From NCBI GenBank assembly GCA_965248265.1, contig CBDFJF010000001.1, forward strand, positions 2,400,001 through 2,464,000: DNA of 64,000 bases, given 5' to 3'. The stretch comes from Candidatus Latescibacterota bacterium. GTDB taxonomy: Bacteria > Latescibacterota > UBA2968 > UBA8231. Positions 1-64,000 of the stretch are shown piece after piece. Within the stretch, counting starts at the first letter, position 1. The number at the start of each line of letters is the position of its first letter. The notes under the pieces are model-generated. The model had not been told where the DNA came from and did no database searches. It was given only the letters and a program-made list of their open reading frames with translations. Both the position numbers and the translations under genes were made by a program.

Positions 1-1
1 G

Positions 2-511
2 ATGGCCGCACAGAAGGCTCAAGAGGATGAACTGAGCGAGCGCCTGAGATTCCAGATCATGAATGCCGAGGACATGACCTTTCCGGACGATCATTTCGAC
101 GTCGTCTTCGGCAAGAGCATCCTGCACCACCTGGATCTGGTCCGGGGCCTGCGGGAAATAGCCAGAGTGCTCAAGGTTGGGGGTCGAGCTGTGTTTTTCG
201 AACCCCTCGGACACAATGTTTTGATCAATATCTATCGCAGACTGACTCCGCGGATGCGGACGGAGGACGAACGGCCCTTACGGGTCGAAGACCTCACCGC
301 GTTCGGCGAGTTTTTCTCCGAGATCAAGATCCATCACTTCCACCTGCTCGCATTGCTTGCGATCCCGTTCTGGAATATCCCGGGACTGTTTGGCGTCCTG
401 GTGTCGTTTCTCGACAGGACCGACCGCCTGCTGTTCAAACTGCTTCCGTTTCTGCGAAAACAAGCCTGGATCGTCGTCGTCGAACTGACGGGACCTCGAC
501 CGTCTGATTGA
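2..511 (+). CDS. Class I SAM-dependent methyltransferase (5'-truncated by window edge)
   Basis: Methyltransf_11-like motifs 'NAEDMTFPDDHFDVVFGKSILHHLD...LREIARVLKVGG'. Confidence 0.85.
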   Translation: MAAQKAQEDELSERLRFQIMNAEDMTFPDDHFDVVFGKSILHHLDLVRGLREIARVLKVGGRAVFFEPLGHNVLINIYRRLTPRMRTEDERPLRVEDLTAFGEFFSEIKIHHFHLLALLAIPFWNIPGLFGVLVSFLDRTDRLLFKLLPFLRKQAWIVVVELTGPRPSD

Positions 512-525
512 CCGCTGCCTGGCCT

Positions 526-1893
526 TCAATCAGCGGACACCAGCTCCGTAAAGGCGATCCCGCGAGCGACGTAGTTGTCGAACAGGCCGAAACTCGCGCA
601 GGCGGGGGACAGTAGGACCACATCGCCGCGGCGAGCCCGTTGTCTGACGGCGGCAACGGCGCTTTCCATGGCTCCAACGGCCACGATTTCACCGGAAAAA
701 CTCCCTGTCTTGCCCATTTCAGCCGCGAGTCGCTCGCCTTCCTCGCCTATCAGGACGAGCACCCTGACCGAACTCGAGGCAATCTCGCGCGCCAGGTCTC
801 CGAAATCTGCTCCCTTCGATGCCCCTCCAGCGATGAGTAGAACTGGAGCGCTGAAGGAACGGATGGCGGCGATCGCCGCATCGGGCATGGTGGCAGCAGA
901 ATCGTCGTAGAACTCGACGCCCTGAATCTGTGCAACCTTTTGCAGTCGATGTGGAAGCCCTTCGAACTCACTCAGGGCGCTGGCGATGGCGTCGGCCTGG
1001 CCCCCCCCGGCCGCCCGGGCGGCGGTGACAGCGGCGACGGCGTTGGTGAGGTTGTGCGGCCCGTGCAGCCTGATGGCACTGAGCTCACAAACCTTCTCGC
1101 GATGACCACCGGGAGGGCGGTGCCATATGGCCTCATCCTCCACCCACGAGCCAGCCTCTACCTCGGTCTCGATGCTGAACGACAGACGCTGAGACGAACT
1201 GCCGGCGGCGAACGCGGCCACCTCGCAACTGTCCGCATTGACTATCAGGCAGTTATCTCGGTGTTGATGACGGTGGATGGATGCCTTCGCCTCGACGTAT
1301 TCGCTCCGACTCTCATGGTAGTCGAGATGATCGGTGAGCAGGTTGAGGACGACAGCGATGGACGGACTGAACGGTAGATCTTGCAGCTGGAAACTCGAGA
1401 GTTCGAGAACGGCCAGATCCAGTGGCGTCAACCCACCGAGAAACTCGATCGGAGGGCGACCTATGTTGCCACCGAGTTCGACACGCCCGTACGGGCTGTG
1501 ACCTCCCAGCATCAACGCTATCAGGCTGGCGGTGGTGCCTTTTCCCTTGGTGCCTGTGATCCCCAGGATGGGCGCCGGGCATCGATCGAAAAACAGCGCG
1601 GTCTGACTGCTGACCTCTACACCGGATCGCCTTGCGGCCTGCAGCTTCGGATGCAGCGCAGGCAGTCCCGGTGTCCGGAAGACGAGATCGAAATCCTCCA
1701 GTCCGTCCAGGTATCCTGGCCCGAGCCGCCATTCGTCGATCGCTGGACCCAATTCCTCCACCGCATCAATTTCACGCTCGTCGCATATCGAGAACGACAG
1801 ACCGGCCGCTCTGAGATAGGCAGCCAGGGCCCGGTGCTCGAGCCCCAGACCGAGCAAGGCCAGGCGTTTGTTGTCGAGGTCAATGGTACCCAT
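526..1893 (-). CDS. murD: UDP-N-acetylmuramoyl-L-alanine--D-glutamate ligase
   Basis: GITGTKGKGTT P-loop, GGNIG, ELSSFQL, DHLDYH, GLPHRL, LLSPACASF; start moved to ATG at 1893. Confidence 0.95.
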   Translation of the reverse strand: MGTIDLDNKRLALLGLGLEHRALAAYLRAAGLSFSICDEREIDAVEELGPAIDEWRLGPGYLDGLEDFDLVFRTPGLPALHPKLQAARRSGVEVSSQTALFFDRCPAPILGITGTKGKGTTASLIALMLGGHSPYGRVELGGNIGRPPIEFLGGLTPLDLAVLELSSFQLQDLPFSPSIAVVLNLLTDHLDYHESRSEYVEAKASIHRHQHRDNCLIVNADSCEVAAFAAGSSSQRLSFSIETEVEAGSWVEDEAIWHRPPGGHREKVCELSAIRLHGPHNLTNAVAAVTAARAAGGGQADAIASALSEFEGLPHRLQKVAQIQGVEFYDDSAATMPDAAIAAIRSFSAPVLLIAGGASKGADFGDLAREIASSSVRVLVLIGEEGERLAAEMGKTGSFSGEIVAVGAMESAVAAVRQRARRGDVVLLSPACASFGLFDNYVARGIAFTELVSAD

Positions 1894-1934
1894 TACCAAT
1901 CAGCCGGTTGGGTTATGCTATATCCCGCCCCGGT

Positions 1935-1963
1935 TTGCGACTCACCGCGGCAAGAGGTATAAT
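1935..1963 (+). promoter_or_regulatory. Sigma70-type promoter for the GT2 gene
   Basis: TTGCGA-17 nt-TATAAT about 105 nt upstream of the GTG start. Confidence 0.65.
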
Positions 1964-2067
1964 TGCCGAAGTACTCCCCCTTTCCCCGACATCCTCTCCG
2001 TCCATGTCCGAGAAATAGGTCTCGACCCGAATCAGATCAAGCTGGAAAGCGAGGTCTCGCTGCGCCC

Positions 2068-3021
2068 GTGAAGTTGATCGTGCAAATCCCTTGTCTGAAC
2101 GAAGAGGAAACCCTGCCGGCGACGCTGGCAGACATCCCGCGCCAGATCGACGGTATAGATGCGGTTGAAGTTCTCGTCATCGATGACGGATCGACCGACC
2201 GCACCGCCGCCGTGGCCCGCGAGCACGGCGCCGACCACATCGTACAGTTCCCACAAAACCGCGGCCTGGGATTCGCCTTCAAGACCGGTTTCGACACCTG
2301 CCTGAAGTTGGGAGCTGATATCATCGTCAACACCGATGGCGACAATCAGTACTTCGGGGGTGACATCGCCGTACTGGTCCAACCGATCGTCGCTGGCAAA
2401 GCCGACCTGGTGATTGGCAACCGGCAGACCGGCGCCATCGGCCACTTCTCGCCCATGAAGCGTTTCCTCCAGGCCTTCGGCAGTCGCATGATCAGTCGCC
2501 TGGCCAGGATCGAGGTCCCCGACGTAGCCAGTGGGTTCCGCGCCTTCAGCCGGGAGGCAGCCCTGCACATGACCTCCTTTACCGGCTTCGATCACACGGC
2601 CGAACACGTCGTGGAGGCCGGTCAGGACAAGCGCGCCGTAGTCAACGTGCCCATCCGCACGAATCCGAAGGCGCGCGAATCGCGTCTGTTCTCCAACATC
2701 GGCGAGTTCGTGCTCAAATCCGGTTCGATCAGCCTGCGCACCTACGCTCGCTACAAGGCGTTAAAGATTTTCGCCTTCTGCGGCGCCTTTTCTTTTGTTC
2801 TTGGTTTCCTGATCGGATTAAGATTCTGCTACTATTTCTTCGTCGTCGGTGCGGCCGATGAGTACGTCCAGTCCCTGATCCTGGCCGCCATTCTGTTGCT
2901 GGCCGGGTTCCAGATGTTCCTCACCGGCATCATCGCCGACCTCATCGCTACCAACCGCGTCATGCTGGAAGACGCTCTCGCCCGCGTCAAAAAAATCGAG
3001 CTCTCCCGTCACGACGACTGA
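2068..3021 (+). CDS. Family 2 glycosyltransferase (DPM1-like) with C-terminal TM helices
   Basis: VQIPCLNEE, IDDGSTD, NTDGDNQY, SGFRAFSR; GTG start at 2068. Confidence 0.9.
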   Translation: MKLIVQIPCLNEEETLPATLADIPRQIDGIDAVEVLVIDDGSTDRTAAVAREHGADHIVQFPQNRGLGFAFKTGFDTCLKLGADIIVNTDGDNQYFGGDIAVLVQPIVAGKADLVIGNRQTGAIGHFSPMKRFLQAFGSRMISRLARIEVPDVASGFRAFSREAALHMTSFTGFDHTAEHVVEAGQDKRAVVNVPIRTNPKARESRLFSNIGEFVLKSGSISLRTYARYKALKIFAFCGAFSFVLGFLIGLRFCYYFFVVGAADEYVQSLILAAILLLAGFQMFLTGIIADLIATNRVMLEDALARVKKIELSRHDD

Positions 3022-4001
3022 CCCCCGACGCCCAGTTCAGCCTGCGTCCGCAGGACAACGGGGGGCAGGCTCCACAGTGAGACCACCACGCCGGATTCCG
3101 CCGGATGCCGTAGACGAATCCGCGCCGAGTGCAGGTGAAAGCCGCCATCGCCGGGCAATGGTGGAGGCTCCTGATTCGTGAGTGGCCGGGGTTGGCCTCC
3201 GGATGCATACAACGATTCACCAACCAACGGGTGGCCGACGGCTGCCAGATGAATGCGGATCTGGTGCGGGCGGCCGGTGGGGATCCGCACCTCCACCAGG
3301 GACTCGTCCTCATCCGCATCGTACTCCAACACACGGACCTCCGAGCGGGATATCTTGCGATCACTCGCTGAGGCATCCACGGCGGCGAAAACTCGCCCGA
3401 GAGGCGGATAAGGCACCCGGCCTATGGGAGCATCAATCGCAAGCTCATCGGCGCACAGCCTGCCATTGACGAGTGCCCGGTAGGTTTTCTCCACATCCCC
3501 GCTGGCGAAGTCACCGGATACCTGCCGCCGGGCGATCTCCGATTTCGCGAAGGCAATCAATCCGGACGTACCGCGTCCCAGGCGGTGTAACGGCGCCACG
3601 GTCTCACCATGGTCAGCGCGCAGCATCCACAACAGTGTATGCTCCAGAAAATTACCGCCGGGGAGTACGGGTAGTCCGGCTGGTTTGTCGACGACGAGCA
3701 GATCTTCATCTTCGAGAACCACGGCGACCCGGGTAGGCACCTCAGCCTCCGACCAGGGAGGCCGGTGGTAGGCCAGCGTCCGACCCTCCGTCAGTACTTT
3801 TTCTGGGTTGTCTGCAACTTGAGCATCGACGCGGATCTGGCCTGCGGTGATACGTTGCGCCCATTCTGCCCGCGTAGAATGGGTGTAGCGCGTTGCGTAA
3901 AAGTCCAGCAGCGAAGAGCCGGCTCCGTCAGATTCGACCCGGTCTCGGTATATCCAACCCTGATTCAATGCCCTCTCAATCACCTCTTTCCTGTCTTCCA
4001 T
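3009..4001 (-). CDS. RluA-family pseudouridine synthase
   Basis: VDKPAGL, HRLGRGTSG, TGRPHQIRIHL, GHPLVGE; start uncertain (ATG 4001 or 4028). Confidence 0.88.
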   Translation of the reverse strand: MEDRKEVIERALNQGWIYRDRVESDGAGSSLLDFYATRYTHSTRAEWAQRITAGQIRVDAQVADNPEKVLTEGRTLAYHRPPWSEAEVPTRVAVVLEDEDLLVVDKPAGLPVLPGGNFLEHTLLWMLRADHGETVAPLHRLGRGTSGLIAFAKSEIARRQVSGDFASGDVEKTYRALVNGRLCADELAIDAPIGRVPYPPLGRVFAAVDASASDRKISRSEVRVLEYDADEDESLVEVRIPTGRPHQIRIHLAAVGHPLVGESLYASGGQPRPLTNQEPPPLPGDGGFHLHSARIRLRHPAESGVVVSLWSLPPVVLRTQAELGVGGQSS

Positions 4002-4082
4002 TGACCTTGTGCCTTGCGGAGACTGCATTTTATTCGTAAATAGTAATAATTATTACATCCAACCAAGCCGAGGTTCACCGAC

Positions 4083-5063
4083 GTGGCCAAACCCAAAATC
4101 TACATAGACGGACAGGAAGGCTCTACCGGACTCCGCATTCGCCAGTTGCTCGATGCGCGTGATGATATCGAGTTGATGCTCATTCCCGACGCCCAACGCA
4201 AGGATCGACAGGCCCGTGCTGACTTCCTCAACGCGTCGGACGTGGCCATCCTGTGCTTACCCGATCAAGCCGCCGGTGAAGCTGTTCAGGAACTGCTCAC
4301 CGACGGCAACACCCGTGTCATCGACACCAGTTCGGTGCGGCGCACCCACGCGGATTGGACCTACGGACTGCCGGAACTGTCCTCCGTGCAACGCCAGGCG
4401 ATCCGTCAATCTCGAAGAGTGGCCAACCCGGGATGCTACCCGGTCGGCTTCATCCTCGCCGTGCGCCCGTTGATCGAGGCAGGTCTGCTGGATCCTGCAA
4501 CCCAGCTGACCATCAATGCTGTGTCGGGATACTCGGGTGGCGGCCGCAAAATGATAGAGTCCTACAATAGCGCTCCAGCGGCCGAGCACACAGGCGACGC
4601 TGGAGTGCCGCTCGCCCTGTACGGGCTGACCGGTCATCACAAGCACGTGCCCGAAATGCAGCTGTTCAGCCTCACCGAGAAGTCGCCCCTGTTCATCCCG
4701 TCCGTCGATCACCGTTATTGTGGCATGCTCACCAGTACTCCGATTCCGGCACAGCGCTTCGCGGTCGCGGATGTCACCCCGCAGCGGGTGTGGGGTACCT
4801 GGCATGAGCGCTATGGCGACGAGCCATTCGTGCGGGCAGTGGCCCCCGACGAGGCGGGGCAGTTGCTTCGCGGCGGCAGCTTTCTCGACCTGGATGGAGC
4901 CAATTTCAGTAACAGAATAGACCTGTTCGCCTTTGGTGAGGCATCGACGGGAATCGTGTTGATTGGCCGGCAGGACAACCTCGGCAAGGGTGCCTCAGGC
5001 AATGCGGTGCAATGCTTGAACCTCATGCTAGGATTGGATGAGCGCACCGGCCTGTCCGCGTGA
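4083..5063 (+). CDS. argC: N-acetyl-gamma-glutamyl-phosphate reductase (type 2)
   Basis: IDGQEGSTG, ANPGCY catalytic Cys, SGYSGGG, DNLGKGASGNAVQ. Confidence 0.95.
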   Translation: MAKPKIYIDGQEGSTGLRIRQLLDARDDIELMLIPDAQRKDRQARADFLNASDVAILCLPDQAAGEAVQELLTDGNTRVIDTSSVRRTHADWTYGLPELSSVQRQAIRQSRRVANPGCYPVGFILAVRPLIEAGLLDPATQLTINAVSGYSGGGRKMIESYNSAPAAEHTGDAGVPLALYGLTGHHKHVPEMQLFSLTEKSPLFIPSVDHRYCGMLTSTPIPAQRFAVADVTPQRVWGTWHERYGDEPFVRAVAPDEAGQLLRGGSFLDLDGANFSNRIDLFAFGEASTGIVLIGRQDNLGKGASGNAVQCLNLMLGLDERTGLSA

Positions 5064-5073
5064 TGATGCACGG

Positions 5074-5832
5074 ATGCTGACCGACAGCCACTGCCATCTC
5101 GATGAATTTGACGACGCGGCTGCTACTCTGGATACAGCCGCGGCCGCCGGTGTCAGCGCCGTTGTTGCAGCGGCGCAGGACCTGGCGTCCATGGAGAAGG
5201 TCGTGGAGTTGAAAACGCGGTTTCCACAGACCGTGAAAGCGGCTCTCGGCCTCCACCCCATCCGCGTGATCGAACACACCGGCGAGCAGATCGACGCGGC
5301 ACTGGAGTTTCTGGCGGCTCGACTGCCGGAGGCCGATGAACTGGGGGAAGTCGGGCTCGACTACAAGTGGGCTGACACCGCTGAGCGCCAACACCTCCAA
5401 CAGGAACTCCTCGACCGCCAGCTGGAAATAGCTCATCGATGCGGCAAACCAGCCTGCTTCCACTCGCGGCGCAGCCAGCGGCAGGTGATGGAGCGGGCTG
5501 TTGCCTACCACCGCGAAACCGGCCTGAATGCTCAATTACATTGGTTCACTCAATCAAGAAAACTGGTCGGTATTTGTAACGAAGAGGGTATCTACGTCTC
5601 GGTAGGACCCACCATCCTCAGTGACGACCAGGCCGGGCAAGTAGCGCAGACGGTGGCTGACAACCTCCTGCTGCTGGAAACCGACGCCCCGGTAGCGGTC
5701 GGGGGGATTCCGGGAACTCCGGCTCGAGCGCGAGCGGTCGCGGAGAAACTCTCCGACCTCAGAGACGTCTCTCTTGAGACGATCTCCGAACAAACACAAC
5801 GCAACCTCGACAGCTTTCTGAAAGGCGATTGA
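5074..5832 (+). CDS. TatD-family hydrolase
   Basis: DSHCHL, GLHP, GEVGLDY, HSR, LLETDAP. Confidence 0.9.
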   Translation: MLTDSHCHLDEFDDAAATLDTAAAAGVSAVVAAAQDLASMEKVVELKTRFPQTVKAALGLHPIRVIEHTGEQIDAALEFLAARLPEADELGEVGLDYKWADTAERQHLQQELLDRQLEIAHRCGKPACFHSRRSQRQVMERAVAYHRETGLNAQLHWFTQSRKLVGICNEEGIYVSVGPTILSDDQAGQVAQTVADNLLLLETDAPVAVGGIPGTPARARAVAEKLSDLRDVSLETISEQTQRNLDSFLKGD

Positions 5833-5865
5833 GCCAATCGCGAACCGCCTTGGCGCTCCCATTTC

Positions 5866-5894
5866 TTGACAGATATGAGTCCTGCAGTTATTCT
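5866..5894 (+). promoter_or_regulatory. Sigma70 promoter of the rfbB-wza-wzz-dut cluster
   Basis: TTGACA-17 nt-TATTCT. Confidence 0.7.
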
Positions 5895-6063
5895 CACACC
5901 TCATCGCTAAGTCGATATCTCTCAACCAATAAAGTCCTATTTGCGCTACCCTTACTTCTCCGTTTGCGGACGAAACCGCGCGCTTGTTGTCCCTCGCGCT
6001 TAAGCCTGTTTCCATCACCATCCCTCGGCCTTGACTGATCCAACGAAATATCACATTGCCTAA

Positions 6064-7068
6064 ATGAAGACGATTCTAGTTACCGGCGGGTGCGGTTTCA
6101 TCGGCAGCAACTTCGTCCGTCATGTGATGACCTGTTACGAGGACTACCGCGTCGTCAACCTGGACAAGCTCACCTACGCCGGGAATCCCGCCAACCTGGC
6201 AGACCTTGCTGAGGACCCTCGCTACCGCTTCGTCCACGGCGATATCTGTGACCAGAAAACCGTCGACCCGCTGGTCCGGGAGAGTGACTTCGTCGTCAAC
6301 TTCGCCGCCGAGAGCCATGTAGACCGCAGCATCATGGGCGGTGCCGAGTTCGTCCAGACAGACGTGTACGGCACCTATGTCTTGCTGGAATGTGCCCGGC
6401 TTCATGAAGTAGAGCGTTTTCTTCAGATCAGTACGGACGAGGTCTACGGCAGTGTCGAAGAGGGAGCGTGGACGGAGTCGAGCCCGCTGGAACCACGCAA
6501 CCCGTATTCAGCCAGCAAGGCCAGCGCCGAACTACTGGTGCGCGCCTACCACATTACGCACGATCTGCCAACCCTGATCACGCGAGCCTCGAACAACATC
6601 GGACCGTTCCAGTACCCGGAAAAGCGAGTTCCGTTGTACATCGCCAATGCCATCGACGACGAGTCCTTGCCGGTGTACGGCGACGGCATGCAGGTGCGTG
6701 ATCACCTGCTCGTCAACGATCACTGCTCCGCCATCGATCTTGTTCTGCATGGTGGAGTCATCGGCGAGGTGTACAACATCGGCGGTGAGAATGATGCCAC
6801 CGGCATCGACGTAGCCCGCGCCATCCTGCAACGGCTCGGCAAGCCGGAGAGCCTGATCCAGTTCGTCAAGGATCGCGCCGGTCACGATCAACGATACGCC
6901 CTGGATTCGAGCAAGGTCGGCGCCCTGGGGTGGGCTCCCGAACACGATTTCGAGGCCGCCATGAATCAGACCATAGACTGGTACGTGGCCAATGAGGGGT
7001 GGTGGAGACAGATTAAGGCGAGTGAAGAGTATCGACAATACTACGAACGCCAGTACAAGAACCGCTGA
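6064..7068 (+). CDS. rfbB: dTDP-glucose 4,6-dehydratase
   Basis: TGGCGFIGSNF, DKLTYAGN, FAAESHVDRSI, STDEVYG, YSASK, GHDQRY. Confidence 0.96.
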   Translation: MKTILVTGGCGFIGSNFVRHVMTCYEDYRVVNLDKLTYAGNPANLADLAEDPRYRFVHGDICDQKTVDPLVRESDFVVNFAAESHVDRSIMGGAEFVQTDVYGTYVLLECARLHEVERFLQISTDEVYGSVEEGAWTESSPLEPRNPYSASKASAELLVRAYHITHDLPTLITRASNNIGPFQYPEKRVPLYIANAIDDESLPVYGDGMQVRDHLLVNDHCSAIDLVLHGGVIGEVYNIGGENDATGIDVARAILQRLGKPESLIQFVKDRAGHDQRYALDSSKVGALGWAPEHDFEAAMNQTIDWYVANEGWWRQIKASEEYRQYYERQYKNR

Positions 7069-7114
7069 ATACACGATTGATCAACCCTGAGTATTGCTCC
7101 ATGGGAGAAACCGT

Positions 7115-8881
7115 ATGACCCGGTGGAAACTTAGTTGGCTAGGAGTGTCCCTTCTGTCGTTCCTCATCCTCTTCCCGTGCGCGGTCTCCGCCCAGGATCT
7201 GGAGGAACTGCTCGCGGAGAGCGAAGAAGAGGAGGAGGAACTGCGCAGTCGTCAGACCGAGGAAGTCATCGGCCCGGAAGAGGAGGGCCCCGGGGCGAGA
7301 ATTCGGTTGCCCAAGGGTGAGGAACGGGAACGCTTGCGCATCAGTCAGGACCGCCAGATCGATCCTGAGACCTATATCATCGGCCCGGGCGACCAGCTTC
7401 AGCTCTATATCTGGGGCGAATTCGATCAGGCAGTTCCCTTCGAGGTCAATCCCGAGGGTTTCGCGCTAGTTCCGACTATTGGATCGTTTCACGTCGCCAA
7501 CCAGTCACTCGCTGACATCAGGCACAAGATCATCACTGCTGCGCAGCGCGACCAGTATCCTGGGGTCGAGATAACCCTGACACTGATCAGCATGAGGTTC
7601 TTCACCGTCTACCTCACTGGAGCGGTGGCCACCGAAGGGGGCCATGTCGTGCACCCGATGACAAGGGTGTCGGATCTGATCGAATTCGGTGGTGGTTTCA
7701 GCGACGACCTGCGCGGAACGATCGAAGAGACCCTCGGCGGTCGAAAGATCACGCGCGCGCATCGTGGCCAATCCCAACCCACCGCGCGCAGAGCCGTCCG
7801 AATCATCCACGAGGACGGCACGACGGAAGTCATCGACTTGCAGATGTTCAACTATACGGGTGAGCTGAAGCACAATCCCTACGTTCGCATGGGGGATCGG
7901 GTTCATGTGCCGTATCGCATCGAATCCGTCTACATCTATGGTGCCGTGAATGAAGAGGGTGCCAAAGAATACAGAAGGGGCGATACCGTCAGCGATCTGG
8001 TGATTCTGGCAGCGGGACAGAACGGGACCATACCCCTCGACCACGCTGAACTGTGGAGATTTGAGGGAGACGGCAAGACGACACTGGTGATCCCATTGCT
8101 GCAGCCTCAAGAGCCGGGATCGGAGAAGTACTACATGATAGACGATCTCCACGACATCCCCCTCGAACCGGATGACATGGTCTTTCTGCGGACTCGCTCA
8201 GAGTGGAACATGTCCCCGAACGTGTCGATCCACGGCGAGATCAAGTACCGGGGCCGCTACCGCATCTATCGGGGCGAAACCCGCCTCCTCGACATCATAG
8301 AGCTGGCGGGAGGACTCGCAGAACGAGCCTCGCTCAAGGATGCCAAGGTCATCCGCGTCAAGCTCCGAGGGCTGGCGGACCCCGAACTCCAACGTCTATA
8401 CCAACTGCAACGCACCGGCGGTAGCTTGAACCCGGAGGAAAGGGCCTACCTGAAGACCAAGGCACGCTCGGAGCGCGGGCGTATCGCTCTTGATTTCGAC
8501 AGGCTCATGGAAGGCGACGAATCGCAGAACATCGTGCTGGAGGGAGGCGACGCCATCCTCATACCCGAGAGGCGGCTGACCGTAAACGTGAGCGGACAAT
8601 TCAACAAACCGGGTCTGATTGACTACGAAGAGGGTCGCACGGCGGGATTCTACCTGGAACAGGCAGGTGGGTACTCATTCCGAGCCAATAAAGGATTGGG
8701 ACGCTTGATCAGCGCCCGCACCGGGCAGAGGGAAGACCTGGACATGGACCGGGTCGTCGAGCCCGGTGACGAAATCTGGGTGCCGGAGAATGAATACCGG
8801 GATTGGTGGAGGCTTACTCGGGAGACGATGACCGTCATCGCCCAGACCCTCACGCTGGTAGTTCTTGTCAGGGCCTTCTAG
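7115..8881 (+). CDS. Polysaccharide export protein with multiple SLBB domains (Wza/KpsD-like)
   Basis: Signal peptide, YIIGPGDQL Poly_export motif, repeated 'V..G.V...G' and 'LAGG' SLBB units. Confidence 0.88.
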   Translation: MTRWKLSWLGVSLLSFLILFPCAVSAQDLEELLAESEEEEEELRSRQTEEVIGPEEEGPGARIRLPKGEERERLRISQDRQIDPETYIIGPGDQLQLYIWGEFDQAVPFEVNPEGFALVPTIGSFHVANQSLADIRHKIITAAQRDQYPGVEITLTLISMRFFTVYLTGAVATEGGHVVHPMTRVSDLIEFGGGFSDDLRGTIEETLGGRKITRAHRGQSQPTARRAVRIIHEDGTTEVIDLQMFNYTGELKHNPYVRMGDRVHVPYRIESVYIYGAVNEEGAKEYRRGDTVSDLVILAAGQNGTIPLDHAELWRFEGDGKTTLVIPLLQPQEPGSEKYYMIDDLHDIPLEPDDMVFLRTRSEWNMSPNVSIHGEIKYRGRYRIYRGETRLLDIIELAGGLAERASLKDAKVIRVKLRGLADPELQRLYQLQRTGGSLNPEERAYLKTKARSERGRIALDFDRLMEGDESQNIVLEGGDAILIPERRLTVNVSGQFNKPGLIDYEEGRTAGFYLEQAGGYSFRANKGLGRLISARTGQREDLDMDRVVEPGDEIWVPENEYRDWWRLTRETMTVIAQTLTLVVLVRAF

Positions 8882-8895
8882 GGAGTTTTCTCAAT

Positions 8896-10083
8896 ATGAA
8901 CGAACCCAAAATCGACGTTCTGGATCTGATAGCCGCGCTCAATGCGGGGAAGCGACGGATCATCGGCGGTACCTTGATCGTCTGTCTGTTGGCTGCTGTG
9001 GTCACCCTGTTCCTGCCAAACGAATACGAAGCGACTGTCCAATTGTTGCCGCCCAAGGATCAAAAGAAAGGATTCGGCTTCGCTGATCTTTTGGCGGATC
9101 TGCCGATTCCGTCGCTGAAGCTCGGCGAAAAAGGGACGCCGGCGGACATTTTCATCGCCATCCTCAAGAGCCCAACCCTGCGGCGCCGCATGGTTAGGCA
9201 GTTCGACCTGATGGAGGCGTATGAAGCGGAATTGATGACGGACGCCATCGATGTCCTCGAATCGAAAACGGATATAGGCAAGAGCGAAGAGGGTACCATC
9301 CTGATCTCCGTATTCGACCAGGATCCCGAGAAGTCGGCGACGATGGCCAATCGCTATGTGATCATGTTGGACAGTACCAACCAGGAGCTGTCGCGCTCGA
9401 CCGCCAGGGAGCGACTGGGGTTCATCGAATTGCTCGAGGACAATGAAGGCATCAAACTCGATTCTGCCATGGTGCGGTTGCAGCGGTTTCAGGAAGACCA
9501 CAACGCCATCTCGATCACGGAGCAGGCGCGAGCAGTGATTCGCGCTTCCGCGGAAATGCAGATGGCGGCGATGGAGCTGGAGATCGAGAAAGAGGGCCTG
9601 TTGCGCTCCGGGTTCTCGCCCAGACACCCGGAAGTCCTGCGCCTGGAGCAGGAGAGTGTTATGCGTCAGGAGGGACTCAAGTACCTTCGAGATGGCGAGC
9701 GTCGAGTGGATGGCGTTACTCCCTTGCTGCATCTTGAGGAAAACCTGTTCCTGCCCCTGCGGCAGATCCCGAAAACGGCGCAGCAGTACGCCCACATCGA
9801 GAAGGACGTCATCGTTCAGAGCGCCCTGATGAAGCTATTGCTGGAGCAGAAGGCGGAAGCGTTGATCGAGCAGGAAAACATAGTCAGCACGATTCAGGTG
9901 CTGGACATAGCCATCGTCCCCGAGAAGAAAGCACGACCCCGGCGACTGCTCATCGTCTTCATCGCTGCCGTGTTCAGCGCCTTCGCCACCACGTTCTACG
10001 TCCTGGCTGCCACCTACGTGCGCGAACTGAGCAACCGCTGGCACACCGAGCACGGCGCGAACCGGGAAATGACCTCCACGTGA
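8896..10083 (+). CDS. Polysaccharide chain-length determinant (Wzz/GumC family)
   Basis: Two TM helices flanking a coiled coil; 'VLDIAIVPEKKARPRR' Pro-rich motif before TM2. Confidence 0.85.
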   Translation: MNEPKIDVLDLIAALNAGKRRIIGGTLIVCLLAAVVTLFLPNEYEATVQLLPPKDQKKGFGFADLLADLPIPSLKLGEKGTPADIFIAILKSPTLRRRMVRQFDLMEAYEAELMTDAIDVLESKTDIGKSEEGTILISVFDQDPEKSATMANRYVIMLDSTNQELSRSTARERLGFIELLEDNEGIKLDSAMVRLQRFQEDHNAISITEQARAVIRASAEMQMAAMELEIEKEGLLRSGFSPRHPEVLRLEQESVMRQEGLKYLRDGERRVDGVTPLLHLEENLFLPLRQIPKTAQQYAHIEKDVIVQSALMKLLLEQKAEALIEQENIVSTIQVLDIAIVPEKKARPRRLLIVFIAAVFSAFATTFYVLAATYVRELSNRWHTEHGANREMTST

Positions 10084-10532
10084 GCGACACGCCCGAAATC
10101 ACGGTTCGGGTGATCCGTGAAGGCTCCAATGCGCTGCCCCAGCATGAGACCGCACACAGCGCCGGCATGGACTTGCGAGCACACCTCGATGAAGCGCTGA
10201 CCCTCAATCCGGGAGAGCGTGCTCTGGTGCCCACTGGAATGCGGATGGAAATACCGCCTGGTTACGAAGGCCAGGTGCGTCCGCGCAGCGGCCTGGCACT
10301 CAAGCAGGGCCTCACTGTCCTGAACGCGCCCGGCACCATCGACGCCGACTATCGCGGAGACGTGGGAGTCATCCTCATCAACACCTCAGCGACGACGCAG
10401 ACGTTGGAACCGGGGGACCGCATAGCCCAGATCATTTTCGCTCCGGTCACCCGGGCTCAACTCGTCGAAGTTGAAGAACTCGCGGACTCGGCACGCAGCA
10501 GTGGTGGTTTCGGCTCGACGGGACAACGCTGA
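10080..10532 (+). CDS. dut: dUTP diphosphatase
   Basis: AGMDL, QVRPRSGLA, GTIDADYRG, GDRIAQ, RSSGGFGSTG. Confidence 0.97.
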   Translation: MSDTPEITVRVIREGSNALPQHETAHSAGMDLRAHLDEALTLNPGERALVPTGMRMEIPPGYEGQVRPRSGLALKQGLTVLNAPGTIDADYRGDVGVILINTSATTQTLEPGDRIAQIIFAPVTRAQLVEVEELADSARSSGGFGSTGQR

Positions 10533-10542
10533 GTCACATCCC

Positions 10543-11199
10543 TCATTCGCTGGTGGCCTTGCTGGCGATCTGATCGAGCGGGTTGACGACACTTGAAGCC
10601 ACATTCGACAGATGAGCGCTCACCCGCCGCAGGAACCGGACGGCGAGCGGAAACAGCGGTGTCATCTGGCCCTTCTGAATGGCCTCCGAGGCGCTAGCGG
10701 TAAGTTCATCGACTCGAGTCTTAACCTGTTCGTGCACGGCCATCACTTCCCTGGCCAGTCCTGCGTCACTTTCCACAAAAGCTGTGCAGGTCTTGGCGAA
10801 AAGCGGGCTGATCATCTCCCGCAACGAGCAAAACCCTTCCGTGTCAGCACCGCCTTCCTGTAAGACCATTCCCGAACCGCGCAGCTCAAGCAGGCTCTTG
10901 GCGTAGTCTCCGATACGCTCCATGTCGTAGATGACCGTAATCAGAGCGAGACTGGCCGGCAGATCCTGTTGCGGATTGAGCGTCAGGTGCTGGAAGATCA
11001 TACGGCGCACGAGCCGTTCGCTGGCGTTGATGTCACGATCGCTGCGAGCCACATCCAATTGAGGTGGCTCGTCCTTCACCAGTGACTCGCAGGATGCGGC
11101 GACCATGCGCTCCCCTTCCTCCATCATCTTGAGCGCCTCTTGCAGCGCGTCGTATAACAGGCTTGTCCGTTTGTTCGTATCGATAATTTCCTTGAACAC
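10543..11199 (-). CDS. PhoU-domain protein
   Basis: 'DRDINASER', 'DMERIGDYAKS', 'RRVSAHLSNVA'; downstream of a Na/Pi symporter. Confidence 0.8.
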   Translation of the reverse strand: MFKEIIDTNKRTSLLYDALQEALKMMEEGERMVAASCESLVKDEPPQLDVARSDRDINASERLVRRMIFQHLTLNPQQDLPASLALITVIYDMERIGDYAKSLLELRGSGMVLQEGGADTEGFCSLREMISPLFAKTCTAFVESDAGLAREVMAVHEQVKTRVDELTASASEAIQKGQMTPLFPLAVRFLRRVSAHLSNVASSVVNPLDQIASKATSE

Positions 11200-11203
11200 G
11201 GCG

Positions 11204-12298
11204 TTATCTCCAGAAGTAGATCAGGGTCAGGGGCAGGGCGTAGAACACGAGGCCAACATACACGAAGGCGTATACCCGCGAACGACTCGTGAGCTCGGCC
11301 AGACCACGTGCCAGCCGTATCGGGATCCGCCGAATCGGGGCAAATGGATAGACGAAGGCAATCCCGGCGAGGTTGAAAAACAAGTGGGCAAAGGCGACGG
11401 TGATGGCGGCGATGTTACCCGTGGCCAGCGATGCGAGCATGGCAGTGACGGTGGTACCGATGTTGGCCCCAAGCGTGAAAGGGAACACCTGCTCCAGGGT
11501 CAGGATGCCCGCCCCGACCAATGGTATGATCAAGGACGTAGTGATGGAACTGCTCTGCACCAACACCGTCATCACCACCCCGAAGGCCATGGCAACCATC
11601 GGCGCGCCGAACAGATAGCGATTGAGGAACCGACCTGAGCGCTGGATGACAATACCCTTGGCCAGGTCGACGAGGAACTTCAGCGACAGGTACATGAGGA
11701 CGATTGCCACGATCAGACACAAAATCGCGTTCTCGCCCAACCCGCTCTTGATCAGTCCGACAGCTGGCTTGACGATGGCTTTGAGCGGACTCGACAACTT
11801 CATCCCGCCGAAACCGACGAAGGCATCGGCGGCAGCCGTTGCAAACAACCGCAAATACCCGTAGGCGATTTCCAGCGGCAGCAACACGACCACCGCCAGC
11901 AGATTGAAGAAATCGTGCACCGTGGCCCCGGCCAGAGCACGCTTGAACTCCACCTTCCTGGTGATGTGCCCCATTGAGACCAGGGTGTTGGTGACACTGG
12001 TCCCGATATTGGCCCCCATGATGACGGGAATGGCCGTTTCGATCGTCAGCGCGCCAGCTGCGACCATGCCCACGACGATGGATGTCGTCGTCGAGGAGCT
12101 CTGTACCAATGTGGTGGCGAGAGTCCCGGCGAAGAGACCGACGAGGGGATTGGCCGTTGTCTGGATGACCTGCTGGGCGAAGTCCTTGCCAAAGAGCTTG
12201 AAGGCCGCACCGAGTAGACCGATGCTGACGAGAAAGACATAGAGGACGAGTGCCAGCAAGGCGACCTGGGCGCATATGACCCATGTTTCTTTTTTCAT
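11204..12298 (-). CDS. Na+/phosphate symporter (NptA/SLC34 family)
   Basis: Two QSSS repeats, each followed by GANIGT. Confidence 0.93.
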   Translation of the reverse strand: MKKETWVICAQVALLALVLYVFLVSIGLLGAAFKLFGKDFAQQVIQTTANPLVGLFAGTLATTLVQSSSTTTSIVVGMVAAGALTIETAIPVIMGANIGTSVTNTLVSMGHITRKVEFKRALAGATVHDFFNLLAVVVLLPLEIAYGYLRLFATAAADAFVGFGGMKLSSPLKAIVKPAVGLIKSGLGENAILCLIVAIVLMYLSLKFLVDLAKGIVIQRSGRFLNRYLFGAPMVAMAFGVVMTVLVQSSSITTSLIIPLVGAGILTLEQVFPFTLGANIGTTVTAMLASLATGNIAAITVAFAHLFFNLAGIAFVYPFAPIRRIPIRLARGLAELTSRSRVYAFVYVGLVFYALPLTLIYFWR

Positions 12299-12473
12299 GA
12301 CCGCTGGTCCATCGCCTGCACCAACTCAGATAGGTTACCCCGCACTGTCACCTCCAAATAGCGGACTGCAAGATTGTTTCGCATATCCGTGAAAGCGAGA
12401 GCCTCCCAGTCCGCCGCACGATGCGTAGAGCTACTCTAGCGCAAATCTAATCCATGTCCAAGGTCGCCGAAAA

Positions 12474-14213
12474 TCAACTGAGTCCCACCACCAGGCCATC
12501 GTCGTCGAGATCGACTTTCATGAAGCCTGGCAACGAAGGCAACCCCGGCATCGTGAAAATCTCACCGCAGAGTGCATAGAGGAAGCCAGCTCCTGCTGAC
12601 AAACGCAGGTCACGTACTGGCATGGTGAATCCCTTGGGGACTCCTCGCAGTTCCGGGTCGTGAGACAGCGACAGATGCGTCTTTGCCATGATCAACGGTA
12701 GACCGGCATAACCCAATCGCGTGTAGTGTTCAACTCGTTCCTGGGCCAGCGGACTGAGCTCGACATCGGAAGCGCCGTAGATGCGTGTAGCAATCGTGGT
12801 GATCTTGTCAGTAATTGAGTCTTCCAGAGGGTAGAGAAATTGAAAGTTGTGGGCCGTGCTCTCGCACGCCGTGGTTACGGCCTCCGCCAGCTCCCTGCCG
12901 CCCTCTCCGCCTTGATCCCACATCTGGCATGAGCAGGCAGTCACCGCACCCGCCTCGGTAGCCCCTTCCACGACAATCGCGATTTCCTCATCCGTGTCTC
13001 CGGTAAATCGGTTGACGGCAACGACGGCTGGTAAACCGAATTGACGGACGATACCTATGTGGGCTTGCAGGTTGCCCAAGCCGTTGCGCAGATGCTTCAT
13101 GCCCTCAGACACATCCACGGCCGCGGCTTTCTTGCCGCCAGGTAAGGGACCGCCACCGTGAACTTTCAGCGCCCTTACCGTGGCGACGATGACGACGCAG
13201 TCAGGTTGGAGTCCCGAGTAGCGGCACTTCACATCACAGAATTTCTCAAAACCGCAATCGGAGCCGAAGCCGGACTCCGTCACCAGATAGCCGTCGTCAC
13301 CGAGCAAACTCAGACCGATCTTGTCGGCGACAATGGAGCTGTTTCCATGCGCGATATTGGCGAAGGGGCCTGCATGCACGAGTGCTGGGCCGCCTTCGAG
13401 AGTCTGCATGAGATTGGGCATCAGGGCATCCTTGAGCAGAACGGCCATTGCCCCGGCAGCCCCCAGTTCATCTGCTGTGACTGGCTCACCGGAACGGCTC
13501 AATCCGACCACGATTCGTCCCAGTCGTTGCCGCAGATCTTTGAGGTCGGTGGCCAGAGCGAAAATAGCCATTACCTCCGAGGCCGCCGTGATATCAAAAC
13601 AGCTGTTGCGAGTCACTCCGTCTTTGCCGTTGCTGACGACGATGTCCCGCAGCGCACGATCGTTCATATCAACCACCCGACCCCAGGTGATGTTATCCGG
13701 ATCGAGATCGAGACGCTTCAGTCCCTGCCTCCCCAGCCGTTTGTCGCTGGACCGTTCTTCGTGATACAGTCTGGCATCGACGGCGGCGGCCAGGAGATTG
13801 TGTGCGGCGCTGACCGCGTGAAGATCACCGGTCAGATGCAGGTTCAAATCGTCCATCGGCACGACCTGCGAATACCCACCACCGGCCCCACCTCCCTTGA
13901 TCCCGAAGGTCGGACCGAGAGACGGTTGACGGATTGCAGCGATCGAGCTCTTGCCGATCACACGCAACGCCTGGCTCAACCCAATCGTGGTGAGTGTCTT
14001 GCCTTCGCCCAACCTAGTGGGGGTGACAGCGGTGACGACGACATACTTCGACCCGTCGGCCCTTGGACCACTCGCCGCGGAGGCATCGAGATGGATTTTG
14101 GCCTTCGTCTGCCCGTACAGATCGAGATCCGTCGAAGACAACCCCATGTCGCTGGCGACCTCTACAATCGGTCTGAGCTTTGCTCCTCTTGATATTTCCA
14201 GATCGGGCTTCAC
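12474..14213 (-). CDS. fhs: Formate--tetrahydrofolate ligase
   Basis: TPTRLGEGKT, RQPSLGPTFGIKGG, HAGPFANIAHGNSS, TMPGLP; GTG start at 14213 with GAGGT RBS. Confidence 0.96.
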   Translation of the reverse strand: MKPDLEISRGAKLRPIVEVASDMGLSSTDLDLYGQTKAKIHLDASAASGPRADGSKYVVVTAVTPTRLGEGKTLTTIGLSQALRVIGKSSIAAIRQPSLGPTFGIKGGGAGGGYSQVVPMDDLNLHLTGDLHAVSAAHNLLAAAVDARLYHEERSSDKRLGRQGLKRLDLDPDNITWGRVVDMNDRALRDIVVSNGKDGVTRNSCFDITAASEVMAIFALATDLKDLRQRLGRIVVGLSRSGEPVTADELGAAGAMAVLLKDALMPNLMQTLEGGPALVHAGPFANIAHGNSSIVADKIGLSLLGDDGYLVTESGFGSDCGFEKFCDVKCRYSGLQPDCVVIVATVRALKVHGGGPLPGGKKAAAVDVSEGMKHLRNGLGNLQAHIGIVRQFGLPAVVAVNRFTGDTDEEIAIVVEGATEAGAVTACSCQMWDQGGEGGRELAEAVTTACESTAHNFQFLYPLEDSITDKITTIATRIYGASDVELSPLAQERVEHYTRLGYAGLPLIMAKTHLSLSHDPELRGVPKGFTMPVRDLRLSAGAGFLYALCGEIFTMPGLPSLPGFMKVDLDDDGLVVGLS

Positions 14214-14538
14214 TGGCGTATTAACCTCATTCTCGAATAGCTGTCGGCTATGATTATGGCCGCGTCCAACCCGCCACGAGCCGGATCGAAGATGGAAACT
14301 CGAGTCTCGTTCGCGTGGGGACAATTGCGGTGCCCACTTTTGCAACCTGGTCGGGAAAGGCGCACTTGATTTCATCACGGAGATGAGCACGCCAAGGGCT
14401 GGTGATCGAAAGTGCTCCACATGGTCGCCAGAGCGTTTTATATGTTAATGTCCGAATTCAGATCCCGCCAATTTTTGACCGAAGCGGATCTAGTTCGCCA
14501 GGATCCAGCGATCCACCCACATCCGAGAGGAGCTCACG

Positions 14539-14871
14539 ATGAAGGACCCTGCTGAAAAACCACCTACCATGTACCGCAAGTTTATCGAGCGTTTTCCGAG
14601 GCTCGGCGACGCCTGGAATTGTATCGCCGAAGCTGGCGAGGATGGTCCCATTGATGAGCGCACCCGTCGCCTCATAAAGCTGGGCGTTGCCGTTGGAGCC
14701 CTGCGCGAAGGCGCCGTCCATTCCAGTGTGCGCAAAGCCCTGGGCATGGGCGTTTCTCAACAAGAAATCGAGCAGGTCGTGGCCCTTAGCGCGGGAACCC
14801 TGGGGTTGCCATCAACGGTAGCCGCTTATTGCTGGGTGCTGGATATCACCGAAGCTGAAGAAGGTGAATAG
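14539..14871 (+). CDS. Carboxymuconolactone decarboxylase/AhpD-family protein
   Basis: 'GPIDERTRRLIKLGVAVGALREGAVHSSVRKAL...EIEQVV...GLP'; GAGGAG RBS. Confidence 0.85.
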   Translation: MKDPAEKPPTMYRKFIERFPRLGDAWNCIAEAGEDGPIDERTRRLIKLGVAVGALREGAVHSSVRKALGMGVSQQEIEQVVALSAGTLGLPSTVAAYCWVLDITEAEEGE

Positions 14872-15012
14872 CGGGACAGCCACAGCACACCAAGTCGCCT
14901 ATTGCTGGTGCTGGCTGGCTATCGCAATTACTTCGATCTGGGAAGACCCTGACCACCGCTCATCGGGAGGACTTGGTTCGCATCTGGTCAGATGCTAAGC
15001 GCTGGGTCTCGA

Positions 15013-15999
15013 CTACAGCGGCAACTCCGTACCGATCCCTGCCTTTAACGCCCGTCGGTAGATCTCTATCGCTGTGGCGATGTCCTCGAGTGCAATCCCG
15101 AGGTTGATACAGATAGTCCGCTCGGCTTCACTCTCACGCCCCGGCTTGGTGCCGGCGACGATCTCGCCGAGGTCGGCGTATGGATCGGGCGTGTCGCCGA
15201 AATACCCAGCCTGACGGTAGTACCCCATTTGTTCGACGTCGTCGGTCGCCAGCTTGTCAGCCTGACGCAGGGCGCTGCCCTGCCAGTACGAGTCAAAGTC
15301 GACAGGACAGGCGAAGGCACCAGGCTCCAGCCAATCGGCCTCGATGACGGGTGAAGGGTTTTTTAAGATTGGCCCGCTGGTGACGACGAGGTCCATGCTG
15401 GCGACGGCGTCGCGCGGGTGTGATACCACATCGATCTCCAGCTCCAGTGCAACAGACATGTCTCGGGCGAAACGCTCGGCGATGGGTGTTTGCAGATCGA
15501 ACACCGCTGCCCGCTCGAGCTCGAATTCACATGCCAGGGCCTGCAGATTGCTTCGGCCCTGTACACCACAGGCGATGATGCCGACGCGGGCGCTGTCACG
15601 GCGTGCCAGATAGCGCGCCGCCAGTGCGGTGGCCGCGCCCGTGCGCTGAGCCGTGATCCAGGTAGCGTCCATGACGGCGAGAGGTATGCCGGTCTCCGGA
15701 TCGTTGAGGATCAGCAGACCGGTGATATAAGGCAGGCCCTTTTGCTGATTGCCAGGGTAGCCCGAGATCCACTTGATACCCGCCGCTTCGAGAGCGGGAA
15801 TGTAGGCCGGCATGGCATGGATGAAGGCGTCCTCTCGGGTGTGGATGCCCGGTTTCGGTGGCATCTCCACGCGGCCGGTTCCCTTGTCGACGAACATGCG
15901 CTGGAGGGCTTCTATGACAGCAGTCATCGGCAAACCAACCGCCTCGACATCCTGGCGGGACAGATAGATCAATCTGGTGGGGTCTAGAGGCGTATCCAA
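15013..15999 (-). CDS. Ornithine cyclodeaminase/mu-crystallin family protein
   Basis: MPPKP, HAMPA, IKWISGYPGN, WITAQRTGA, ACGVQG, LGIALED; TTG start tentative. Confidence 0.88.
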   Translation of the reverse strand: MDTPLDPTRLIYLSRQDVEAVGLPMTAVIEALQRMFVDKGTGRVEMPPKPGIHTREDAFIHAMPAYIPALEAAGIKWISGYPGNQQKGLPYITGLLILNDPETGIPLAVMDATWITAQRTGAATALAARYLARRDSARVGIIACGVQGRSNLQALACEFELERAAVFDLQTPIAERFARDMSVALELEIDVVSHPRDAVASMDLVVTSGPILKNPSPVIEADWLEPGAFACPVDFDSYWQGSALRQADKLATDDVEQMGYYRQAGYFGDTPDPYADLGEIVAGTKPGRESEAERTICINLGIALEDIATAIEIYRRALKAGIGTELPL

Positions 16000-16006
16000 T
16001 GCCGAG

Positions 16007-17281
16007 CTAGTCCCACTTCTCGCGGACGCGGCGGCCGAACTCAACCTCGAAGGCCTCGTTGGTCTCATAGGCGAAACCGAACGTCGAATGCCACAAGTGG
16101 GCTTGCTCCATGCACAAGTAGAAGAATACGCTGTCATGCCCGCTGTCATGCCCGCTGTCTTGCCATTGTTCGAAGGATTCGTACATGAGCCCGAACATTT
16201 CCGCCTTGAGTTCGTCGGGATAAGACAGCTTGCCCTTGGCGCCGGGCACCATTTCCATCTGCAGCATCTTCGTGGCCGTGGCGCGTTGGCGTATCGCTTT
16301 CATGACCGGCTTAATGAAGGTGACCGAACCGAACGAGACAAAGAGGACTTCGGAGGGACCGAACTGCTCCGTGACCTGGTGCGCAAGCTCGGCGTAGTCG
16401 TCACGCCAGCAATCGTAGTGCACGATCGGATGAAAGTGGAAGGCCACCTTGATTCCGCGATCGGCAACCTGCCGCGCCGCGGCCAAACGCTGCGGCAGGT
16501 CGGCCGAAAAGTGCTCTTCATTGTGGATGATGGTCGGTGTGTTCAGGGACCAGCTGAGGACCACGTTTCGCGGCGTCCGGTGCTTGAGGAAGTAGGCGAC
16601 GTTCTTCGACTTGGACTTGAACTCCAATAGGACGTTTTCGTGCGCCCTCGCGAAGTCACACAAGTCGTCGAGCATGCCGTTCTGGTTCCCCCACATCAGC
16701 GCATCCGAGGACTGGCCCGTACCGATGTGGTAGAAGCGGTCCTCCTCCAGCTCGATGGCCTGCAACTTCTCTTTCAGGTTGGCGTCGAAGACGACCTGGT
16801 CGCCGTAGAAGGTCTGGACCGCACAGTAGCTGCAACCCATACCGCAGTTCTCAACGGCGTCGATAGTGCGCAGGTTGCAACAAACGGTTTCCTCCGAGGC
16901 CACAGGACACATCCCGATGATACTCTTGTCTGACTCCTTCGTCACCCGGTGCAGTTTTTGTTTGGCACGTCTGGGCAAGCCTTCGGGAGAGAACGTCTTC
17001 GGTCGTGACCGCAGCGTCGACATGTGCGCTTGCAGTCGCTGGAACAACTGCTTCTTACGGGTTCGCGCGTCGGCGGTAGGAGTAGTGGCGGCCTCTGCGT
17101 CCACCCACCACTGTGACAGCGCGCCCTCGTCCCACATCGTCAGATCCAGTGCTGCTTCGTTGAGCTGACGCAGTTCCTGATGAGTGAGACGGTATCGCTG
17201 CGCGATCTCCTCAACGAAATCGTGCTCGACGCGGGGGATGCGTACCGTCACGGTGGGGTTACTTTGTACGATTGAGGTCAT
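16007..17281 (-). CDS. Spore-photoproduct-lyase-like radical SAM protein with N-terminal extension
   Basis: CxxxCxxC (CGMGCSYC), GTGQSSD, LEFKSKS, SWSLN, HFHPI, YLCME. Confidence 0.85.
   Translation of the reverse strand: MTSIVQSNPTVTVRIPRVEHDFVEEIAQRYRLTHQELRQLNEAALDLTMWDEGALSQWWVDAEAATTPTADARTRKKQLFQRLQAHMSTLRSRPKTFSPEGLPRRAKQKLHRVTKESDKSIIGMCPVASEETVCCNLRTIDAVENCGMGCSYCAVQTFYGDQVVFDANLKEKLQAIELEEDRFYHIGTGQSSDALMWGNQNGMLDDLCDFARAHENVLLEFKSKSKNVAYFLKHRTPRNVVLSWSLNTPTIIHNEEHFSADLPQRLAAARQVADRGIKVAFHFHPIVHYDCWRDDYAELAHQVTEQFGPSEVLFVSFGSVTFIKPVMKAIRQRATATKMLQMEMVPGAKGKLSYPDELKAEMFGLMYESFEQWQDSGHDSGHDSVFFYLCMEQAHLWHSTFGFAYETNEAFEVEFGRRVREKWD
16129..16159. repeat. 12-bp tandem duplication inside the SPL-like gene (DSGH-DSGH-DS)
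   Basis: CGCTGTCATGCC x2 plus CGCTGTC. Confidence 0.9.
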
Positions 17282-17445
17282 GCTGAATCTGCGGCGCGAG
17301 CGCCAATAGGAGTGTGTGCAAGTTGCCCGGGATGTGACTGCGTCAGGCAATATACTCACGGCTGGCGATCAGGAGTAGATACCGTAGCGTTCCAGTAGCT
17401 CTGTCGCCCGGTCTGACCGTGAGCCAGCAATCTCAGCCGAATCGG

Positions 17446-18486
17446 CTATTTGGATTGGGATCTGCGCGCGCGCTGATAGATGAATAAGGCAAGTCCGAAC
17501 AGCGAGAGCCCGGCCAGCTGATGCACCAGGGCGGTAGCGATCGGTACCCCCCAGGCAATGGTGGCGATGCCCAGCAAGATCTGGCCGCAACATATGGCCA
17601 CAAACAATCCCGTACAGGCCGGCAGCAGTGATGTTCCTTCGCGGCGTACCTGTCTCCACAGCAGCACTCCAAGGATCAGGATGGCGAAGGCAAACCAGCG
17701 ATGCTCAAAGTGCACGGTCAGTGCGTTCGAGAACAGATTGCTCAACCACGGGCGCAACGCCCAGAGGCCGTCCGGCACCCACTGCCCTCGGATCTGGGGA
17801 AACGTCGCGGACACATATCCGGCCTTGAGTCCAGCCATCAGCCCACCGAGAGCTATCTGCAGGCACACGGCCAGAAGCAGAGCGAAGGACAGCTTCACCG
17901 TTGAGGGAGAAGCTACCGCGGTAGCCGGGGGCAGAGCCTTCATCCCATGGTCAAGCGCGAGCCACAGGCACCCCCCAAGCAGCGCGATAGCCAGCATCAG
18001 ATGTAGGGTCAAGCGGATATGACTGACATGCGGCATGTCAACCAGACCGCTCTGCACCATCAGCCAGCCCATCAGTCCCTGGAAGGCGAAAAGCATACCG
18101 ATGCCCAGGTATGGAGCGGATCGGCGCCACGGAATGGTGCCTCGTACCAGAAACAGCAGCAACGGCAGCGCCACGCCGAGCCCTGCGAGCCGTCCAGCGA
18201 TGCGATGGATGTATTCACGGTAGTAGATGGAGCGGTACTCATCCATCGTCATACCGACGTTAATCTTCTTGTACTCGGGGGTCTTCTGGTAATCACTGAA
18301 CGTCTGGTCCCAGTCGGCCTCGCTCAGAGGCGGTACGACCCCGGTGACGACGTGCCAGTCCACCATCGACAGACCTGACCCCGTCAGACGCACCCAACCG
18401 CCGAGGGCGATCATGCCGACGACGGTGCAGCTGACGAACAGCAGCCATAGGGCCACGGATCGGTTGCGTTCGAATGTGGGTTCCAA
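17446..18486 (-). CDS. ctaA: Heme A synthase (COX15/CtaA type 2)
   Basis: GGWVRLTGSGLSMVDW, EYIHRIAGR, QGLMGWLMVQSGL, HFEHR, VHQ; TTG start tentative. Confidence 0.92.
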   Translation of the reverse strand: MEPTFERNRSVALWLLFVSCTVVGMIALGGWVRLTGSGLSMVDWHVVTGVVPPLSEADWDQTFSDYQKTPEYKKINVGMTMDEYRSIYYREYIHRIAGRLAGLGVALPLLLFLVRGTIPWRRSAPYLGIGMLFAFQGLMGWLMVQSGLVDMPHVSHIRLTLHLMLAIALLGGCLWLALDHGMKALPPATAVASPSTVKLSFALLLAVCLQIALGGLMAGLKAGYVSATFPQIRGQWVPDGLWALRPWLSNLFSNALTVHFEHRWFAFAILILGVLLWRQVRREGTSLLPACTGLFVAICCGQILLGIATIAWGVPIATALVHQLAGLSLFGLALFIYQRARRSQSK

Positions 18487-18661
18487 AGAGTCCCTGCTTG
18501 GTTTCAGACAGTAGGCCTGGCCATCTTCAGATTGACCGGGCCCACCAGCTACGACAGTTTGTTCTACATAGAGTACACGTGTGTGTGTTAAACCCCAAAC
18601 CGGATAGCAACTCAAGTGACGTGCCCGTGTCGACTGAAGCGCGAGGAGTGAGACAGCCAAA

Positions 18662-20356
18662 GTGAGCGCAGCGATTTCATCGTCTGAGACTCGCCATTTT
18701 GCGGGCATGGTTGTTGTTGCGGCACTCTTGTTTTGTTTGTCTCTGGGCCACCGAGCCGTGGCCGATGCGAGACAGGTGGACCAGGAACGGGTCGAGCAGG
18801 TCGAAGACTGGACTGAGTCCCTGGCCAACCAGCTGCATGATCTTTCCCTCGCCGTGCGAAACCGTAATGCCGCGGCGCTGGCCGGCCATTTCAGCGAGAA
18901 CCTCACAGCGACCCCCTGGCCGTCGGTTGGAGGAAGCCGCGTGCCGGCGATCAAGTGGATCGCGCAAGTCGATTCGCCCTGGCCCCGGGAAGTCACGGGT
19001 ACCGACGGCTTCCTCAACAGCTGGCATGTCTACCTCGACGGACTCGGGGGGATCGAGGACGTCCGTTTCCAGGTCAAGCAGGCCCATTTCCAACCTGGGT
19101 TGGAGGTCCGTGCCGATGCTTCCATCTATTTCTCCATCGTCGGTCGCACCGATGACGGCGAGCGCATCTGGATTGAAGCCAAAGCGCACCTGAACGCCGT
19201 CCTCCCAGAGGACAACTGGTCGATAGAGGAGTTCACCTTCTCATCCTTCCACGCCCGCGTGGCATTGACCGACTTGTTCAGTGAAGTGTCCGTACCCGCG
19301 GGTGTCTACCATGAATTGCCGCTGTTCGGCTCTGCTGGCAATCCCGGTTTCGTCGCCCATGGCATAGCCGTCGCCGACGTCGACGGTGACGGCTTGCTGG
19401 ACGCCTTCACCACCAGCCAGGGGCAGAACTTCCTCTACATGAATCTGGGTGACGGTCGTTTTGAGAATCGCGCCCGCGCCGTCGGCCTCGCCATCACCCT
19501 CAACGCCTCCGGAGCGTTGTTCGTCGATCACGACAACGACGGTGACAGCGATCTGTTCCTGGCTGCACCGGGAGACCAGATGCTGTTCGAGAATAGGCTG
19601 GTACCGGACGGCGCGCTCGGCTTCGTCGATGCCTCGGCCAAGGCCGGCGTCGACCTGCCAGCACAGGGATTCAGCGCCAGTGCCGCGGACATCAACGGCG
19701 ACGGCTACCCTGACATTCATGTGGCCTCCTACAATCGCTATGGTCGCGTCATGCCCAACTCCTGGTCGCGGGCCACCAACGGCACACCCAATCTGCTGTT
19801 CGTCAATCGCGGCGATGGTAGCTTCACTGAGCAAGGCGCCGCCTGGGGAGTGGCGGATCGCCGTTGGTCCTACGCCGCCCACTTCGTCGACCTCAACCAG
19901 GACGGCCGTCAGGATCTCTACCTGGCCAACGACTTTGGCGAGAACGCCCTCTACCTCAACCGAGGAGATCACTTCGAGGATGCCGCCACCGCCGCCGGCA
20001 TGCTGGATCCTGGCAACGGCATGGGTGTCTCCGTTGGCGATTTTGACAACGACGGACTACTGGACCTGCACGTGACCAACATGTCGTCGACAGCCGGCAA
20101 CCGGATCCTCAAACGCTTGTTCCCAGACCGCGCCGTTCAACTCGATCAGACTCGTGTCCTCAACAAGCTGGCTGCCGGCAACAGTGTCTTTCGCAATCTG
20201 GGTGGGGGTCACTTTGAGGATGTGAGCGCCGACCTGGGGCCGTTCTCGGGCGGTTGGGCCTGGGGCGGGGGCTTCGTCGACTTCGACAATGACGGCTGGC
20301 TGGACATTCACAGTCCCAACGGCTTCGTCTCGGGTAAATCGCTCAAGGACACGTGA
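18662..20356 (+). CDS. Secreted FG-GAP/VCBS (CRTAC1-like) beta-propeller protein; probably the N-terminal part of one 930-aa protein (18662-21454) read through TGA
   Basis: Signal-like N-terminus, NTF2-like segment, repeated D-x-[DN]-x-DG-x-x-D motifs; stops mid-propeller at TGA 20354-20356. Confidence 0.85.
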   Translation: MSAAISSSETRHFAGMVVVAALLFCLSLGHRAVADARQVDQERVEQVEDWTESLANQLHDLSLAVRNRNAAALAGHFSENLTATPWPSVGGSRVPAIKWIAQVDSPWPREVTGTDGFLNSWHVYLDGLGGIEDVRFQVKQAHFQPGLEVRADASIYFSIVGRTDDGERIWIEAKAHLNAVLPEDNWSIEEFTFSSFHARVALTDLFSEVSVPAGVYHELPLFGSAGNPGFVAHGIAVADVDGDGLLDAFTTSQGQNFLYMNLGDGRFENRARAVGLAITLNASGALFVDHDNDGDSDLFLAAPGDQMLFENRLVPDGALGFVDASAKAGVDLPAQGFSASAADINGDGYPDIHVASYNRYGRVMPNSWSRATNGTPNLLFVNRGDGSFTEQGAAWGVADRRWSYAAHFVDLNQDGRQDLYLANDFGENALYLNRGDHFEDAATAAGMLDPGNGMGVSVGDFDNDGLLDLHVTNMSSTAGNRILKRLFPDRAVQLDQTRVLNKLAAGNSVFRNLGGGHFEDVSADLGPFSGGWAWGGGFVDFDNDGWLDIHSPNGFVSGKSLKDT

Positions 20357-20390
20357 AGCCTGTTCTGGCGCCACGTGCTGGCGTCGTCAG
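20357..20390 (+). promoter_or_regulatory. Candidate bacterial SECIS element
   Basis: Stem GGCGCCA(20367-73)/TGGCGTC(20379-85); loop CGTGC starts after a 17-nt spacer from TGA, with G at loop position 2 followed by T; lower pairing CTG/CAG. Confidence 0.7.
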
Positions 20391-21454
20391 TTGAACTGGA
20401 AGCTGCCGGCAACCCGGAGTACCAGAATGACCACATGGCCAGGATCCTGGAGGATGGCTTCTCGTTCAGCGGGTTCGAACGAGACAAGCTCTATCTCAAC
20501 GACCGTGGCAACCGGTTCGTCGACATCTCAGGCCTTTCTGGGGTAGACGCGGTTAGCGACGGGCGCGGCGCGGCCTATGCTGATTTCGACAACGACGGCG
20601 ACAGCGACATCTTCCTGACCAGCCTGCAGGGACAGGCCCACCATCTGTTCCGCAACGATGTCGGTCAGCACCGTGGTTTCCTGCGGGTCACCCTGGACGG
20701 TCGCGACAGCGGGCACGACGCCTATGGTGCGCAGGTGCGGGTAAAGACTTCACAGGGAGTGCTCGCACGCATCAAGGCCGGCGGCAGTGGCTTCGTCTCG
20801 CAGAGCGATCCGAGATTGCTGTTCGGTCTCGGCGATGACGAGAGCGCCCAGTGGCTGGAGGTGCACTGGCCATCCGGCCTCACGCAACGATTCGGAGCGG
20901 TTGCGGCCGGTTCGTCGGTTCTGGTCCGAGAAGGCGCCGCACTCGAATACCTGCAGGAGCGCCGTTTTTCGCTGCCCGACCCGCTGGCTGCGGATGCGCT
21001 GGTTCATCAGGCTCTCGGACCACAACCTGGGGAACCGTTCCCGTCACTGACGCTCACCGACCTGCAGGGCACCAAGCTGGAATTGAGCGACCTGTCCCCT
21101 TCCTCCGGCCGGCCCCTCGTCGTCAACCTGTGGGCGACATGGTGTGTCCCCTGCCGTGTAGAGATGCCGCAGTTGGAGAAGCTCTACCCCAAGCTACAGG
21201 CCGCCGGGGTGGACCTGATCGGCATCAGCGTCGATTTCGCAGAAACTCGACGCAAGATCCCGTCTTATCTGAAGCGAATCGGCATCTCCTACCCCTCCTA
21301 TACCACCGACGAGAGCGGCCTCGAGCTGCTTTACTCTGGTGATCGACTGGTCGTTCCCATCACCTTCATACTCGATTCAGATTTTCGCGTTGACGAAATT
21401 CTAAGTGGCTGGAACGCTAAATCCGAAGCCCGCCTCCACGGCTTGCTCGAATAG
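20357..21454 (+). CDS. ASPIC/UnbV domain plus TlpA-like thioredoxin; in-frame continuation of the upstream ORF
   Basis: Same frame as the upstream ORF; SFSGFERD, DFDNDGDSD, GSGFVSQSDPRLLFGLG, VHWPSG, NLWATWCVPC; no RBS or signal peptide at GTG 20375. Confidence 0.85.
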   Translation, partial: SLFWRHVLASSVELEAAGNPEYQNDHMARILEDGFSFSGFERDKLYLNDRGNRFVDISGLSGVDAVSDGRGAAYADFDNDGDSDIFLTSLQGQAHHLFRNDVGQHRGFLRVTLDGRDSGHDAYGAQVRVKTSQGVLARIKAGGSGFVSQSDPRLLFGLGDDESAQWLEVHWPSGLTQRFGAVAAGSSVLVREGAALEYLQERRFSLPDPLAADALVHQALGPQPGEPFPSLTLTDLQGTKLELSDLSPSSGRPLVVNLWATWCVPCRVEMPQLEKLYPKLQAAGVDLIGISVDFAETRRKIPSYLKRIGISYPSYTTDESGLELLYSGDRLVVPITFILDSDFRVDEILSGWNAKSEARLHGLLE

Positions 21455-21549
21455 GCCTTTGATAGCCACACTCTCAACCCGCATTTGCTTCACTGCTCGT
21501 ATTCACTATGACGCTCCCCGATTGGAGTTAGCTCCTCATGCGTTAGCGC

Positions 21550-24500
21550 TCAGGCGGTCGCAGCTGCATCAGTCTCCCCTGCAAACCATTTGTAGAGCGC
21601 CGGCAGCACCAACAGGGTCAACATCGTCGAAGTCACCAGTCCACCAATAACCACCGTAGCTAGCGGACGCTGGACCTCCGAGCCCACGCCAGTGGCGAGC
21701 AGCAGCGGAATCAACCCCAGACTGGCCACCAGCGCCGTCATCAGTACCGGCCGCAACCTCCGCTCGGCCCCCCTAGCTGCCGCCTCCTCCAAGCCGAGAC
21801 CCTCGCCGCGCAGCTGGTTGATGTAAGACACCAGGACCACTCCATTGAGGACGGCCACTCCAAACAGCGCGATAAAACCAACGGAGGCCGGCACCGACAG
21901 GTTTTGCCCACTCAGCCAGAGCGCCACGATACCGCCCACCAGCGCCAGCGGGATGTTCAACAGAATGAGCGCGGCGTTCTTGAGTGAGTTGAAACTGGCG
22001 AACAGCAGCAGGAAGAGGGCAAACAGAGTTAACGGAACAACCACGGCCAATCTCTTGTTAGCTTCCTGCTGCAACCGAAACTGACCACCCCAGGTCACCA
22101 GATAACCCGGCGGCAGATTGACTCCCTCGTCGATGGCTCCGCGGGCTTCATCCACAAAACTGCCAATGTCGCGGTCCGTGACGTTGCACTGGATCGTGAT
22201 GAAGCGCTGACCCTTCTCGCGGGTGATCTGTCGAGGCCCGACCACTTCTTCGATGCGAGCCAACTGCACAAGCGGCACCTGGACCCCCTCCGGCGATTGT
22301 ACCAGCAGTTGGGCGATGGCCTCAGGTGTGTCGCGGTATTCGGGTGCGAAGCGCACTATAATGTCAAAGCGACGGATCCCCTCGAATACCTGACCGACCG
22401 TTTCACCACCCACAGCCGCACGAATCACGTGTTGAACGTCGGCGACATTGATGCCGTAGCGGGCTATCGCCTGACGGTCGATTCGGATCAGCAGTTGGGG
22501 CGTGCCGCTGACCTGATCGACCTGGACGTCGGCGGCTCCGGCCACCGTGCCCACGACCCGGGCGATCTCGTCGGCCTTCTCCTTGAGCACATCGAGATCG
22601 TCGCCAAAGAGCTTGATGGCCAGTTCGGCGCGTACCCCTTCCAGCAGCTCGTCAACGGCCATGGCGATGGGTTGGGTGAAACTCGTCGAAGCACCCGGGA
22701 TGTCGCCGAGCTCATCGCGAATGACGTGCTGCAGCTCTTCCTGTGTTTCGGCCGCACGCCACTCCTCCTTCGGTTTGAGCAGGATGTACATCTCGGCACT
22801 GTTGATCGGATCGGTATGCGCCCCAACCTCACCTCGGCCTATGCGCGAGACCACCCCTGTCACTTCGGCAATCCGCATGATTCGCTGTTCGACCAGCAGA
22901 GTGAGGCGAGTGCTCTCCGTCAGCGAGATGGACGGAGCCATCGTCAGGCGCAGCACTAGGGTCCCCTCCTGTAGTGCTGGAGTAAACTCCGATCCCAGGC
23001 GCGGAAAGAGAACAGCTCCCAGTACGACGAGGCTGGCGGCAAGACCCAAAGCCCGTGATCGATGAGCGACAAAGTGACGGAGTAGAGGTCTATACAGGGA
23101 TAGTACCCACTGAACGATGAGGCCCTCCCCTGCATCCACGCCCTCTTCTGTCCGGCGCTCGGGCGCCGACTGGCGCTTGGGCACGCGCAACAGCAAATAG
23201 GATAGCACCGGGGCCGCGAACAGTGCGAAGATCAGGGATCCCATCATCGCCATCGCCACCGTGTAGGCCAGAGGCCGAAAAGTCTTCCCCTCCACACCCT
23301 CGAGAGTGAACAGCGGCAGGAAAACCATGATGATGATGATGATGGCGAAGGCGATCGGCCTTCCGACTTCGACGCATGCCGCCGTTACCGTTTCGAGGCG
23401 CGATTGTGCGCTTGAACTCGCCCGCAGCATGCGATCGACGTTTTCGACGATGACGATAGTACCATCCACCATCATCCCGATGGCGATGGCCAATCCGCCC
23501 AGCGACATGAGGTTGGCCGACAGGCCGAAATAGTGCATGCCGAGCGTCGCGAAGAACAGGGAGAACGGGATGGCCAGCGCTACAACCACACTGGGGCGCA
23601 AGCTGCCCATGAACACCAGCAATACCAGCGTTACCAGGACGATGCCTTCGACCAGAGCATCCATCACGGTGGCTACACAGGCCGCAACAAGGGTTTTCTG
23701 CTCATAGTAAGGGACCAACCGGATCCCTTCAGGCAAGATGCGGTTGATCTCCACCATCTTCGCCTCGACTCGCTCGATCACCGTGGACGAATTGGCTCCC
23801 AAGAGCTTGACTACCATGCCGGCAACTACCTCACCAACACCGTCCCGCGTCTGCACACCGCGACGAGTCGCCCCGCCAATGCGCACTTCAGCCAGCTGGT
23901 TCAGAAAAATTGGTGTACCGTCGTTGGCTTTGACGACAATGCTCTGGATGTCCTCGATCGTCGACGCCAGACCTACCGAACGCACGACGTATTCCTCGGC
24001 GTCTTTCTCGATGAACTGAGCGCCAACGTTGAGGTTGTTGGCCTCGATGCGCTCGATAACTTCCTCAAGCGTGATCCCGTAGCGCAGCAATGAATTCGGA
24101 TCGACGACAACGTGGTACTGTCTTTCGTGACCGCCGATACCCAGCACCTCGGTCACACCTGGCACGGTCTGCAGGTGAAATTTGACCAGCCAGTCCTGAA
24201 TCGTGCGCAGCTCCTCGAGACTGCGCGAACCCGTTTCATCTTCCAGGTAATAGAACAGGATCAGTCCCATCCCGGTGGCAATAGGACCCATTGCTGGTTC
24301 GCCAAAGCCTTCCGGAATCTGCTCGCGAGCCTCCTGCAGGCGCTCGTTGACCAACTGGCGGGCGAAGTAGATATCCACCCCATCTTCGAAATAGATGTTG
24401 ACTACTGAGAGGCCAAAATTGGACACGGAGCGGACGTTCTCGATTCCCGGCAGACCGTTCATCACGGTCTCAATAGGATACGTTACGTAGGTCTCGATCT

Positions 24501-24678
24501 CCTCTGGTGCCAGGCCCTCGGTGACGGTAAACACTTGAACCAGGTTTGGTGAAACGTCCGGAAAAGCGTCAACCGGCAACTGGCGGGAGCTGTACACCCC
24601 CCCACCGATAACGGCAAGGCCGAGGACCAGCATCAGTAAGCGATTCCTTAGCGACAGATGTATAATGTGCTCTATCAC
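21550..24678 (-). CDS. czcA: CzcA/CusA-family heavy-metal RND permease
   Basis: LPVDAFPDVS, ANLMSLGGLAIAIG, EGKTFRPLA, RLRPVLMTA, GSEVQRPLA; GTG start with GGAGGA RBS. Confidence 0.92.
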   Translation of the reverse strand: MIEHIIHLSLRNRLLMLVLGLAVIGGGVYSSRQLPVDAFPDVSPNLVQVFTVTEGLAPEEIETYVTYPIETVMNGLPGIENVRSVSNFGLSVVNIYFEDGVDIYFARQLVNERLQEAREQIPEGFGEPAMGPIATGMGLILFYYLEDETGSRSLEELRTIQDWLVKFHLQTVPGVTEVLGIGGHERQYHVVVDPNSLLRYGITLEEVIERIEANNLNVGAQFIEKDAEEYVVRSVGLASTIEDIQSIVVKANDGTPIFLNQLAEVRIGGATRRGVQTRDGVGEVVAGMVVKLLGANSSTVIERVEAKMVEINRILPEGIRLVPYYEQKTLVAACVATVMDALVEGIVLVTLVLLVFMGSLRPSVVVALAIPFSLFFATLGMHYFGLSANLMSLGGLAIAIGMMVDGTIVIVENVDRMLRASSSAQSRLETVTAACVEVGRPIAFAIIIIIMVFLPLFTLEGVEGKTFRPLAYTVAMAMMGSLIFALFAAPVLSYLLLRVPKRQSAPERRTEEGVDAGEGLIVQWVLSLYRPLLRHFVAHRSRALGLAASLVVLGAVLFPRLGSEFTPALQEGTLVLRLTMAPSISLTESTRLTLLVEQRIMRIAEVTGVVSRIGRGEVGAHTDPINSAEMYILLKPKEEWRAAETQEELQHVIRDELGDIPGASTSFTQPIAMAVDELLEGVRAELAIKLFGDDLDVLKEKADEIARVVGTVAGAADVQVDQVSGTPQLLIRIDRQAIARYGINVADVQHVIRAAVGGETVGQVFEGIRRFDIIVRFAPEYRDTPEAIAQLLVQSPEGVQVPLVQLARIEEVVGPRQITREKGQRFITIQCNVTDRDIGSFVDEARGAIDEGVNLPPGYLVTWGGQFRLQQEANKRLAVVVPLTLFALFLLLFASFNSLKNAALILLNIPLALVGGIVALWLSGQNLSVPASVGFIALFGVAVLNGVVLVSYINQLRGEGLGLEEAAARGAERRLRPVLMTALVASLGLIPLLLATGVGSEVQRPLATVVIGGLVTSTMLTLLVLPALYKWFAGETDAAATA

Positions 24679-24699
24679 GAATTGTCCTCCCACCTGCCG

Positions 24700-25899
24700 T
24701 TAGTGGCCATGGCCATCGCCAAAATCGCCTTTGGACAGTTGGGCCTTCAACGTGAAGGCGCCATCCGCGACAAAACGCTGGCCCGGCCGCAACCCGGCGA
24801 GGACCTCCACGTGGGTCTGGTTGGTGCGGCCGATGCTGATAGGGTGCGGCTCGAGTCCCGCCGGCGTTTCGACAAACACCACCACCACGTCTTCCATCGT
24901 CTGCATGGCAGACCTTGGGATCGACAGCGGCACTTCGATCCGGTCGACCTCGATCTGGGCGGTGACGAACGAACCCGGTCGCCAGAGACCGTCGAGATTG
25001 CCCAGGACGATGCGCACCGAGGCGGTTCGTGTCGCCTCCTCGACGATGGGGCTGATGTATTCGATGCTCCCTGTTGCTTCTCCTCCACCGGGTCCGCCGC
25101 TGACGTGGACGGATTGGCCGACATGGAGGAAGGGTAGATCCTTCTGATACGCCGTAAGCTCCACCCAGACTGATCGCAGATCAACGATGACGAAAGCTTC
25201 CGTTTCGTCCCTGAGCATTTCTCCCTGGGCGATGTGTTTTTTTATGATCGTACCGGCAAACGGGGCAGCCATCTCATAGCGGGTAAAGAGCGCGTCGTCG
25301 TCGAAGGACAGGTTGGCCAGGTACTCGTGCGTGAAACCGAGGGCATGCAGTTTTTGTTCGGCCACCCGCTGTTCGATGCGGGCCTCCACCAGTCCCTTTT
25401 GTGCCTCCAGGTACATCCGTTCTGAGGAGATGCTCTGTCGCCACAGCTTTTCCTCACGGGCAAAGGTTGCTTTCGCCAGCGCCAAGCGTTCCACGGCTAC
25501 CAGGTAGGTCGACTTCAACTCGGAGAGTTCGCGGCTCTGGAGTACGGCAAGAACCTGGTTTTCATGGACTTGATCACCAACGTTGGCCAGCACCCGTTGC
25601 GCCACACCGGACACACGGGGGACCAGATGAGCCAGGCGGTCTGGATTCACCCGGATCTCTCCCGGCAGACTCACGTGCACTCCCAACACTCCAGGGCCGG
25701 CCGTCATCAACCGCACACCGAACTCCTCCTGCTCGGCCGCACTCATACGGACGACCATCTCGTCTTCATGCTCGTCGTGCTCGCCAGCATGGACATCCCC
25801 GTTGTGCGCATCCTCAGCGGCCGCTACTCCAAGCGGCCCCGTCGCCAGCAACCCGGTCGCCAACACCAAGACGTTCATCGTCATCAGTCTTCTCAACAT
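24700..25899 (-). CDS. czcB: CzcB-like periplasmic adaptor (His-rich termini)
   Basis: Signal peptide, HAGEHDEHE, APFAGTII, TRTASVR, WRPGSFV, C-terminal GHGH. Confidence 0.88.
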   Translation of the reverse strand: MLRRLMTMNVLVLATGLLATGPLGVAAAEDAHNGDVHAGEHDEHEDEMVVRMSAAEQEEFGVRLMTAGPGVLGVHVSLPGEIRVNPDRLAHLVPRVSGVAQRVLANVGDQVHENQVLAVLQSRELSELKSTYLVAVERLALAKATFAREEKLWRQSISSERMYLEAQKGLVEARIEQRVAEQKLHALGFTHEYLANLSFDDDALFTRYEMAAPFAGTIIKKHIAQGEMLRDETEAFVIVDLRSVWVELTAYQKDLPFLHVGQSVHVSGGPGGGEATGSIEYISPIVEEATRTASVRIVLGNLDGLWRPGSFVTAQIEVDRIEVPLSIPRSAMQTMEDVVVVFVETPAGLEPHPISIGRTNQTHVEVLAGLRPGQRFVADGAFTLKAQLSKGDFGDGHGH

Positions 25900-25900
25900 T

Positions 25901-27160
25901 TCAGTTCTCCAGACCGTCTGTCGTTATCGCTTTTCCAACCGCCCTTTCCAGATCTGCCACGGCAACTCGATGGTTGAATAGTGCTTCGGCGTATTCTTGC
26001 CTGACCGCGGTAAGCGTCCTCTGTGCTTCCAGTCGCTCCAGGTAGGTCACCTTACCCTCCGCATAACTCTGGCTGGCTACTTCGAAGGTGCGCTCTGCCT
26101 CGTGAATGATCCGGCTGTTGTACAGGCGCACCTGTGCGGCGGAAGTCTGCAGGTGCAGGAAAGCGCGCTCTACTTCGAACAAGACCCGATTCTGGATGAC
26201 CTCCAGCTCGGCCTCCGCCTGTCCCACCGAAGCCGTGGCCTCGGCCAGTTGACCTCGTTGCCGGGCAGCTGCCCACAATGGAAGCTCCAGCGACAAACCC
26301 ACGCGCCAAAAATCGTCTTTGCCGGCCGGATCCTGAACGGTTTGGCGGAACAGCCCTACGGTGACGTCGGGTACGAAAGCAGCTTTGGCCAGCGCCCGTT
26401 CACTTTGAGCGCTCTGCAATACCCATTCACCACCGAGAACGTCCGGACGGTGCTCGATCGCCGTTTGCTGGAGAGGCTCGAGTTCGAACTCAACCGCTTG
26501 ATATTCCAGTTCCCCTTCGATCTCCGCACTGGTTCCGCGCTGGCTTGCCAACAGCGTATTTAGTTCGGCCCCGAACACGGCGAGTTCGTTGGTTGCATTG
26601 GTAACGCGATTGGCGGCACGTCCAGCTTCCACTTCGGCGCGCAGCACCTCGAGTTGCGGCACATCACCCGCCTCCAGGCGCAGCTGCGCCTTGCGCAGGA
26701 AATCCTGGGCCAGGCGCAGATCCTGCTGGATGTAATCGAGTTTTTTCGATCCGAACAGCACACGATCGTAGGCCACCTTGACGCGGGTGCTGATGTCGAG
26801 GCGAGTCATCTCATACGCGCCCATGCGCACAGCCTCGGCAGCCTGTCGAGCTGCCGTACTCCGACCCCGCCATTTCAGTGGCGACTCGATCTGCTGTGTC
26901 ACCCCGAAGGCCCGCTCGCCGAAATCGTCGAGGCGGGTCATCCCCGGCATCTCCTCGTATTCCAATTTCAGTTCAGGATCAGGTATTGCGCGTGCCTGAG
27001 TCGAACGCGCCCGCGCAGCCTCCCACGCCTTCTGTCCCGCGATTACTTCGGGGTTGGCTTGCAGAGCTCTATCAATTGCCTCTTGTCGTGTCAGAGCATC
27101 TATTGTGCTGGCGAACGGGCCACCGAACGCCAGAGCGACGATGACGTACCTGGAGTACAT
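25901..27160 (-). CDS. TolC/CzcC-family outer membrane factor
   Basis: 'AIDRALQANP', two OEP repeats; GGAGGA RBS. Confidence 0.88.
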   Translation of the reverse strand: MYSRYVIVALAFGGPFASTIDALTRQEAIDRALQANPEVIAGQKAWEAARARSTQARAIPDPELKLEYEEMPGMTRLDDFGERAFGVTQQIESPLKWRGRSTAARQAAEAVRMGAYEMTRLDISTRVKVAYDRVLFGSKKLDYIQQDLRLAQDFLRKAQLRLEAGDVPQLEVLRAEVEAGRAANRVTNATNELAVFGAELNTLLASQRGTSAEIEGELEYQAVEFELEPLQQTAIEHRPDVLGGEWVLQSAQSERALAKAAFVPDVTVGLFRQTVQDPAGKDDFWRVGLSLELPLWAAARQRGQLAEATASVGQAEAELEVIQNRVLFEVERAFLHLQTSAAQVRLYNSRIIHEAERTFEVASQSYAEGKVTYLERLEAQRTLTAVRQEYAEALFNHRVAVADLERAVGKAITTDGLEN

Positions 27161-27257
27161 GTATTCCTCCCGATTCATGTTACCGTAGAGTCGTGTGATG
27201 GAACGTACCATGCCGGTTTCGACAGCTGTCGAGACGCCACAGAAACCGATGGGGGTT

Positions 27258-27295
27258 GATCAGATAGAGCAGATAGAGCAGATAGATCAGATCAG
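27258..27295. repeat. 9-bp tandem repeat (CAGATAGAG/T) abutting a stop codon
   Basis: GAT-CAGATAGAG-CAGATAGAG-CAGATAGAT-CAGATCAG. Confidence 0.85.
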
Positions 27296-27709
27296 GAGAA
27301 GGGTGCTGCTGAGGTGGAGCGGTACGGAGAGCAGAGCTTGTTGCTTGGCTGGGCCCGAGCGCCTTGCCTGTTGCGCGCCGAAAGGTGTTGGCTGCAGGAA
27401 AGCTATCACTGGAAGAAGTGAACCATGTAGGGCGCCTTGAACGGGTACGAAAACTGGCGGGATGGTAGCAAAATTCGTGTTGGTGAGCACCACATCGCGA
27501 CAGACGCCGCAGTGACCGGGAGCTACCTCTTGAAAGGCAGCGGCATCCGAGCAACTTCCCTCCACGGCTACCGAGGCCTCCACAGCGATATGTCCATCCG
27601 CACCCAGACACAGTACGAGATTTTGCATCGGACCTTGAGCTGCAAAGATACAGATCAGGATTGCCGCAAGCGCCGTCGTTGACCTGCCAAGGAGAGTGTG
27701 GATAGGCAT
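27287..27709 (-). CDS. Small Cys/His-containing exported protein heading the czc operon (CzcI-like position)
   Basis: Hydrophobic N-terminus, 'LVLCLGADGHIAVE', 'HCGVCRD', C-terminus 'LSSTLLLI'. Confidence 0.65.
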   Translation of the reverse strand: MPIHTLLGRSTTALAAILICIFAAQGPMQNLVLCLGADGHIAVEASVAVEGSCSDAAAFQEVAPGHCGVCRDVVLTNTNFATIPPVFVPVQGALHGSLLPVIAFLQPTPFGAQQARRSGPAKQQALLSVPLHLSSTLLLI

Positions 27710-27905
27710 GGCTATTACAATCGGCATTGGAGGATCGTTGTCAAGCCTTACTGCGGTGACTCAAACTTCAGCCGCAGAGTCTCATCGTCGTCTACAGCAC
27801 GGTTGCGTTGGCCGCATCGCTCGGCCCCACGCCTCTGGACATACATGCTGCCAGCCAATAACGTAATCGTACCATGCACATCGGCAATCAACCGGAGGTC
27901 AGGCG

Positions 27906-28481
27906 ATGCAGACCCGGAAACTGGGCGACACCAGCGTCGAAGTTTCGATCGTCGGAATCGGCGGCTGGCAGATGGGAGGTCCGGACACCCCGGACGGCAA
28001 CGGGCACAGCGAGGCCGTTATCGGACGAGCTATGGTGGGCCGGCGCGACCGCTGGGTCATCGCTACTAAGGGAGGCCGAGTCAAGAATCCGGAGAAACGG
28101 GGCGAGTACAAGGATTACTCCGCTTCCCACATCCGCGATGCTTGTGAGGCAAGCCTCGGACGGCTCGGCACCGACTACATCGATTTCTATCAACTACATG
28201 GTGATCTCCCCGACGAGGCCCTGGTTGAGGAGCATGCTGGGGGTCTGAATCTCTCCTTTCTATGGGAGGGCACGGGTAGGACACCGGCACAGGCTGCGCT
28301 GCGTTTCGTTGTGGACCAACCCGGCGTGACGGCTGCCATTCCCGGGACCAAGAAGATGGAGCATCTGGAAGACAACGTCGGTGCCACCGATGTCGCCCCG
28401 CTGACAGCAGAAGAGCTGCAGCGCGTGGAGGAAGTTGCCACCGCATTGGCTGAGAAACGCACTCACCAGCAGCGCCGCTAG
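27906..28481 (+). pseudogene. Aldo/keto reductase with two in-frame internal deletions
   Basis: 191 aa; AKR N- and C-termini intact, but the DTAxxYG catalytic segment and the central G-V-S/QxxYN region are missing; GGAGG RBS. Confidence 0.65.
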
Positions 28482-28535
28482 TTGATTGTTGTTTTCAACC
28501 TGACATGCCGCTTTAACAATATCGAAAGGCAGATC

Positions 28536-29501
28536 ATGAGTTCGATCTTGGAGCAACGTCCCTTCGGTAACACCGACTCCACGACCACAGCTCTCGGCCT
28601 GGGATGCGGCCACATCGCCAAGCACTCCTTCGCCACCGGCGTCGACACCATTCACCGGGCTCTCGAGCTCGGTGTGCGCTATTTCGATACGGCACCGTTC
28701 TACGGACGTGGGATGTCACAGGCCGTGCTCGGAGAGGCATTGCAGAATCGCACAGAAGAGTATTTGCTGGCAACGAAAGTGGGACGACTGCGCACACCAA
28801 AGCATTTCCGTTCGGCCGACGCGATACGGGCACAGCTGGACGAAAACCTGCGGCTGCTGCGTCGTCCAGATGTCGATGTGCTCCAAATTCACGAAGCGGA
28901 TTGGCATGCGTGGTGGTCCGACGTTCCCCGTCAAGACGAGAGCAGCAACGTCGACCACGCCATAGACTATGAATTCGATGAAGCCCCGGTTATGCGTGTG
29001 CTGCGCGAAGCCAGAGAGCAGGGCGTCTGCAAGGCGATTGGCGTCACCGGCAATTCCGCTGCCGATACCGCGTTCGTACTGCGCCATGTCGACGTCGACA
29101 CCTACCTGCTCGCTTTCAACTACAACCCCGTGGAGCGTGAGGCCCGCACCGAGTCATTCCCCCTGGCACGAGAGAAAGGCGTGGCGATGATTCTGGGAGG
29201 GGTGCTGACCCGAGGACAGCTCACTGCAAAGAGCGATGAGCTGTTCGAGTCGCCGCCCAAGTGGATGACGTCGCAAATCAGCGAGAGCCTGCGGGTCCTT
29301 TACAAGATCCACGACGACACCGGCATCTCGTTGCCGGCACTGGCGCTGAGATTCGTCCTTGCGGATCCAAGTGTCACCGTCGCCCTCATCGGCGCCGCCA
29401 CGCCTGCGGAAATCGAAGAGAACGTCGAGGCAGCTAGTGCAGGACCGCTGCCCGCAGATATTCATCAAGCTGTGGAAGACGTGGTGAAGGAGCCCGGTTA
29501 G
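28536..29501 (+). CDS. Aldo/keto reductase
   Basis: LGLGC, YFDTAPFYG, ATKVG, VLQIHE, IGVTG, ALRFVL. Confidence 0.92.
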   Translation: MSSILEQRPFGNTDSTTTALGLGCGHIAKHSFATGVDTIHRALELGVRYFDTAPFYGRGMSQAVLGEALQNRTEEYLLATKVGRLRTPKHFRSADAIRAQLDENLRLLRRPDVDVLQIHEADWHAWWSDVPRQDESSNVDHAIDYEFDEAPVMRVLREAREQGVCKAIGVTGNSAADTAFVLRHVDVDTYLLAFNYNPVEREARTESFPLAREKGVAMILGGVLTRGQLTAKSDELFESPPKWMTSQISESLRVLYKIHDDTGISLPALALRFVLADPSVTVALIGAATPAEIEENVEAASAGPLPADIHQAVEDVVKEPG

Positions 29502-30223
29502 TCACCCACCTTCACACTGCCCCAGGTCGGAGTAGCCACCGCCGTCGCCGACGGCGTTGTGAATTCGATTCGCAGGACCGGCCTCACGGTTGGATCTTCG
29601 TGCTCGCGGCTGTTGAATCGCTTGGCCGTGGTCCCTGATTCTTCGTTACCCCGTATCACCCAACCAAAGTTATTCTCCGGGTCATCAAACCATTCCTGAA
29701 CATCAGACACCAGCTGGTCTGTCGATTCCCATGTGTAGGAACCGACGTCGTCTATCGCCTGAACGGCGCTGACTGTTTCAGAGAAGACCCCACCGGCAAG
29801 CGCCCATGCTGCTCCGCCCGAGAAGGCGTGCGTCCAGGTAACATCGTTGTCGAGTGCCTCGGTGCCGGCCCCCTCCTCTACACTGGCGTTCGATTCGCCT
29901 TCACCCCAATCAGCCAGCACTCGGCGTAGTTCAACATCCCCGGTCTCCGATATACTCCGCGACATGTGCATCGTCAGCTCTGTTCGTTCGACTGTAGCAC
30001 CGGGGGGCAGAGCCGCTGACACGTCGAAGGCCACCAATCCGCGTCGAATGGAGCTTTTTGCGGTGTTGCCGGCGAAAAGATACTGACCTGCTCCATTGCT
30101 GAAGCGTCCCTCTTCATCCTCATAAAGCGTGTTGTCCTTGACCGGGGTCAGCTCGGTAGTTTCGGCTGCGATGAGGCTTGCCCCCAGCAGTACGCCAAAC
30201 GCAGCGACCATTGTCTTCAGCAT
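29498..30223 (-). CDS. Secreted DNRLRE/CBM96-like domain protein with a TWGxVK tail
   Basis: Signal peptide, 'KDNTLYE', 'RRGLVAFD', 'NNFGWVI', 'KRFNSRE...RPVLRI'. Confidence 0.8.
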   Translation of the reverse strand: MLKTMVAAFGVLLGASLIAAETTELTPVKDNTLYEDEEGRFSNGAGQYLFAGNTAKSSIRRGLVAFDVSAALPPGATVERTELTMHMSRSISETGDVELRRVLADWGEGESNASVEEGAGTEALDNDVTWTHAFSGGAAWALAGGVFSETVSAVQAIDDVGSYTWESTDQLVSDVQEWFDDPENNFGWVIRGNEESGTTAKRFNSREHEDPTVRPVLRIEFTTPSATAVATPTWGSVKVGD

Positions 30224-30248
30224 CTCAAACCAACCTTTCCATGCGTAC

Positions 30249-30293
30249 AAAAAGCCGGCTCGCAGAACGCGATTGCGAGTCCTGCGAGCCGGC
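30249..30293 (-). terminator. Intrinsic terminator after the CHRD gene
   Basis: 12-bp perfect stem GCCGGCTCGCAG/CTGCGAGCCGGC followed by TTTTT on the minus strand. Confidence 0.85.
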
Positions 30294-30316
30294 CCGTGTC
30301 AGTGTAGGCGGTCGAA

Positions 30317-31141
30317 CTATTGCTTGTTCTGTCCCTTCACCTCACCCCAGCTCGCGGCTTCGACCGCGCTCATGGCGGCACTGGTAACCTGACCGCGGAC
30401 CTCACCGGATCCGTAGTCAGGCGTGTGTATGTTGATGTAGATCTCGCCAGAGGTTAGCGCATCCATCATATCACTGGGAACATCCCAGACCCCCGAACTG
30501 ACCCACACGCCGTCGGCGTTGAAATCGCCTTCCAATCCCTGCGCCACGCCGCCGTTCTCACCGGCGGGGGCGTTGTGAAAGTGGGAGGCCGCGATATTGG
30601 GCAGACCCCAGACCTGAATTTCGTAGGTCAAAGCGCTGCCATCCAGGGACAGCGATGCCGTGCCGCCCGGATCGGGAATCGCCGGCCCCACCTGGGCGCG
30701 CTCCAACGAGGCTGAAAAATCCGCACCCTCGCCCAACACCTGACCGCGGATCTCACCGCCGCCGTAGTCGGCCGTGTGCACGTTGATGTAGATTTCGCCG
30801 CTGCGGATCGCATCGGCCATTTCGGCGGGAATTTCAGTCCAGACACCGGCACTGACCCAGCTGTCACCCTCGATCGCACCTTCCAGTCCGAAAGCGACGC
30901 CACCGTTCTCACCCGCCGGAGCGTTGTGAAAGTGCGCCGCTGAAACTTCAGGGATGCCCACCACGCTGATGTCGTAGGTGAGTTCGGTTCCATCGTCATT
31001 GAGGGTGAGAGTCGCGGTGCCGCCAGGTTCGGGAATCGGCGGTACTTCCTGTGAGCGGCCTATGGTGGCTACGAAATCCTGGGCTACGGCCACTCCTGCC
31101 GTCAGGACTATGGCTGAAACGCAAGCGTGCATTACTTTCAT
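30317..31141 (-). CDS. Secreted protein with two CHRD domains and an SWGxVK tail
   Basis: Two copies of '[AS]HFHNAPAGENGGV...YIN[VI]HT.DYG.GE[IV]RGQV'; signal peptide; GAGGAG RBS. Confidence 0.9.
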   Translation of the reverse strand: MKVMHACVSAIVLTAGVAVAQDFVATIGRSQEVPPIPEPGGTATLTLNDDGTELTYDISVVGIPEVSAAHFHNAPAGENGGVAFGLEGAIEGDSWVSAGVWTEIPAEMADAIRSGEIYINVHTADYGGGEIRGQVLGEGADFSASLERAQVGPAIPDPGGTASLSLDGSALTYEIQVWGLPNIAASHFHNAPAGENGGVAQGLEGDFNADGVWVSSGVWDVPSDMMDALTSGEIYINIHTPDYGSGEVRGQVTSAAMSAVEAASWGEVKGQNKQ

Positions 31142-31499
31142 GTTCGTCGTTCTCCTCGGCTATGTGCATGTTTTCCAGGAGCGCCCTTGGGGTGCTTCTG
31201 GTTTGGGCTGAACAAGCCCCGTTTAACCAGAGGACCATGCAAGCGGCGTACCATGATTACGGATCTTTCATATTGTCTATTAAGTTGTTGTTTATAATAC
31301 GTTTAATGTTTGTCATTTTGATTCGGTGCATTTTGACAAGTGCAGCGATAGTGCGGCAGTTGCTCGAGCGTGATTGGTATAACCTTGTGTCTCGGATTGG
31401 GTTGGAGCTGGGTGTGAAAGTCAGGCTAGTGTAGCCGTTTTGCGGCAGTTATCATCCATGTCCGCTCATGCTCCGACCTGCAAAACTGGATTGAGTGAA

Positions 31500-32765
31500 A
31501 TGAATCAGCGCATACCCGGTTTCTCCTTCCTCCTTGCCTTGGGTCTCATGCTCAACTCGGCCCCGGCAAATCTCTTCGCCGGCGACCATGACTGGCCGCA
31601 ATGGCGGGGTCCAGACCGAACTGGGCTCTCGGCACAAAGCGGGCTCCTCAAATCGTGGCCGGAGGGCGGCCCCGAACTCGTCTGGATCCATCAGGACGGG
31701 GGCCTTGGGTATTCGAGCAACGCCGTCGTCGACGATCGCCTCTACACGATGGGCCTTCGGGAAGACGCAGAATTCGTCATCGCCCTGGACCTCGACGATG
31801 GCCATGAAGTCTGGTCAACGGAAATCGGACCGCTCTTTACCAATAGTTGGGGTAACGGTCCACGCTCCACGCCAACGATCCGCGACGGCCGTGTGTACGC
31901 CCTTGGGGCAGCCGGTGACATCGTCTGCCTGCAGGCAACCGACGGCAAACTCGTGTGGAATCGAACCATGGCTGACTTCGGCGGCAGCACTCCGGATTGG
32001 GGGTACGTGGAGTCGCCGCTGGTCGATGGTGAGCGGGTCGTGCTCACTCCGGGTGGAACCAGCGGCGCCGTCGTCGCGCTCGACAGGAGCACGGGAGATT
32101 TGCTCTGGCAATCGATGCAGTTCACCGACGCGGCACAGTACTCATCCATCATCGCCGTCGAAAACCACGGGATCAGTCAGTACCTGCAGCGAACCATGGA
32201 GAGCGTCGTCGGCCTGAGTCTGAATGGCAAGGTTCTCTGGCACGTTGAATACCCGGGCCGGACCGCCATGATACCGACTCCCATCTACCGTGATGGCCGC
32301 GTCTACGTCACGGCCGGCTACGGGGTCGGTTGCATGATGACGCAGATCGACAAGGACCAGAAGGCCAGCCAGGTCTACGCCAACAAGGTGATGAAGAACC
32401 ACCACGGCGGTGTCGTCCTCGTTGGCGATCACATTTACGGGTACTCGGACGGCTACGGTTGGACATGCCAGGCCTTCGACAGTGGTGAGCTGGTGTGGAA
32501 TGAAAAGGAAGCCCTGGGCAAGGGCTCTGTCTGCTACGCCGACGGCCGGCTGTATTGCCTGGCGGAAAACGGTGATGTCGCCCTGCTCGAGGCCACACCG
32601 AAAGGCTACGTCGAGCACGGTCGTTTCCGTCTGAATCCTCAGACGGAGCAGCGTCATCCCAGAGGGGGCATCTGGTCGCATCCGGTCGTTGCCAACGGCA
32701 AGCTGTACCTGCGTGACCAGGAATTGATACTCTGTTACGACATCAAAGATGTCCCTCAGAAATAA
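31500..32765 (+). CDS. PQQ-binding-like (BamB-like) beta-propeller protein
   Basis: Signal peptide, DWPQWRGPDR, GPRSTP, WSHPVVANGKLYLRD. Confidence 0.9.
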   Translation: MNQRIPGFSFLLALGLMLNSAPANLFAGDHDWPQWRGPDRTGLSAQSGLLKSWPEGGPELVWIHQDGGLGYSSNAVVDDRLYTMGLREDAEFVIALDLDDGHEVWSTEIGPLFTNSWGNGPRSTPTIRDGRVYALGAAGDIVCLQATDGKLVWNRTMADFGGSTPDWGYVESPLVDGERVVLTPGGTSGAVVALDRSTGDLLWQSMQFTDAAQYSSIIAVENHGISQYLQRTMESVVGLSLNGKVLWHVEYPGRTAMIPTPIYRDGRVYVTAGYGVGCMMTQIDKDQKASQVYANKVMKNHHGGVVLVGDHIYGYSDGYGWTCQAFDSGELVWNEKEALGKGSVCYADGRLYCLAENGDVALLEATPKGYVEHGRFRLNPQTEQRHPRGGIWSHPVVANGKLYLRDQELILCYDIKDVPQK

Positions 32766-32824
32766 CCCGCCAAAGGCGTGAGTTCCAGATGAATGAACTC
32801 GGCCTGGCGTGGAGACGACGAACG

Positions 32825-33676
32825 ATGTCCCGTTTCACCGGGAGCAAAATCTTCGCGGCACTCACGGCGTGTGCCTTTGCCATGGCCTGTGACAGCGATT
32901 CCCCGACTGGCTCTGATCAGGACTCGCTTATCCGCCCGCTCGAAGAGGTCTCTGCTTCCGGTCCCCCTGTCGTCACCGATGTCACCGGCTCCGGTGCAAT
33001 ACTCGTTTTCGACTCTTCCGTCCCATTGGTCTGCTCCGTCATCTACGGCAAGACGACGGACTACGGCCTCATCGCCACCGACGACGACATGCTCGGCGGC
33101 GCCCACAGCACACACAGTCCCTTCATGCCCGGATTGGAACCCGACACGGAGTACCATTACCGCGTTCAGGGCACAGCCGCTGACGGGACGCTCTACGTGA
33201 GTGAGGACATGACCTTCCGCACGCCGGCCCAAGACCCGGAACCGGAGGCGAATCTGTTGTCGGCTGCAGCGGGCGCTCGCATTGTCGCCGTCAGCAGTAA
33301 CTTCGGTGCTGCGGCCAATGACGAACGATGGGGCGCCGGCAGCGCCATCGACGAGAGCCCGGGGACCGCCTGGTCCTCAGCCGGCGACGGTGATGAGGCG
33401 TTCATTGAGATCGAGTTGGCCGGACCGGCGCGTCTCCATGCCATCGAGGTGTGGACGCGATCGATGAGCAACAACACAGCGCAGATATTCTCGTTCACGA
33501 TTACCACCGATGTGGACGAGACTATAGGCCCCTTTGACCTTGTGGATGCTTCCCAGGCCTACCGGTTTGAGATCGACACCGTGACGAGTTCCCTTCGCTT
33601 CGACGTCGTGTCCAGCAACGGTGGCAACACCGGATTGGTTGAGTTTGCTGCCTTCGGTACCTTGCTGGACGGGTAA
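32825..33676 (+). CDS. Lipoprotein with FN3-like and discoidin (F5/8 type C) domains
   Basis: Lipobox AMA-C; 'GLEPDTEYHYRV'; 'AIDESPGTAWSS...IEIEL'. Confidence 0.75.
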   Translation: MSRFTGSKIFAALTACAFAMACDSDSPTGSDQDSLIRPLEEVSASGPPVVTDVTGSGAILVFDSSVPLVCSVIYGKTTDYGLIATDDDMLGGAHSTHSPFMPGLEPDTEYHYRVQGTAADGTLYVSEDMTFRTPAQDPEPEANLLSAAAGARIVAVSSNFGAAANDERWGAGSAIDESPGTAWSSAGDGDEAFIEIELAGPARLHAIEVWTRSMSNNTAQIFSFTITTDVDETIGPFDLVDASQAYRFEIDTVTSSLRFDVVSSNGGNTGLVEFAAFGTLLDG

Positions 33677-33698
33677 AAGGCGCGTTGTCGAAATTGCG

Positions 33699-35981
33699 CT
33701 ACAACTCGAGCTTTCGCAGGCGAAGGGAGTTGACGATCACCGACAGAGAACTGAATGTCATGGCCGCGCTGGCAATCATCGGACTCAGCAGCAACCCGGC
33801 AACAGGGTAAAGCACTCCGGCGGCAATCGGCACACCCAGACAGTTGTAAACGAAAGCGAAGAACAGATTCTGGCGGATATTGCGCATGGTCGCTTGGCTC
33901 AAACGACGAGCTCGCACGATCCCACGCAGGTCCCCCTTCACCAGCGTGATACCCGCACTTTCCATCGCCACGTCGGTACCAGTCCCCATAGCGACACCGA
34001 CGTGAGCCTGAGCCAGTGCGGGCGCGTCGTTGATTCCGTCGCCCGCCATGGCCACGGTGTGCCCCTCGCTCTGGAGTCGCCTTACCACCTCCCCTTTCTG
34101 CGCGGGCAGGACGTCGGCGTGCACGTCATCGATGTCGAGCGCATCCGCCACGGCTTCGGCACTCACGCGGTTGTCCCCGGTGAGCATGACGATCCTGATA
34201 CCAGCCTGGTGCAGTAGGCGAATCGCCTCAGGCGTCGATTCCTTGACAGGGTCCGACACTCCCAATAGACCCGCAGCCTTCCCGTCTACAGCTACGAACA
34301 TGACAGTCTGGCCTTCGCGTTGCAGCGTTGCTGCCTGCAGTGGAAGGGCTCCCACTTCAACATGCCTGTCTAGCAAGAACGCCTTATTGCCGAGACAGAC
34401 CGCGTGTCCGTCGAGGCGCCCCTCCACGCCCTTACCCGTCACGGACACGAAACTCTCCACCTCCTCCGGCGCGATGGCCCGTTCACGAGCGCCTGCTATG
34501 ACGGCTTCCGCCAACGGATGTTCGCTACCGCGCTCGAGGCTAGCTGCCACCCGGAGCAATTCATCCGTCGACCATGCACCAACTGCTTCAACCGATACCA
34601 GCTTCGGTCTGCCCTCGGTCAAGGTGCCAGTCTTGTCTACTACCAGCGTGTCCACCTTCTCCATGATCTCGAGCGCCTCGGCATTCTTGATGAGGACACC
34701 GGCCAGAGCGCCGCGTCCTGTTCCGACCATGATCGACATCGGCGTGGCGAGCCCCAACGCACAGGGACAGGCGATGATGAGAACGGCCACTGCGTTTACC
34801 AGGGCGTAGGTCATCGACGGCTCCGGTCCAATCCAGCTCCAAACGACGAAGGTGATGATGGAGGCGAAAACGACCGCCGGCACAAAGTAGGCGGCAACGA
34901 CATCCGCAAGTCTCTGGATGGGCGCACGAGTGCGTTGAGCCTCGTTGACCATGCGCACGATTTGCGAGAGCAGCGTATCCGCGCCAACGTGTTCAGCCCG
35001 CATCACGAAACCGCCCGTTCCGTTGATCGTGCCGCCTGTCACGCCACTGCCCGACTCCTTTTCGATAGGGACTGGCTCTCCCGTTACCATCGATTCGTCG
35101 ACGGTGCTGCGACCGGTGACCAGCACACCGTCGACGGGCACTCGTTCACCTGGGCGCACGCGGAGAAGGTTCCCGGGCGACACCAGTTCGAGCAGGACCT
35201 CTTCGTCCTCCTCCCCTTCACCGTGCACCAGAATCGCTGTGCTGGGCGTTAGCCCCAACAGTGCTTTGATAGCGCTGCTGGTTCGGCTCCTCGCTCGCAG
35301 CTCCAGCACCTGACCCATGAGAACGAGTGTCGTTATCACGGCAGCCGCCTCGAAATAGACTGCGACCTCTCCTTGCGGACCGCGAAACGAGGCAGGAAAG
35401 ATCCGCGGCGCCAGGGTCGCGACCAGGCTGTACCCATAGGCCGCGCCAACGCCTCCGGCGATGAGAGTGAACATGTTCGGACTCAAGCGCAGCAGCGAAT
35501 TCCATCCGCGCACGAAGAAGGGCCACCCCGCCCACACAACAACCGGTGTCGCCAGGACAAGCTGAATCCACGTCGCCGTGTGGGCATTCAGCAGTCGACC
35601 GAGCGGCTGCCCCGGGATCATCTCACCCATGGCCAGCACGAAGGCCGGCAGGGACAGTACCAGGCTTGTCCAGAAGCGCCGAGTCATGTCGATGAGTTCG
35701 GGGTTGGCGGCCTCATCCACGACCACGGTACGAGGCTCCAGCGCCATACCGCAGATTGGGCAGTCGCCTGGCTGGGACTGCACTACTTTGGGATGCATCG
35801 GGCAGGTGTATTCGATCTGCGTCGCCGGACCCGCCTCGACGAGTGGTTCCAGGGCCATGCCACAATCGGGACAATCTCCCGGACCCGTCTGCCTCACTTC
35901 CGGGTGCATGGGACAGGTGTGTACTGCACCCTCGTCCTCTCCCTCGTTCTCTCCATTGTTACAACAGTGTTCACCACTCAT
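33699..35981 (-). CDS. copA: Cu(I)-translocating P1B ATPase
   Basis: Two CPMHP...CP.CGM domains, TGE, CPC, DKTGT, SEHP, GDGIND, YN and M-x-x-SS. Confidence 0.95.
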
Positions 35982-36008
35982 CGGTCTGGAGTCAGCTCCG
36001 GGCAATGG

Positions 36009-39000
36009 TCAGGTCAATTCCTGCGTGCTGCCACTTTCTTCTCGATTCATCTCCCAATCCTTCCACAGAGCGTATATCACCGGTAGCACCAGTAGCGCCA
36101 GCGCGGTGGCCGAGATCATCCCGCCCACCATCGGCGCCGCGATCCGCCTCATGACCTCGGAGCCCGTTCCGTGTCCCCACATGATCGGCAGCAGGCCGCC
36201 GACCGTCGAGCACACCGTCATCATCACCGGTCGCAACCGTAGCTTGGCGCCCTCGATGACCGCCTGGTACAGATCCTCTCGATCCAGCAAGCGTCCCTCC
36301 TGACGCCTTTGGTAGAAAGCCTGGTCCAGGTAGGTCAGCATCACCACGCCGAGCTCGGCACTCACCCCGGCCAGGGCGATGAAACCAACCCCGACGGCAA
36401 TACTCATGTTGTAGTCAAGCAGGTAGATCAACCAGATGCCACCCACCAGCGCGAAGGGCAGCGACATCATGACGATCAGACTCTCGGTGATGTTGCGGAA
36501 GTTGAGGTAGAGGAGCAGGAAAATGATCGCCAGGGTCACCGGCACGACCATCCGCAGCCGTTCCTGCGCCCGCTGCATGTACTCGTACTGACCGCTCCAG
36601 ACCAAACTGTAGCCCGCGGGCACCTCGATCCTTTCCAGCAGCATCTGCTGAGCGCGCTCGACATAGGTGCCGACATCGATGCCACTGATATCGACGTAGA
36701 TCCAGGCGTTGAGACGGGCGTTCTCGCTTTTGATGCCAGGCGGACCTTTGCGAATCCGTATGTCAGCCAGCTGCTCCATCGGGATTTGCGCTCCGGTGGG
36801 GGTCGGCACCAGAACCCGTCTCAGCGCCGGCAGATTGTCTCGCAATTCTCTGCCGTAACGCAGATTCACGGGATAGCGCTCCCGACCCTCCACTGTATGC
36901 GTGATGTTCATGCCGCCCATTGCTGACATGATCACCTGCTGGACATCACCTACCGTCAATCCGTAGCGGGCGGCCTCCTCGCGGCGGATATCGAAGTCGA
37001 GATAGTTACCCCCCACGACCCGCTCCGCATAGACACTCAGCGTCCCTGGAATCTCCCGAACAACTTCCTCAATCTGCTGCCCGAGCCGTTGCAGAGTCTC
37101 CAGATTGTCCCCGGCTACCTTAATCCCAACCGGCGTTTTGATTCCCGTCGACAGCATGTCGATGCGAGTCTTGATCGGCATGGTCCAGGCGTTGGTCAGG
37201 CCCGGAAACTGAATCGCCGCGTTGAGCTCCTCCACCAATTTTTCCGGCGTCATGCCCGGCCGCCACTCCTCTTCCGGCCTGAGTGTTATCGTGGTTTCGA
37301 TCATCGACAGAGGCGCGGGGTCGGTCGCCGTCTCCGCCCGGCCGATCTTGCCGAATACATTATCAACTTCCGGAAAGGTGCGAATGATTTTGTCGGTTTG
37401 CTGCAGCAACTCCCGCGCCTTCGTCACCGATAGCCCTGGCAGCGTCGTCGGCATATAGAGCAGGTCGCCTTCGTACAGAGGCGGCATGAACTCGGAGCCG
37501 ATCCGCTCCAGCGGAAAGATCTCGTCTACCTTGACGAGCGCGCGATAGGACAGGCTGCGCGGATCATCGGCAAAGGACTCGACCACCTGGCTGCGGAAGG
37601 GAAATAACGTCACGAACACGAGTACCCCACCAGCCGCCACAACGATAGCCTTGTGCCGCAATGACCACTCAATCACCGGGCGATACACCCATACCAAAGC
37701 ACGATTGAGCGGGTTCTTACGCTCGGGTAGGACGCGGCCCCGAATCAGGAATCCCATCAGCACCGGCACGATCGTGATCGACAGCAGTGCCGCACCCACC
37801 ATGGCATAGGTCTTGGTGTAAGCGAGGGGCTTGAAGAGGCGTCCTTCCTGGGCTTGCAGCGAGAATACCGGCAAGAACGACAGGGTGACGATCAACAGCG
37901 AATAGAACAGGGCCGGTCCGACTTCAAGGGCGGCTTCACGGATGATTTGCCAATGACCCTTGGTGTCTCTGTCACGCTCGAGATGTTTGTGCGCGTTCTC
38001 GATCATGACAATAGCGGCATCCACCATGACCCCGATGGCGATGGCGATCCCGCCCAGAGACATGATATTGGCATTGATCCCCTGCTGGTGCATGATGATG
38101 AAGGAGATCATGATGCCGACGGGAAGCGTGAATATCGCCACGGCCGCACTGCCCATGTGCAGCAGGAACAGCACGCAGACCAGAGCTACGACGACACTCT
38201 CCTCGATCAGCTTCTCGCTGAGATTGTCTATCGCTCTCAGGATCAAGCCGGAGCGATCGTATGCCGCTGTAACCTGGACACCCTCCGGCAGCCCGGACTT
38301 GAGCGCCTCCAGCTTCTCTTTGACCCGTTCGATGACATCGAGGGCGTTTTCACCGTATCGCATCACCACCACTCCGCCGACGATCTCCCCCTCGCCGTTC
38401 CACTCTGCCAACCCACGCCGCAGCTCCGGTCCCAGCTGCACGGTCGCGATGTCCTGAATCCGGATCGGCGTGCCGTTTGCATCTACGCCAACCGGAATGG
38501 TGCGGATGTCCTCGAGCGATTCGATGTAACCCAACCCCCTCACCATGAACTCGGTCTCGGCCAGTTCGATCAACCGACCTCCGACATCGTTGTTGCTGCG
38601 TTCGATCGCCAGGCGAACCTTGTGCAGTGGAATGTTGAAGGCTGACAGTCGATTCGGATCGACCGTTACTTGGTACTGTTTGACAAAGCCTCCGATGCTG
38701 GCCACTTCGGAAACACCGGGCACGCTCGTCAACTCATACCGCAGATACCAATCCTGAATGGAACGCAACTCCGACAGATCGTGGCGCCCGGTGGTGTCTT
38801 CCAGCACGTACTCGTAGACCCAGCCGACTCCGGTGGCATCCGGTCCCAGTTTGGGCGTCACACCTGTGGGCAGCCTGTCTGTGACAAAATTCAAATACTC
38901 CAGCACCCTGCTGCGTGCCCAATACATATCTGTGCCATCCTCGAAAAGGACGTACACGAACGACAACCCGAAAAAGGAGTAGCCACGGACGACCTTCGCG

Positions 39001-39233
39001 AACGGCACCGCCAGCATGGCCGTGGTCAGCGGATAGGTCACCTGGTCCTCAACTACCTGCGGTGCTTGACCGGGATACTCGGTAAGGAGGATGACCTGCA
39101 CGTCAGACAGATCCGGTATGGCATCAAGCGGCGTGTTCAACATGGCGTAGGTGCCGGCGCCGATGACGAGGACCGTCAGCAGGATGGTCAAGAATTTGTT
39201 GTCGATGCTCGTTTCTATGATCCGGTTCAGCAT
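36009..39233 (-). CDS. cusA: CusA/SilA Cu/Ag RND permease
   Basis: LDAIPDLSDVQV, EFMPPL, GDLLYMP, PAPLSMIET, PIKTRIDMLSTG. Confidence 0.95.
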   Translation of the reverse strand: MLNRIIETSIDNKFLTILLTVLVIGAGTYAMLNTPLDAIPDLSDVQVILLTEYPGQAPQVVEDQVTYPLTTAMLAVPFAKVVRGYSFFGLSFVYVLFEDGTDMYWARSRVLEYLNFVTDRLPTGVTPKLGPDATGVGWVYEYVLEDTTGRHDLSELRSIQDWYLRYELTSVPGVSEVASIGGFVKQYQVTVDPNRLSAFNIPLHKVRLAIERSNNDVGGRLIELAETEFMVRGLGYIESLEDIRTIPVGVDANGTPIRIQDIATVQLGPELRRGLAEWNGEGEIVGGVVVMRYGENALDVIERVKEKLEALKSGLPEGVQVTAAYDRSGLILRAIDNLSEKLIEESVVVALVCVLFLLHMGSAAVAIFTLPVGIMISFIIMHQQGINANIMSLGGIAIAIGVMVDAAIVMIENAHKHLERDRDTKGHWQIIREAALEVGPALFYSLLIVTLSFLPVFSLQAQEGRLFKPLAYTKTYAMVGAALLSITIVPVLMGFLIRGRVLPERKNPLNRALVWVYRPVIEWSLRHKAIVVAAGGVLVFVTLFPFRSQVVESFADDPRSLSYRALVKVDEIFPLERIGSEFMPPLYEGDLLYMPTTLPGLSVTKARELLQQTDKIIRTFPEVDNVFGKIGRAETATDPAPLSMIETTITLRPEEEWRPGMTPEKLVEELNAAIQFPGLTNAWTMPIKTRIDMLSTGIKTPVGIKVAGDNLETLQRLGQQIEEVVREIPGTLSVYAERVVGGNYLDFDIRREEAARYGLTVGDVQQVIMSAMGGMNITHTVEGRERYPVNLRYGRELRDNLPALRRVLVPTPTGAQIPMEQLADIRIRKGPPGIKSENARLNAWIYVDISGIDVGTYVERAQQMLLERIEVPAGYSLVWSGQYEYMQRAQERLRMVVPVTLAIIFLLLYLNFRNITESLIVMMSLPFALVGGIWLIYLLDYNMSIAVGVGFIALAGVSAELGVVMLTYLDQAFYQRRQEGRLLDREDLYQAVIEGAKLRLRPVMMTVCSTVGGLLPIMWGHGTGSEVMRRIAAPMVGGMISATALALLVLPVIYALWKDWEMNREESGSTQELT

Positions 39234-39250
39234 GGCTTGGCCTTCCCGGC

Positions 39251-40654
39251 TTAGTTGTCCGTTTGGGATGCGTGTGGATCGGGTACCATGCCTTCGGCCT
39301 CCTGTGCAACCATGGCGCGCACGGCCGCCTTCAGGTTGCTCTCTGAGTCGATCAAGAACTGGGCCGAGGTTACGATACGCTCGCCGTCACTCAAACCGTC
39401 GAGCACTTCGTACAACCCATCGGCCTCAACACCGATCGTGATATCTCTGGGCTGAAAGCGCCCGTCTCCCAAGCTGACGACGGCGACACGGCGTTCACCG
39501 GAGTGGATGATAGCCTGTGCCGGTACCACGAGTGCATCCTTGGACACCGGGGAATGAATAGTGACGCTGGCGTACATCTCCGGTTTGAGCTCGAAGTCCG
39601 GATTGGGGAGGCTCAGCCTGACCTTTACCGTCCGCGTTTCAGGCTCCAGGAACGGAAAGATGTGGGTCACGGTCCCTGTGAACTGCTTGCCTGGCAGGTA
39701 AGACAGCTCCACCTGCGCTTCCTGCCCCTCCCGCACCCAGGGCAACTCGTACTCGTACACGTGGGCGTACACCCACACAGGCGAGAGTTCGGCTATTCGA
39801 TAGAGATGCTGACCCGGATGAATGTGTTCACCTTCGTACACGGCTTTGTGGACGACGGCGCCTTCCTGCGGTGAGTACACTGTCATCGTCCGCGTCACTA
39901 CCCCCGTGCTCTCCAGCTGTTGAATCTGCTCCATGGTGACATCCCAGTGGTGGAGTCGATGCCGGGACGCCTGCAGCAGGTCGACTCCACCCATCTTGGC
40001 ATCGGTGTCCGGGCTGGCATCTACACGGCGTTTGTAATCCAGAGCCGTCAGGTGTTCTTCCTGGGCGGCCACGAGTTCTGGACTGTAGATCTCGAGCAGG
40101 GGCTGACCCTTCTCAACCAGCTGTCCGGTGTAGTCGACATGCAGTTTCTCCACCCAGCCGGCGATCTTGGTGTTGACATCCGTCATCCGTGTCTCGTCAT
40201 AATCGACTCTGCCGACCGCGCGCACGCTGCGGTTGAGTCGCTGACGCCGAACGGTTTCCGTCTTGACCCCGATGTTCTGGACGGTGACGGGATCGATTTT
40301 GATTGTTGTACTGACGGCTTCTTCCACATAGACGGGGACCAAATCCATGCCCATGGGCGATTTCCCCGGGGCGTCCGCGGTGTAGCTCGGATCCATGGGT
40401 GCCCGCCAGTAGGCAACTTCCCGTTCACCAGTGGCCTCGCTCGAACTGGACTCCGCAATGTCCTTTGCCATGTCCATGCCGCAGACCGGGCAACTGCCCG
40501 GACGATCCGAAACCACGGTCGGGTGCATTGGGCAGCGATAGGTCTCCGCTTGCTCGTGTTCATGCACATCATAAGTGGGCGATCCGAGCAACCAGGTGCC
40601 TGTGCCGATGCCGACGATCAGGGAGATCGAAATAGTCAGTATGTATTTCATCAT
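39251..40654 (-). CDS. cusB: CusB periplasmic adaptor
   Basis: CPMHP..CPVCGM, YWRAPMDP..PGKSPMGMDLVP, AQFLIDSES. Confidence 0.93.
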   Translation of the reverse strand: MMKYILTISISLIVGIGTGTWLLGSPTYDVHEHEQAETYRCPMHPTVVSDRPGSCPVCGMDMAKDIAESSSSEATGEREVAYWRAPMDPSYTADAPGKSPMGMDLVPVYVEEAVSTTIKIDPVTVQNIGVKTETVRRQRLNRSVRAVGRVDYDETRMTDVNTKIAGWVEKLHVDYTGQLVEKGQPLLEIYSPELVAAQEEHLTALDYKRRVDASPDTDAKMGGVDLLQASRHRLHHWDVTMEQIQQLESTGVVTRTMTVYSPQEGAVVHKAVYEGEHIHPGQHLYRIAELSPVWVYAHVYEYELPWVREGQEAQVELSYLPGKQFTGTVTHIFPFLEPETRTVKVRLSLPNPDFELKPEMYASVTIHSPVSKDALVVPAQAIIHSGERRVAVVSLGDGRFQPRDITIGVEADGLYEVLDGLSDGERIVTSAQFLIDSESNLKAAVRAMVAQEAEGMVPDPHASQTDN

Positions 40655-40659
40655 GGGAG

Positions 40660-41967
40660 TTATTTCCTCTGTCCAGGCCGCGAGGCATGGGGCTCGAACA
40701 ATCTGGCGCCAACGACCGCTTCGACCTGCGCCAGGCTCTTCTCAAAGGCCATGCGATGGCGGAAGTAGCCGATCTCGAAGTTCAGCAGGGATACCTGGCT
40801 GTTCAGCAGCGTCAGGAAATCGACTTTGTCGACCTGGTACCCCGCCATTGACGCACTGAGGGATTGTTCCGCCTGGGGAATGATGGCAGTCTTGAACAAG
40901 GCCGTTTGCTCCTGGTGCGCCTCGATGTCCACGGCAAGCTTTTGGATCTCCAGGAAAATCTGTTGCCGACGGGCCTCGAATTCAGCTTCGGCCGCGGTCC
41001 GGCGAGCACTCGTTTCTGCTGAGCGCTGATCCTGCTTGCTGCCTGTGTATAGCGGCAGATTCGCTGCCACGGCAACGGAGATGAAATCGCTGCCCCCGAC
41101 CGGATCGTTGGCGAAGCTGCGCTGACGATAGCTGACGCTCAAGTCGAAGTCGGGGCGGTAGTCGGCGCGCGCCAGATCCTCGGCCGCCTGCCAGTGCGCG
41201 ACTTGCGCGCGCAGCTGTCGCAGTGCAGGCCTGCGCTCCAGCGCCATCTGCTGCAGGTCCTCTGCCTCGTACGTGAAATGCGATACCAGCGGGGTCTCTA
41301 CTTCACCCAAAGGCCGTTGCGGTGATTGATTCAGCACCGTGTTCAACTCGGCCTCAGCGTGTCCGCGACGGCGCCGCAGCTGGATCAAGTCATCCTTCAG
41401 ACTCGATAGCGCGACCTGCGCCTTGAGCACGTCCTGCTGAAGACCGGTGCCGACGGCGTACTTGGTCTGGGCAATGTGTATTAGATCGCGCAGCAGGGCC
41501 TCGTTTTCACCGGTGATTTCGATCGCTCTGTCGAGAAAGGCCAGGGTGAAGTAGCTCTGCTTGACCAGGTTGACGATGACACCCTGTCGGTCCTGGTAAA
41601 TGGCCTCTGTCGCCAATGCCGTGTGCTCGGCCATGCGCTCACGAGCGTCGCGCTTGCCCCAATACGGCAGCCGTTGAGTCAGCATCAACTGGATTCCGCT
41701 CATAGGTGAGCTATCGAAATCGAGCTCGTTCAACGGCACGTTGCTGAAGTCCATGGTCAACATCGGATCTATCAATGCACCCGCTTGGGGAACACGGCGG
41801 CGCGCCGCTTCGACGCGCTCCCGCAATACGGTGAGACTCGGATTGCGCTCCAGTGCCTCCTCAATGAGTCCTTCCAGCGAGAGACGGGGCGTTTGTGCAT
41901 TCACCTGGATGCTCGAGAGCATCAGCGACACGACGGCGCAGATTGTGATGGTGAACTGTTGTGACAC
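40660..41967 (-). CDS. TolC/CusC-family outer membrane factor
   Basis: 'LIEEALERNP', OEP repeats; GGAGG RBS before GTG. Confidence 0.88.
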   Translation of the reverse strand: MSQQFTITICAVVSLMLSSIQVNAQTPRLSLEGLIEEALERNPSLTVLRERVEAARRRVPQAGALIDPMLTMDFSNVPLNELDFDSSPMSGIQLMLTQRLPYWGKRDARERMAEHTALATEAIYQDRQGVIVNLVKQSYFTLAFLDRAIEITGENEALLRDLIHIAQTKYAVGTGLQQDVLKAQVALSSLKDDLIQLRRRRGHAEAELNTVLNQSPQRPLGEVETPLVSHFTYEAEDLQQMALERRPALRQLRAQVAHWQAAEDLARADYRPDFDLSVSYRQRSFANDPVGGSDFISVAVAANLPLYTGSKQDQRSAETSARRTAAEAEFEARRQQIFLEIQKLAVDIEAHQEQTALFKTAIIPQAEQSLSASMAGYQVDKVDFLTLLNSQVSLLNFEIGYFRHRMAFEKSLAQVEAVVGARLFEPHASRPGQRK

Positions 41968-42174
41968 GGTGTTCCTCCCTCCTCCTGGCCTCTTTCCACA
42001 TCCTGAGAGTGGGATGGCTCATTGCCTTGCACGCACACCTTCGAGGTGACAGGTACACGCGTACGAATCCCAGTTGGGCGGATTACACGAATCCGGGGCA
42101 TTGTGGCCGCGGATTCCAGATGCAAGGTGTAGTCAGGTGTAATCTGGTATTGCCCTCGAAGAGAGGGCAATGGA

Positions 42175-42576
42175 TCAGATCAGAAGGGTGCGGTTGAGAA
42201 TGTGGAGCGGAGGTTTCACGATATCGGGCTCAGAATGCAGGTACCTATAGGCATCTGGTTGCCATCGAACCTCGATGCATTGGCTATGAGCGTACGGAAC
42301 GTCTGGGTCCCCTTTCGACGCCGTCGCTTCCGCGACATCGCCGGTGGCAACCACTTCCATCCCGAGGCATTGCGAGATTTCGGGACAGCAGCAGGGGTTC
42401 TGCAGGCGGACATCGGTTGCGGAGGAAGATCCGCTGTGGCACACTACTGCTGAATCGGACATCGAGCAACCACTTGCCGCATAGCCCAGATTGGCCTGAA
42501 GCGACAGACTCAGAATGAAGAACAGATAGGTCCCAAGTCGGAGAGTTTTGGTGTAATCTGGTCGTATCGCAATCAT
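42175..42576 (-). CDS. Small Cys-rich exported protein heading the cus-copA operon
   Basis: Hydrophobic N-terminus, 'GCSM', 'CH', 'PCCCP', C-terminus 'KPPLHILNRTLLI'. Confidence 0.6.
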   Translation of the reverse strand: MIAIRPDYTKTLRLGTYLFFILSLSLQANLGYAASGCSMSDSAVVCHSGSSSATDVRLQNPCCCPEISQCLGMEVVATGDVAEATASKGDPDVPYAHSQCIEVRWQPDAYRYLHSEPDIVKPPLHILNRTLLI

Positions 42577-42608
42577 CGTCAGGTTCCCATGAACATACGG
42601 CCGGCGTC

Positions 42609-44012
42609 CTATTTGGCAACCTCGTGCGCATCGATGTGGTATTTTGACAACAGCCGGTGCAGGGATCGCCGATCGATACCGCTGTGCTCGGCGGAACGAG
42701 AGATATTGCCCTTGAAGTTCTTCAGGACATCCGTGATGTAACGTCGCTCAAAGTCCTCGATCAACCGCTCCTTCGCGTCCTTGAAAGGCAGATCCAAGTA
42801 GTACTCCACCTGGGGCTCGGCCTCTCGGTCTCCGCTGCGCTTCACCGCTTCGGGAAGATCATCCACGGAGATGCTGTCGCCGCTGGCCAGGATCAACGCT
42901 CTCTCCAGCACGTTCTGAAGTTCGCGCACATTGCCGCGCCATTCGTGCGCCGTCATCAACTCCATCGCCGAGTCATCGATACCGACTGCCGGCTTTCTGT
43001 TTTTCTCAGCGAACACCTGCAGGTAGTGATTGGCCAATAGTATGATATCGTCACGGCGCTGTTTCAGTGGTGGTAAATGGATGGGAAAGGTGTTGATGCG
43101 GTAAAAGAGATCCTCGCGGAAATCACCTTCCTCGACGGCGAGATCCAGGTTCTGGTTCGTGGCGCAGATGAGGCGAAAGTCCGATTCGCGTTCCTGGTTG
43201 CTGCCCAGGCGCCGGAAGCTGCCGTCCTCCAGAGCGCGCAGAAACTTGACCTGCAACGTGTGCGGCAACTCCCCGATCTCGTCCAAGAAAAAAGTGCCGC
43301 CGTCGGCCTCCTCGAGCAGTCCGGGGCGCGACTTGGCCGCACCGGTAAACGCCCCTTTTTCGTAGCCGAAAATCTCACTCTCCACCAGGTTTTCCGGCAG
43401 CGCCCCGCAGTTGATCGGCACGAACGGCTTGCCGTGGCGGAAGCTGTTGGTGTGAATGCTGCGGGCGATCAGTTCCTTCCCAGTGCCGCTGGCTCCGGTG
43501 ATCAGCACATTGATATTACTGTCGGCGATTTTCTTGATCGACTCGAAGATCTGCACCATCGGAACGCTGCGGCCGATGATGTTGTCGAAACTGTACTCGC
43601 GGCCCAACTGCTCTTTCAGGCTGCGGTTCTCTTTTCGCAGTTCGCTGTCTTCCAGCACCCGCTCAACCACGATGGACAGGTGCTCGGGAGTGAACGGCTT
43701 CGGGATGAAATCGGCAGCTCCCAGTCGCATGGCCTCGACGGCGTCTTCGATGGTGCTGAACGCCGTCATCATCACCACGACGGTTTCCGGGCTCTCGGCC
43801 TTGACCTGCTTGAGCAACTCCATCCCACCCATCCCCGGCATCTTCAGATCGGTGAGAACGAGATCCGATGCATCCTGCCGGACGGTCTCTATGCCCTCCT
43901 CGCCCGAATGGGCCACGGCAGTGCGATACCCGTTGCCGTCGAGAAGCCGCTGACAGCTGGAGGCCAGGTCAGCCTCGTCGTCCACGATCACGATTCTGGG
44001 TGCATTAGCCAT
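42609..44012 (-). CDS. Sigma54-dependent response regulator (NtrC/AtoC/ZraR family)
   Basis: REC domain, GASGTGKE, ESEIFGYEKGAFTGA, FLDEIGE, WRGNVREL, Fis-type HTH. Confidence 0.96.
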   Translation of the reverse strand: MANAPRIVIVDDEADLASSCQRLLDGNGYRTAVAHSGEEGIETVRQDASDLVLTDLKMPGMGGMELLKQVKAESPETVVVMMTAFSTIEDAVEAMRLGAADFIPKPFTPEHLSIVVERVLEDSELRKENRSLKEQLGREYSFDNIIGRSVPMVQIFESIKKIADSNINVLITGASGTGKELIARSIHTNSFRHGKPFVPINCGALPENLVESEIFGYEKGAFTGAAKSRPGLLEEADGGTFFLDEIGELPHTLQVKFLRALEDGSFRRLGSNQERESDFRLICATNQNLDLAVEEGDFREDLFYRINTFPIHLPPLKQRRDDIILLANHYLQVFAEKNRKPAVGIDDSAMELMTAHEWRGNVRELQNVLERALILASGDSISVDDLPEAVKRSGDREAEPQVEYYLDLPFKDAKERLIEDFERRYITDVLKNFKGNISRSAEHSGIDRRSLHRLLSKYHIDAHEVAK

Positions 44013-44079
44013 ATAGCTTTCTCCCAGGTGGTGTTGAGGCGAGATTCATGAGTACACCCCTCCTTATGTCTTGCCTTGC

Positions 44080-44094
44080 GCAATCTCTGTGCCG
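44080..44094 (-). promoter_or_regulatory. Sigma54 (-24/-12) promoter of the activator gene
   Basis: CGGCACAGAGATTGC matches TGGCACRNNNNTTGC. Confidence 0.75.
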
Positions 44095-44184
44095 ACTGCC
44101 GAACCATGACACCTAACCAATTGTTTTTATTACCTATTTAGTTTGTATGGGCACATCCCAGCCACGCTCGCCACTATCATCAAC

Positions 44185-44222
44185 TGAGACAAGTATAGCC
44201 CAGGTGGGACATTGACGCCTCA
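44185..44222. promoter_or_regulatory. Tandem candidate enhancer (UAS) sites
   Basis: TGAGAC-AAGTAT-AGCCCA and TGGGAC-ATTGAC-GCCTCA. Confidence 0.6.
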
Positions 44223-44279
44223 CTGCAGTTCGGACTGGGGCCCAAATGATCGACATGTGAGGGACATTCGGGTTGTGCG

Positions 44280-46220
44280 TCAGCGACGTGCCTCCAGCGC
44301 CAGACGCACTTCGCCGAGAAGATCAGCAGGGGCAAACGGCTTTTGCAGCACGCGAAAACCCAGTTCGTTGACACGCTCCCATTCCACCCGTTCGTCCGTG
44401 TACCCGGTTACAAACAAGCAACGCAGGCCCGGTTTTTCCACTAGCAACTCGAAGACGAAGTCCGGACCCCGCCCATCCGGCAACACTATGTCGGTGAGTA
44501 CCAGGTCGAATCCCAACCCTTTGCTGTTCCATACTGCTCGGGCAGCCGCCAAGGAACCACAGGCGCTAACACTGTAACCCGTCTCCGTCAGGATTTTCTC
44601 TGCCCTGATGCGCAGGTCCTCGTTGTCTTCTATCACGAGTATGCGTTCGCCTCTGCCAACGTGATCGGCCATCGCTGCGTTGCCCTGGGAACTCGTTGCT
44701 CTCACCTCGTCATGAATGGCCGGCAGGAAAATGTCGAACTTCGTGCCCTCTCCCAGACGGCTTTTTACTTCTATCCAGCCCTCATGCCCTTCGACGATTC
44801 CGTAGACGACGGAGAGTCCCAGGCCCGTCCCCTTGCCAACCTCCTTCGTGGTGAAGAAGGGCTCAAAGATCCGCGCACTGGTCTCCTCATCCATGCCACA
44901 ACCCGTGTCGGTGATGGTCAAACGGCAGAACTGTCCTGGTGAAGCCTGCGTATGGGTCTGGCAGTGTTCGTCCGTCACTGTCACGTTTCGCGTCAGAACG
45001 GTCAGCTCCCCACCATCGGGCATGGCGTCGCGCGCGTTGACGCACAGGTTAATGACGATCTGGTCCATGTTGCCGGGGTCGGCGTTGATGAGATCCAGGT
45101 CCGCGGCCAGATCGATCGTCACCTCGATATGTTCGCCGAGCAACCGGCTCAGCATCTTCTGCAGCTCCTGGATATGGCCGTTCAAGCTCATCGGCTCGGG
45201 CTCCATGCGCTGCCGGCGACTGAACACGAGTAACTGGCGCGTCAGATCTGATGCCCGCAGCACGACCTTGCGAATTTTTTGCAGGTCTTCCCGCAAGGAG
45301 GTCTCTTCGGCTGCTGCGGCCAGCAGCATATCCACGTCGAACAGGATGATACCGAGTTGATTGTTGAAATCGTGAGCAACCCCGCCGGCCAATTGGCCGA
45401 TCGATTCCATTTTTTGTGCTTGCAGCAACTGACCCTGGAGACGCTTGTAATCGGTCACATCTTGACCGCAGGCAATCAAGCCGATCGGTTCGCCGTGAAT
45501 GCCTGTCAAGCGGTCTGAATTCCACGAAATGACGCGCTCGGTGCCGTCCCGGGTGGTAACCGGGTTTTCATAGGCGCGGGCCGGTCTTCCTGACAGAATC
45601 TGCTGCATCTCGACCTTCACTCGATCTCTCACAGCCGCCGGCAGGAAGCGCCCTACATAGTCGACACCCAGCGCTTCCTCGCGCTGAAATCCGTAGACCC
45701 TCTCCGCCTCGCGATTCCACTCGAGCACCTCGAATTTCGGGGAGAGGACGATGATGACCATGCCCGCGGCCTCGAAGACTGAACGCAGACGCTCTTCGCT
45801 GGTCCGTAGGGCCTCCTCCGCCTTTTTGCGTTCGGAGATATCCCGGATCACTCCCGTGAACTTGCGCCCCCCAGCATCCGCGTACTCACCCACAGCGAGA
45901 TCCATCGGGAAGGTCGTGCCATCTTTGCGCAGTCCGGTGACCTCACGCCCGATACCTATGATTTTTTTTTCACCACCGTCGACGTAGTTGCCGATGTAAC
46001 CGTCGTGTTCTCTTCGATATGGCTCTGGCATCAATACAGAAACGTTGCGGCCGATTACCTCCTTTGCACGATACCCGAAGATCAATTCCGCGGCCGGGTT
46101 GAACGACTCGATCATCCCTTGCTCGTCGATACTGATAATCCCTTCGACCACGTTCTCGACGACAGACCGATAACGGTCTTCCAATGAGCGATCTCCCGCT
46201 CGATCGTCAGGGGCAGTCAT
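44280..46220 (-). CDS. Hybrid histidine kinase: FixL-like heme PAS, second PAS, HisKA/HATPase and REC
   Basis: 'LMPEPYRREHDGYIGNY...IIGIGREVTGLRKDGTTFPMDLAVGE', AHDFNN, NARDAM, GTGLGL. Confidence 0.93.
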   Translation of the reverse strand: MTAPDDRAGDRSLEDRYRSVVENVVEGIISIDEQGMIESFNPAAELIFGYRAKEVIGRNVSVLMPEPYRREHDGYIGNYVDGGEKKIIGIGREVTGLRKDGTTFPMDLAVGEYADAGGRKFTGVIRDISERKKAEEALRTSEERLRSVFEAAGMVIIVLSPKFEVLEWNREAERVYGFQREEALGVDYVGRFLPAAVRDRVKVEMQQILSGRPARAYENPVTTRDGTERVISWNSDRLTGIHGEPIGLIACGQDVTDYKRLQGQLLQAQKMESIGQLAGGVAHDFNNQLGIILFDVDMLLAAAAEETSLREDLQKIRKVVLRASDLTRQLLVFSRRQRMEPEPMSLNGHIQELQKMLSRLLGEHIEVTIDLAADLDLINADPGNMDQIVINLCVNARDAMPDGGELTVLTRNVTVTDEHCQTHTQASPGQFCRLTITDTGCGMDEETSARIFEPFFTTKEVGKGTGLGLSVVYGIVEGHEGWIEVKSRLGEGTKFDIFLPAIHDEVRATSSQGNAAMADHVGRGERILVIEDNEDLRIRAEKILTETGYSVSACGSLAAARAVWNSKGLGFDLVLTDIVLPDGRGPDFVFELLVEKPGLRCLFVTGYTDERVEWERVNELGFRVLQKPFAPADLLGEVRLALEARR

Positions 46221-46377
46221 CAAAGCTTGCTCTGTTGAAAGCCAAAAGGCTCGTCGGAATCAGTCCGGACGAGCCCATATTCAGCCGGTGCTTGCGCATT
46301 GTTCTCACAATCGTCTTCCACGTGCGTGGGTTTAGCAGATCAATCGATCTGAGCTATCCCGACTATCCATAGCGCGT

Positions 46378-46392
46378 ACAATTCTCGTGCCG
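46378..46392 (-). promoter_or_regulatory. Possible sigma54 promoter upstream of the kinase
   Basis: CGGCACGAGAATTGT (GT instead of GC at -12). Confidence 0.4.
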
Positions 46393-46460
46393 GGCACGGG
46401 AAGCTGTCAAGGCTCCTGAGCCTCGGCGCGTGTAGTTTACGACGCAGCCGTTCAATCGAA

Positions 46461-47099
46461 TCAGGGCGTCAATCCAGGATTAGCCGGTTGCCGTCGTAGA
46501 ATGAGATCGAAGCCGACCATGAGTTCGTCGTGAACTCGTACCAGACCCAGGAAACGGCGGGGCGGATTCACGCCGAAGTTCGACATGCGGATCGGCGTAG
46601 CTCCGCTGGCGTGAATCCGACCGGCCTCGTCGCGGCTTCCCTCTACAACGAAGTCGATGCTGCGACGCTCTCCCGCAACACTCAGGTCGCCCCACACACG
46701 CAGGCGCCGGGATTCGCCGGAGTCTTCCATCTGCCCTGTCACGTTCCGCCCGGCGATGAAATCAAAGAGGATTTGTGGAAACTGTGCCGCATTGAGGGCT
46801 TTCTCGAGATCTCGCTCCATGCGTTCGTTGCCACAGTCGAAACCGTCCACGGGAATCGCGACGTTTACCGTGGCGTGCTCCCAGGTGATGGGTTCATCGA
46901 TTCGTCCGGGCGAGCCGTGCACGATAGCCGTAACGTCGTACCCGGCGGCATCGCAGTCGAAGCGGTTTACGTTAGAGCGCCCTTCGATCCACAGCCGACT
47001 GGCTTCGAGGGTGACGTACCTGTCAGCTTGCGCAGCCTGGCCAAGGCTCGTTATCCAAAGCGCTTGGAGCGTCAGGCACAGGAGGCGTCGTTTCGACAC
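46461..47099 (-). CDS. YceI-family protein
   Basis: 'SRLWIEGRSNVNRFDC', 'FDCGNERMERDL..AL...FPQI.F', 'MSNFGVNPP'. Confidence 0.85.
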   Translation of the reverse strand: MSKRRLLCLTLQALWITSLGQAAQADRYVTLEASRLWIEGRSNVNRFDCDAAGYDVTAIVHGSPGRIDEPITWEHATVNVAIPVDGFDCGNERMERDLEKALNAAQFPQILFDFIAGRNVTGQMEDSGESRRLRVWGDLSVAGERRSIDFVVEGSRDEAGRIHASGATPIRMSNFGVNPPRRFLGLVRVHDELMVGFDLILRRQPANPGLTP

Positions 47100-47103
47100 G
47101 GTG

Positions 47104-47691
47104 CTACTCCAGGGCGAGAGTGAAGTGCACGTCAACGATGTCCGCTGCCTTGATCGTGCCGAACATGGCTGTGGGCGGTTTGATGTCGAAGCTCGTCATG
47201 CGTAACGGCGTGCGCCCGGTGACAGTCAGATGCCCGTCGTCATCGAAGTACGCTGCCGCTTCGAGGTTGACTTCGCGCTCCACGCCGGCAGCAGAGACGA
47301 GCCCCTGTGCAGCGATCGTCGCGGTGTCGCCTGCCGCCTCGACGCGCGTTACTTCGGTGAGCTCGAAGGTAATGTCGGGATGCTTCTTCTGGCGCAGATG
47401 CTTGCGAATCCTGCCCGTCAGACCCCGGGTCTTGGAGGAGATCCCCTCTACCGGAAGGCGCATGACGAGACTCTGAAACATGCTTGGTGTCAGCTCGTCG
47501 ACCCGGCCGGCTTGGTATGCCGCAAGATTGAGCTTCACGTCGATTTCCGTGAACTCCGCACCCCAATCGTGGACGTTGGAAGTACCGGTGATGCGCACCA
47601 CGTGCAATTCGGTTTGGGTCAGGATCTCAGCAGTGGCGACGACGGCGAGGAAGACGACGAAAAAGGTGATGGGTGTGACAGATCGTGCCAT
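47104..47691 (-). CDS. YceI-family protein
   Basis: 'ITGTSNVHDW', 'HPDITF', 'MTSFDIKPPTAMFGTIK'. Confidence 0.87.
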   Translation of the reverse strand: MARSVTPITFFVVFLAVVATAEILTQTELHVVRITGTSNVHDWGAEFTEIDVKLNLAAYQAGRVDELTPSMFQSLVMRLPVEGISSKTRGLTGRIRKHLRQKKHPDITFELTEVTRVEAAGDTATIAAQGLVSAAGVEREVNLEAAAYFDDDGHLTVTGRTPLRMTSFDIKPPTAMFGTIKAADIVDVHFTLALE

Positions 47692-47702
47692 GATATATGC
47701 CC

Positions 47703-47739
47703 AAAAAAAAACCGGGCGGGCGTTGGGCTCCACCCGGTT
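47703..47739 (-). terminator. Intrinsic terminator between the OM-protein gene and the yceI genes
   Basis: CCGGGTGG...CCGCCCGG followed by T9 on the minus strand. Confidence 0.8.
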
Positions 47740-47755
47740 GATGAGTGCGGTCGGG

Positions 47756-49030
47756 TCAGAAGGCGACCGTGCTTTCCACCATGAACCCGTCGAAGCTGCC
47801 TCCATGGCGCAGATCCTCAGCGGGGAAATCGTTGTAGCCCTGATCCACGTACTCAGCCTTGATCAGGACGTTGTCCGTCACGAACCATCCGGTTCCCAGC
47901 TGGACGCGATCGATCGAAGCATCGCCGCCTCCCACCAGGTCCCCGGTCACTGTGTTGTAGCGGGCACCGATGTAAACCTTGTCCGCTTCTGTGAAGCGGT
48001 AGAGAATCTCAGCCGCGTACTGATTCCAGGTTCGGTCCGCACTCTCATTGGCGGCGCGGCCGTTGGCACGCTCGATGGTACCGAAGAACTCAAGGCCTCC
48101 TACCTGCACGAAGGGGTTTGCGACCATCGCCGTGACCTTACTGCGAAATCCGGGGTTGAAGCGGCCAGAGGTGAAGTTCGACGACGTTGAGGCATCCTCT
48201 CCTTCGAGCACCAGGTAATAGCGTGAGCCGCCGCGATCGCCGGAGTAGAGCGTGTTGTTCAGGCTCTTGCTCGTGGTGTAGGCAGACCCGGTGAGACGCA
48301 CCCGCAGATCGGGCCGGATCTCCCCGTCATAGCCGACCTTGCCGTAGAAGGAGGGAGCCCGGCCGTCGGGACGATCCACAGACCCCTTGATTTCTCCCCC
48401 CGTAATCGCACCCATGGCCAGCCAGCCGCTGTTGTGGTAGTAGACCTCGGCGCCGATCTCGGTGGTGAAGGCATCCATGATGAGGTTTCCCACCATGGGA
48501 TTGTACATTGCGTTGGCGTTGTCCGACCGGCGAAAGTGGGCGTCCCCGTAGTTGATCTCGAAGTGCCCCGCCTTCAAGGTCAGGTTTTCCATCAACCGGT
48601 CGATGGTTTGGTTGTTCAACACGGTCAGTTTGTCCACCTGCATGTACCCACCCTTGACCCAGGCGTCCGGGTGGTGACGGGACGACAGGTAGGTGATCAG
48701 ATTGACTCGAATCCCGTCGGCAAGCTGAACGTCCGTGTTCAGATTAGCCGTAGCGGTATTGAATCCGGCACCCAGTTCCACCAGTCCACCCGGGGTGTTG
48801 TTGTGATCGACCCCCTGGAACTGCTGGGTGAAAGCGGCGCCCCACTTGACAGTGACACCATCGAAAGGGACGGCGCTTTCGGTGGGAGGCTCGAACACGG
48901 TAATTCCCGTTTTGTCGTAGGGCCGTACGTACTGCACACCCTCGGTGGCCTGACCATGGGATGCGGCTGGGATCGCCACGGCGATCGATATCAGCGCGAC
49001 CTTGCGCAGGGTCGTCATTCGGGAGGACAT
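47756..49030 (-). CDS. Outer-membrane beta-barrel protein of unknown function
   Basis: Signal peptide, alternating beta-strand pattern, C-terminal Phe (ESTVAF); AGGAG RBS. Confidence 0.8.
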   Translation of the reverse strand: MSSRMTTLRKVALISIAVAIPAASHGQATEGVQYVRPYDKTGITVFEPPTESAVPFDGVTVKWGAAFTQQFQGVDHNNTPGGLVELGAGFNTATANLNTDVQLADGIRVNLITYLSSRHHPDAWVKGGYMQVDKLTVLNNQTIDRLMENLTLKAGHFEINYGDAHFRRSDNANAMYNPMVGNLIMDAFTTEIGAEVYYHNSGWLAMGAITGGEIKGSVDRPDGRAPSFYGKVGYDGEIRPDLRVRLTGSAYTTSKSLNNTLYSGDRGGSRYYLVLEGEDASTSSNFTSGRFNPGFRSKVTAMVANPFVQVGGLEFFGTIERANGRAANESADRTWNQYAAEILYRFTEADKVYIGARYNTVTGDLVGGGDASIDRVQLGTGWFVTDNVLIKAEYVDQGYNDFPAEDLRHGGSFDGFMVESTVAF

Positions 49031-49100
49031 GGCCAACTCCTTTCTGTGAACCCCCCGGTTGACCGAGGGGGATAGGGTTTCTGTCACTCACTCAATCTGT

Positions 49101-49116
49101 TGCAAGAGCTGTGCCT
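49101..49116 (-). promoter_or_regulatory. Sigma54 promoter of the OM protein-yceI-yceI cluster
   Basis: AGGCACAGCTCTTGCA. Confidence 0.75.
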
Positions 49117-49180
49117 GTCGAACAAAACCCAGATCTCAGAGAGTAGTTGCTGCAGAAAGGGCGGGAGTTACTGGTATGAA

Positions 49181-49217
49181 TGGGGGGTTCGTGTCCCACT
49201 GGGACGTACCTGTCCCT
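49181..49217. promoter_or_regulatory. Tandem candidate enhancer (UAS) sites
   Basis: TGGGGG-GTTCGT-GTCCCA and TGGGAC-GTACCT-GTCCCT. Confidence 0.6.
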
Positions 49218-49302
49218 GCTCGGGCGGGATCCGAGTGTCCGTTATTCCAGTTTACAGCGACGTGGTACGCAGCCGCCGCGCTTCTTTCTTCACCCGAAAG
49301 AC

Positions 49303-49338
49303 AAAAGGCCCGTCCGAGTCGAGCGGACGAGCCTTTTT
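49303..49338 (-). terminator. Intrinsic terminator after the molybdoenzyme-moaD operon
   Basis: Minus strand GGCTCGTCCG/CGGACGGGCC (one G-U pair) followed by TTTT; A/T runs on both sides. Confidence 0.85.
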
Positions 49339-49378
49339 CTCAATAAATGCGCTATGGCGTTTACCTACACCATCTCAC

Positions 49379-49654
49379 TCACACCCCTCCCCCACTCATG
49401 GCGGGCAGGAAGTGGAGCTCACTCGACTCGCCCACCTTCTTACGCAGTCCCTCTCGGGTGATCTCTCCATCGACCGCAACGGCGATCACCGTCTTGATCT
49501 TGTCCTCTTCCTCGTCGACGAGGCGCGCCCACATACCGGGATACGATTCCTCCAGCTCGGTGATAATCTCGCGAACTGTGGTTCCCTTGACCTCGATCTG
49601 TTGTTGCCCCTGCGTCAGCTTCTGCATCAGAGGCGGTATCCACACGGTTGGCAT
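49379..49654 (-). CDS. MoaD/ThiS-family sulfur-carrier protein
   Basis: Ubiquitin-like pattern 'TVREII..LE..YPG', 'VAVDG', C-terminus PAMSGGGV. Confidence 0.88.
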   Translation of the reverse strand: MPTVWIPPLMQKLTQGQQQIEVKGTTVREIITELEESYPGMWARLVDEEEDKIKTVIAVAVDGEITREGLRKKVGESSELHFLPAMSGGGV

Positions 49655-49679
49655 GTAGCGACGACCAGAGTCGATCGAT

Positions 49680-52004
49680 TTACGATCCGGCTGCTAACGA
49701 CTGGCTCTCGCCTGATGCCTTTTGCGCCAAGGCCGTGACCACGCGGTCCGGACGCATCGGCAACTCACACAGCTCTATGCCCACGGCGTTGCGGATGGCA
49801 GCACTGATCGCGGCCGGTGGTGGCGCGATGTTCGCCTCTCCAACCCCGCGCACGCCATACGGGTGTCCGGGGTTGGGAACCTCGACGATGACGGTGTCGA
49901 TCATGGGCAGGTCCAGGGACGTCGGAATTCGGTAGTCGAGGTAGGTCGAGTTGGCCATACGCCCCTCATCGGTGTAGAAGTATTCCTCGTTGAGGGCCCA
50001 ACCAATGCCCTGAACGGATCCACCCTGCATCTGGCCTTCCACGTAGCTGGGGTGGATGGCCTTGCCAGCATCCTGGATGGCCGTAAACCGCAGGATATCC
50101 ACCTTGCCGGTTTCGGGATCGACCTCGACATCGACAATGTTGGCGGCGAAGGATCCGCCCACACCGGCGTCCGGATCGACCGTACCCCTGCCGACGACAG
50201 GTCCACCAGTACCATCCAGCTTACCTGCCAGTTCCTTGAAGGATAAACGCTTTGACGAGTCGCCGGTGTGACAATAGGAGCCGTCTTTGTACTCCACCTT
50301 GTCCACCTCTGTTTCCCACACCTTGGCAGCGCGCTCAATCATCTGTCGCTTGACATCCTGTGCCGCCTCGTACGCCGCCCACCCGGTCGCATAGGTCGTA
50401 CGCGAGCCGCCGGTTACGTCGGTGTAACCGATGCCACTGGTATCGGTGACGGTTGGGTTGATGTCTTCGGCCGCCAGTCCAAGCGCTTCGGCAAACTGCA
50501 TGGCGATGGAGGTCCGCGTGCCACCGATGTCGGTCGAGCCTTCGACCAGATGAACCGTGCCATCCGTGTTGACGCTGGCGACGACGCTCGATTTCAGCCC
50601 CACGTTGAACCAGTAGCCAAGGGCGAATCCTCGACCCCGATTGGGACCTTCCAGTGGCGCTGAGTAATGAGCATGCTCCTTGGCGACCTCGAGGGTTTCC
50701 TTGCAACCGATACGCGGGTAGACGACGCCGTCCGTGCGCCTGGTGCCCTCCACGGCGGAATTCTTGAGCCGAAAATCTATCGGGTCCAGGCCGAGCTTTT
50801 CTGCCAACGCATCCATGACCTTCTCGGTAGCGAAGGCAACCTGGGTTGAACCCGGAGCCCTGTAGGCGAAGCTGCGCGGTTTGTTGACGACCACGTCATA
50901 GCAGTCGATGAAGCCGTTGGGAATGTCGTAGCAGGCGAGCACGCACATGGCAGCGGCCCCGACCAGACCGCCGGGATAGGCGCCCGATTCGAAGGCGATA
51001 TAGGCGTCGGCTGCCGTGAGCTTCCCGGAGCTATCGGCGCCCATCTTCACGCGCACGTACGAACCGGGTGTAGGCCCAGTGCTCTCGAACACATCCGCCC
51101 TCGTCATCCCCATTTTAACCGGCTGTGCCGTCTTCTTGGACAACAGCGCTGCTGCGGGCTCGAGGTACACGGGGATCTTGCCACCGAAACCACCGCCGAT
51201 TTCCTGGGGCACGACCTTGACCTTCGATACCGGTATACCCAGGACCGCGGCAGCCTGCTTTTGTGTCGTAAAGGAACCCTGGGTGCTGCACCAGATGGTC
51301 AGCTGGCCGTCGGCCGTCCACATGGCCGTGCCGTTCTGCGGCTCGATGTAGCCCTGATGCACGGTCGCCGTGTCCACTTCGAACTCGGCCACCACGTCGG
51401 CCTCGGCGAAGCCCTTGTCCAGGTCACCCAACTTGTGTTGGAAGTGAGAGGCGATGTTGCTGACTCGGCCTGTGTCTTCGCCAAACTCCTGCGTCGTCAT
51501 GTCCTCGTGCAATTGCGGCGCGCCCTCCTTCATCGCATCGTGCACGTTGACCGCTGGCGGCAGCACTTCGTAATCCACCTGTATCAAGTCGAGCGCTTCT
51601 TCGGCGACGTGAAGACTGGTTGCGGCGACCGCGGCAACCGGGTGCCCTTTGTAGAGCACCTTGTCGGAGGCAAGAACATTGTCGCGCATGAATTTGACGC
51701 GGGCCGGTCCCTCCCCCAGGTCGATGATTTCGTCAGGACGTGTGGCGGGAAAATCCTTGGCCGTCACGACAGCGCGAACGCCCTCCAATGCCTCGGCCTT
51801 GCTGGTGTCGATCGACCGGATTTTGGCGTGGGCGTGTGGACTGCGCAGGACCTGGCCGTAGAGCATTCTCGGAAAGGTCACATCAGCTCCATAGACCGCC
51901 CGACCGGTGACCTTGTCGGTGCCGTCGTGGCGAATCGGACGCGTACCGAGGACCTTGTACTGCCCGTTCCCGAAGTTCTTGATCTGTCCGTGGCTCGATG
52001 ACAT
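49680..52004 (-). CDS. Xanthine dehydrogenase/CoxL-family molybdopterin-binding subunit
   Basis: DKVTGRAVY, RSPHAHA, GGGFGGK, AYRAPG, GQMQGG, RGVGE. Confidence 0.93.
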   Translation of the reverse strand: MSSSHGQIKNFGNGQYKVLGTRPIRHDGTDKVTGRAVYGADVTFPRMLYGQVLRSPHAHAKIRSIDTSKAEALEGVRAVVTAKDFPATRPDEIIDLGEGPARVKFMRDNVLASDKVLYKGHPVAAVAATSLHVAEEALDLIQVDYEVLPPAVNVHDAMKEGAPQLHEDMTTQEFGEDTGRVSNIASHFQHKLGDLDKGFAEADVVAEFEVDTATVHQGYIEPQNGTAMWTADGQLTIWCSTQGSFTTQKQAAAVLGIPVSKVKVVPQEIGGGFGGKIPVYLEPAAALLSKKTAQPVKMGMTRADVFESTGPTPGSYVRVKMGADSSGKLTAADAYIAFESGAYPGGLVGAAAMCVLACYDIPNGFIDCYDVVVNKPRSFAYRAPGSTQVAFATEKVMDALAEKLGLDPIDFRLKNSAVEGTRRTDGVVYPRIGCKETLEVAKEHAHYSAPLEGPNRGRGFALGYWFNVGLKSSVVASVNTDGTVHLVEGSTDIGGTRTSIAMQFAEALGLAAEDINPTVTDTSGIGYTDVTGGSRTTYATGWAAYEAAQDVKRQMIERAAKVWETEVDKVEYKDGSYCHTGDSSKRLSFKELAGKLDGTGGPVVGRGTVDPDAGVGGSFAANIVDVEVDPETGKVDILRFTAIQDAGKAIHPSYVEGQMQGGSVQGIGWALNEEYFYTDEGRMANSTYLDYRIPTSLDLPMIDTVIVEVPNPGHPYGVRGVGEANIAPPPAAISAAIRNAVGIELCELPMRPDRVVTALAQKASGESQSLAAGS

Positions 52005-52071
52005 GGCTACCCCCTGCTGTTGTTAGCCCTGATATCAGGGCAATCACTGTTTGTGATCTGGGCTGACACCA

Positions 52072-52536
52072 TTAACCTGCGGCGTCCAGTACCGCGCGGA
52101 CAATCTTGTCGTATCCAGTGCAGCGACACAGATTGCCTGCCAGCCAGTGCCTGACTTCATGCTCGCTCGGGTTGGGATTGCGATCGAGCAGGGCCTTGCT
52201 CGCCACCAGGAACCCCGGCGTGCAAATGCCGCACTGCAACCCGGCATGCTCGAGGAACTTCTGCTGCAGCGGATGCAGCTTGTCCGGCTTGGCCAGCCCC
52301 TCGACCGAGGTGATCTCCTTACCCTCGGCCTCCACCGCCATCACCAGACACGAATCCACAAGCACGCCATCCACGATAACGCTGCAGGCCCCGCAGTTGC
52401 CGTCGTTGCACCCCTCCTTGGTCCCCGTAAACCCCAGCTCCTCGCGCAAAACCTCTAGCAGACTCTGCCGCGGCTCACACAAGAAATCCGTCTCTTCACC
52501 ATTAATAACACAACTGACCTGAGTCTTCGCACTCAT
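52072..52536 (-). CDS. [2Fe-2S] subunit (CoxS-like)
   Basis: GCNDGNCGACS..C, QCGICTPG, NLCRCTGY. Confidence 0.95.
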   Translation of the reverse strand: MSAKTQVSCVINGEETDFLCEPRQSLLEVLREELGFTGTKEGCNDGNCGACSVIVDGVLVDSCLVMAVEAEGKEITSVEGLAKPDKLHPLQQKFLEHAGLQCGICTPGFLVASKALLDRNPNPSEHEVRHWLAGNLCRCTGYDKIVRAVLDAAG

Positions 52537-52636
52537 TCTCAATCCACCTTTTCTATATGACTAATCTCAATTTGCAGCAGTTCTCAGCCCTATCGGTTAG
52601 TCTTCACTTATTCGCACATATGGAAGCTCAGCTGGC

Positions 52637-52739
52637 GAAGGAGTTTCGCAGCACTGCGACTACTCCTTCCAAGCGGCTCCACCTCCTCAGGAGTTTCGCA
52701 AAGCGAAACTCCGAAAGAGTCGCCCTCAGGGCGACTCTT
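52637..52739. repeat. Three adjacent hairpins, two sharing AGGAGTTTCGCA
   Basis: GAAGGAGT..ACTCCTTC; GGAGTTTCGC-AAA-GCGAAACTCC; AAGAGTCGCCC-TCA-GGGCGACTCTT. Confidence 0.8.
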
Positions 52740-53637
52740 CCACGGCATTGGCCACAAACTCCCCACGAGCTCGCTTCACAGCCCCATGCAGCGCCCGCTT
52801 CGTCAGCACTCCAACCAGGTGGGTGCGAAACTCCGCCGGCCCGCGCATATCGGAAATCGGCTTGGCCGCCGCTTTCGCCGCTTCGGCCGCGGCCTCGATG
52901 TTTTCATCCGAGACCGCCTGCCCCGTCAACATGTCACCCGCTGCCTGGGCGAACACGGGAGTCGGCGCCACAGAGGCCAGACCAATGCGCGCCAACTTGA
53001 AGGTCTGCGACTTGCCGCGGCCGCCCAACTCTACGTATGCGCCGGAGCCTACGACGGCGATATCCATTTCATTTCTGGGGATGAAGCGCAGATAGTGAGC
53101 CCCTGCGTTCTTGCGGTTGGCCGGCAGCTTGATCGATACCAGCAACTCGTCCGCAGCAAGGCAAGTCTGCCCGGGCGCGGTGCAAACGTCCTCGACGGGC
53201 AGTCTGCGCTTGCCATTGGGTCCGACGATCTCACATTGCGCGCTGTAGGCGATCAAGATCGGGATGGTGTCCGCCGAAGGCGCCGCGTTGCACAGATTGC
53301 CGCCTACCGAGGCGCGACCCTGGATCTGGATTCCGCCGATTATGGAGGCCGTGTCGATCAAACCCGGGTAGCGCTCCACGACTTCGGCGTTTTCATACAG
53401 CGTATGGCACGGCACGGCGGCCCCGATGACGAGGCCTCGCCGCGGGCTGAATGACAGCTCGTTGAGCTCGGGGATGTTCTTGATATCCACGACACGTTGA
53501 GGTTGTCGTCTGCCGATGCGCATCTGCACGATCAGGTCCGTGCCACCGGCCAGCACTCTGGCCTCTTTCCCGTTGGCCCCGAGCGCCTTGACTGCCTCGC
53601 GCACCGTTTTTGGGGCAACGTATTCGAAATTTTTCAA
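52726..53637 (-). CDS. FAD-binding subunit (CoxM-like)
   Basis: LAGGTDL, IGGIQIQGRASVGGNLCNAAPSAD, PISDMRG. Confidence 0.93.
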   Translation of the reverse strand: MKNFEYVAPKTVREAVKALGANGKEARVLAGGTDLIVQMRIGRRQPQRVVDIKNIPELNELSFSPRRGLVIGAAVPCHTLYENAEVVERYPGLIDTASIIGGIQIQGRASVGGNLCNAAPSADTIPILIAYSAQCEIVGPNGKRRLPVEDVCTAPGQTCLAADELLVSIKLPANRKNAGAHYLRFIPRNEMDIAVVGSGAYVELGGRGKSQTFKLARIGLASVAPTPVFAQAAGDMLTGQAVSDENIEAAAEAAKAAAKPISDMRGPAEFRTHLVGVLTKRALHGAVKRARGEFVANAVEESP

Positions 53638-53822
53638 AGAGATTTCCTCGCTTCGATTTGCTCACGTGTTCATGACCCCTGGCGCAGTGATGCTGCCCGG
53701 AGCTGGTCCGCATTGAGCTTGGTTGGAGGCAGGTCGATCGGAGCCATCCCGACCCGTCCACAGAGGACATATTTTCGCCACGGGCCCACCGGGCGTCAAG
53801 GAGGACCTGCCACTCCCGCAAA

Positions 53823-56800
53823 TCAGCTCCCCGGCTGCAACCCCGTGTGCTCAGCATCGGAGTGTCCGATCAGCGGCTGGCGCATGATGCCGAAACGTTG
53901 AAGCGCCAGATCCAACAGCTTCATGGCCGTGGGAACCCCGACCAGGATGATTACAGTGGCGAACAAAATACCGAAGCCGAGGCTCACGGCCATCGGAATC
54001 AGGAATTGCGCCTGCAGGCTCGTCTCCAGCATCATTGGCAACAGGGCGAAGAAAGTGGTCATAGAGGTCAGAAAAATGGGCCGGAAGCGTTGACGGCCGG
54101 CCTCTACCAGGGCTTCATCCACGGGCATGCCGTCGTCTCGCAGCTGGTTATAGAAGGTCAGCAGAATCAACGAGTCGTTGACGACGACGCCGGACAGAGC
54201 GACGATCCCGAACATGCTCAACATCGCCAGATCGAGCCCCATCAAAACGTGGCCCCAAACCGCTCCGATCATGCCGAAGGGAATCGCGCTCATGACGACC
54301 AGAGGCTGCAGGTAGGATCGGAAGGGGATCGCCAGCAACGCGAAAATGACCAACATGGCCACGGCGAAGCCCTTTCCCAGACTGTCGAAGGAGTCGGCGC
54401 GCTCGCGCTGTTCTCCCTCGTAGCTGTAGCGCAATCCGGGATAGTCCTGCAACAGCTGCGGCAGAAATTCATCCGCAAGTGCCCGGTTGATCTCGTCGGC
54501 GTTGGCGACTTTCTCATCGACGTCCGCTTTCACGCTGACCACCCGCTGCCCGTCGGTGCGCGCGATCGAGGCATATCCGTAGCCGATGGAAACCTCCGCC
54601 ACGTGGGAGAAGGCGACCTCGGCCCCGATAGGGGTACGGACTCTCATGCGCTCGATATCGGCGATGCTCTGCCGTTGGGCCTCCGGATAGCGGACCATCA
54701 CTCGCACATCGTCACGGCCTCGCTGCAGACGCAGGGCCTGGGCTCCGTAAAACCCCTCTCGTACCTGGCGGGCGAGATCGGCCATGGTCAGCCCAAGGGT
54801 CCGGGCTTGAGGCTTCAGCTGAAGCTTCATCTCCAGCTTGCCCTCCTGGAAGCTGTCTTGTACGTCCGTGGTTCCGGGATAGCGGGAAATCTCTGTTTTC
54901 ACCCGCTCGACGGCCTGCAAAAGTTGCGGAAAGTCATCCGAGGCCAGTTGTACGTCGATCGGATTGCCCACACTGAAGATGGTGGCGCTGAAGGTGATAG
55001 ACTCGGTACCGGACACCTCGCCGAGCTGTTCGCGTACCCGCGTCGCCATCTCTGTACTGGGGATTCCCCTCTCTTCCGACGGCAGCAACTCGATCGTGAT
55101 CTCGGCCAGGTGAGCCTCGCCGACCCCGCCACCGCTAGATCGAAACTGGCTGTTCCTGCCCATGGGTTGGTCTCCGATGAGGCTGAAGACGTTCCGGTAC
55201 ACGGAAGGTTCGTCTGGCCCGCGCAGCGCGTCGTACTCCTCACGCACCTCAATCGCGGCCGCTTCGATACGCTCGATCACGGACCGGGTCTGATCGACTG
55301 TCGTTCCTTGGGGCATGACGACGGCGATGGTGAGCCAGTCGGAGTCGATGGACGGCATGAACACGAACTTGATGTGGCCCCCAGCAATCCAGCCGAAGGT
55401 GACCAACATCAAGGCGAACGCCGCGGCAACGGAAATGGCAGGGCGCCTCACGGTGGCGCGCGCAACCGGCGTATAATGGTTTTCGATGAATTGTCTGAGA
55501 TAGCTGTTGGCCCGCGCCGCGACGGCTTCATGCAGACGCAGCGGCCAGCCGAATAGCTTGCCCATCAGACCGGCAGCCACCCCGGGAGGCGACGACAGAT
55601 GGGCCGGCAGTATGAACAGCGCTTCGACTAGGGACAGAATCAGAACAGACACCACGATGATGGGTATGACGATCATGAACTTTCCCATCATGCCGTCGAC
55701 GAACGCCAGAGGCATGAAGGCGGCTATCGAGGTCAGGATCGTGAACACGACCGGCTTGCCCACTTCCACGGTGCCGTCGACGGCTGCCCGCACCAGATCC
55801 TTCCCCCGTTCACGGTGCGCGAACACGTTCTCCCCAACAACGATGGCATCGTCGACGACGATACCCAGGGCCACGATGAAGGCGAACAGGGACAACATGT
55901 TGATGGAGACATCGAATGGCTGGATCAGCAGAAAGCTGCCGAGAAACGAAATCGGGATCCCCATCATCACCCAGAAGGCCAGTCGAATATCCAGAAACAG
56001 ACTCAGACCGATGAACACCAGCACCAAACCGAGCCGGGCATTGCGCAACAGCAGATCGAGACGGCTGCGCAGTATGCGCGCATCATCACGCACGTACTCG
56101 ATGCTGATGCCGGCCGGCATGAAATCCTTGGCCTCCCCTTCGACGTAGGCTTTGACCGTATCGGAGATCTCAAGTGAACTCTGGTCTCCCGTGCGAAACA
56201 CCTGGATGACAGCCGCTGGATAGCCATTGAAGCGGCTGATTAAATCGCTGTCCTCGAATCCGTCCACGACATCGGCGATCTCACCGAGCCGCAACGCCGT
56301 ACCATCGGGACGCGTGAGCACGACGATGTCCTCGTACTCGGAGCCGTCATACTTCAATCCCTGTGTGCGTACGAGCACCTCGCCATCGTTGCCCCGCACA
56401 CTGCCGCCGGGAAGGTCCAGGCTGGTCCGGCGCACGGCGTCGGCCACTCCGCCTATCGTGATGCCGTGGCGTCGAAGTGCTTTCTCCGAGACTTCGACTG
56501 CAATCTCGTCGATGCGCACCCCCAGTAACTCTACCTTGGAAATGCCATCCCGTCCGCGCAGGTCGTCCCGCACCTGCTCGGCCGCCGTTTTCAGGGCTGA
56601 TTCAGAAACGTTTCCGAAGACGACCACGTCGACGACGCGATTGGTACGAATGAGTTCCTTGATCACGGGCTTTTCAGTTTCTACCGGAAAAGTCTCGATG
56701 CGATCGATTTCGTTCTTAATGTCATCGACCAGCTTGTCCATCTCCTCGCCGAGCTCCAACTCGACACTTACTACCCCCATCCCCTCACTTGCCGTTGACC

Positions 56801-57044
56801 GAATCTTGCGCACACCTTCCATGCCTTCGAGGCGCTCCTCGATTCGCCGGCAAACCCCCTCCTCCACGTCCTCGGGGCTGGCGCCCAGGTAAGGCACCTG
56901 AATCTGGACTGTGTCGAGCTCGATCTCGGGAAAAGTCTCGATCGTCATGCTGGCGATACCCAATGCACCGGTCATCAGCACGAAGACCATCAGCAGATTG
57001 GCAGCGACGTGATTTCGCGCCATCCAGGCGACTGGTTTCTTCAT
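53823..57044 (-). CDS. AcrB/MdtC-type RND permease
   Basis: NHVAANLLM, LGIVVDDAIVVGEN, GVVVNDS, RFRPIFLT. Confidence 0.93.
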   Translation of the reverse strand: MKKPVAWMARNHVAANLLMVFVLMTGALGIASMTIETFPEIELDTVQIQVPYLGASPEDVEEGVCRRIEERLEGMEGVRKIRSTASEGMGVVSVELELGEEMDKLVDDIKNEIDRIETFPVETEKPVIKELIRTNRVVDVVVFGNVSESALKTAAEQVRDDLRGRDGISKVELLGVRIDEIAVEVSEKALRRHGITIGGVADAVRRTSLDLPGGSVRGNDGEVLVRTQGLKYDGSEYEDIVVLTRPDGTALRLGEIADVVDGFEDSDLISRFNGYPAAVIQVFRTGDQSSLEISDTVKAYVEGEAKDFMPAGISIEYVRDDARILRSRLDLLLRNARLGLVLVFIGLSLFLDIRLAFWVMMGIPISFLGSFLLIQPFDVSINMLSLFAFIVALGIVVDDAIVVGENVFAHRERGKDLVRAAVDGTVEVGKPVVFTILTSIAAFMPLAFVDGMMGKFMIVIPIIVVSVLILSLVEALFILPAHLSSPPGVAAGLMGKLFGWPLRLHEAVAARANSYLRQFIENHYTPVARATVRRPAISVAAAFALMLVTFGWIAGGHIKFVFMPSIDSDWLTIAVVMPQGTTVDQTRSVIERIEAAAIEVREEYDALRGPDEPSVYRNVFSLIGDQPMGRNSQFRSSGGGVGEAHLAEITIELLPSEERGIPSTEMATRVREQLGEVSGTESITFSATIFSVGNPIDVQLASDDFPQLLQAVERVKTEISRYPGTTDVQDSFQEGKLEMKLQLKPQARTLGLTMADLARQVREGFYGAQALRLQRGRDDVRVMVRYPEAQRQSIADIERMRVRTPIGAEVAFSHVAEVSIGYGYASIARTDGQRVVSVKADVDEKVANADEINRALADEFLPQLLQDYPGLRYSYEGEQRERADSFDSLGKGFAVAMLVIFALLAIPFRSYLQPLVVMSAIPFGMIGAVWGHVLMGLDLAMLSMFGIVALSGVVVNDSLILLTFYNQLRDDGMPVDEALVEAGRQRFRPIFLTSMTTFFALLPMMLETSLQAQFLIPMAVSLGFGILFATVIILVGVPTAMKLLDLALQRFGIMRQPLIGHSDAEHTGLQPGS

Positions 57045-58354
57045 CGCTGACTGTCCCTCCCCCGATCTTCCTCAAGACGGACCTTCATGCCATCGGTCGC
57101 TCCCTTCAGTCTGGACACGATGACCCGCTCGTCAGCCTCCTCCAAGTCGACGCGGATCAGGACGTCATCGATTCCCTTGCGTACCACCTCGACCGGGCGC
57201 ACCCGCAGGACACCGTCACCTCCAGACGTCCAAACCACGTCATCCGGACGCAGTGCCACGCGAGGAATCCGACGGATCCCGTCGACTGCGCGACCGCGGA
57301 TGGCGACGTCGACGAAGAGTCCCACCGGCGGCTCCACCGCGGCATCATGTGATTGTCCGCCCACTTCGACGACGAGGTGCGCCATGCGGCTCTGCGGATC
57401 CAGCTCCGCCTCAGCGCGTGCTACCTGACCATTCCATTCGTAATGCTGGCCACCGTACTCGGCGCTCACGATCGCCTGCGATGGTTGATGGGCCGGATGC
57501 GGCGGCCCCTCGGTCCCGCCTCTACCGTGCACGTGCGTCCCCATGCTGTTGGTCCCGGTGTCCACGGCTTCCGGGATGGGCAAGGTGATCCATTGGAGAT
57601 CCTCATCAGGGATCGGGACGACGATCTCTGCTTTGTGAATGCTGTAGAGCCTGGCCACGGGCTGTCCGGCATGCACGTATTGCGCCTCATCCAGGCTGGT
57701 CTGCCTGACCCGACCGTCGAAAGGGGCGTGAAGCTTGGTACGTTCCAGCCGCAAGCCAGCCTCGGCAACACGCGCCCTCGCGGACAACACTCTGGCTTCT
57801 GCCGCCCGTAGCTGAGGTATGTGCAAGACCAAAGGTTCGGGAGACGACCCAGGAGGACGTCCATCCAACGCTGTCCCTTCCTTTGCGGTCACCAGAGCCC
57901 ATTCAGCCTTGGCGACCTTGGCCTCGCCGACGGCGATTTCCATTCCATAGGCCGCCTGCGCGAGTTCGGCTTCGGCGGCCTGTACCGCCAGCTCGTAATC
58001 CCGCGGATCGATCTGCACCAGAAGATCGTCAGCGTTGACGAACCCACCGGACTCCAGATGCGGAGATTTCCATATCACGATTCCAGACACCTGTGGCACC
58101 AGGTCGATCTCCGCCGCCGGCCGGACAGCTCCAAATCCGGTAACCACGACCGGCGTCGAGTGTTCCGGTGCCGCCATCGACTCCACCAGTGGACCCTGGT
58201 AGGGTGTCACGACCTTCTCTGGCGGCTTTTTGGTCATGACCATGGCTGCGAAGACGCCGACCCCGGCAAGAATGATAACAGCCGGAACCAAGAATCTTAG
58301 CACCGCTCCGGCCTTCTTTTCGTCAGGTTGGTCCGATTGAACGGTTTCTGTCAT
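57041..58354 (-). CDS. RND periplasmic adaptor
   Basis: N-terminal TM helix, PQVSG, IDPRDYEL, APFDG. Confidence 0.9.
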   Translation of the reverse strand: MTETVQSDQPDEKKAGAVLRFLVPAVIILAGVGVFAAMVMTKKPPEKVVTPYQGPLVESMAAPEHSTPVVVTGFGAVRPAAEIDLVPQVSGIVIWKSPHLESGGFVNADDLLVQIDPRDYELAVQAAEAELAQAAYGMEIAVGEAKVAKAEWALVTAKEGTALDGRPPGSSPEPLVLHIPQLRAAEARVLSARARVAEAGLRLERTKLHAPFDGRVRQTSLDEAQYVHAGQPVARLYSIHKAEIVVPIPDEDLQWITLPIPEAVDTGTNSMGTHVHGRGGTEGPPHPAHQPSQAIVSAEYGGQHYEWNGQVARAEAELDPQSRMAHLVVEVGGQSHDAAVEPPVGLFVDVAIRGRAVDGIRRIPRVALRPDDVVWTSGGDGVLRVRPVEVVRKGIDDVLIRVDLEEADERVIVSRLKGATDGMKVRLEEDRGRDSQR

Positions 58355-59799
58355 TGCACCTTCGAACCTTGTGAATCGTGTGGTTCCATGTTGCTCGAAA
58401 GGGACTGCTCGAATCCCCCGCCAAGCGCGAGATGAAGATCCAACCTGTTGTCGAGCCGCTGACGACGGACGGCGATGAACCGGCTTTGAGCGTCGAAGGC
58501 ACGGCGCTGGGAATCCAGCATCGTGATCAGATCACTCAGTCCCCGCTGATAGCGATCCTCGGCCAGCCTTCGCGCCGCCAGCGCCTCCTCCGCGGAGATG
58601 GCCAAGGCGGCCTCCTGCAACGCCAGATAGCCTTCTGCAGCCAGCGCCACTTCCACCTCTCCCAGCGCGCGCAGCACGCTTTGGGCGAAAGCGGCTATGG
58701 CTCCGTCGACGTTGGCCTCGGCCATTTCGACACCGCCGCGGAGACGGCCACCCTGAAAAAGTGGCTGGGTCAGATTGGCGGCGAGGTTCCAGACCGAGAA
58801 ATCCCCCTTGAGCAGATCCGCCAGCTCCTCACTGCTGCGGCCGCTGGAGGCTGTGAGGCTGATGCTCGGGTAGAGGGCTCTCCTGGCCTGAACCAGGCGA
58901 GCATCGGCCGCGGCCAGCCGGCGCTCGGCTGCCACCAGATCGGGTCGGCGGCGAATCAACTCAGAGGGCAGACCTACCGGCACTTGCTCGTTCAATTGTG
59001 GGAGTTGAGCACTGGCTCGGAGCGAGGCTCCTGGATATCGGCCCAGGAGAGACTCCAGTTGCCTTCGAGCGAAATCCAGTGTTTGATCCCGCTGATGCAG
59101 CGCCGCTTGTGCGGTGGCCGTCGATGAGCGCCCGAGGCGCAGATCCAGGGACGGCCGCAAACCTCGTTCGTAGCGCTCGCGTATCTGGGCGTAAGCCAAT
59201 CGTTGGTTGTCCAATGTCTCGCGCGCCAGCTCGGCCTGGGTGCGGGCCTCGATCACGGCGAAGTAGCCGCGTGCGGTCTGGGCGGCAAGCGACAAACGGG
59301 CGGCGCGCAGGTCTGCACTCGATGCCATCACCTCGGCGAGAGCTGCTGCCTCCCCCGCTCGCAACCGGCCCCACAGGTCAATCTCCCAGCTCAGATTCAG
59401 ACTGACACCGTTGTTCGTCGTCGTCGATGTTAGGACATCACCCCCGCCGCCTGGAATGGGAAATCCAATGAAATTCTGGCGGCGCCTGGATGTCGTCCCC
59501 GTGGCCTGTAGCTGCGGCCACAGCGGGGCACCGGCGATGCGGGCTTGTGCCGTGGCCGCCGTCATCCTCGAGGCGGCCAACCGCAAGTCCCAGTTGGTGG
59601 TCACGGCTTCGTCAATCAAGGCCAGCAACGTCGAATCGGCCAGATTCGTCCACCACAATGAATCGACCTTTCCGCCTGCATGAACCGTCTGCCAGTTTGA
59701 TGGCAGCTCCCATTCCAGTTGAGGTTCCGTCACCTTTGGGACTGAAGCGCATCCCAGGGCTGCGACGAGGAGAAAGGTGAAGAGCGCGGCTGCGGACAT
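58351..59799 (-). CDS. NodT/OprM-family outer membrane lipoprotein
   Basis: Lipobox ALG-C, WWT, WEIDLWGR, LPSELIRRRPD, ALGGG. Confidence 0.92.
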   Translation of the reverse strand: MSAAALFTFLLVAALGCASVPKVTEPQLEWELPSNWQTVHAGGKVDSLWWTNLADSTLLALIDEAVTTNWDLRLAASRMTAATAQARIAGAPLWPQLQATGTTSRRRQNFIGFPIPGGGGDVLTSTTTNNGVSLNLSWEIDLWGRLRAGEAAALAEVMASSADLRAARLSLAAQTARGYFAVIEARTQAELARETLDNQRLAYAQIRERYERGLRPSLDLRLGRSSTATAQAALHQRDQTLDFARRQLESLLGRYPGASLRASAQLPQLNEQVPVGLPSELIRRRPDLVAAERRLAAADARLVQARRALYPSISLTASSGRSSEELADLLKGDFSVWNLAANLTQPLFQGGRLRGGVEMAEANVDGAIAAFAQSVLRALGEVEVALAAEGYLALQEAALAISAEEALAARRLAEDRYQRGLSDLITMLDSQRRAFDAQSRFIAVRRQRLDNRLDLHLALGGGFEQSLSSNMEPHDSQGSKVQ

Positions 59800-59800
59800 C

Positions 59801-60478
59801 TCACGCCTCCGCGACGGCGGCAACCGTATCCACGTCTATGACGCGAGGTGCCCGTAAACCGGCGACGATGAAACAGGTTAGTCGAGTAATCGTCCCCTCG
59901 ACGTCGGAAGGATCGCACAAGCCACCTGAGGCGAGCGCGACGATATCGCTGGCGGAAGCCGTGTGCGCCATGGCCCCGATGGCGAAGTGTTTGCGCCATT
60001 CCAGCTCCTGTTCAGGCAACTGGGGCAGCGAGCGCTTCAGAATTCGCGAGAAACACTCGTTGACCTCCCGAAACTGGTCAATGATGGCGAGCTTGTGCGC
60101 GCTGGTGGGTTCACTGAAGAGCCGGCCCATTAGGCGCATGAAGGCCTCTCCTCCCTGGTTGGGATCGTGGCGTAGGCGCAGTGCCGGCCCGACCAACGCC
60201 CGCACCGCGACCGCCAGGGGATCTCCCGATTGGCTGGGACCAGTCCCGTGCTCACACTCGCGCAGTAGCCGCAACCTCTCTCGGTTGAGTGGTTCCAACC
60301 GACGGGCAAACACCGCCGACACCAGGGCCTCCTTCGAGCCGAAATGATAGTGGACGGAGGCGAGATTCACGTCTGCCTCAACGGTGATGGCCCGCAGTGA
60401 CGTTGCCGCGATTCCGTGATGAGCGAACAAACGTTCGGATGCGTCAAGCAGGCTATTTGTGGTATCTCGAGAGGCCAA
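59801..60478 (-). CDS. TetR-family regulator (PsrA-like)
   Basis: 'LFAHHGIAATSLRAITVEADVNLASVHYHFGSKEAL...RRLEPLNRERL'; TTG start tentative. Confidence 0.9.
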   Translation of the reverse strand: MASRDTTNSLLDASERLFAHHGIAATSLRAITVEADVNLASVHYHFGSKEALVSAVFARRLEPLNRERLRLLRECEHGTGPSQSGDPLAVAVRALVGPALRLRHDPNQGGEAFMRLMGRLFSEPTSAHKLAIIDQFREVNECFSRILKRSLPQLPEQELEWRKHFAIGAMAHTASASDIVALASGGLCDPSDVEGTITRLTCFIVAGLRAPRVIDVDTVAAVAEA

Positions 60479-60535
60479 TAGTGTGTATCCGTGTACCTGT
60501 ATTGTTGCCCGATTGCCGCCCAAATTGGCGATCTG

Positions 60536-60551
60536 TCAAACGTTTGTTTGA
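60536..60551. promoter_or_regulatory. Candidate TetR/PsrA-type operator
   Basis: TCAAAC-GTTT-GTTTGA palindrome overlapping a minus-strand TTGACA (60534-60539). Confidence 0.7.
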
Positions 60552-60607
60552 ATTTGATCAAAAGAGCTAAAAACGCAAGCCCTGCCTCAGCCTTGTCTAA
60601 ACCTGCG

Positions 60608-61540
60608 CTATGTCTGGCTGTTTCGGAACCACTGGATGGTTCGGGCGAGACCCGCATCCGGATCCACTTTCGGCTCCCAACCCAGCATCTGTCGTGCCTT
60701 GGTGATGTCGGGAAGCCGGATCTTGGGATCGTCGGCCGGCAGCGGACGATGGACGATCCGGCTACCACTCGCGGTCAAATCGATGATCTTTTCGGCCAGC
60801 TGAACCATCGTCAATTCCACCGGATTGCCGATGTTGACCGGCGTAGTAACTGTTGATTCCATCAGCTTCGAGATTCCCGCCACGAGGTCACTGACATGCC
60901 CGATGCTGCGCGTTTGGGAACCGTCACCGTACACGGTGATCTCGTCGCCTTCGAGAGCTTGTGTTATGAAATTGGGGATAGCACGGCCGTCGTCGCGACG
61001 CATACGCTCACCGTAAGTGTTGAAGATCCTGACGATCCTGGTGTCTATCCCGTGGAGGCGGTTGTAGGCCATCGTCATCGACTCCGCGAAACGTTTGGCC
61101 TCGTCGTAGACGCCTCGGATCCCGATGGGATTGACGTTCCCCCAATAATCTTCGGTCTGGGGATGGATCTGCGGATCGCCATACACCTCGGAAGTCGACG
61201 CCAACAGAAACTTTGCGCCCTTGGCACGGGCTAGACCGAGCGCCTTGTGGGTGCCCAGGGCGCCGACTTTCAAGATCCGGATACCCAGGGCTTCAAAGTC
61301 CGCCGGACTGGCAGGGCTGGCGAAATGAAGAATGAAATCCACCGGTCCGTCCACGGAGATGTACTCGGTGACATCGTGTTCGATGAACTGGAACCGTGCG
61401 TTGCCCTGGTGATGGGCGACGTTTTCCCGGCGGCCCGTCAGCAGGTTATCCATGCAGACGACCTGGTTCCCACTCCCGAGGAAAAGGTCGCACAGATGGG
61501 AGCCAATGAACCCCGCTCCGCCGGTTATCAGAATTCGCAT
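60608..61540 (-). CDS. UDP-glucuronate decarboxylase-family SDR
   Basis: [40 protein letters not shown]. Confidence 0.93.
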
Positions 61541-61576
61541 TGAGATGCTTCCTGCCTGACCGGTGACGCTGCGCCG

Positions 61577-62686
61577 TCAGCGGCGTGAAACGCCGTGTTG
61601 TTGCAGCACATCTACCAACCGTCGTGCGCTGTTGCCGTCCCACAACTCCGGAACGGCTCCCGCCTTACCGCCTTCGTCCAGCACCTTTTCGGCGGCAGCC
61701 ACGATGTCGTCACGATCGCAACCGACGATGGTGTTGGTGCCCTCCGTAACCGTGATCGGCCGTTCGGTGCTCTCCCGTAGCGTCAGACAGGGTACGCCCA
61801 GCACGGTCGTCTCCTCCTGAATGCCACCCGAATCGACAAGCGCCATGCGCGCATCTTTCTGCAGCTTCAAGAAATCGATGTAACCCATCGGGTCCTGGAG
61901 GATGAGTCTGGGCATCGCTGCCACTTCCCTGTCCAACCCGAAACGCTCGAGGCTCTGCCGCGTGCGTGGATGGATCTGAAACACCAGTGGAATGCGCTGC
62001 TGAATCTGCCCGAAAGCTTCCATGATACCCCTCAGCGTCGCCTCATCTTCGACGTTGGATTGGCGATGCAGGGTTGCCACAGCGTATTGTCCGGCCTGCA
62101 ATCCCAGTTGCTCGACGATACCCGACTGCTGGGCCGCCGGCAGCATCTGCACCAGGGCGTCGATCATGACGTTGCCGACGCGAAAAATACTGCCGGCCGG
62201 TACATGCTCAGCCACCAGATTGGCGTCGGCATCGGCTGAATACGTGAACAGCATGTCGGCGAAGGCGTCGGTGGCAATCCGGTAGAGCTCTTCAGGCAAC
62301 CGGCGGTCACCACTGCGCAGTCCGGCTTCGACGTGGGCCAATGGCAGATCCCATAGGGCCGCTGTCGTGGCGCAGGCCAAAGTGGAAGAAACATCGCCGA
62401 CCACCATCACGAGGTCCGGCCTCTCCGTTTCGAGTACCGTGTCGAACTTGCTCATGATGTCGGCAACCTGACTCACCCTCCCGCCATCTACGCTCGCCTC
62501 CAGATAGTGATCAGGGTCTTGCATGCCGAGTTCGTTCAAGAACACGGCCGACATTGTATAGTCGTAGTGCTGTCCCGTGTGAACGATCCGTACGCTGAAT
62601 TCGGCAGGTCGCCGGCGCAGCTCAGCGGCAATCGGCGCGACCTTCATGAAATTGGGTCGCGTCCCGATAACGAGGACGATTTTCAA
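61577..62686 (-). CDS. wecB: UDP-N-acetylglucosamine 2-epimerase (non-hydrolysing)
   Basis: GTRPNFMK, HTGQHYD, HVEAGLRS, DSGGIQEE, TERP; TTG start at 62686. Confidence 0.94.
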   Translation of the reverse strand: MKIVLVIGTRPNFMKVAPIAAELRRRPAEFSVRIVHTGQHYDYTMSAVFLNELGMQDPDHYLEASVDGGRVSQVADIMSKFDTVLETERPDLVMVVGDVSSTLACATTAALWDLPLAHVEAGLRSGDRRLPEELYRIATDAFADMLFTYSADADANLVAEHVPAGSIFRVGNVMIDALVQMLPAAQQSGIVEQLGLQAGQYAVATLHRQSNVEDEATLRGIMEAFGQIQQRIPLVFQIHPRTRQSLERFGLDREVAAMPRLILQDPMGYIDFLKLQKDARMALVDSGGIQEETTVLGVPCLTLRESTERPITVTEGTNTIVGCDRDDIVAAAEKVLDEGGKAGAVPELWDGNSARRLVDVLQQHGVSRR

Positions 62687-62992
62687 GGGCAACGTGCCTT
62701 TTGTTGTGGGTGGTAGGGTTCTAAGTATAGCCGCGCCGGCACCGCAGCGGCAACCCGATCGATGCTCCGACCAACCCCGAAGCAGGGGATCGGTTTGTCT
62801 CGAAGACGTCGATTGACCGCACGGAAGCCAGTCGCTACTATGTGCCGCTGACTCAGTGTTTCCGAGGCCCCGGTCCTCTCGTCCGGTGCAACCGTCCGGT
62901 GCCTGCGCAGCGCTCGCTCCCGTCCTCCCCTGGTCGCTGCCGGTCACCTCTTGAGCAATCTGTTTCTCCTTCCCCTTGCGAGGTACGACTCC

Positions 62993-64000
62993 GTGGCAAC
63001 TGCCGAGTTCGTTCACCTGCACGGCCACAGCGAATACAGCCTGTTGGATGGCGGCTGCGCCATCGACTCCATGGCCGAACTCGCCGGCGAGTATGAGATG
63101 CCGGCTCTGGCCATCACCGACCACGGCAACCTGTTTGGTGCCGTGTCCCACTACAAGGCCTGCGCCGAAGCGGGGATCAAGCCCATCATCGGCTGTGAGG
63201 TCTACGTCTCCGTCGGATCCCGCCATCTGAGAAAACCAGCGAGAGAGATGCAGCATGCCTCGAATCATCTGGTTTTGCTGGCCAAGAACCTGACTGGCTA
63301 CAAGAACCTCATCAAGCTGGTCTCCAAGGGATACACCGAGGGCTACTACTACAACCCACGAGTGGACAAGGAGCTACTCACGGAGTATTCGGAGGGCTTG
63401 ATCTGCCTGTCAGCCTGCGTCAGCGGTGAGATCGCCCATCTGATCCAACGCGAGGGCTTGACCGCGGCCGAACAAGCCGCCGAGGAGTTCCGCAACATCT
63501 TCGGCGATGATTATTTCCTGGAGATACAACGCCACGGGATCGACATCGAAGAAAAGGTCAACGACGGCCTGCTCCGCCTGCATCAAAAAATGGATATCCC
63601 CCTGGTTGCCACCAACGACTTCCACTTTCTACGCGCCGACGACCACGGCGCACACGACGCCCTGGTCTGCATTCAGACCGGCAAGAACCTGGGCGACAAG
63701 AACCGGATGTGTTATCCGACCGGCCTGTACATGAAGACGGCAGCCGAAATGCAGGCCTTGTTCCGCGACCTGCCAAACACCCTCGAGAGCTCCGTGGAGA
63801 TTGCCGGCCGCTGCGATCTGGAGATGGAGTTCGGGCAGTTGATCCTTCCTGACTTTGAGCTTCCTGAGGAACAGCCCGACGCCTTCGTATACCTCAATGA
63901 GCTTGCGAACGAGGGTCTGCGTCGGCGCTACGGCCGCATCGACGAGGTGTTGCAACAGCGCCTCGACTACGAGCTCGACATCATCCGCGAGACCGGTTTT
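62993..64000 (+). CDS. dnaE: DNA polymerase III alpha subunit (3'-truncated by window edge; absent from the ORF track)
   Basis: GTG GCA ACT... reads FVHLHGHSEYSLLDG, ALAITDHGNLFGA, IKPIIGCEVY, LVATNDFHF. Confidence 0.96.
   Translation, partial: MATAEFVHLHGHSEYSLLDGGCAIDSMAELAGEYEMPALAITDHGNLFGAVSHYKACAEAGIKPIIGCEVYVSVGSRHLRKPAREMQHASNHLVLLAKNLTGYKNLIKLVSKGYTEGYYYNPRVDKELLTEYSEGLICLSACVSGEIAHLIQREGLTAAEQAAEEFRNIFGDDYFLEIQRHGIDIEEKVNDGLLRLHQKMDIPLVATNDFHFLRADDHGAHDALVCIQTGKNLGDKNRMCYPTGLYMKTAAEMQALFRDLPNTLESSVEIAGRCDLEMEFGQLILPDFELPEEQPDAFVYLNELANEGLRRRYGRIDEVLQQRLDYELDIIRETGF

Follow-up and report, generated by a model that had tools for sequence, protein, structure and literature searches.

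The window analysed here, a stretch of 64,000 nucleotides from the genome of a Candidatus Latescibacterota bacterium, contains a GTG-started open reading frame (18662..20356) that encodes 564 amino acids and stops at the TGA codon 20354-20356. The same frame stays open past this TGA up to the TAG at 21452-21454, giving 930 residues if the TGA is read through; the recoded codon would be position 565, with the junction ...SGKSLKDT-U-SLFWRHVLAS.... Re-reading of the sequence reproduced the frame, the stop and the 930 codons given in the original prediction, with one exception, the start: in place of GTG 18662, ATG 18707 (M16) is the likelier start of the read-through gene. The database gene call on this contig (P0125, 549 aa) begins at M16 and ends at DT. 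The features of the locus are the following.

18662..21454, + strand: whole read-through gene, 930 codons from GTG 18662, with one in-frame TGA and the terminator TAG at 21452-54
18707..18763, + strand: signal-peptide-like N-terminus MVVVAALLFCLSLGHRAVA, read off the sequence; the model has a helix at 11-27, with low pLDDT
18779..19291, + strand: long helix and NTF2-like (SnoaL / ketosteroid-isomerase-like) cone domain, aa 40-210
19304..20656, + strand: seven-blade FG-GAP beta-propeller with DxDxDG loops, aa 215-665, from Pfam, the model and Foldseek
20354..20356, + strand: UGA, probable selenocysteine codon (U565), from the conserved column and the Sec machinery
20354..20452, + strand: helical hairpin inserted in the propeller, helices 565-576 and 585-597, from DSSP on the AlphaFold2 model
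20367..20385, + strand: probable SECIS hairpin, 7-bp stem GGCGCCA/TGGCGTC with loop CGUGC, from comparison of relatives
20669..20956, + strand: UnbV_ASPIC beta-sandwich domain (Pfam PF07593, 2.8e-17, aa 687-752; match to 9etn_A)
21014..21451, + strand: TlpA/ResA-like thioredoxin-fold domain (Pfam AhpC-TSA/Redoxin, aa 788-907)
21140-21154, + strand: WCVPC active-site motif (C828, C831) within the TlpA/ResA-like domain

The domains anticipated across the read-through, i.e., FG-GAP repeats, an ASPIC/UnbV domain and a WCVPC thioredoxin domain, were all recovered by Pfam. The propeller matches FG-GAP_3 (1.4e-41, in six stretches) and FG-GAP (2.6e-18), and the C-terminal domain matches ResA (4nmu_A, 1.1e-19; Foldseek TMt about 0.8). 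The NTF2-like domain was modelled with a pLDDT of 93.4, and its Foldseek matches in the PDB are LinA, ketosteroid isomerase and SnoaL-like proteins (E ~1e-6 to 1e-4, TMt 0.5-0.7). In the AlphaFold2 model (mean pLDDT 90.7, pTM 0.88), DSSP assigns U565 as residue 1 of the first inserted helix. The signal-like N-terminus suggests that the read-through protein is exported.

TGA is the commonest ordinary stop in the window's genome, where 844 of the 1477 open frames that are 500 codons or longer end in it; the genome is not globally recoded, as had been stated. All database gene calls examined stop at the TGA. Within the best 120 matches, 87 of 87 database proteins of 500-640 aa end in ...K[ST][LM]xDT, which indicates that current annotation splits the gene, and separate database proteins of 263-367 aa start 7-9 residues past the Sec site, in line with the expectation that the gene would normally be annotated as two. 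This two-piece annotation, together with the GTG available at 20375, seven codons past the TGA, speaks for a reading in which the TGA is a true terminator, either within a conserved gene pair or to yield a propeller truncated on purpose, and that GTG starts a separate translation of the downstream half. We consider this very unlikely. The break lies inside the propeller, between blades 6 and 7 (Pfam and model), and the downstream piece lacks a signal peptide, yet has a TlpA domain of the extracytoplasmic type. SelB-dependent decoding is inefficient, and therefore a truncated product is probably made as well.

Conservation of the TGA was assessed in a six-frame search of 40 relatives and the window's own genome, in which TGA was not a search criterion. 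Full-length homologues with one in-frame TGA were found in 10 genomes, and the window's own genome also holds a 77%-identical paralogue with an in-frame TGA. The TGA falls in one alignment column in all 11 intact copies, eight of them close (58-100% identity) and three distant (31-40%). A metagenome scan seeded with a Cys form, which likewise did not ask for TGA, yielded TGA at the same column in 10 of the 10 closest loci. Relatives thus keep the TGA within the motif D-T-U-S-x-[FY]-W-R, a check that the original prediction had proposed, and neither TAA nor TAG occurs at the Sec column among these 21 copies, which argues against a terminator. In Acidobacteriota, Latescibacterota and Planctomycetota, a DNA pattern for the site matched at least 114 species genomes; of the 80 loci listed, 79 are true members, with the family peptide on both sides of the TGA, and the frame 3' of the TGA is open for ~360-400 codons. 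Each of the 49 complete genes has this TGA as its only in-frame one and keeps the frame across it, which is again at odds with a terminator.

A nonsense mutation, a pseudogene or a sequencing error was also considered, given a bare stop codon and one related copy (L085) that looks broken; with the same TGA in more than 100 independent assemblies and a downstream frame that is open and conserved, this explanation was rejected as having almost no probability. The read check at 20354 points the same way: contigs from public runs span and carry the TGA, with no other letter at 20354-56 among the differences listed. It should be noted that three of the 79 loci (L064, L085 and L118) have a stop less than 100 codons upstream of the TGA, and L085 has a further stop 59 codons downstream; because of these extra stops, the three look broken or mis-assembled. 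L085 is the same as G012 and L032, and this copy appears to be broken by frameshifts.

The hairpin described in the original prediction is present at 20367-85. It consists of the 5' arm GGCGCCA (20367-20373), the loop CGTGC (20374-20378) and the 3' arm TGGCGTC (20379-20385), i.e., seven pairs including one G-U, and starts 11 nt past the TGA, with a TGA-to-loop spacer of 17 nt. The general SECIS model of bSECISearch reportedly has the loop 16-37 nt from the UGA and a G in the first loop positions. The window's own 81-nt fold is not separable from shuffles by folding energy (z = -1.16), and the minimum-energy folds of its 81-nt and 60-nt segments do not contain the hairpin; in a 45-nt context, the hairpin appears in the folds of 62 of 82 sequences. 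Its significance therefore comes from the comparison of relatives and not from the window's own folding energy.

Among 82 distinct sequences, the stem pair 18-28 is CG in 40, UA in 33, GU in 8 and other in 1. At this pair, 41 cells are changed on both sides versus 12.6 in shuffles, and none of 500 shuffles reaches 41, figures that are not probabilities, as the sequences are related; 87.8% of cells are paired, and sliding the partner column brings this down to 27-73%. Column 18 falls on the third, synonymous position of an Arg codon, and column 28 on the first position of an Ala, Thr or Ser codon. In the main clade only this one stem pair covaries, and the count of pairs with a change on both sides is 1, a value also reached by 473 of 500 shuffles. 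The remaining stem bases are also constrained by the conserved peptide W-R-[HQ]-V-[VL]. In a codon test of 120 conserved four-fold-degenerate columns in 49 genes (median pairwise identity 0.51), the only column with a single codon was Val +8, with GTG in 45 of 45 and its wobble base in the stem; the third base of the neighbouring Val +7, which lies in the loop, is free (GTG 11, GTT 11, GTC 27). In the three distant Sec forms, hairpins of other sequence occupy roughly this position (GCGCAC-GGUC-GUGCGC and GGCUGU-CGUGUC-ACAGCC). The covarying pair and the fixed Val +8 codon bear out the suggested conservation of the hairpin, and these sequence comparisons indicate that it is under selection at the RNA level. 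A covarying hairpin with a fixed wobble base exactly at the place expected of a SECIS is difficult to reconcile with a true terminator.

The Sec genes selA, selB, selC and selD, for which a look-up had been proposed, are all present in the window's genome: SelA (472 and 561 bits), SelB (333 bits), SelD (352 bits), whose gene has its own TGA, and a tRNA-Sec with the anticodon UCA (68.9 bits). SelA was found in 10 of 10 related genomes with the TGA form and in 39 of 40 carrier genomes sampled from 79, which again disfavours a terminator; the one sampled carrier genome in which it was not found is G077. Aragorn also reported, elsewhere in the window's genome, one odd tRNA with a four-base anticodon. 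Such a tRNA could be cited for read-through of the UGA without selenium, by a near-cognate Trp or Cys tRNA or another suppressor, the hairpin being a mere stimulator, and the present sequence analyses do not distinguish which amino acid is inserted. We regard this as extremely improbable, because the Sec pathway is complete in the window's genome and occurs together with the gene, the hairpin agrees with the SECIS of that genome's own selD in spacing and in its G-U-containing loop, and TGA otherwise serves there as a stop.

The conserved TGA, the covarying hairpin and the Sec machinery all favour Sec at codon 565, as originally predicted. We conclude that TGA 20354-56 is, with high probability, a Sec codon, that the hairpin is its SECIS, and that the product is an exported CRTAC1-like protein of 915-930 aa. 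The hairpin at 20367-85 would recruit SelB carrying Sec-tRNA(Sec), and this recruitment would result in one protein of 915-930 aa rather than two, with the predicted order signal peptide, NTF2-like domain, seven-blade FG-GAP propeller, UnbV_ASPIC sandwich and TlpA-like thioredoxin domain.

The role of the Sec can be considered in the light of the cysteines of the family. All 48 complete Sec-form genes have a C-x-[PS]-C thioredoxin-like domain at the C-terminal end, and in 27 of them these cysteines are the only Cys in the ~910 residues read. Of the distant Sec forms, L033 also has WCPSC, while L034 and L035 are devoid of the thioredoxin domain and read U-S-C and U-A-C. In a quick tree, the backbone is occupied by Sec+Trx forms, and the Trx domain is missing as well from most branches without Sec (the R, S, C, D and E clades). 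Homologues with Cys or Ser at the site, the existence of which had been suggested as a check, do occur: the Cys forms are P0002, P0006, P0011, P0208 and P0222, a small minority of the Sec-less relatives, and three of these five have the CxxC domain. Most Sec-less relatives have S, R, E, D, A, N, L, V or Q at this position. For a catalytic Sec, such a scarcity of Cys would be atypical, which makes a redox centre less likely. The CxxC is kept with neither Sec nor Cys at the site in P0004 (V), P0005 (S), P0007 (L), P0165 (A), P0166 (Q) and P0269 (N).

These substitutions bear on another reading, in which the Sec is real, although it serves as a ligand of a metal or metalloid (e.g., Cu, Hg or As) instead of a redox catalyst, and the CxxC acts independently on other substrates. 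The non-Cys residues and the persistence of CxxC domains in forms without Sec or Cys are compatible with such a ligand, as are the conserved W, R and H/Q among the residues 3' of the Sec, and several families in Table 1 of a 2026 review are metal-binding selenoproteins. However, the U-x-C motif in both forms without the Trx domain, the retention of the CxxC domain in every complete Sec form and its loss in most Sec-less branches are not what a metal ligand would suggest. Moreover, no gene family is common to more than 5 of 103 flanking ORFs, and no metal-handling genes recur beside the gene. On balance, we consider a metal ligand unlikely.

As for the redox reading, the chances are roughly even that the selenol, at the N-terminus of the helix, works as a redox centre and is re-reduced by the fused CxxC domain, a cycling already raised in the original prediction. 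The CxxC domain of all complete Sec forms, the U-x-C of the two forms without it and its joint absence from most Sec-less branches favour such cycling; the Sec-less forms that keep a CxxC domain and the variable, mostly non-Cys residue at the site speak against it. The selenol would act on a propeller-bound ligand, reducing, e.g., a peroxide, sulfoxide or disulfide there, and the CxxC domain would restore it with electrons taken, in the manner of TlpA and ResA proteins, from a membrane reductant of the CcdA/DsbD type; in the U-x-C relatives without the Trx domain, the cysteine two residues past the Sec may act as the resolving residue. The complete proposal, a self-contained extracytoplasmic selenoenzyme of a previously undescribed type with an N-cap selenol in the insert of a CRTAC1-type propeller and a TlpA-like reductase in the same chain, of a single Sec+Trx origin followed by repeated joint loss, is tentative, and we rate its chances as somewhat below even.

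If the selenocysteine assignment is true, a widespread, systematically mis-annotated family, present in at least 114 species-level genomes, is added to the prokaryotic selenoproteome. Carriers of the Sec+Trx form are frequent among Acidobacteriota, Latescibacterota and Planctomycetota from soil and sea. Soils and sediments are dominated by these phyla, and few studies have dealt with selenium use there. Since the Sec-less relatives mostly have no Cys at the site, searches by homology to Cys would tend to miss the family, which thus exposes a blind spot of current selenoprotein finders; annotation pipelines could recover the complete gene with a simple model that combines D-T-U-S-x-[FY]-W-R and the hairpin. 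The Sec would lie outside any thioredoxin fold, in a predicted exported beta-propeller. In vertebrates, the counterpart of this bacterial scaffold is CRTAC1, which has no known molecular function; a redox site on the scaffold together with a built-in reductase domain suggests testable chemistry. A self-contained selenoenzyme, if true, would open the first biochemical route to the ligands or substrates of CRTAC1-family propellers.

Table 1 of the 2026 review lists 119 prokaryotic selenoprotein families and subfamilies, none of them an FG-GAP, UnbV_ASPIC or CRTAC1 entry, and none of the NCBIfam selenoprotein models reaches its cut-off on the read-through protein; the protein was rightly placed outside the classic families. 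Compared by the names in that table, the TonB-dependent receptor of the FCYXU type and the MtrB/PioB-family beta-barrel also have Sec in an envelope protein outside a thioredoxin fold, but they have other folds and motifs, and neither is FG-GAP, UnbV_ASPIC or CRTAC1. The thioredoxin-fold selenoproteins share the fold and the W-C-x-P-C motif with the C-terminal domain described here; in those proteins the Sec is in the thioredoxin active site, whereas the domain described here has an ordinary CxxC as its active site, with the Sec 263 residues upstream in another domain. The C-terminal domain has the TlpA/ResA-type fold and the CxxC, and the N-terminal signal-like peptide suggests an extracytoplasmic location. 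Its NCBIfam scores (TlpA, 70.5 versus a cut-off of 230; ResA, 71.9 versus 170) are far below the cut-offs, indicating a TlpA-like domain and not a TlpA or ResA orthologue; there is also a weak match to NF041054 (31.7 bits).

The hairpin resembles the E. coli fdhF-type SECIS in starting 11 nt after the UGA and in having the loop G-U ~17-20 nt after it, and its spacing is the same as that in selD of the window's genome (TCG-U-AAK), with a stem at +14..19 and a GGUC loop at +20..23. Decoding appears to follow the ordinary bacterial SECIS mechanism, and nothing unusual was noticed.

The closest known system is CRTAC1 (cartilage acidic protein 1, crystal structure 9etn), which has the same FG-GAP beta-propeller followed by an UnbV_ASPIC sandwich. 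Murine CRTAC1 (9etn_A) matches with a Foldseek E of 2.7e-30 and a TMt of 0.74 (phmmer, 2.2e-19), FG-GAP and UnbV_ASPIC score above the Pfam gathering scores, and relatives in the database carry the name 'CRTAC1 family protein' from their sources; these results place the protein in the CRTAC1-like group. We know of no enzymatic function in the CRTAC1 family. No selenocysteine has been described in CRTAC1 or bacterial ASPIC-UnbV proteins, whereas the present subfamily has, beyond the CRTAC1 core, an N-terminal NTF2-like domain, a probable Sec at the start of the inserted helix and a C-terminal TlpA-like domain.

The open reading frame that begins with GTG at 18662 ends at the TGA codon at 20354-56, and the same frame continues to a TAG at 21452-54, as the original prediction had described it. 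Reading through the TGA gives a protein of 930 residues, in which the recoded codon is number 565 (U565) in the context ...SGKSLKDT-U-SLFWRHVLAS.... The ATG at 18707 is a likelier start than the GTG; the public gene call on this contig (P0125, 549 aa) starts at this ATG, and its last residues are ...DT. The proposed hairpin was found in place, with a 17-nt spacer from the TGA to the loop, and Pfam applied to the read-through protein bore out the suggested fusion of FG-GAP, ASPIC-UnbV and WCVPC thioredoxin parts. The elements of the gene and its product are as follows.

18662-20356, forward strand: GTG-started open reading frame, closed by the TGA
20367-73 and 20379-85, forward strand: hairpin arms GGCGCCA and TGGCGTC, with the loop CGTGC
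N-terminus (AlphaFold2 model): hydrophobic, signal-like helix
After the signal-like helix (separate domain model, pLDDT 93.4): long helix and NTF2-like alpha+beta cone
Read-through protein (Pfam): six FG-GAP_3 stretches
Residues 687-752 (Pfam): UnbV_ASPIC
Residues 788-907 (Pfam): AhpC-TSA/Redoxin
C828 and C831 (read from the sequence): WCVPC motif

We consider it highly likely that the TGA is a genuine selenocysteine (Sec) codon, decoded via the hairpin, and that the gene encodes one exported protein.

The genome that carries the gene (GCA_965248265.1; 7.32 Mb in two contigs, C1 and C2, 59.5% G+C) contains selA, selB, selC and selD. SelA scored 472 bits against PF03841 and 561 bits against TIGR00474, SelB 333 bits (cut-off 242) and SelD 352 bits, and a tRNA-Sec with the anticodon UCA was identified by Aragorn and by Rfam (RF01852, 68.9 bits); the selD gene has one in-frame TGA of its own, in the motif TCG-U-AAK. 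Thus, this genome is able to read UGA as Sec. TGA is also its commonest ordinary stop, closing 844 of the 1477 open frames that are 500 codons or longer; therefore, the genetic code is not globally changed, in agreement with the original prediction. Two other tRNA predictions were obtained in contig C1. A second Rfam tRNA-Sec match (C1:2555848-2555933, minus strand; 47.2 bits against a gathering score of 47) is probably not another selC but a tRNA with a long arm (Ser or Leu); Aragorn reports a single tRNA-SeC. Aragorn also gave a tRNA to which no identity is assigned and whose anticodon has four bases (ttct; C1 complement 1057951-1058029); it may be either a mis-call or a tRNA resembling a frameshift suppressor.

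SelA is frequent across the lineage (35 of 41 genomes, i.e., the 40 nearest and the genome itself). It is present in all ten related genomes with the TGA form, and none of the six genomes without SelA has that form. When 40 of the 79 carrier genomes were sampled, SelA (E below 1e-30) was detected in 39, in 38 of them above the cut-off and in one as a copy truncated at a contig end; in the remaining carrier, G077, the search for SelA found none. An alternative in which the UGA is read through independently of selenium is a poor fit to the data, and we regard it as highly improbable.

Public annotation divides the gene in two, as had been anticipated: among the best 120 matches to residues 470-700, all 87 database proteins with a length of 500-640 aa terminate in ...K[ST][LM]xDT, precisely at the TGA, and three proteins of a representative library (P0192, P0223, P0248; 263-367 aa) are separate entries that begin 7-9 residues past the TGA, in agreement with the GTG at 20375. 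No full-length record of a Sec form, i.e., a copy with the in-frame TGA, occurred among the database matches listed, and none of the NCBIfam models reaches its cut-off on the studied protein. If the TGA were a true terminator, these records would represent a conserved split gene. When the 40 nearest genomes and the genome itself were searched in six frames, with no stop codon required, full-length homologues with exactly one in-frame TGA were recovered from G007, G008, G011, G013, G021 and G024 (58-68% identity); G015, G026 and G030 yielded more distant ones (33-40% identity). A paralogue in the same genome (L159, C2:3041070-3043757, minus strand) is 77% identical and has the TGA in the same column, a hairpin sequence identical to that of the studied gene, and a C-terminal CAPC motif; the genome carries two selenoprotein genes of this propeller family. 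In all 11 aligned intact copies, the TGA falls in one shared column; a further copy (L032, from genome G012) is garbled by frameshifts and was left outside the 11. In nine homologues from a different family of the class, more distant still, this column holds an ordinary residue other than Cys. A metagenome scan seeded with P0011, a form with Cys at the site, returned TGA at that column in the ten closest loci (10 of 10) and otherwise distant paralogues. The copies found without requiring TGA, some of which are close mutual relatives, have TGA in 21 cases of 21, and TAA or TAG in none. The terminator reading is a poor fit to these data and is very unlikely. Other matches with a single TGA, located in the ASPIC region of paralogues (six fetched), were rejected as terminal stops or out-of-frame noise.

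Contigs assembled from public runs span the TGA, and no other letter occurs at 20354-56 among the differences listed; a pseudogene or an error, likewise a poor fit to the data, has a negligible probability. Some of the matching public runs, which are small-share, are labelled marine or seawater, and no habitat is inferred.

A degenerate DNA pattern, G-[KQE]-x-x-x-D-T-TGA-S-x-x-W-R, scanned over one genome per species, matched at least 114 stretches, 80 of which became loci. The family peptide flanks the site on both sides in 79 of 80 loci among the matches listed; L055 lacks it and was discarded as a chance pattern match. The frame past the TGA is open for about 360-400 codons where the contig is long enough. 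Three loci (L064, L085 and L118) have a stop less than 100 codons upstream of the TGA and look broken or mis-assembled. L085, from Candidatus Handelsmanbacteria (the genome also represented by G012 and L032), retains both TGA and hairpin, and has stops 44 codons before and 59 codons after the TGA; it reads as frameshifted, and is either decaying or poorly assembled. Among the matches listed, carriers labelled as Acidobacteriota include Pyrinomonadaceae, Blastocatellia, Vicinamibacteria, Bryobacterales, Terriglobales and others, and the other labelled carriers are Latescibacterota, Planctomycetota including a Brocadiaceae MAG, and a "Handelsmanbacteria" MAG. The studied protein is closest to the copies labelled as Latescibacterota (61% identity to L108) and groups with L108 and L114 on the tree.

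The evidence for a SECIS element comes from comparing relatives. Folding energy alone fails to show it for the window sequence: the 81-nt fold has z = -1.16 and a minimum-energy structure without the hairpin, and 60-nt folds gave a mixed outcome. In a 45-nt context, the four core pairs are present in the minimum-energy fold of 62 of 82 sequences, that of the window included. These 82 distinct sequences, aligned from the TGA, were used to analyze covariation. The seven-pair helix (columns 14-20 with 26-32) has 87.8% of its cells paired, compared to 26.5-73.2% after displacement of the 3' partner by 1-3 columns. The pair 18-28 is CG in 40 sequences, UA in 33, GU in 8 and other in 1. Column 18 falls on the third, synonymous position of an Arg codon (CGC, CGU or CGG), and column 28 on the opening base of the codon three places further along (GCG for Ala, ACG for Thr or UCG for Ser); thus, the coupling of these columns is not attributable to selection at the protein level. 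Cells changed on both sides numbered 41, compared to 12.6 in shuffles, and none of 500 shuffles reached 41; the number of pairs with a change on both sides was 1, which 473 of 500 shuffles reached. It should be noted that the covariation comes from one pair only and that the sequences are akin to one another.

A test independent of pairing was provided by a codon alignment of 49 complete genes, whose pairwise identities range over 0.36-0.95 with a median of 0.51; in this alignment, 120 columns have at least 40 sequences sharing a four-fold-degenerate amino acid. A single codon is used in only one of the 120 columns, the Val eight codons past the TGA (GTG, 45 of 45), the third base of which pairs with C19; the Val before it, with its third base in the loop, varies freely (GTG 11, GTT 11, GTC 27). 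The three distant Sec forms have hairpins of different sequence at nearly the same distance from the TGA, GCGCAC-GGUC-GUGCGC in L033 and GGCUGU-CGUGUC-ACAGCC in L034 and L035. An Rfam search of 20250-20500 with E up to 10 gave no match; Rfam apparently contains no general bacterial SECIS model.

An AlphaFold2 model from a 39-row alignment has a mean pLDDT of 90.7 and a pTM of 0.88. Foldseek matched the NTF2-like cone to SnoaL-like proteins, LinA and ketosteroid isomerase, with E values of about 1e-6 to 1e-4. Among solved structures, murine CRTAC1 is the best match to the FG-GAP propeller and UnbV_ASPIC sandwich (9etn_A, E 2.7e-30, TMt 0.74), and the C-terminal domain has a TlpA/ResA-like thioredoxin fold (4nmu_A, 1.1e-19; TMt about 0.8). 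A two-helix insertion (565-576 and 585-597) is predicted to sit between propeller strands, and Sec is modelled as the first residue of helix 565-576. Thiol oxidoreductases usually have their reactive Cys or Sec at the N-terminus of a helix.

Given Sec, we put at about an even chance a redox role in which the selenol at residue 565 would be the redox center and would be re-reduced by the fused CxxC domain or, in forms devoid of this domain, by a Cys two residues past Sec. Besides one Cys in the signal-like peptide, U565, C828 and C831 are the only Cys or Sec positions in the read-through protein. All 48 complete Sec-form genes of the pattern scan, among the matches listed, combine a single TGA with a C-terminal C-x-[PS]-C, and in 27 of the 48 these two cysteines are the sole Cys in the approximately 910 residues read. 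L033 has a C-terminal WCPSC domain; L034 and L035 have no thioredoxin domain and contain a Cys two residues past Sec instead (U-S-C and U-A-C). Five relatives have Cys at the site, three with the CxxC domain (P0002, P0208, P0222) and two without (P0006, P0011). The 48 pairs of cysteines, the U-x-C motif and the five Cys forms favor the redox role. In most relatives without Sec, the site is occupied by S, R, E, D, A, N, L, V or Q and the S-x-[FY]-W-R-x-V helix that follows is kept, and six forms with neither Sec nor Cys still have the CxxC domain; these varied residues and the retained domain disfavor that role. The other possibility, that Sec is a ligand for a metal or metalloid, is rather unlikely.

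A quick maximum-likelihood tree (SH-aLRT, midpoint root) was built from 13 of the 49 complete Sec forms and 26 database proteins. The Sec forms with the thioredoxin domain are strung along the backbone, and Sec-less groups branch among them, some without the domain (the R clade, the S clade, a C pair with P0021, P0017, P0008, P0003) and others with it (P0002 and the P0004/5/7 clade); the starred branches require at least three changes of the Sec label. For a tree without an outgroup root, the simplest reading would be a single origin of Sec together with the thioredoxin domain, followed by repeated loss of Sec, mostly with the domain.

TlpA proteins assist cytochrome oxidase maturation, and the neighbors in the window are an RND efflux operon and a divergent heme A synthase (COX15/CtaA; 17446-18450, minus strand). 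The latter was rejected as a conserved partner because any given Pfam family is found in at most 5 of the 103 ORFs that flank carrier loci; this adjacency was not observed among the other carriers. The gene neighborhood offers no hint of function. Among these ORFs (loci L045-L124), four encode a vanadium-haloperoxidase-like neighbor (DUF6851 and VCPO_2nd, with PAP2 in three) and five a CRTAC1-like paralogue, often with TPR repeats, too few for conserved partners. Elsewhere in the window, tandem aldo/keto reductase ORFs (27906-29501, forward strand; 191 and 339 aa) share a frame, and were rejected as a Sec site because the intervening stop is TAG; the first matches just part of the family profile and may be a remnant.

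A 2026 review of prokaryotic selenoproteomes, self-styled as the most comprehensive inventory, comprises 119 families and subfamilies (PMC13188914), and its Table 1 has no FG-GAP, UnbV_ASPIC or CRTAC1 entry. The main texts of this review, the deep-Sep paper (PMC12013277), a 2022 review (PMC9312934) and the GOS survey (PMC2398784) contain no mention of FG-GAP, VCBS, ASPIC, CRTAC, cartilage, propeller or integrin. Full-text literature searches yielded no paper tying Sec to this family, which may be listed as "hypothetical protein" in supplements such as Table S2 of the deep-Sep paper or those of older metagenome surveys. In the selD gene of the same genome (L022, C2:1010876-1011799, forward strand), itself a selenoprotein gene, the SECIS stem lies at +14..19 after the TGA and the GGUC loop at +20..23, compared to a stem at +13..19 and a loop at +20..24 in the studied gene. 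The decoding mechanism is ordinary; the novelty lies in the family, its structural setting and its abundance.
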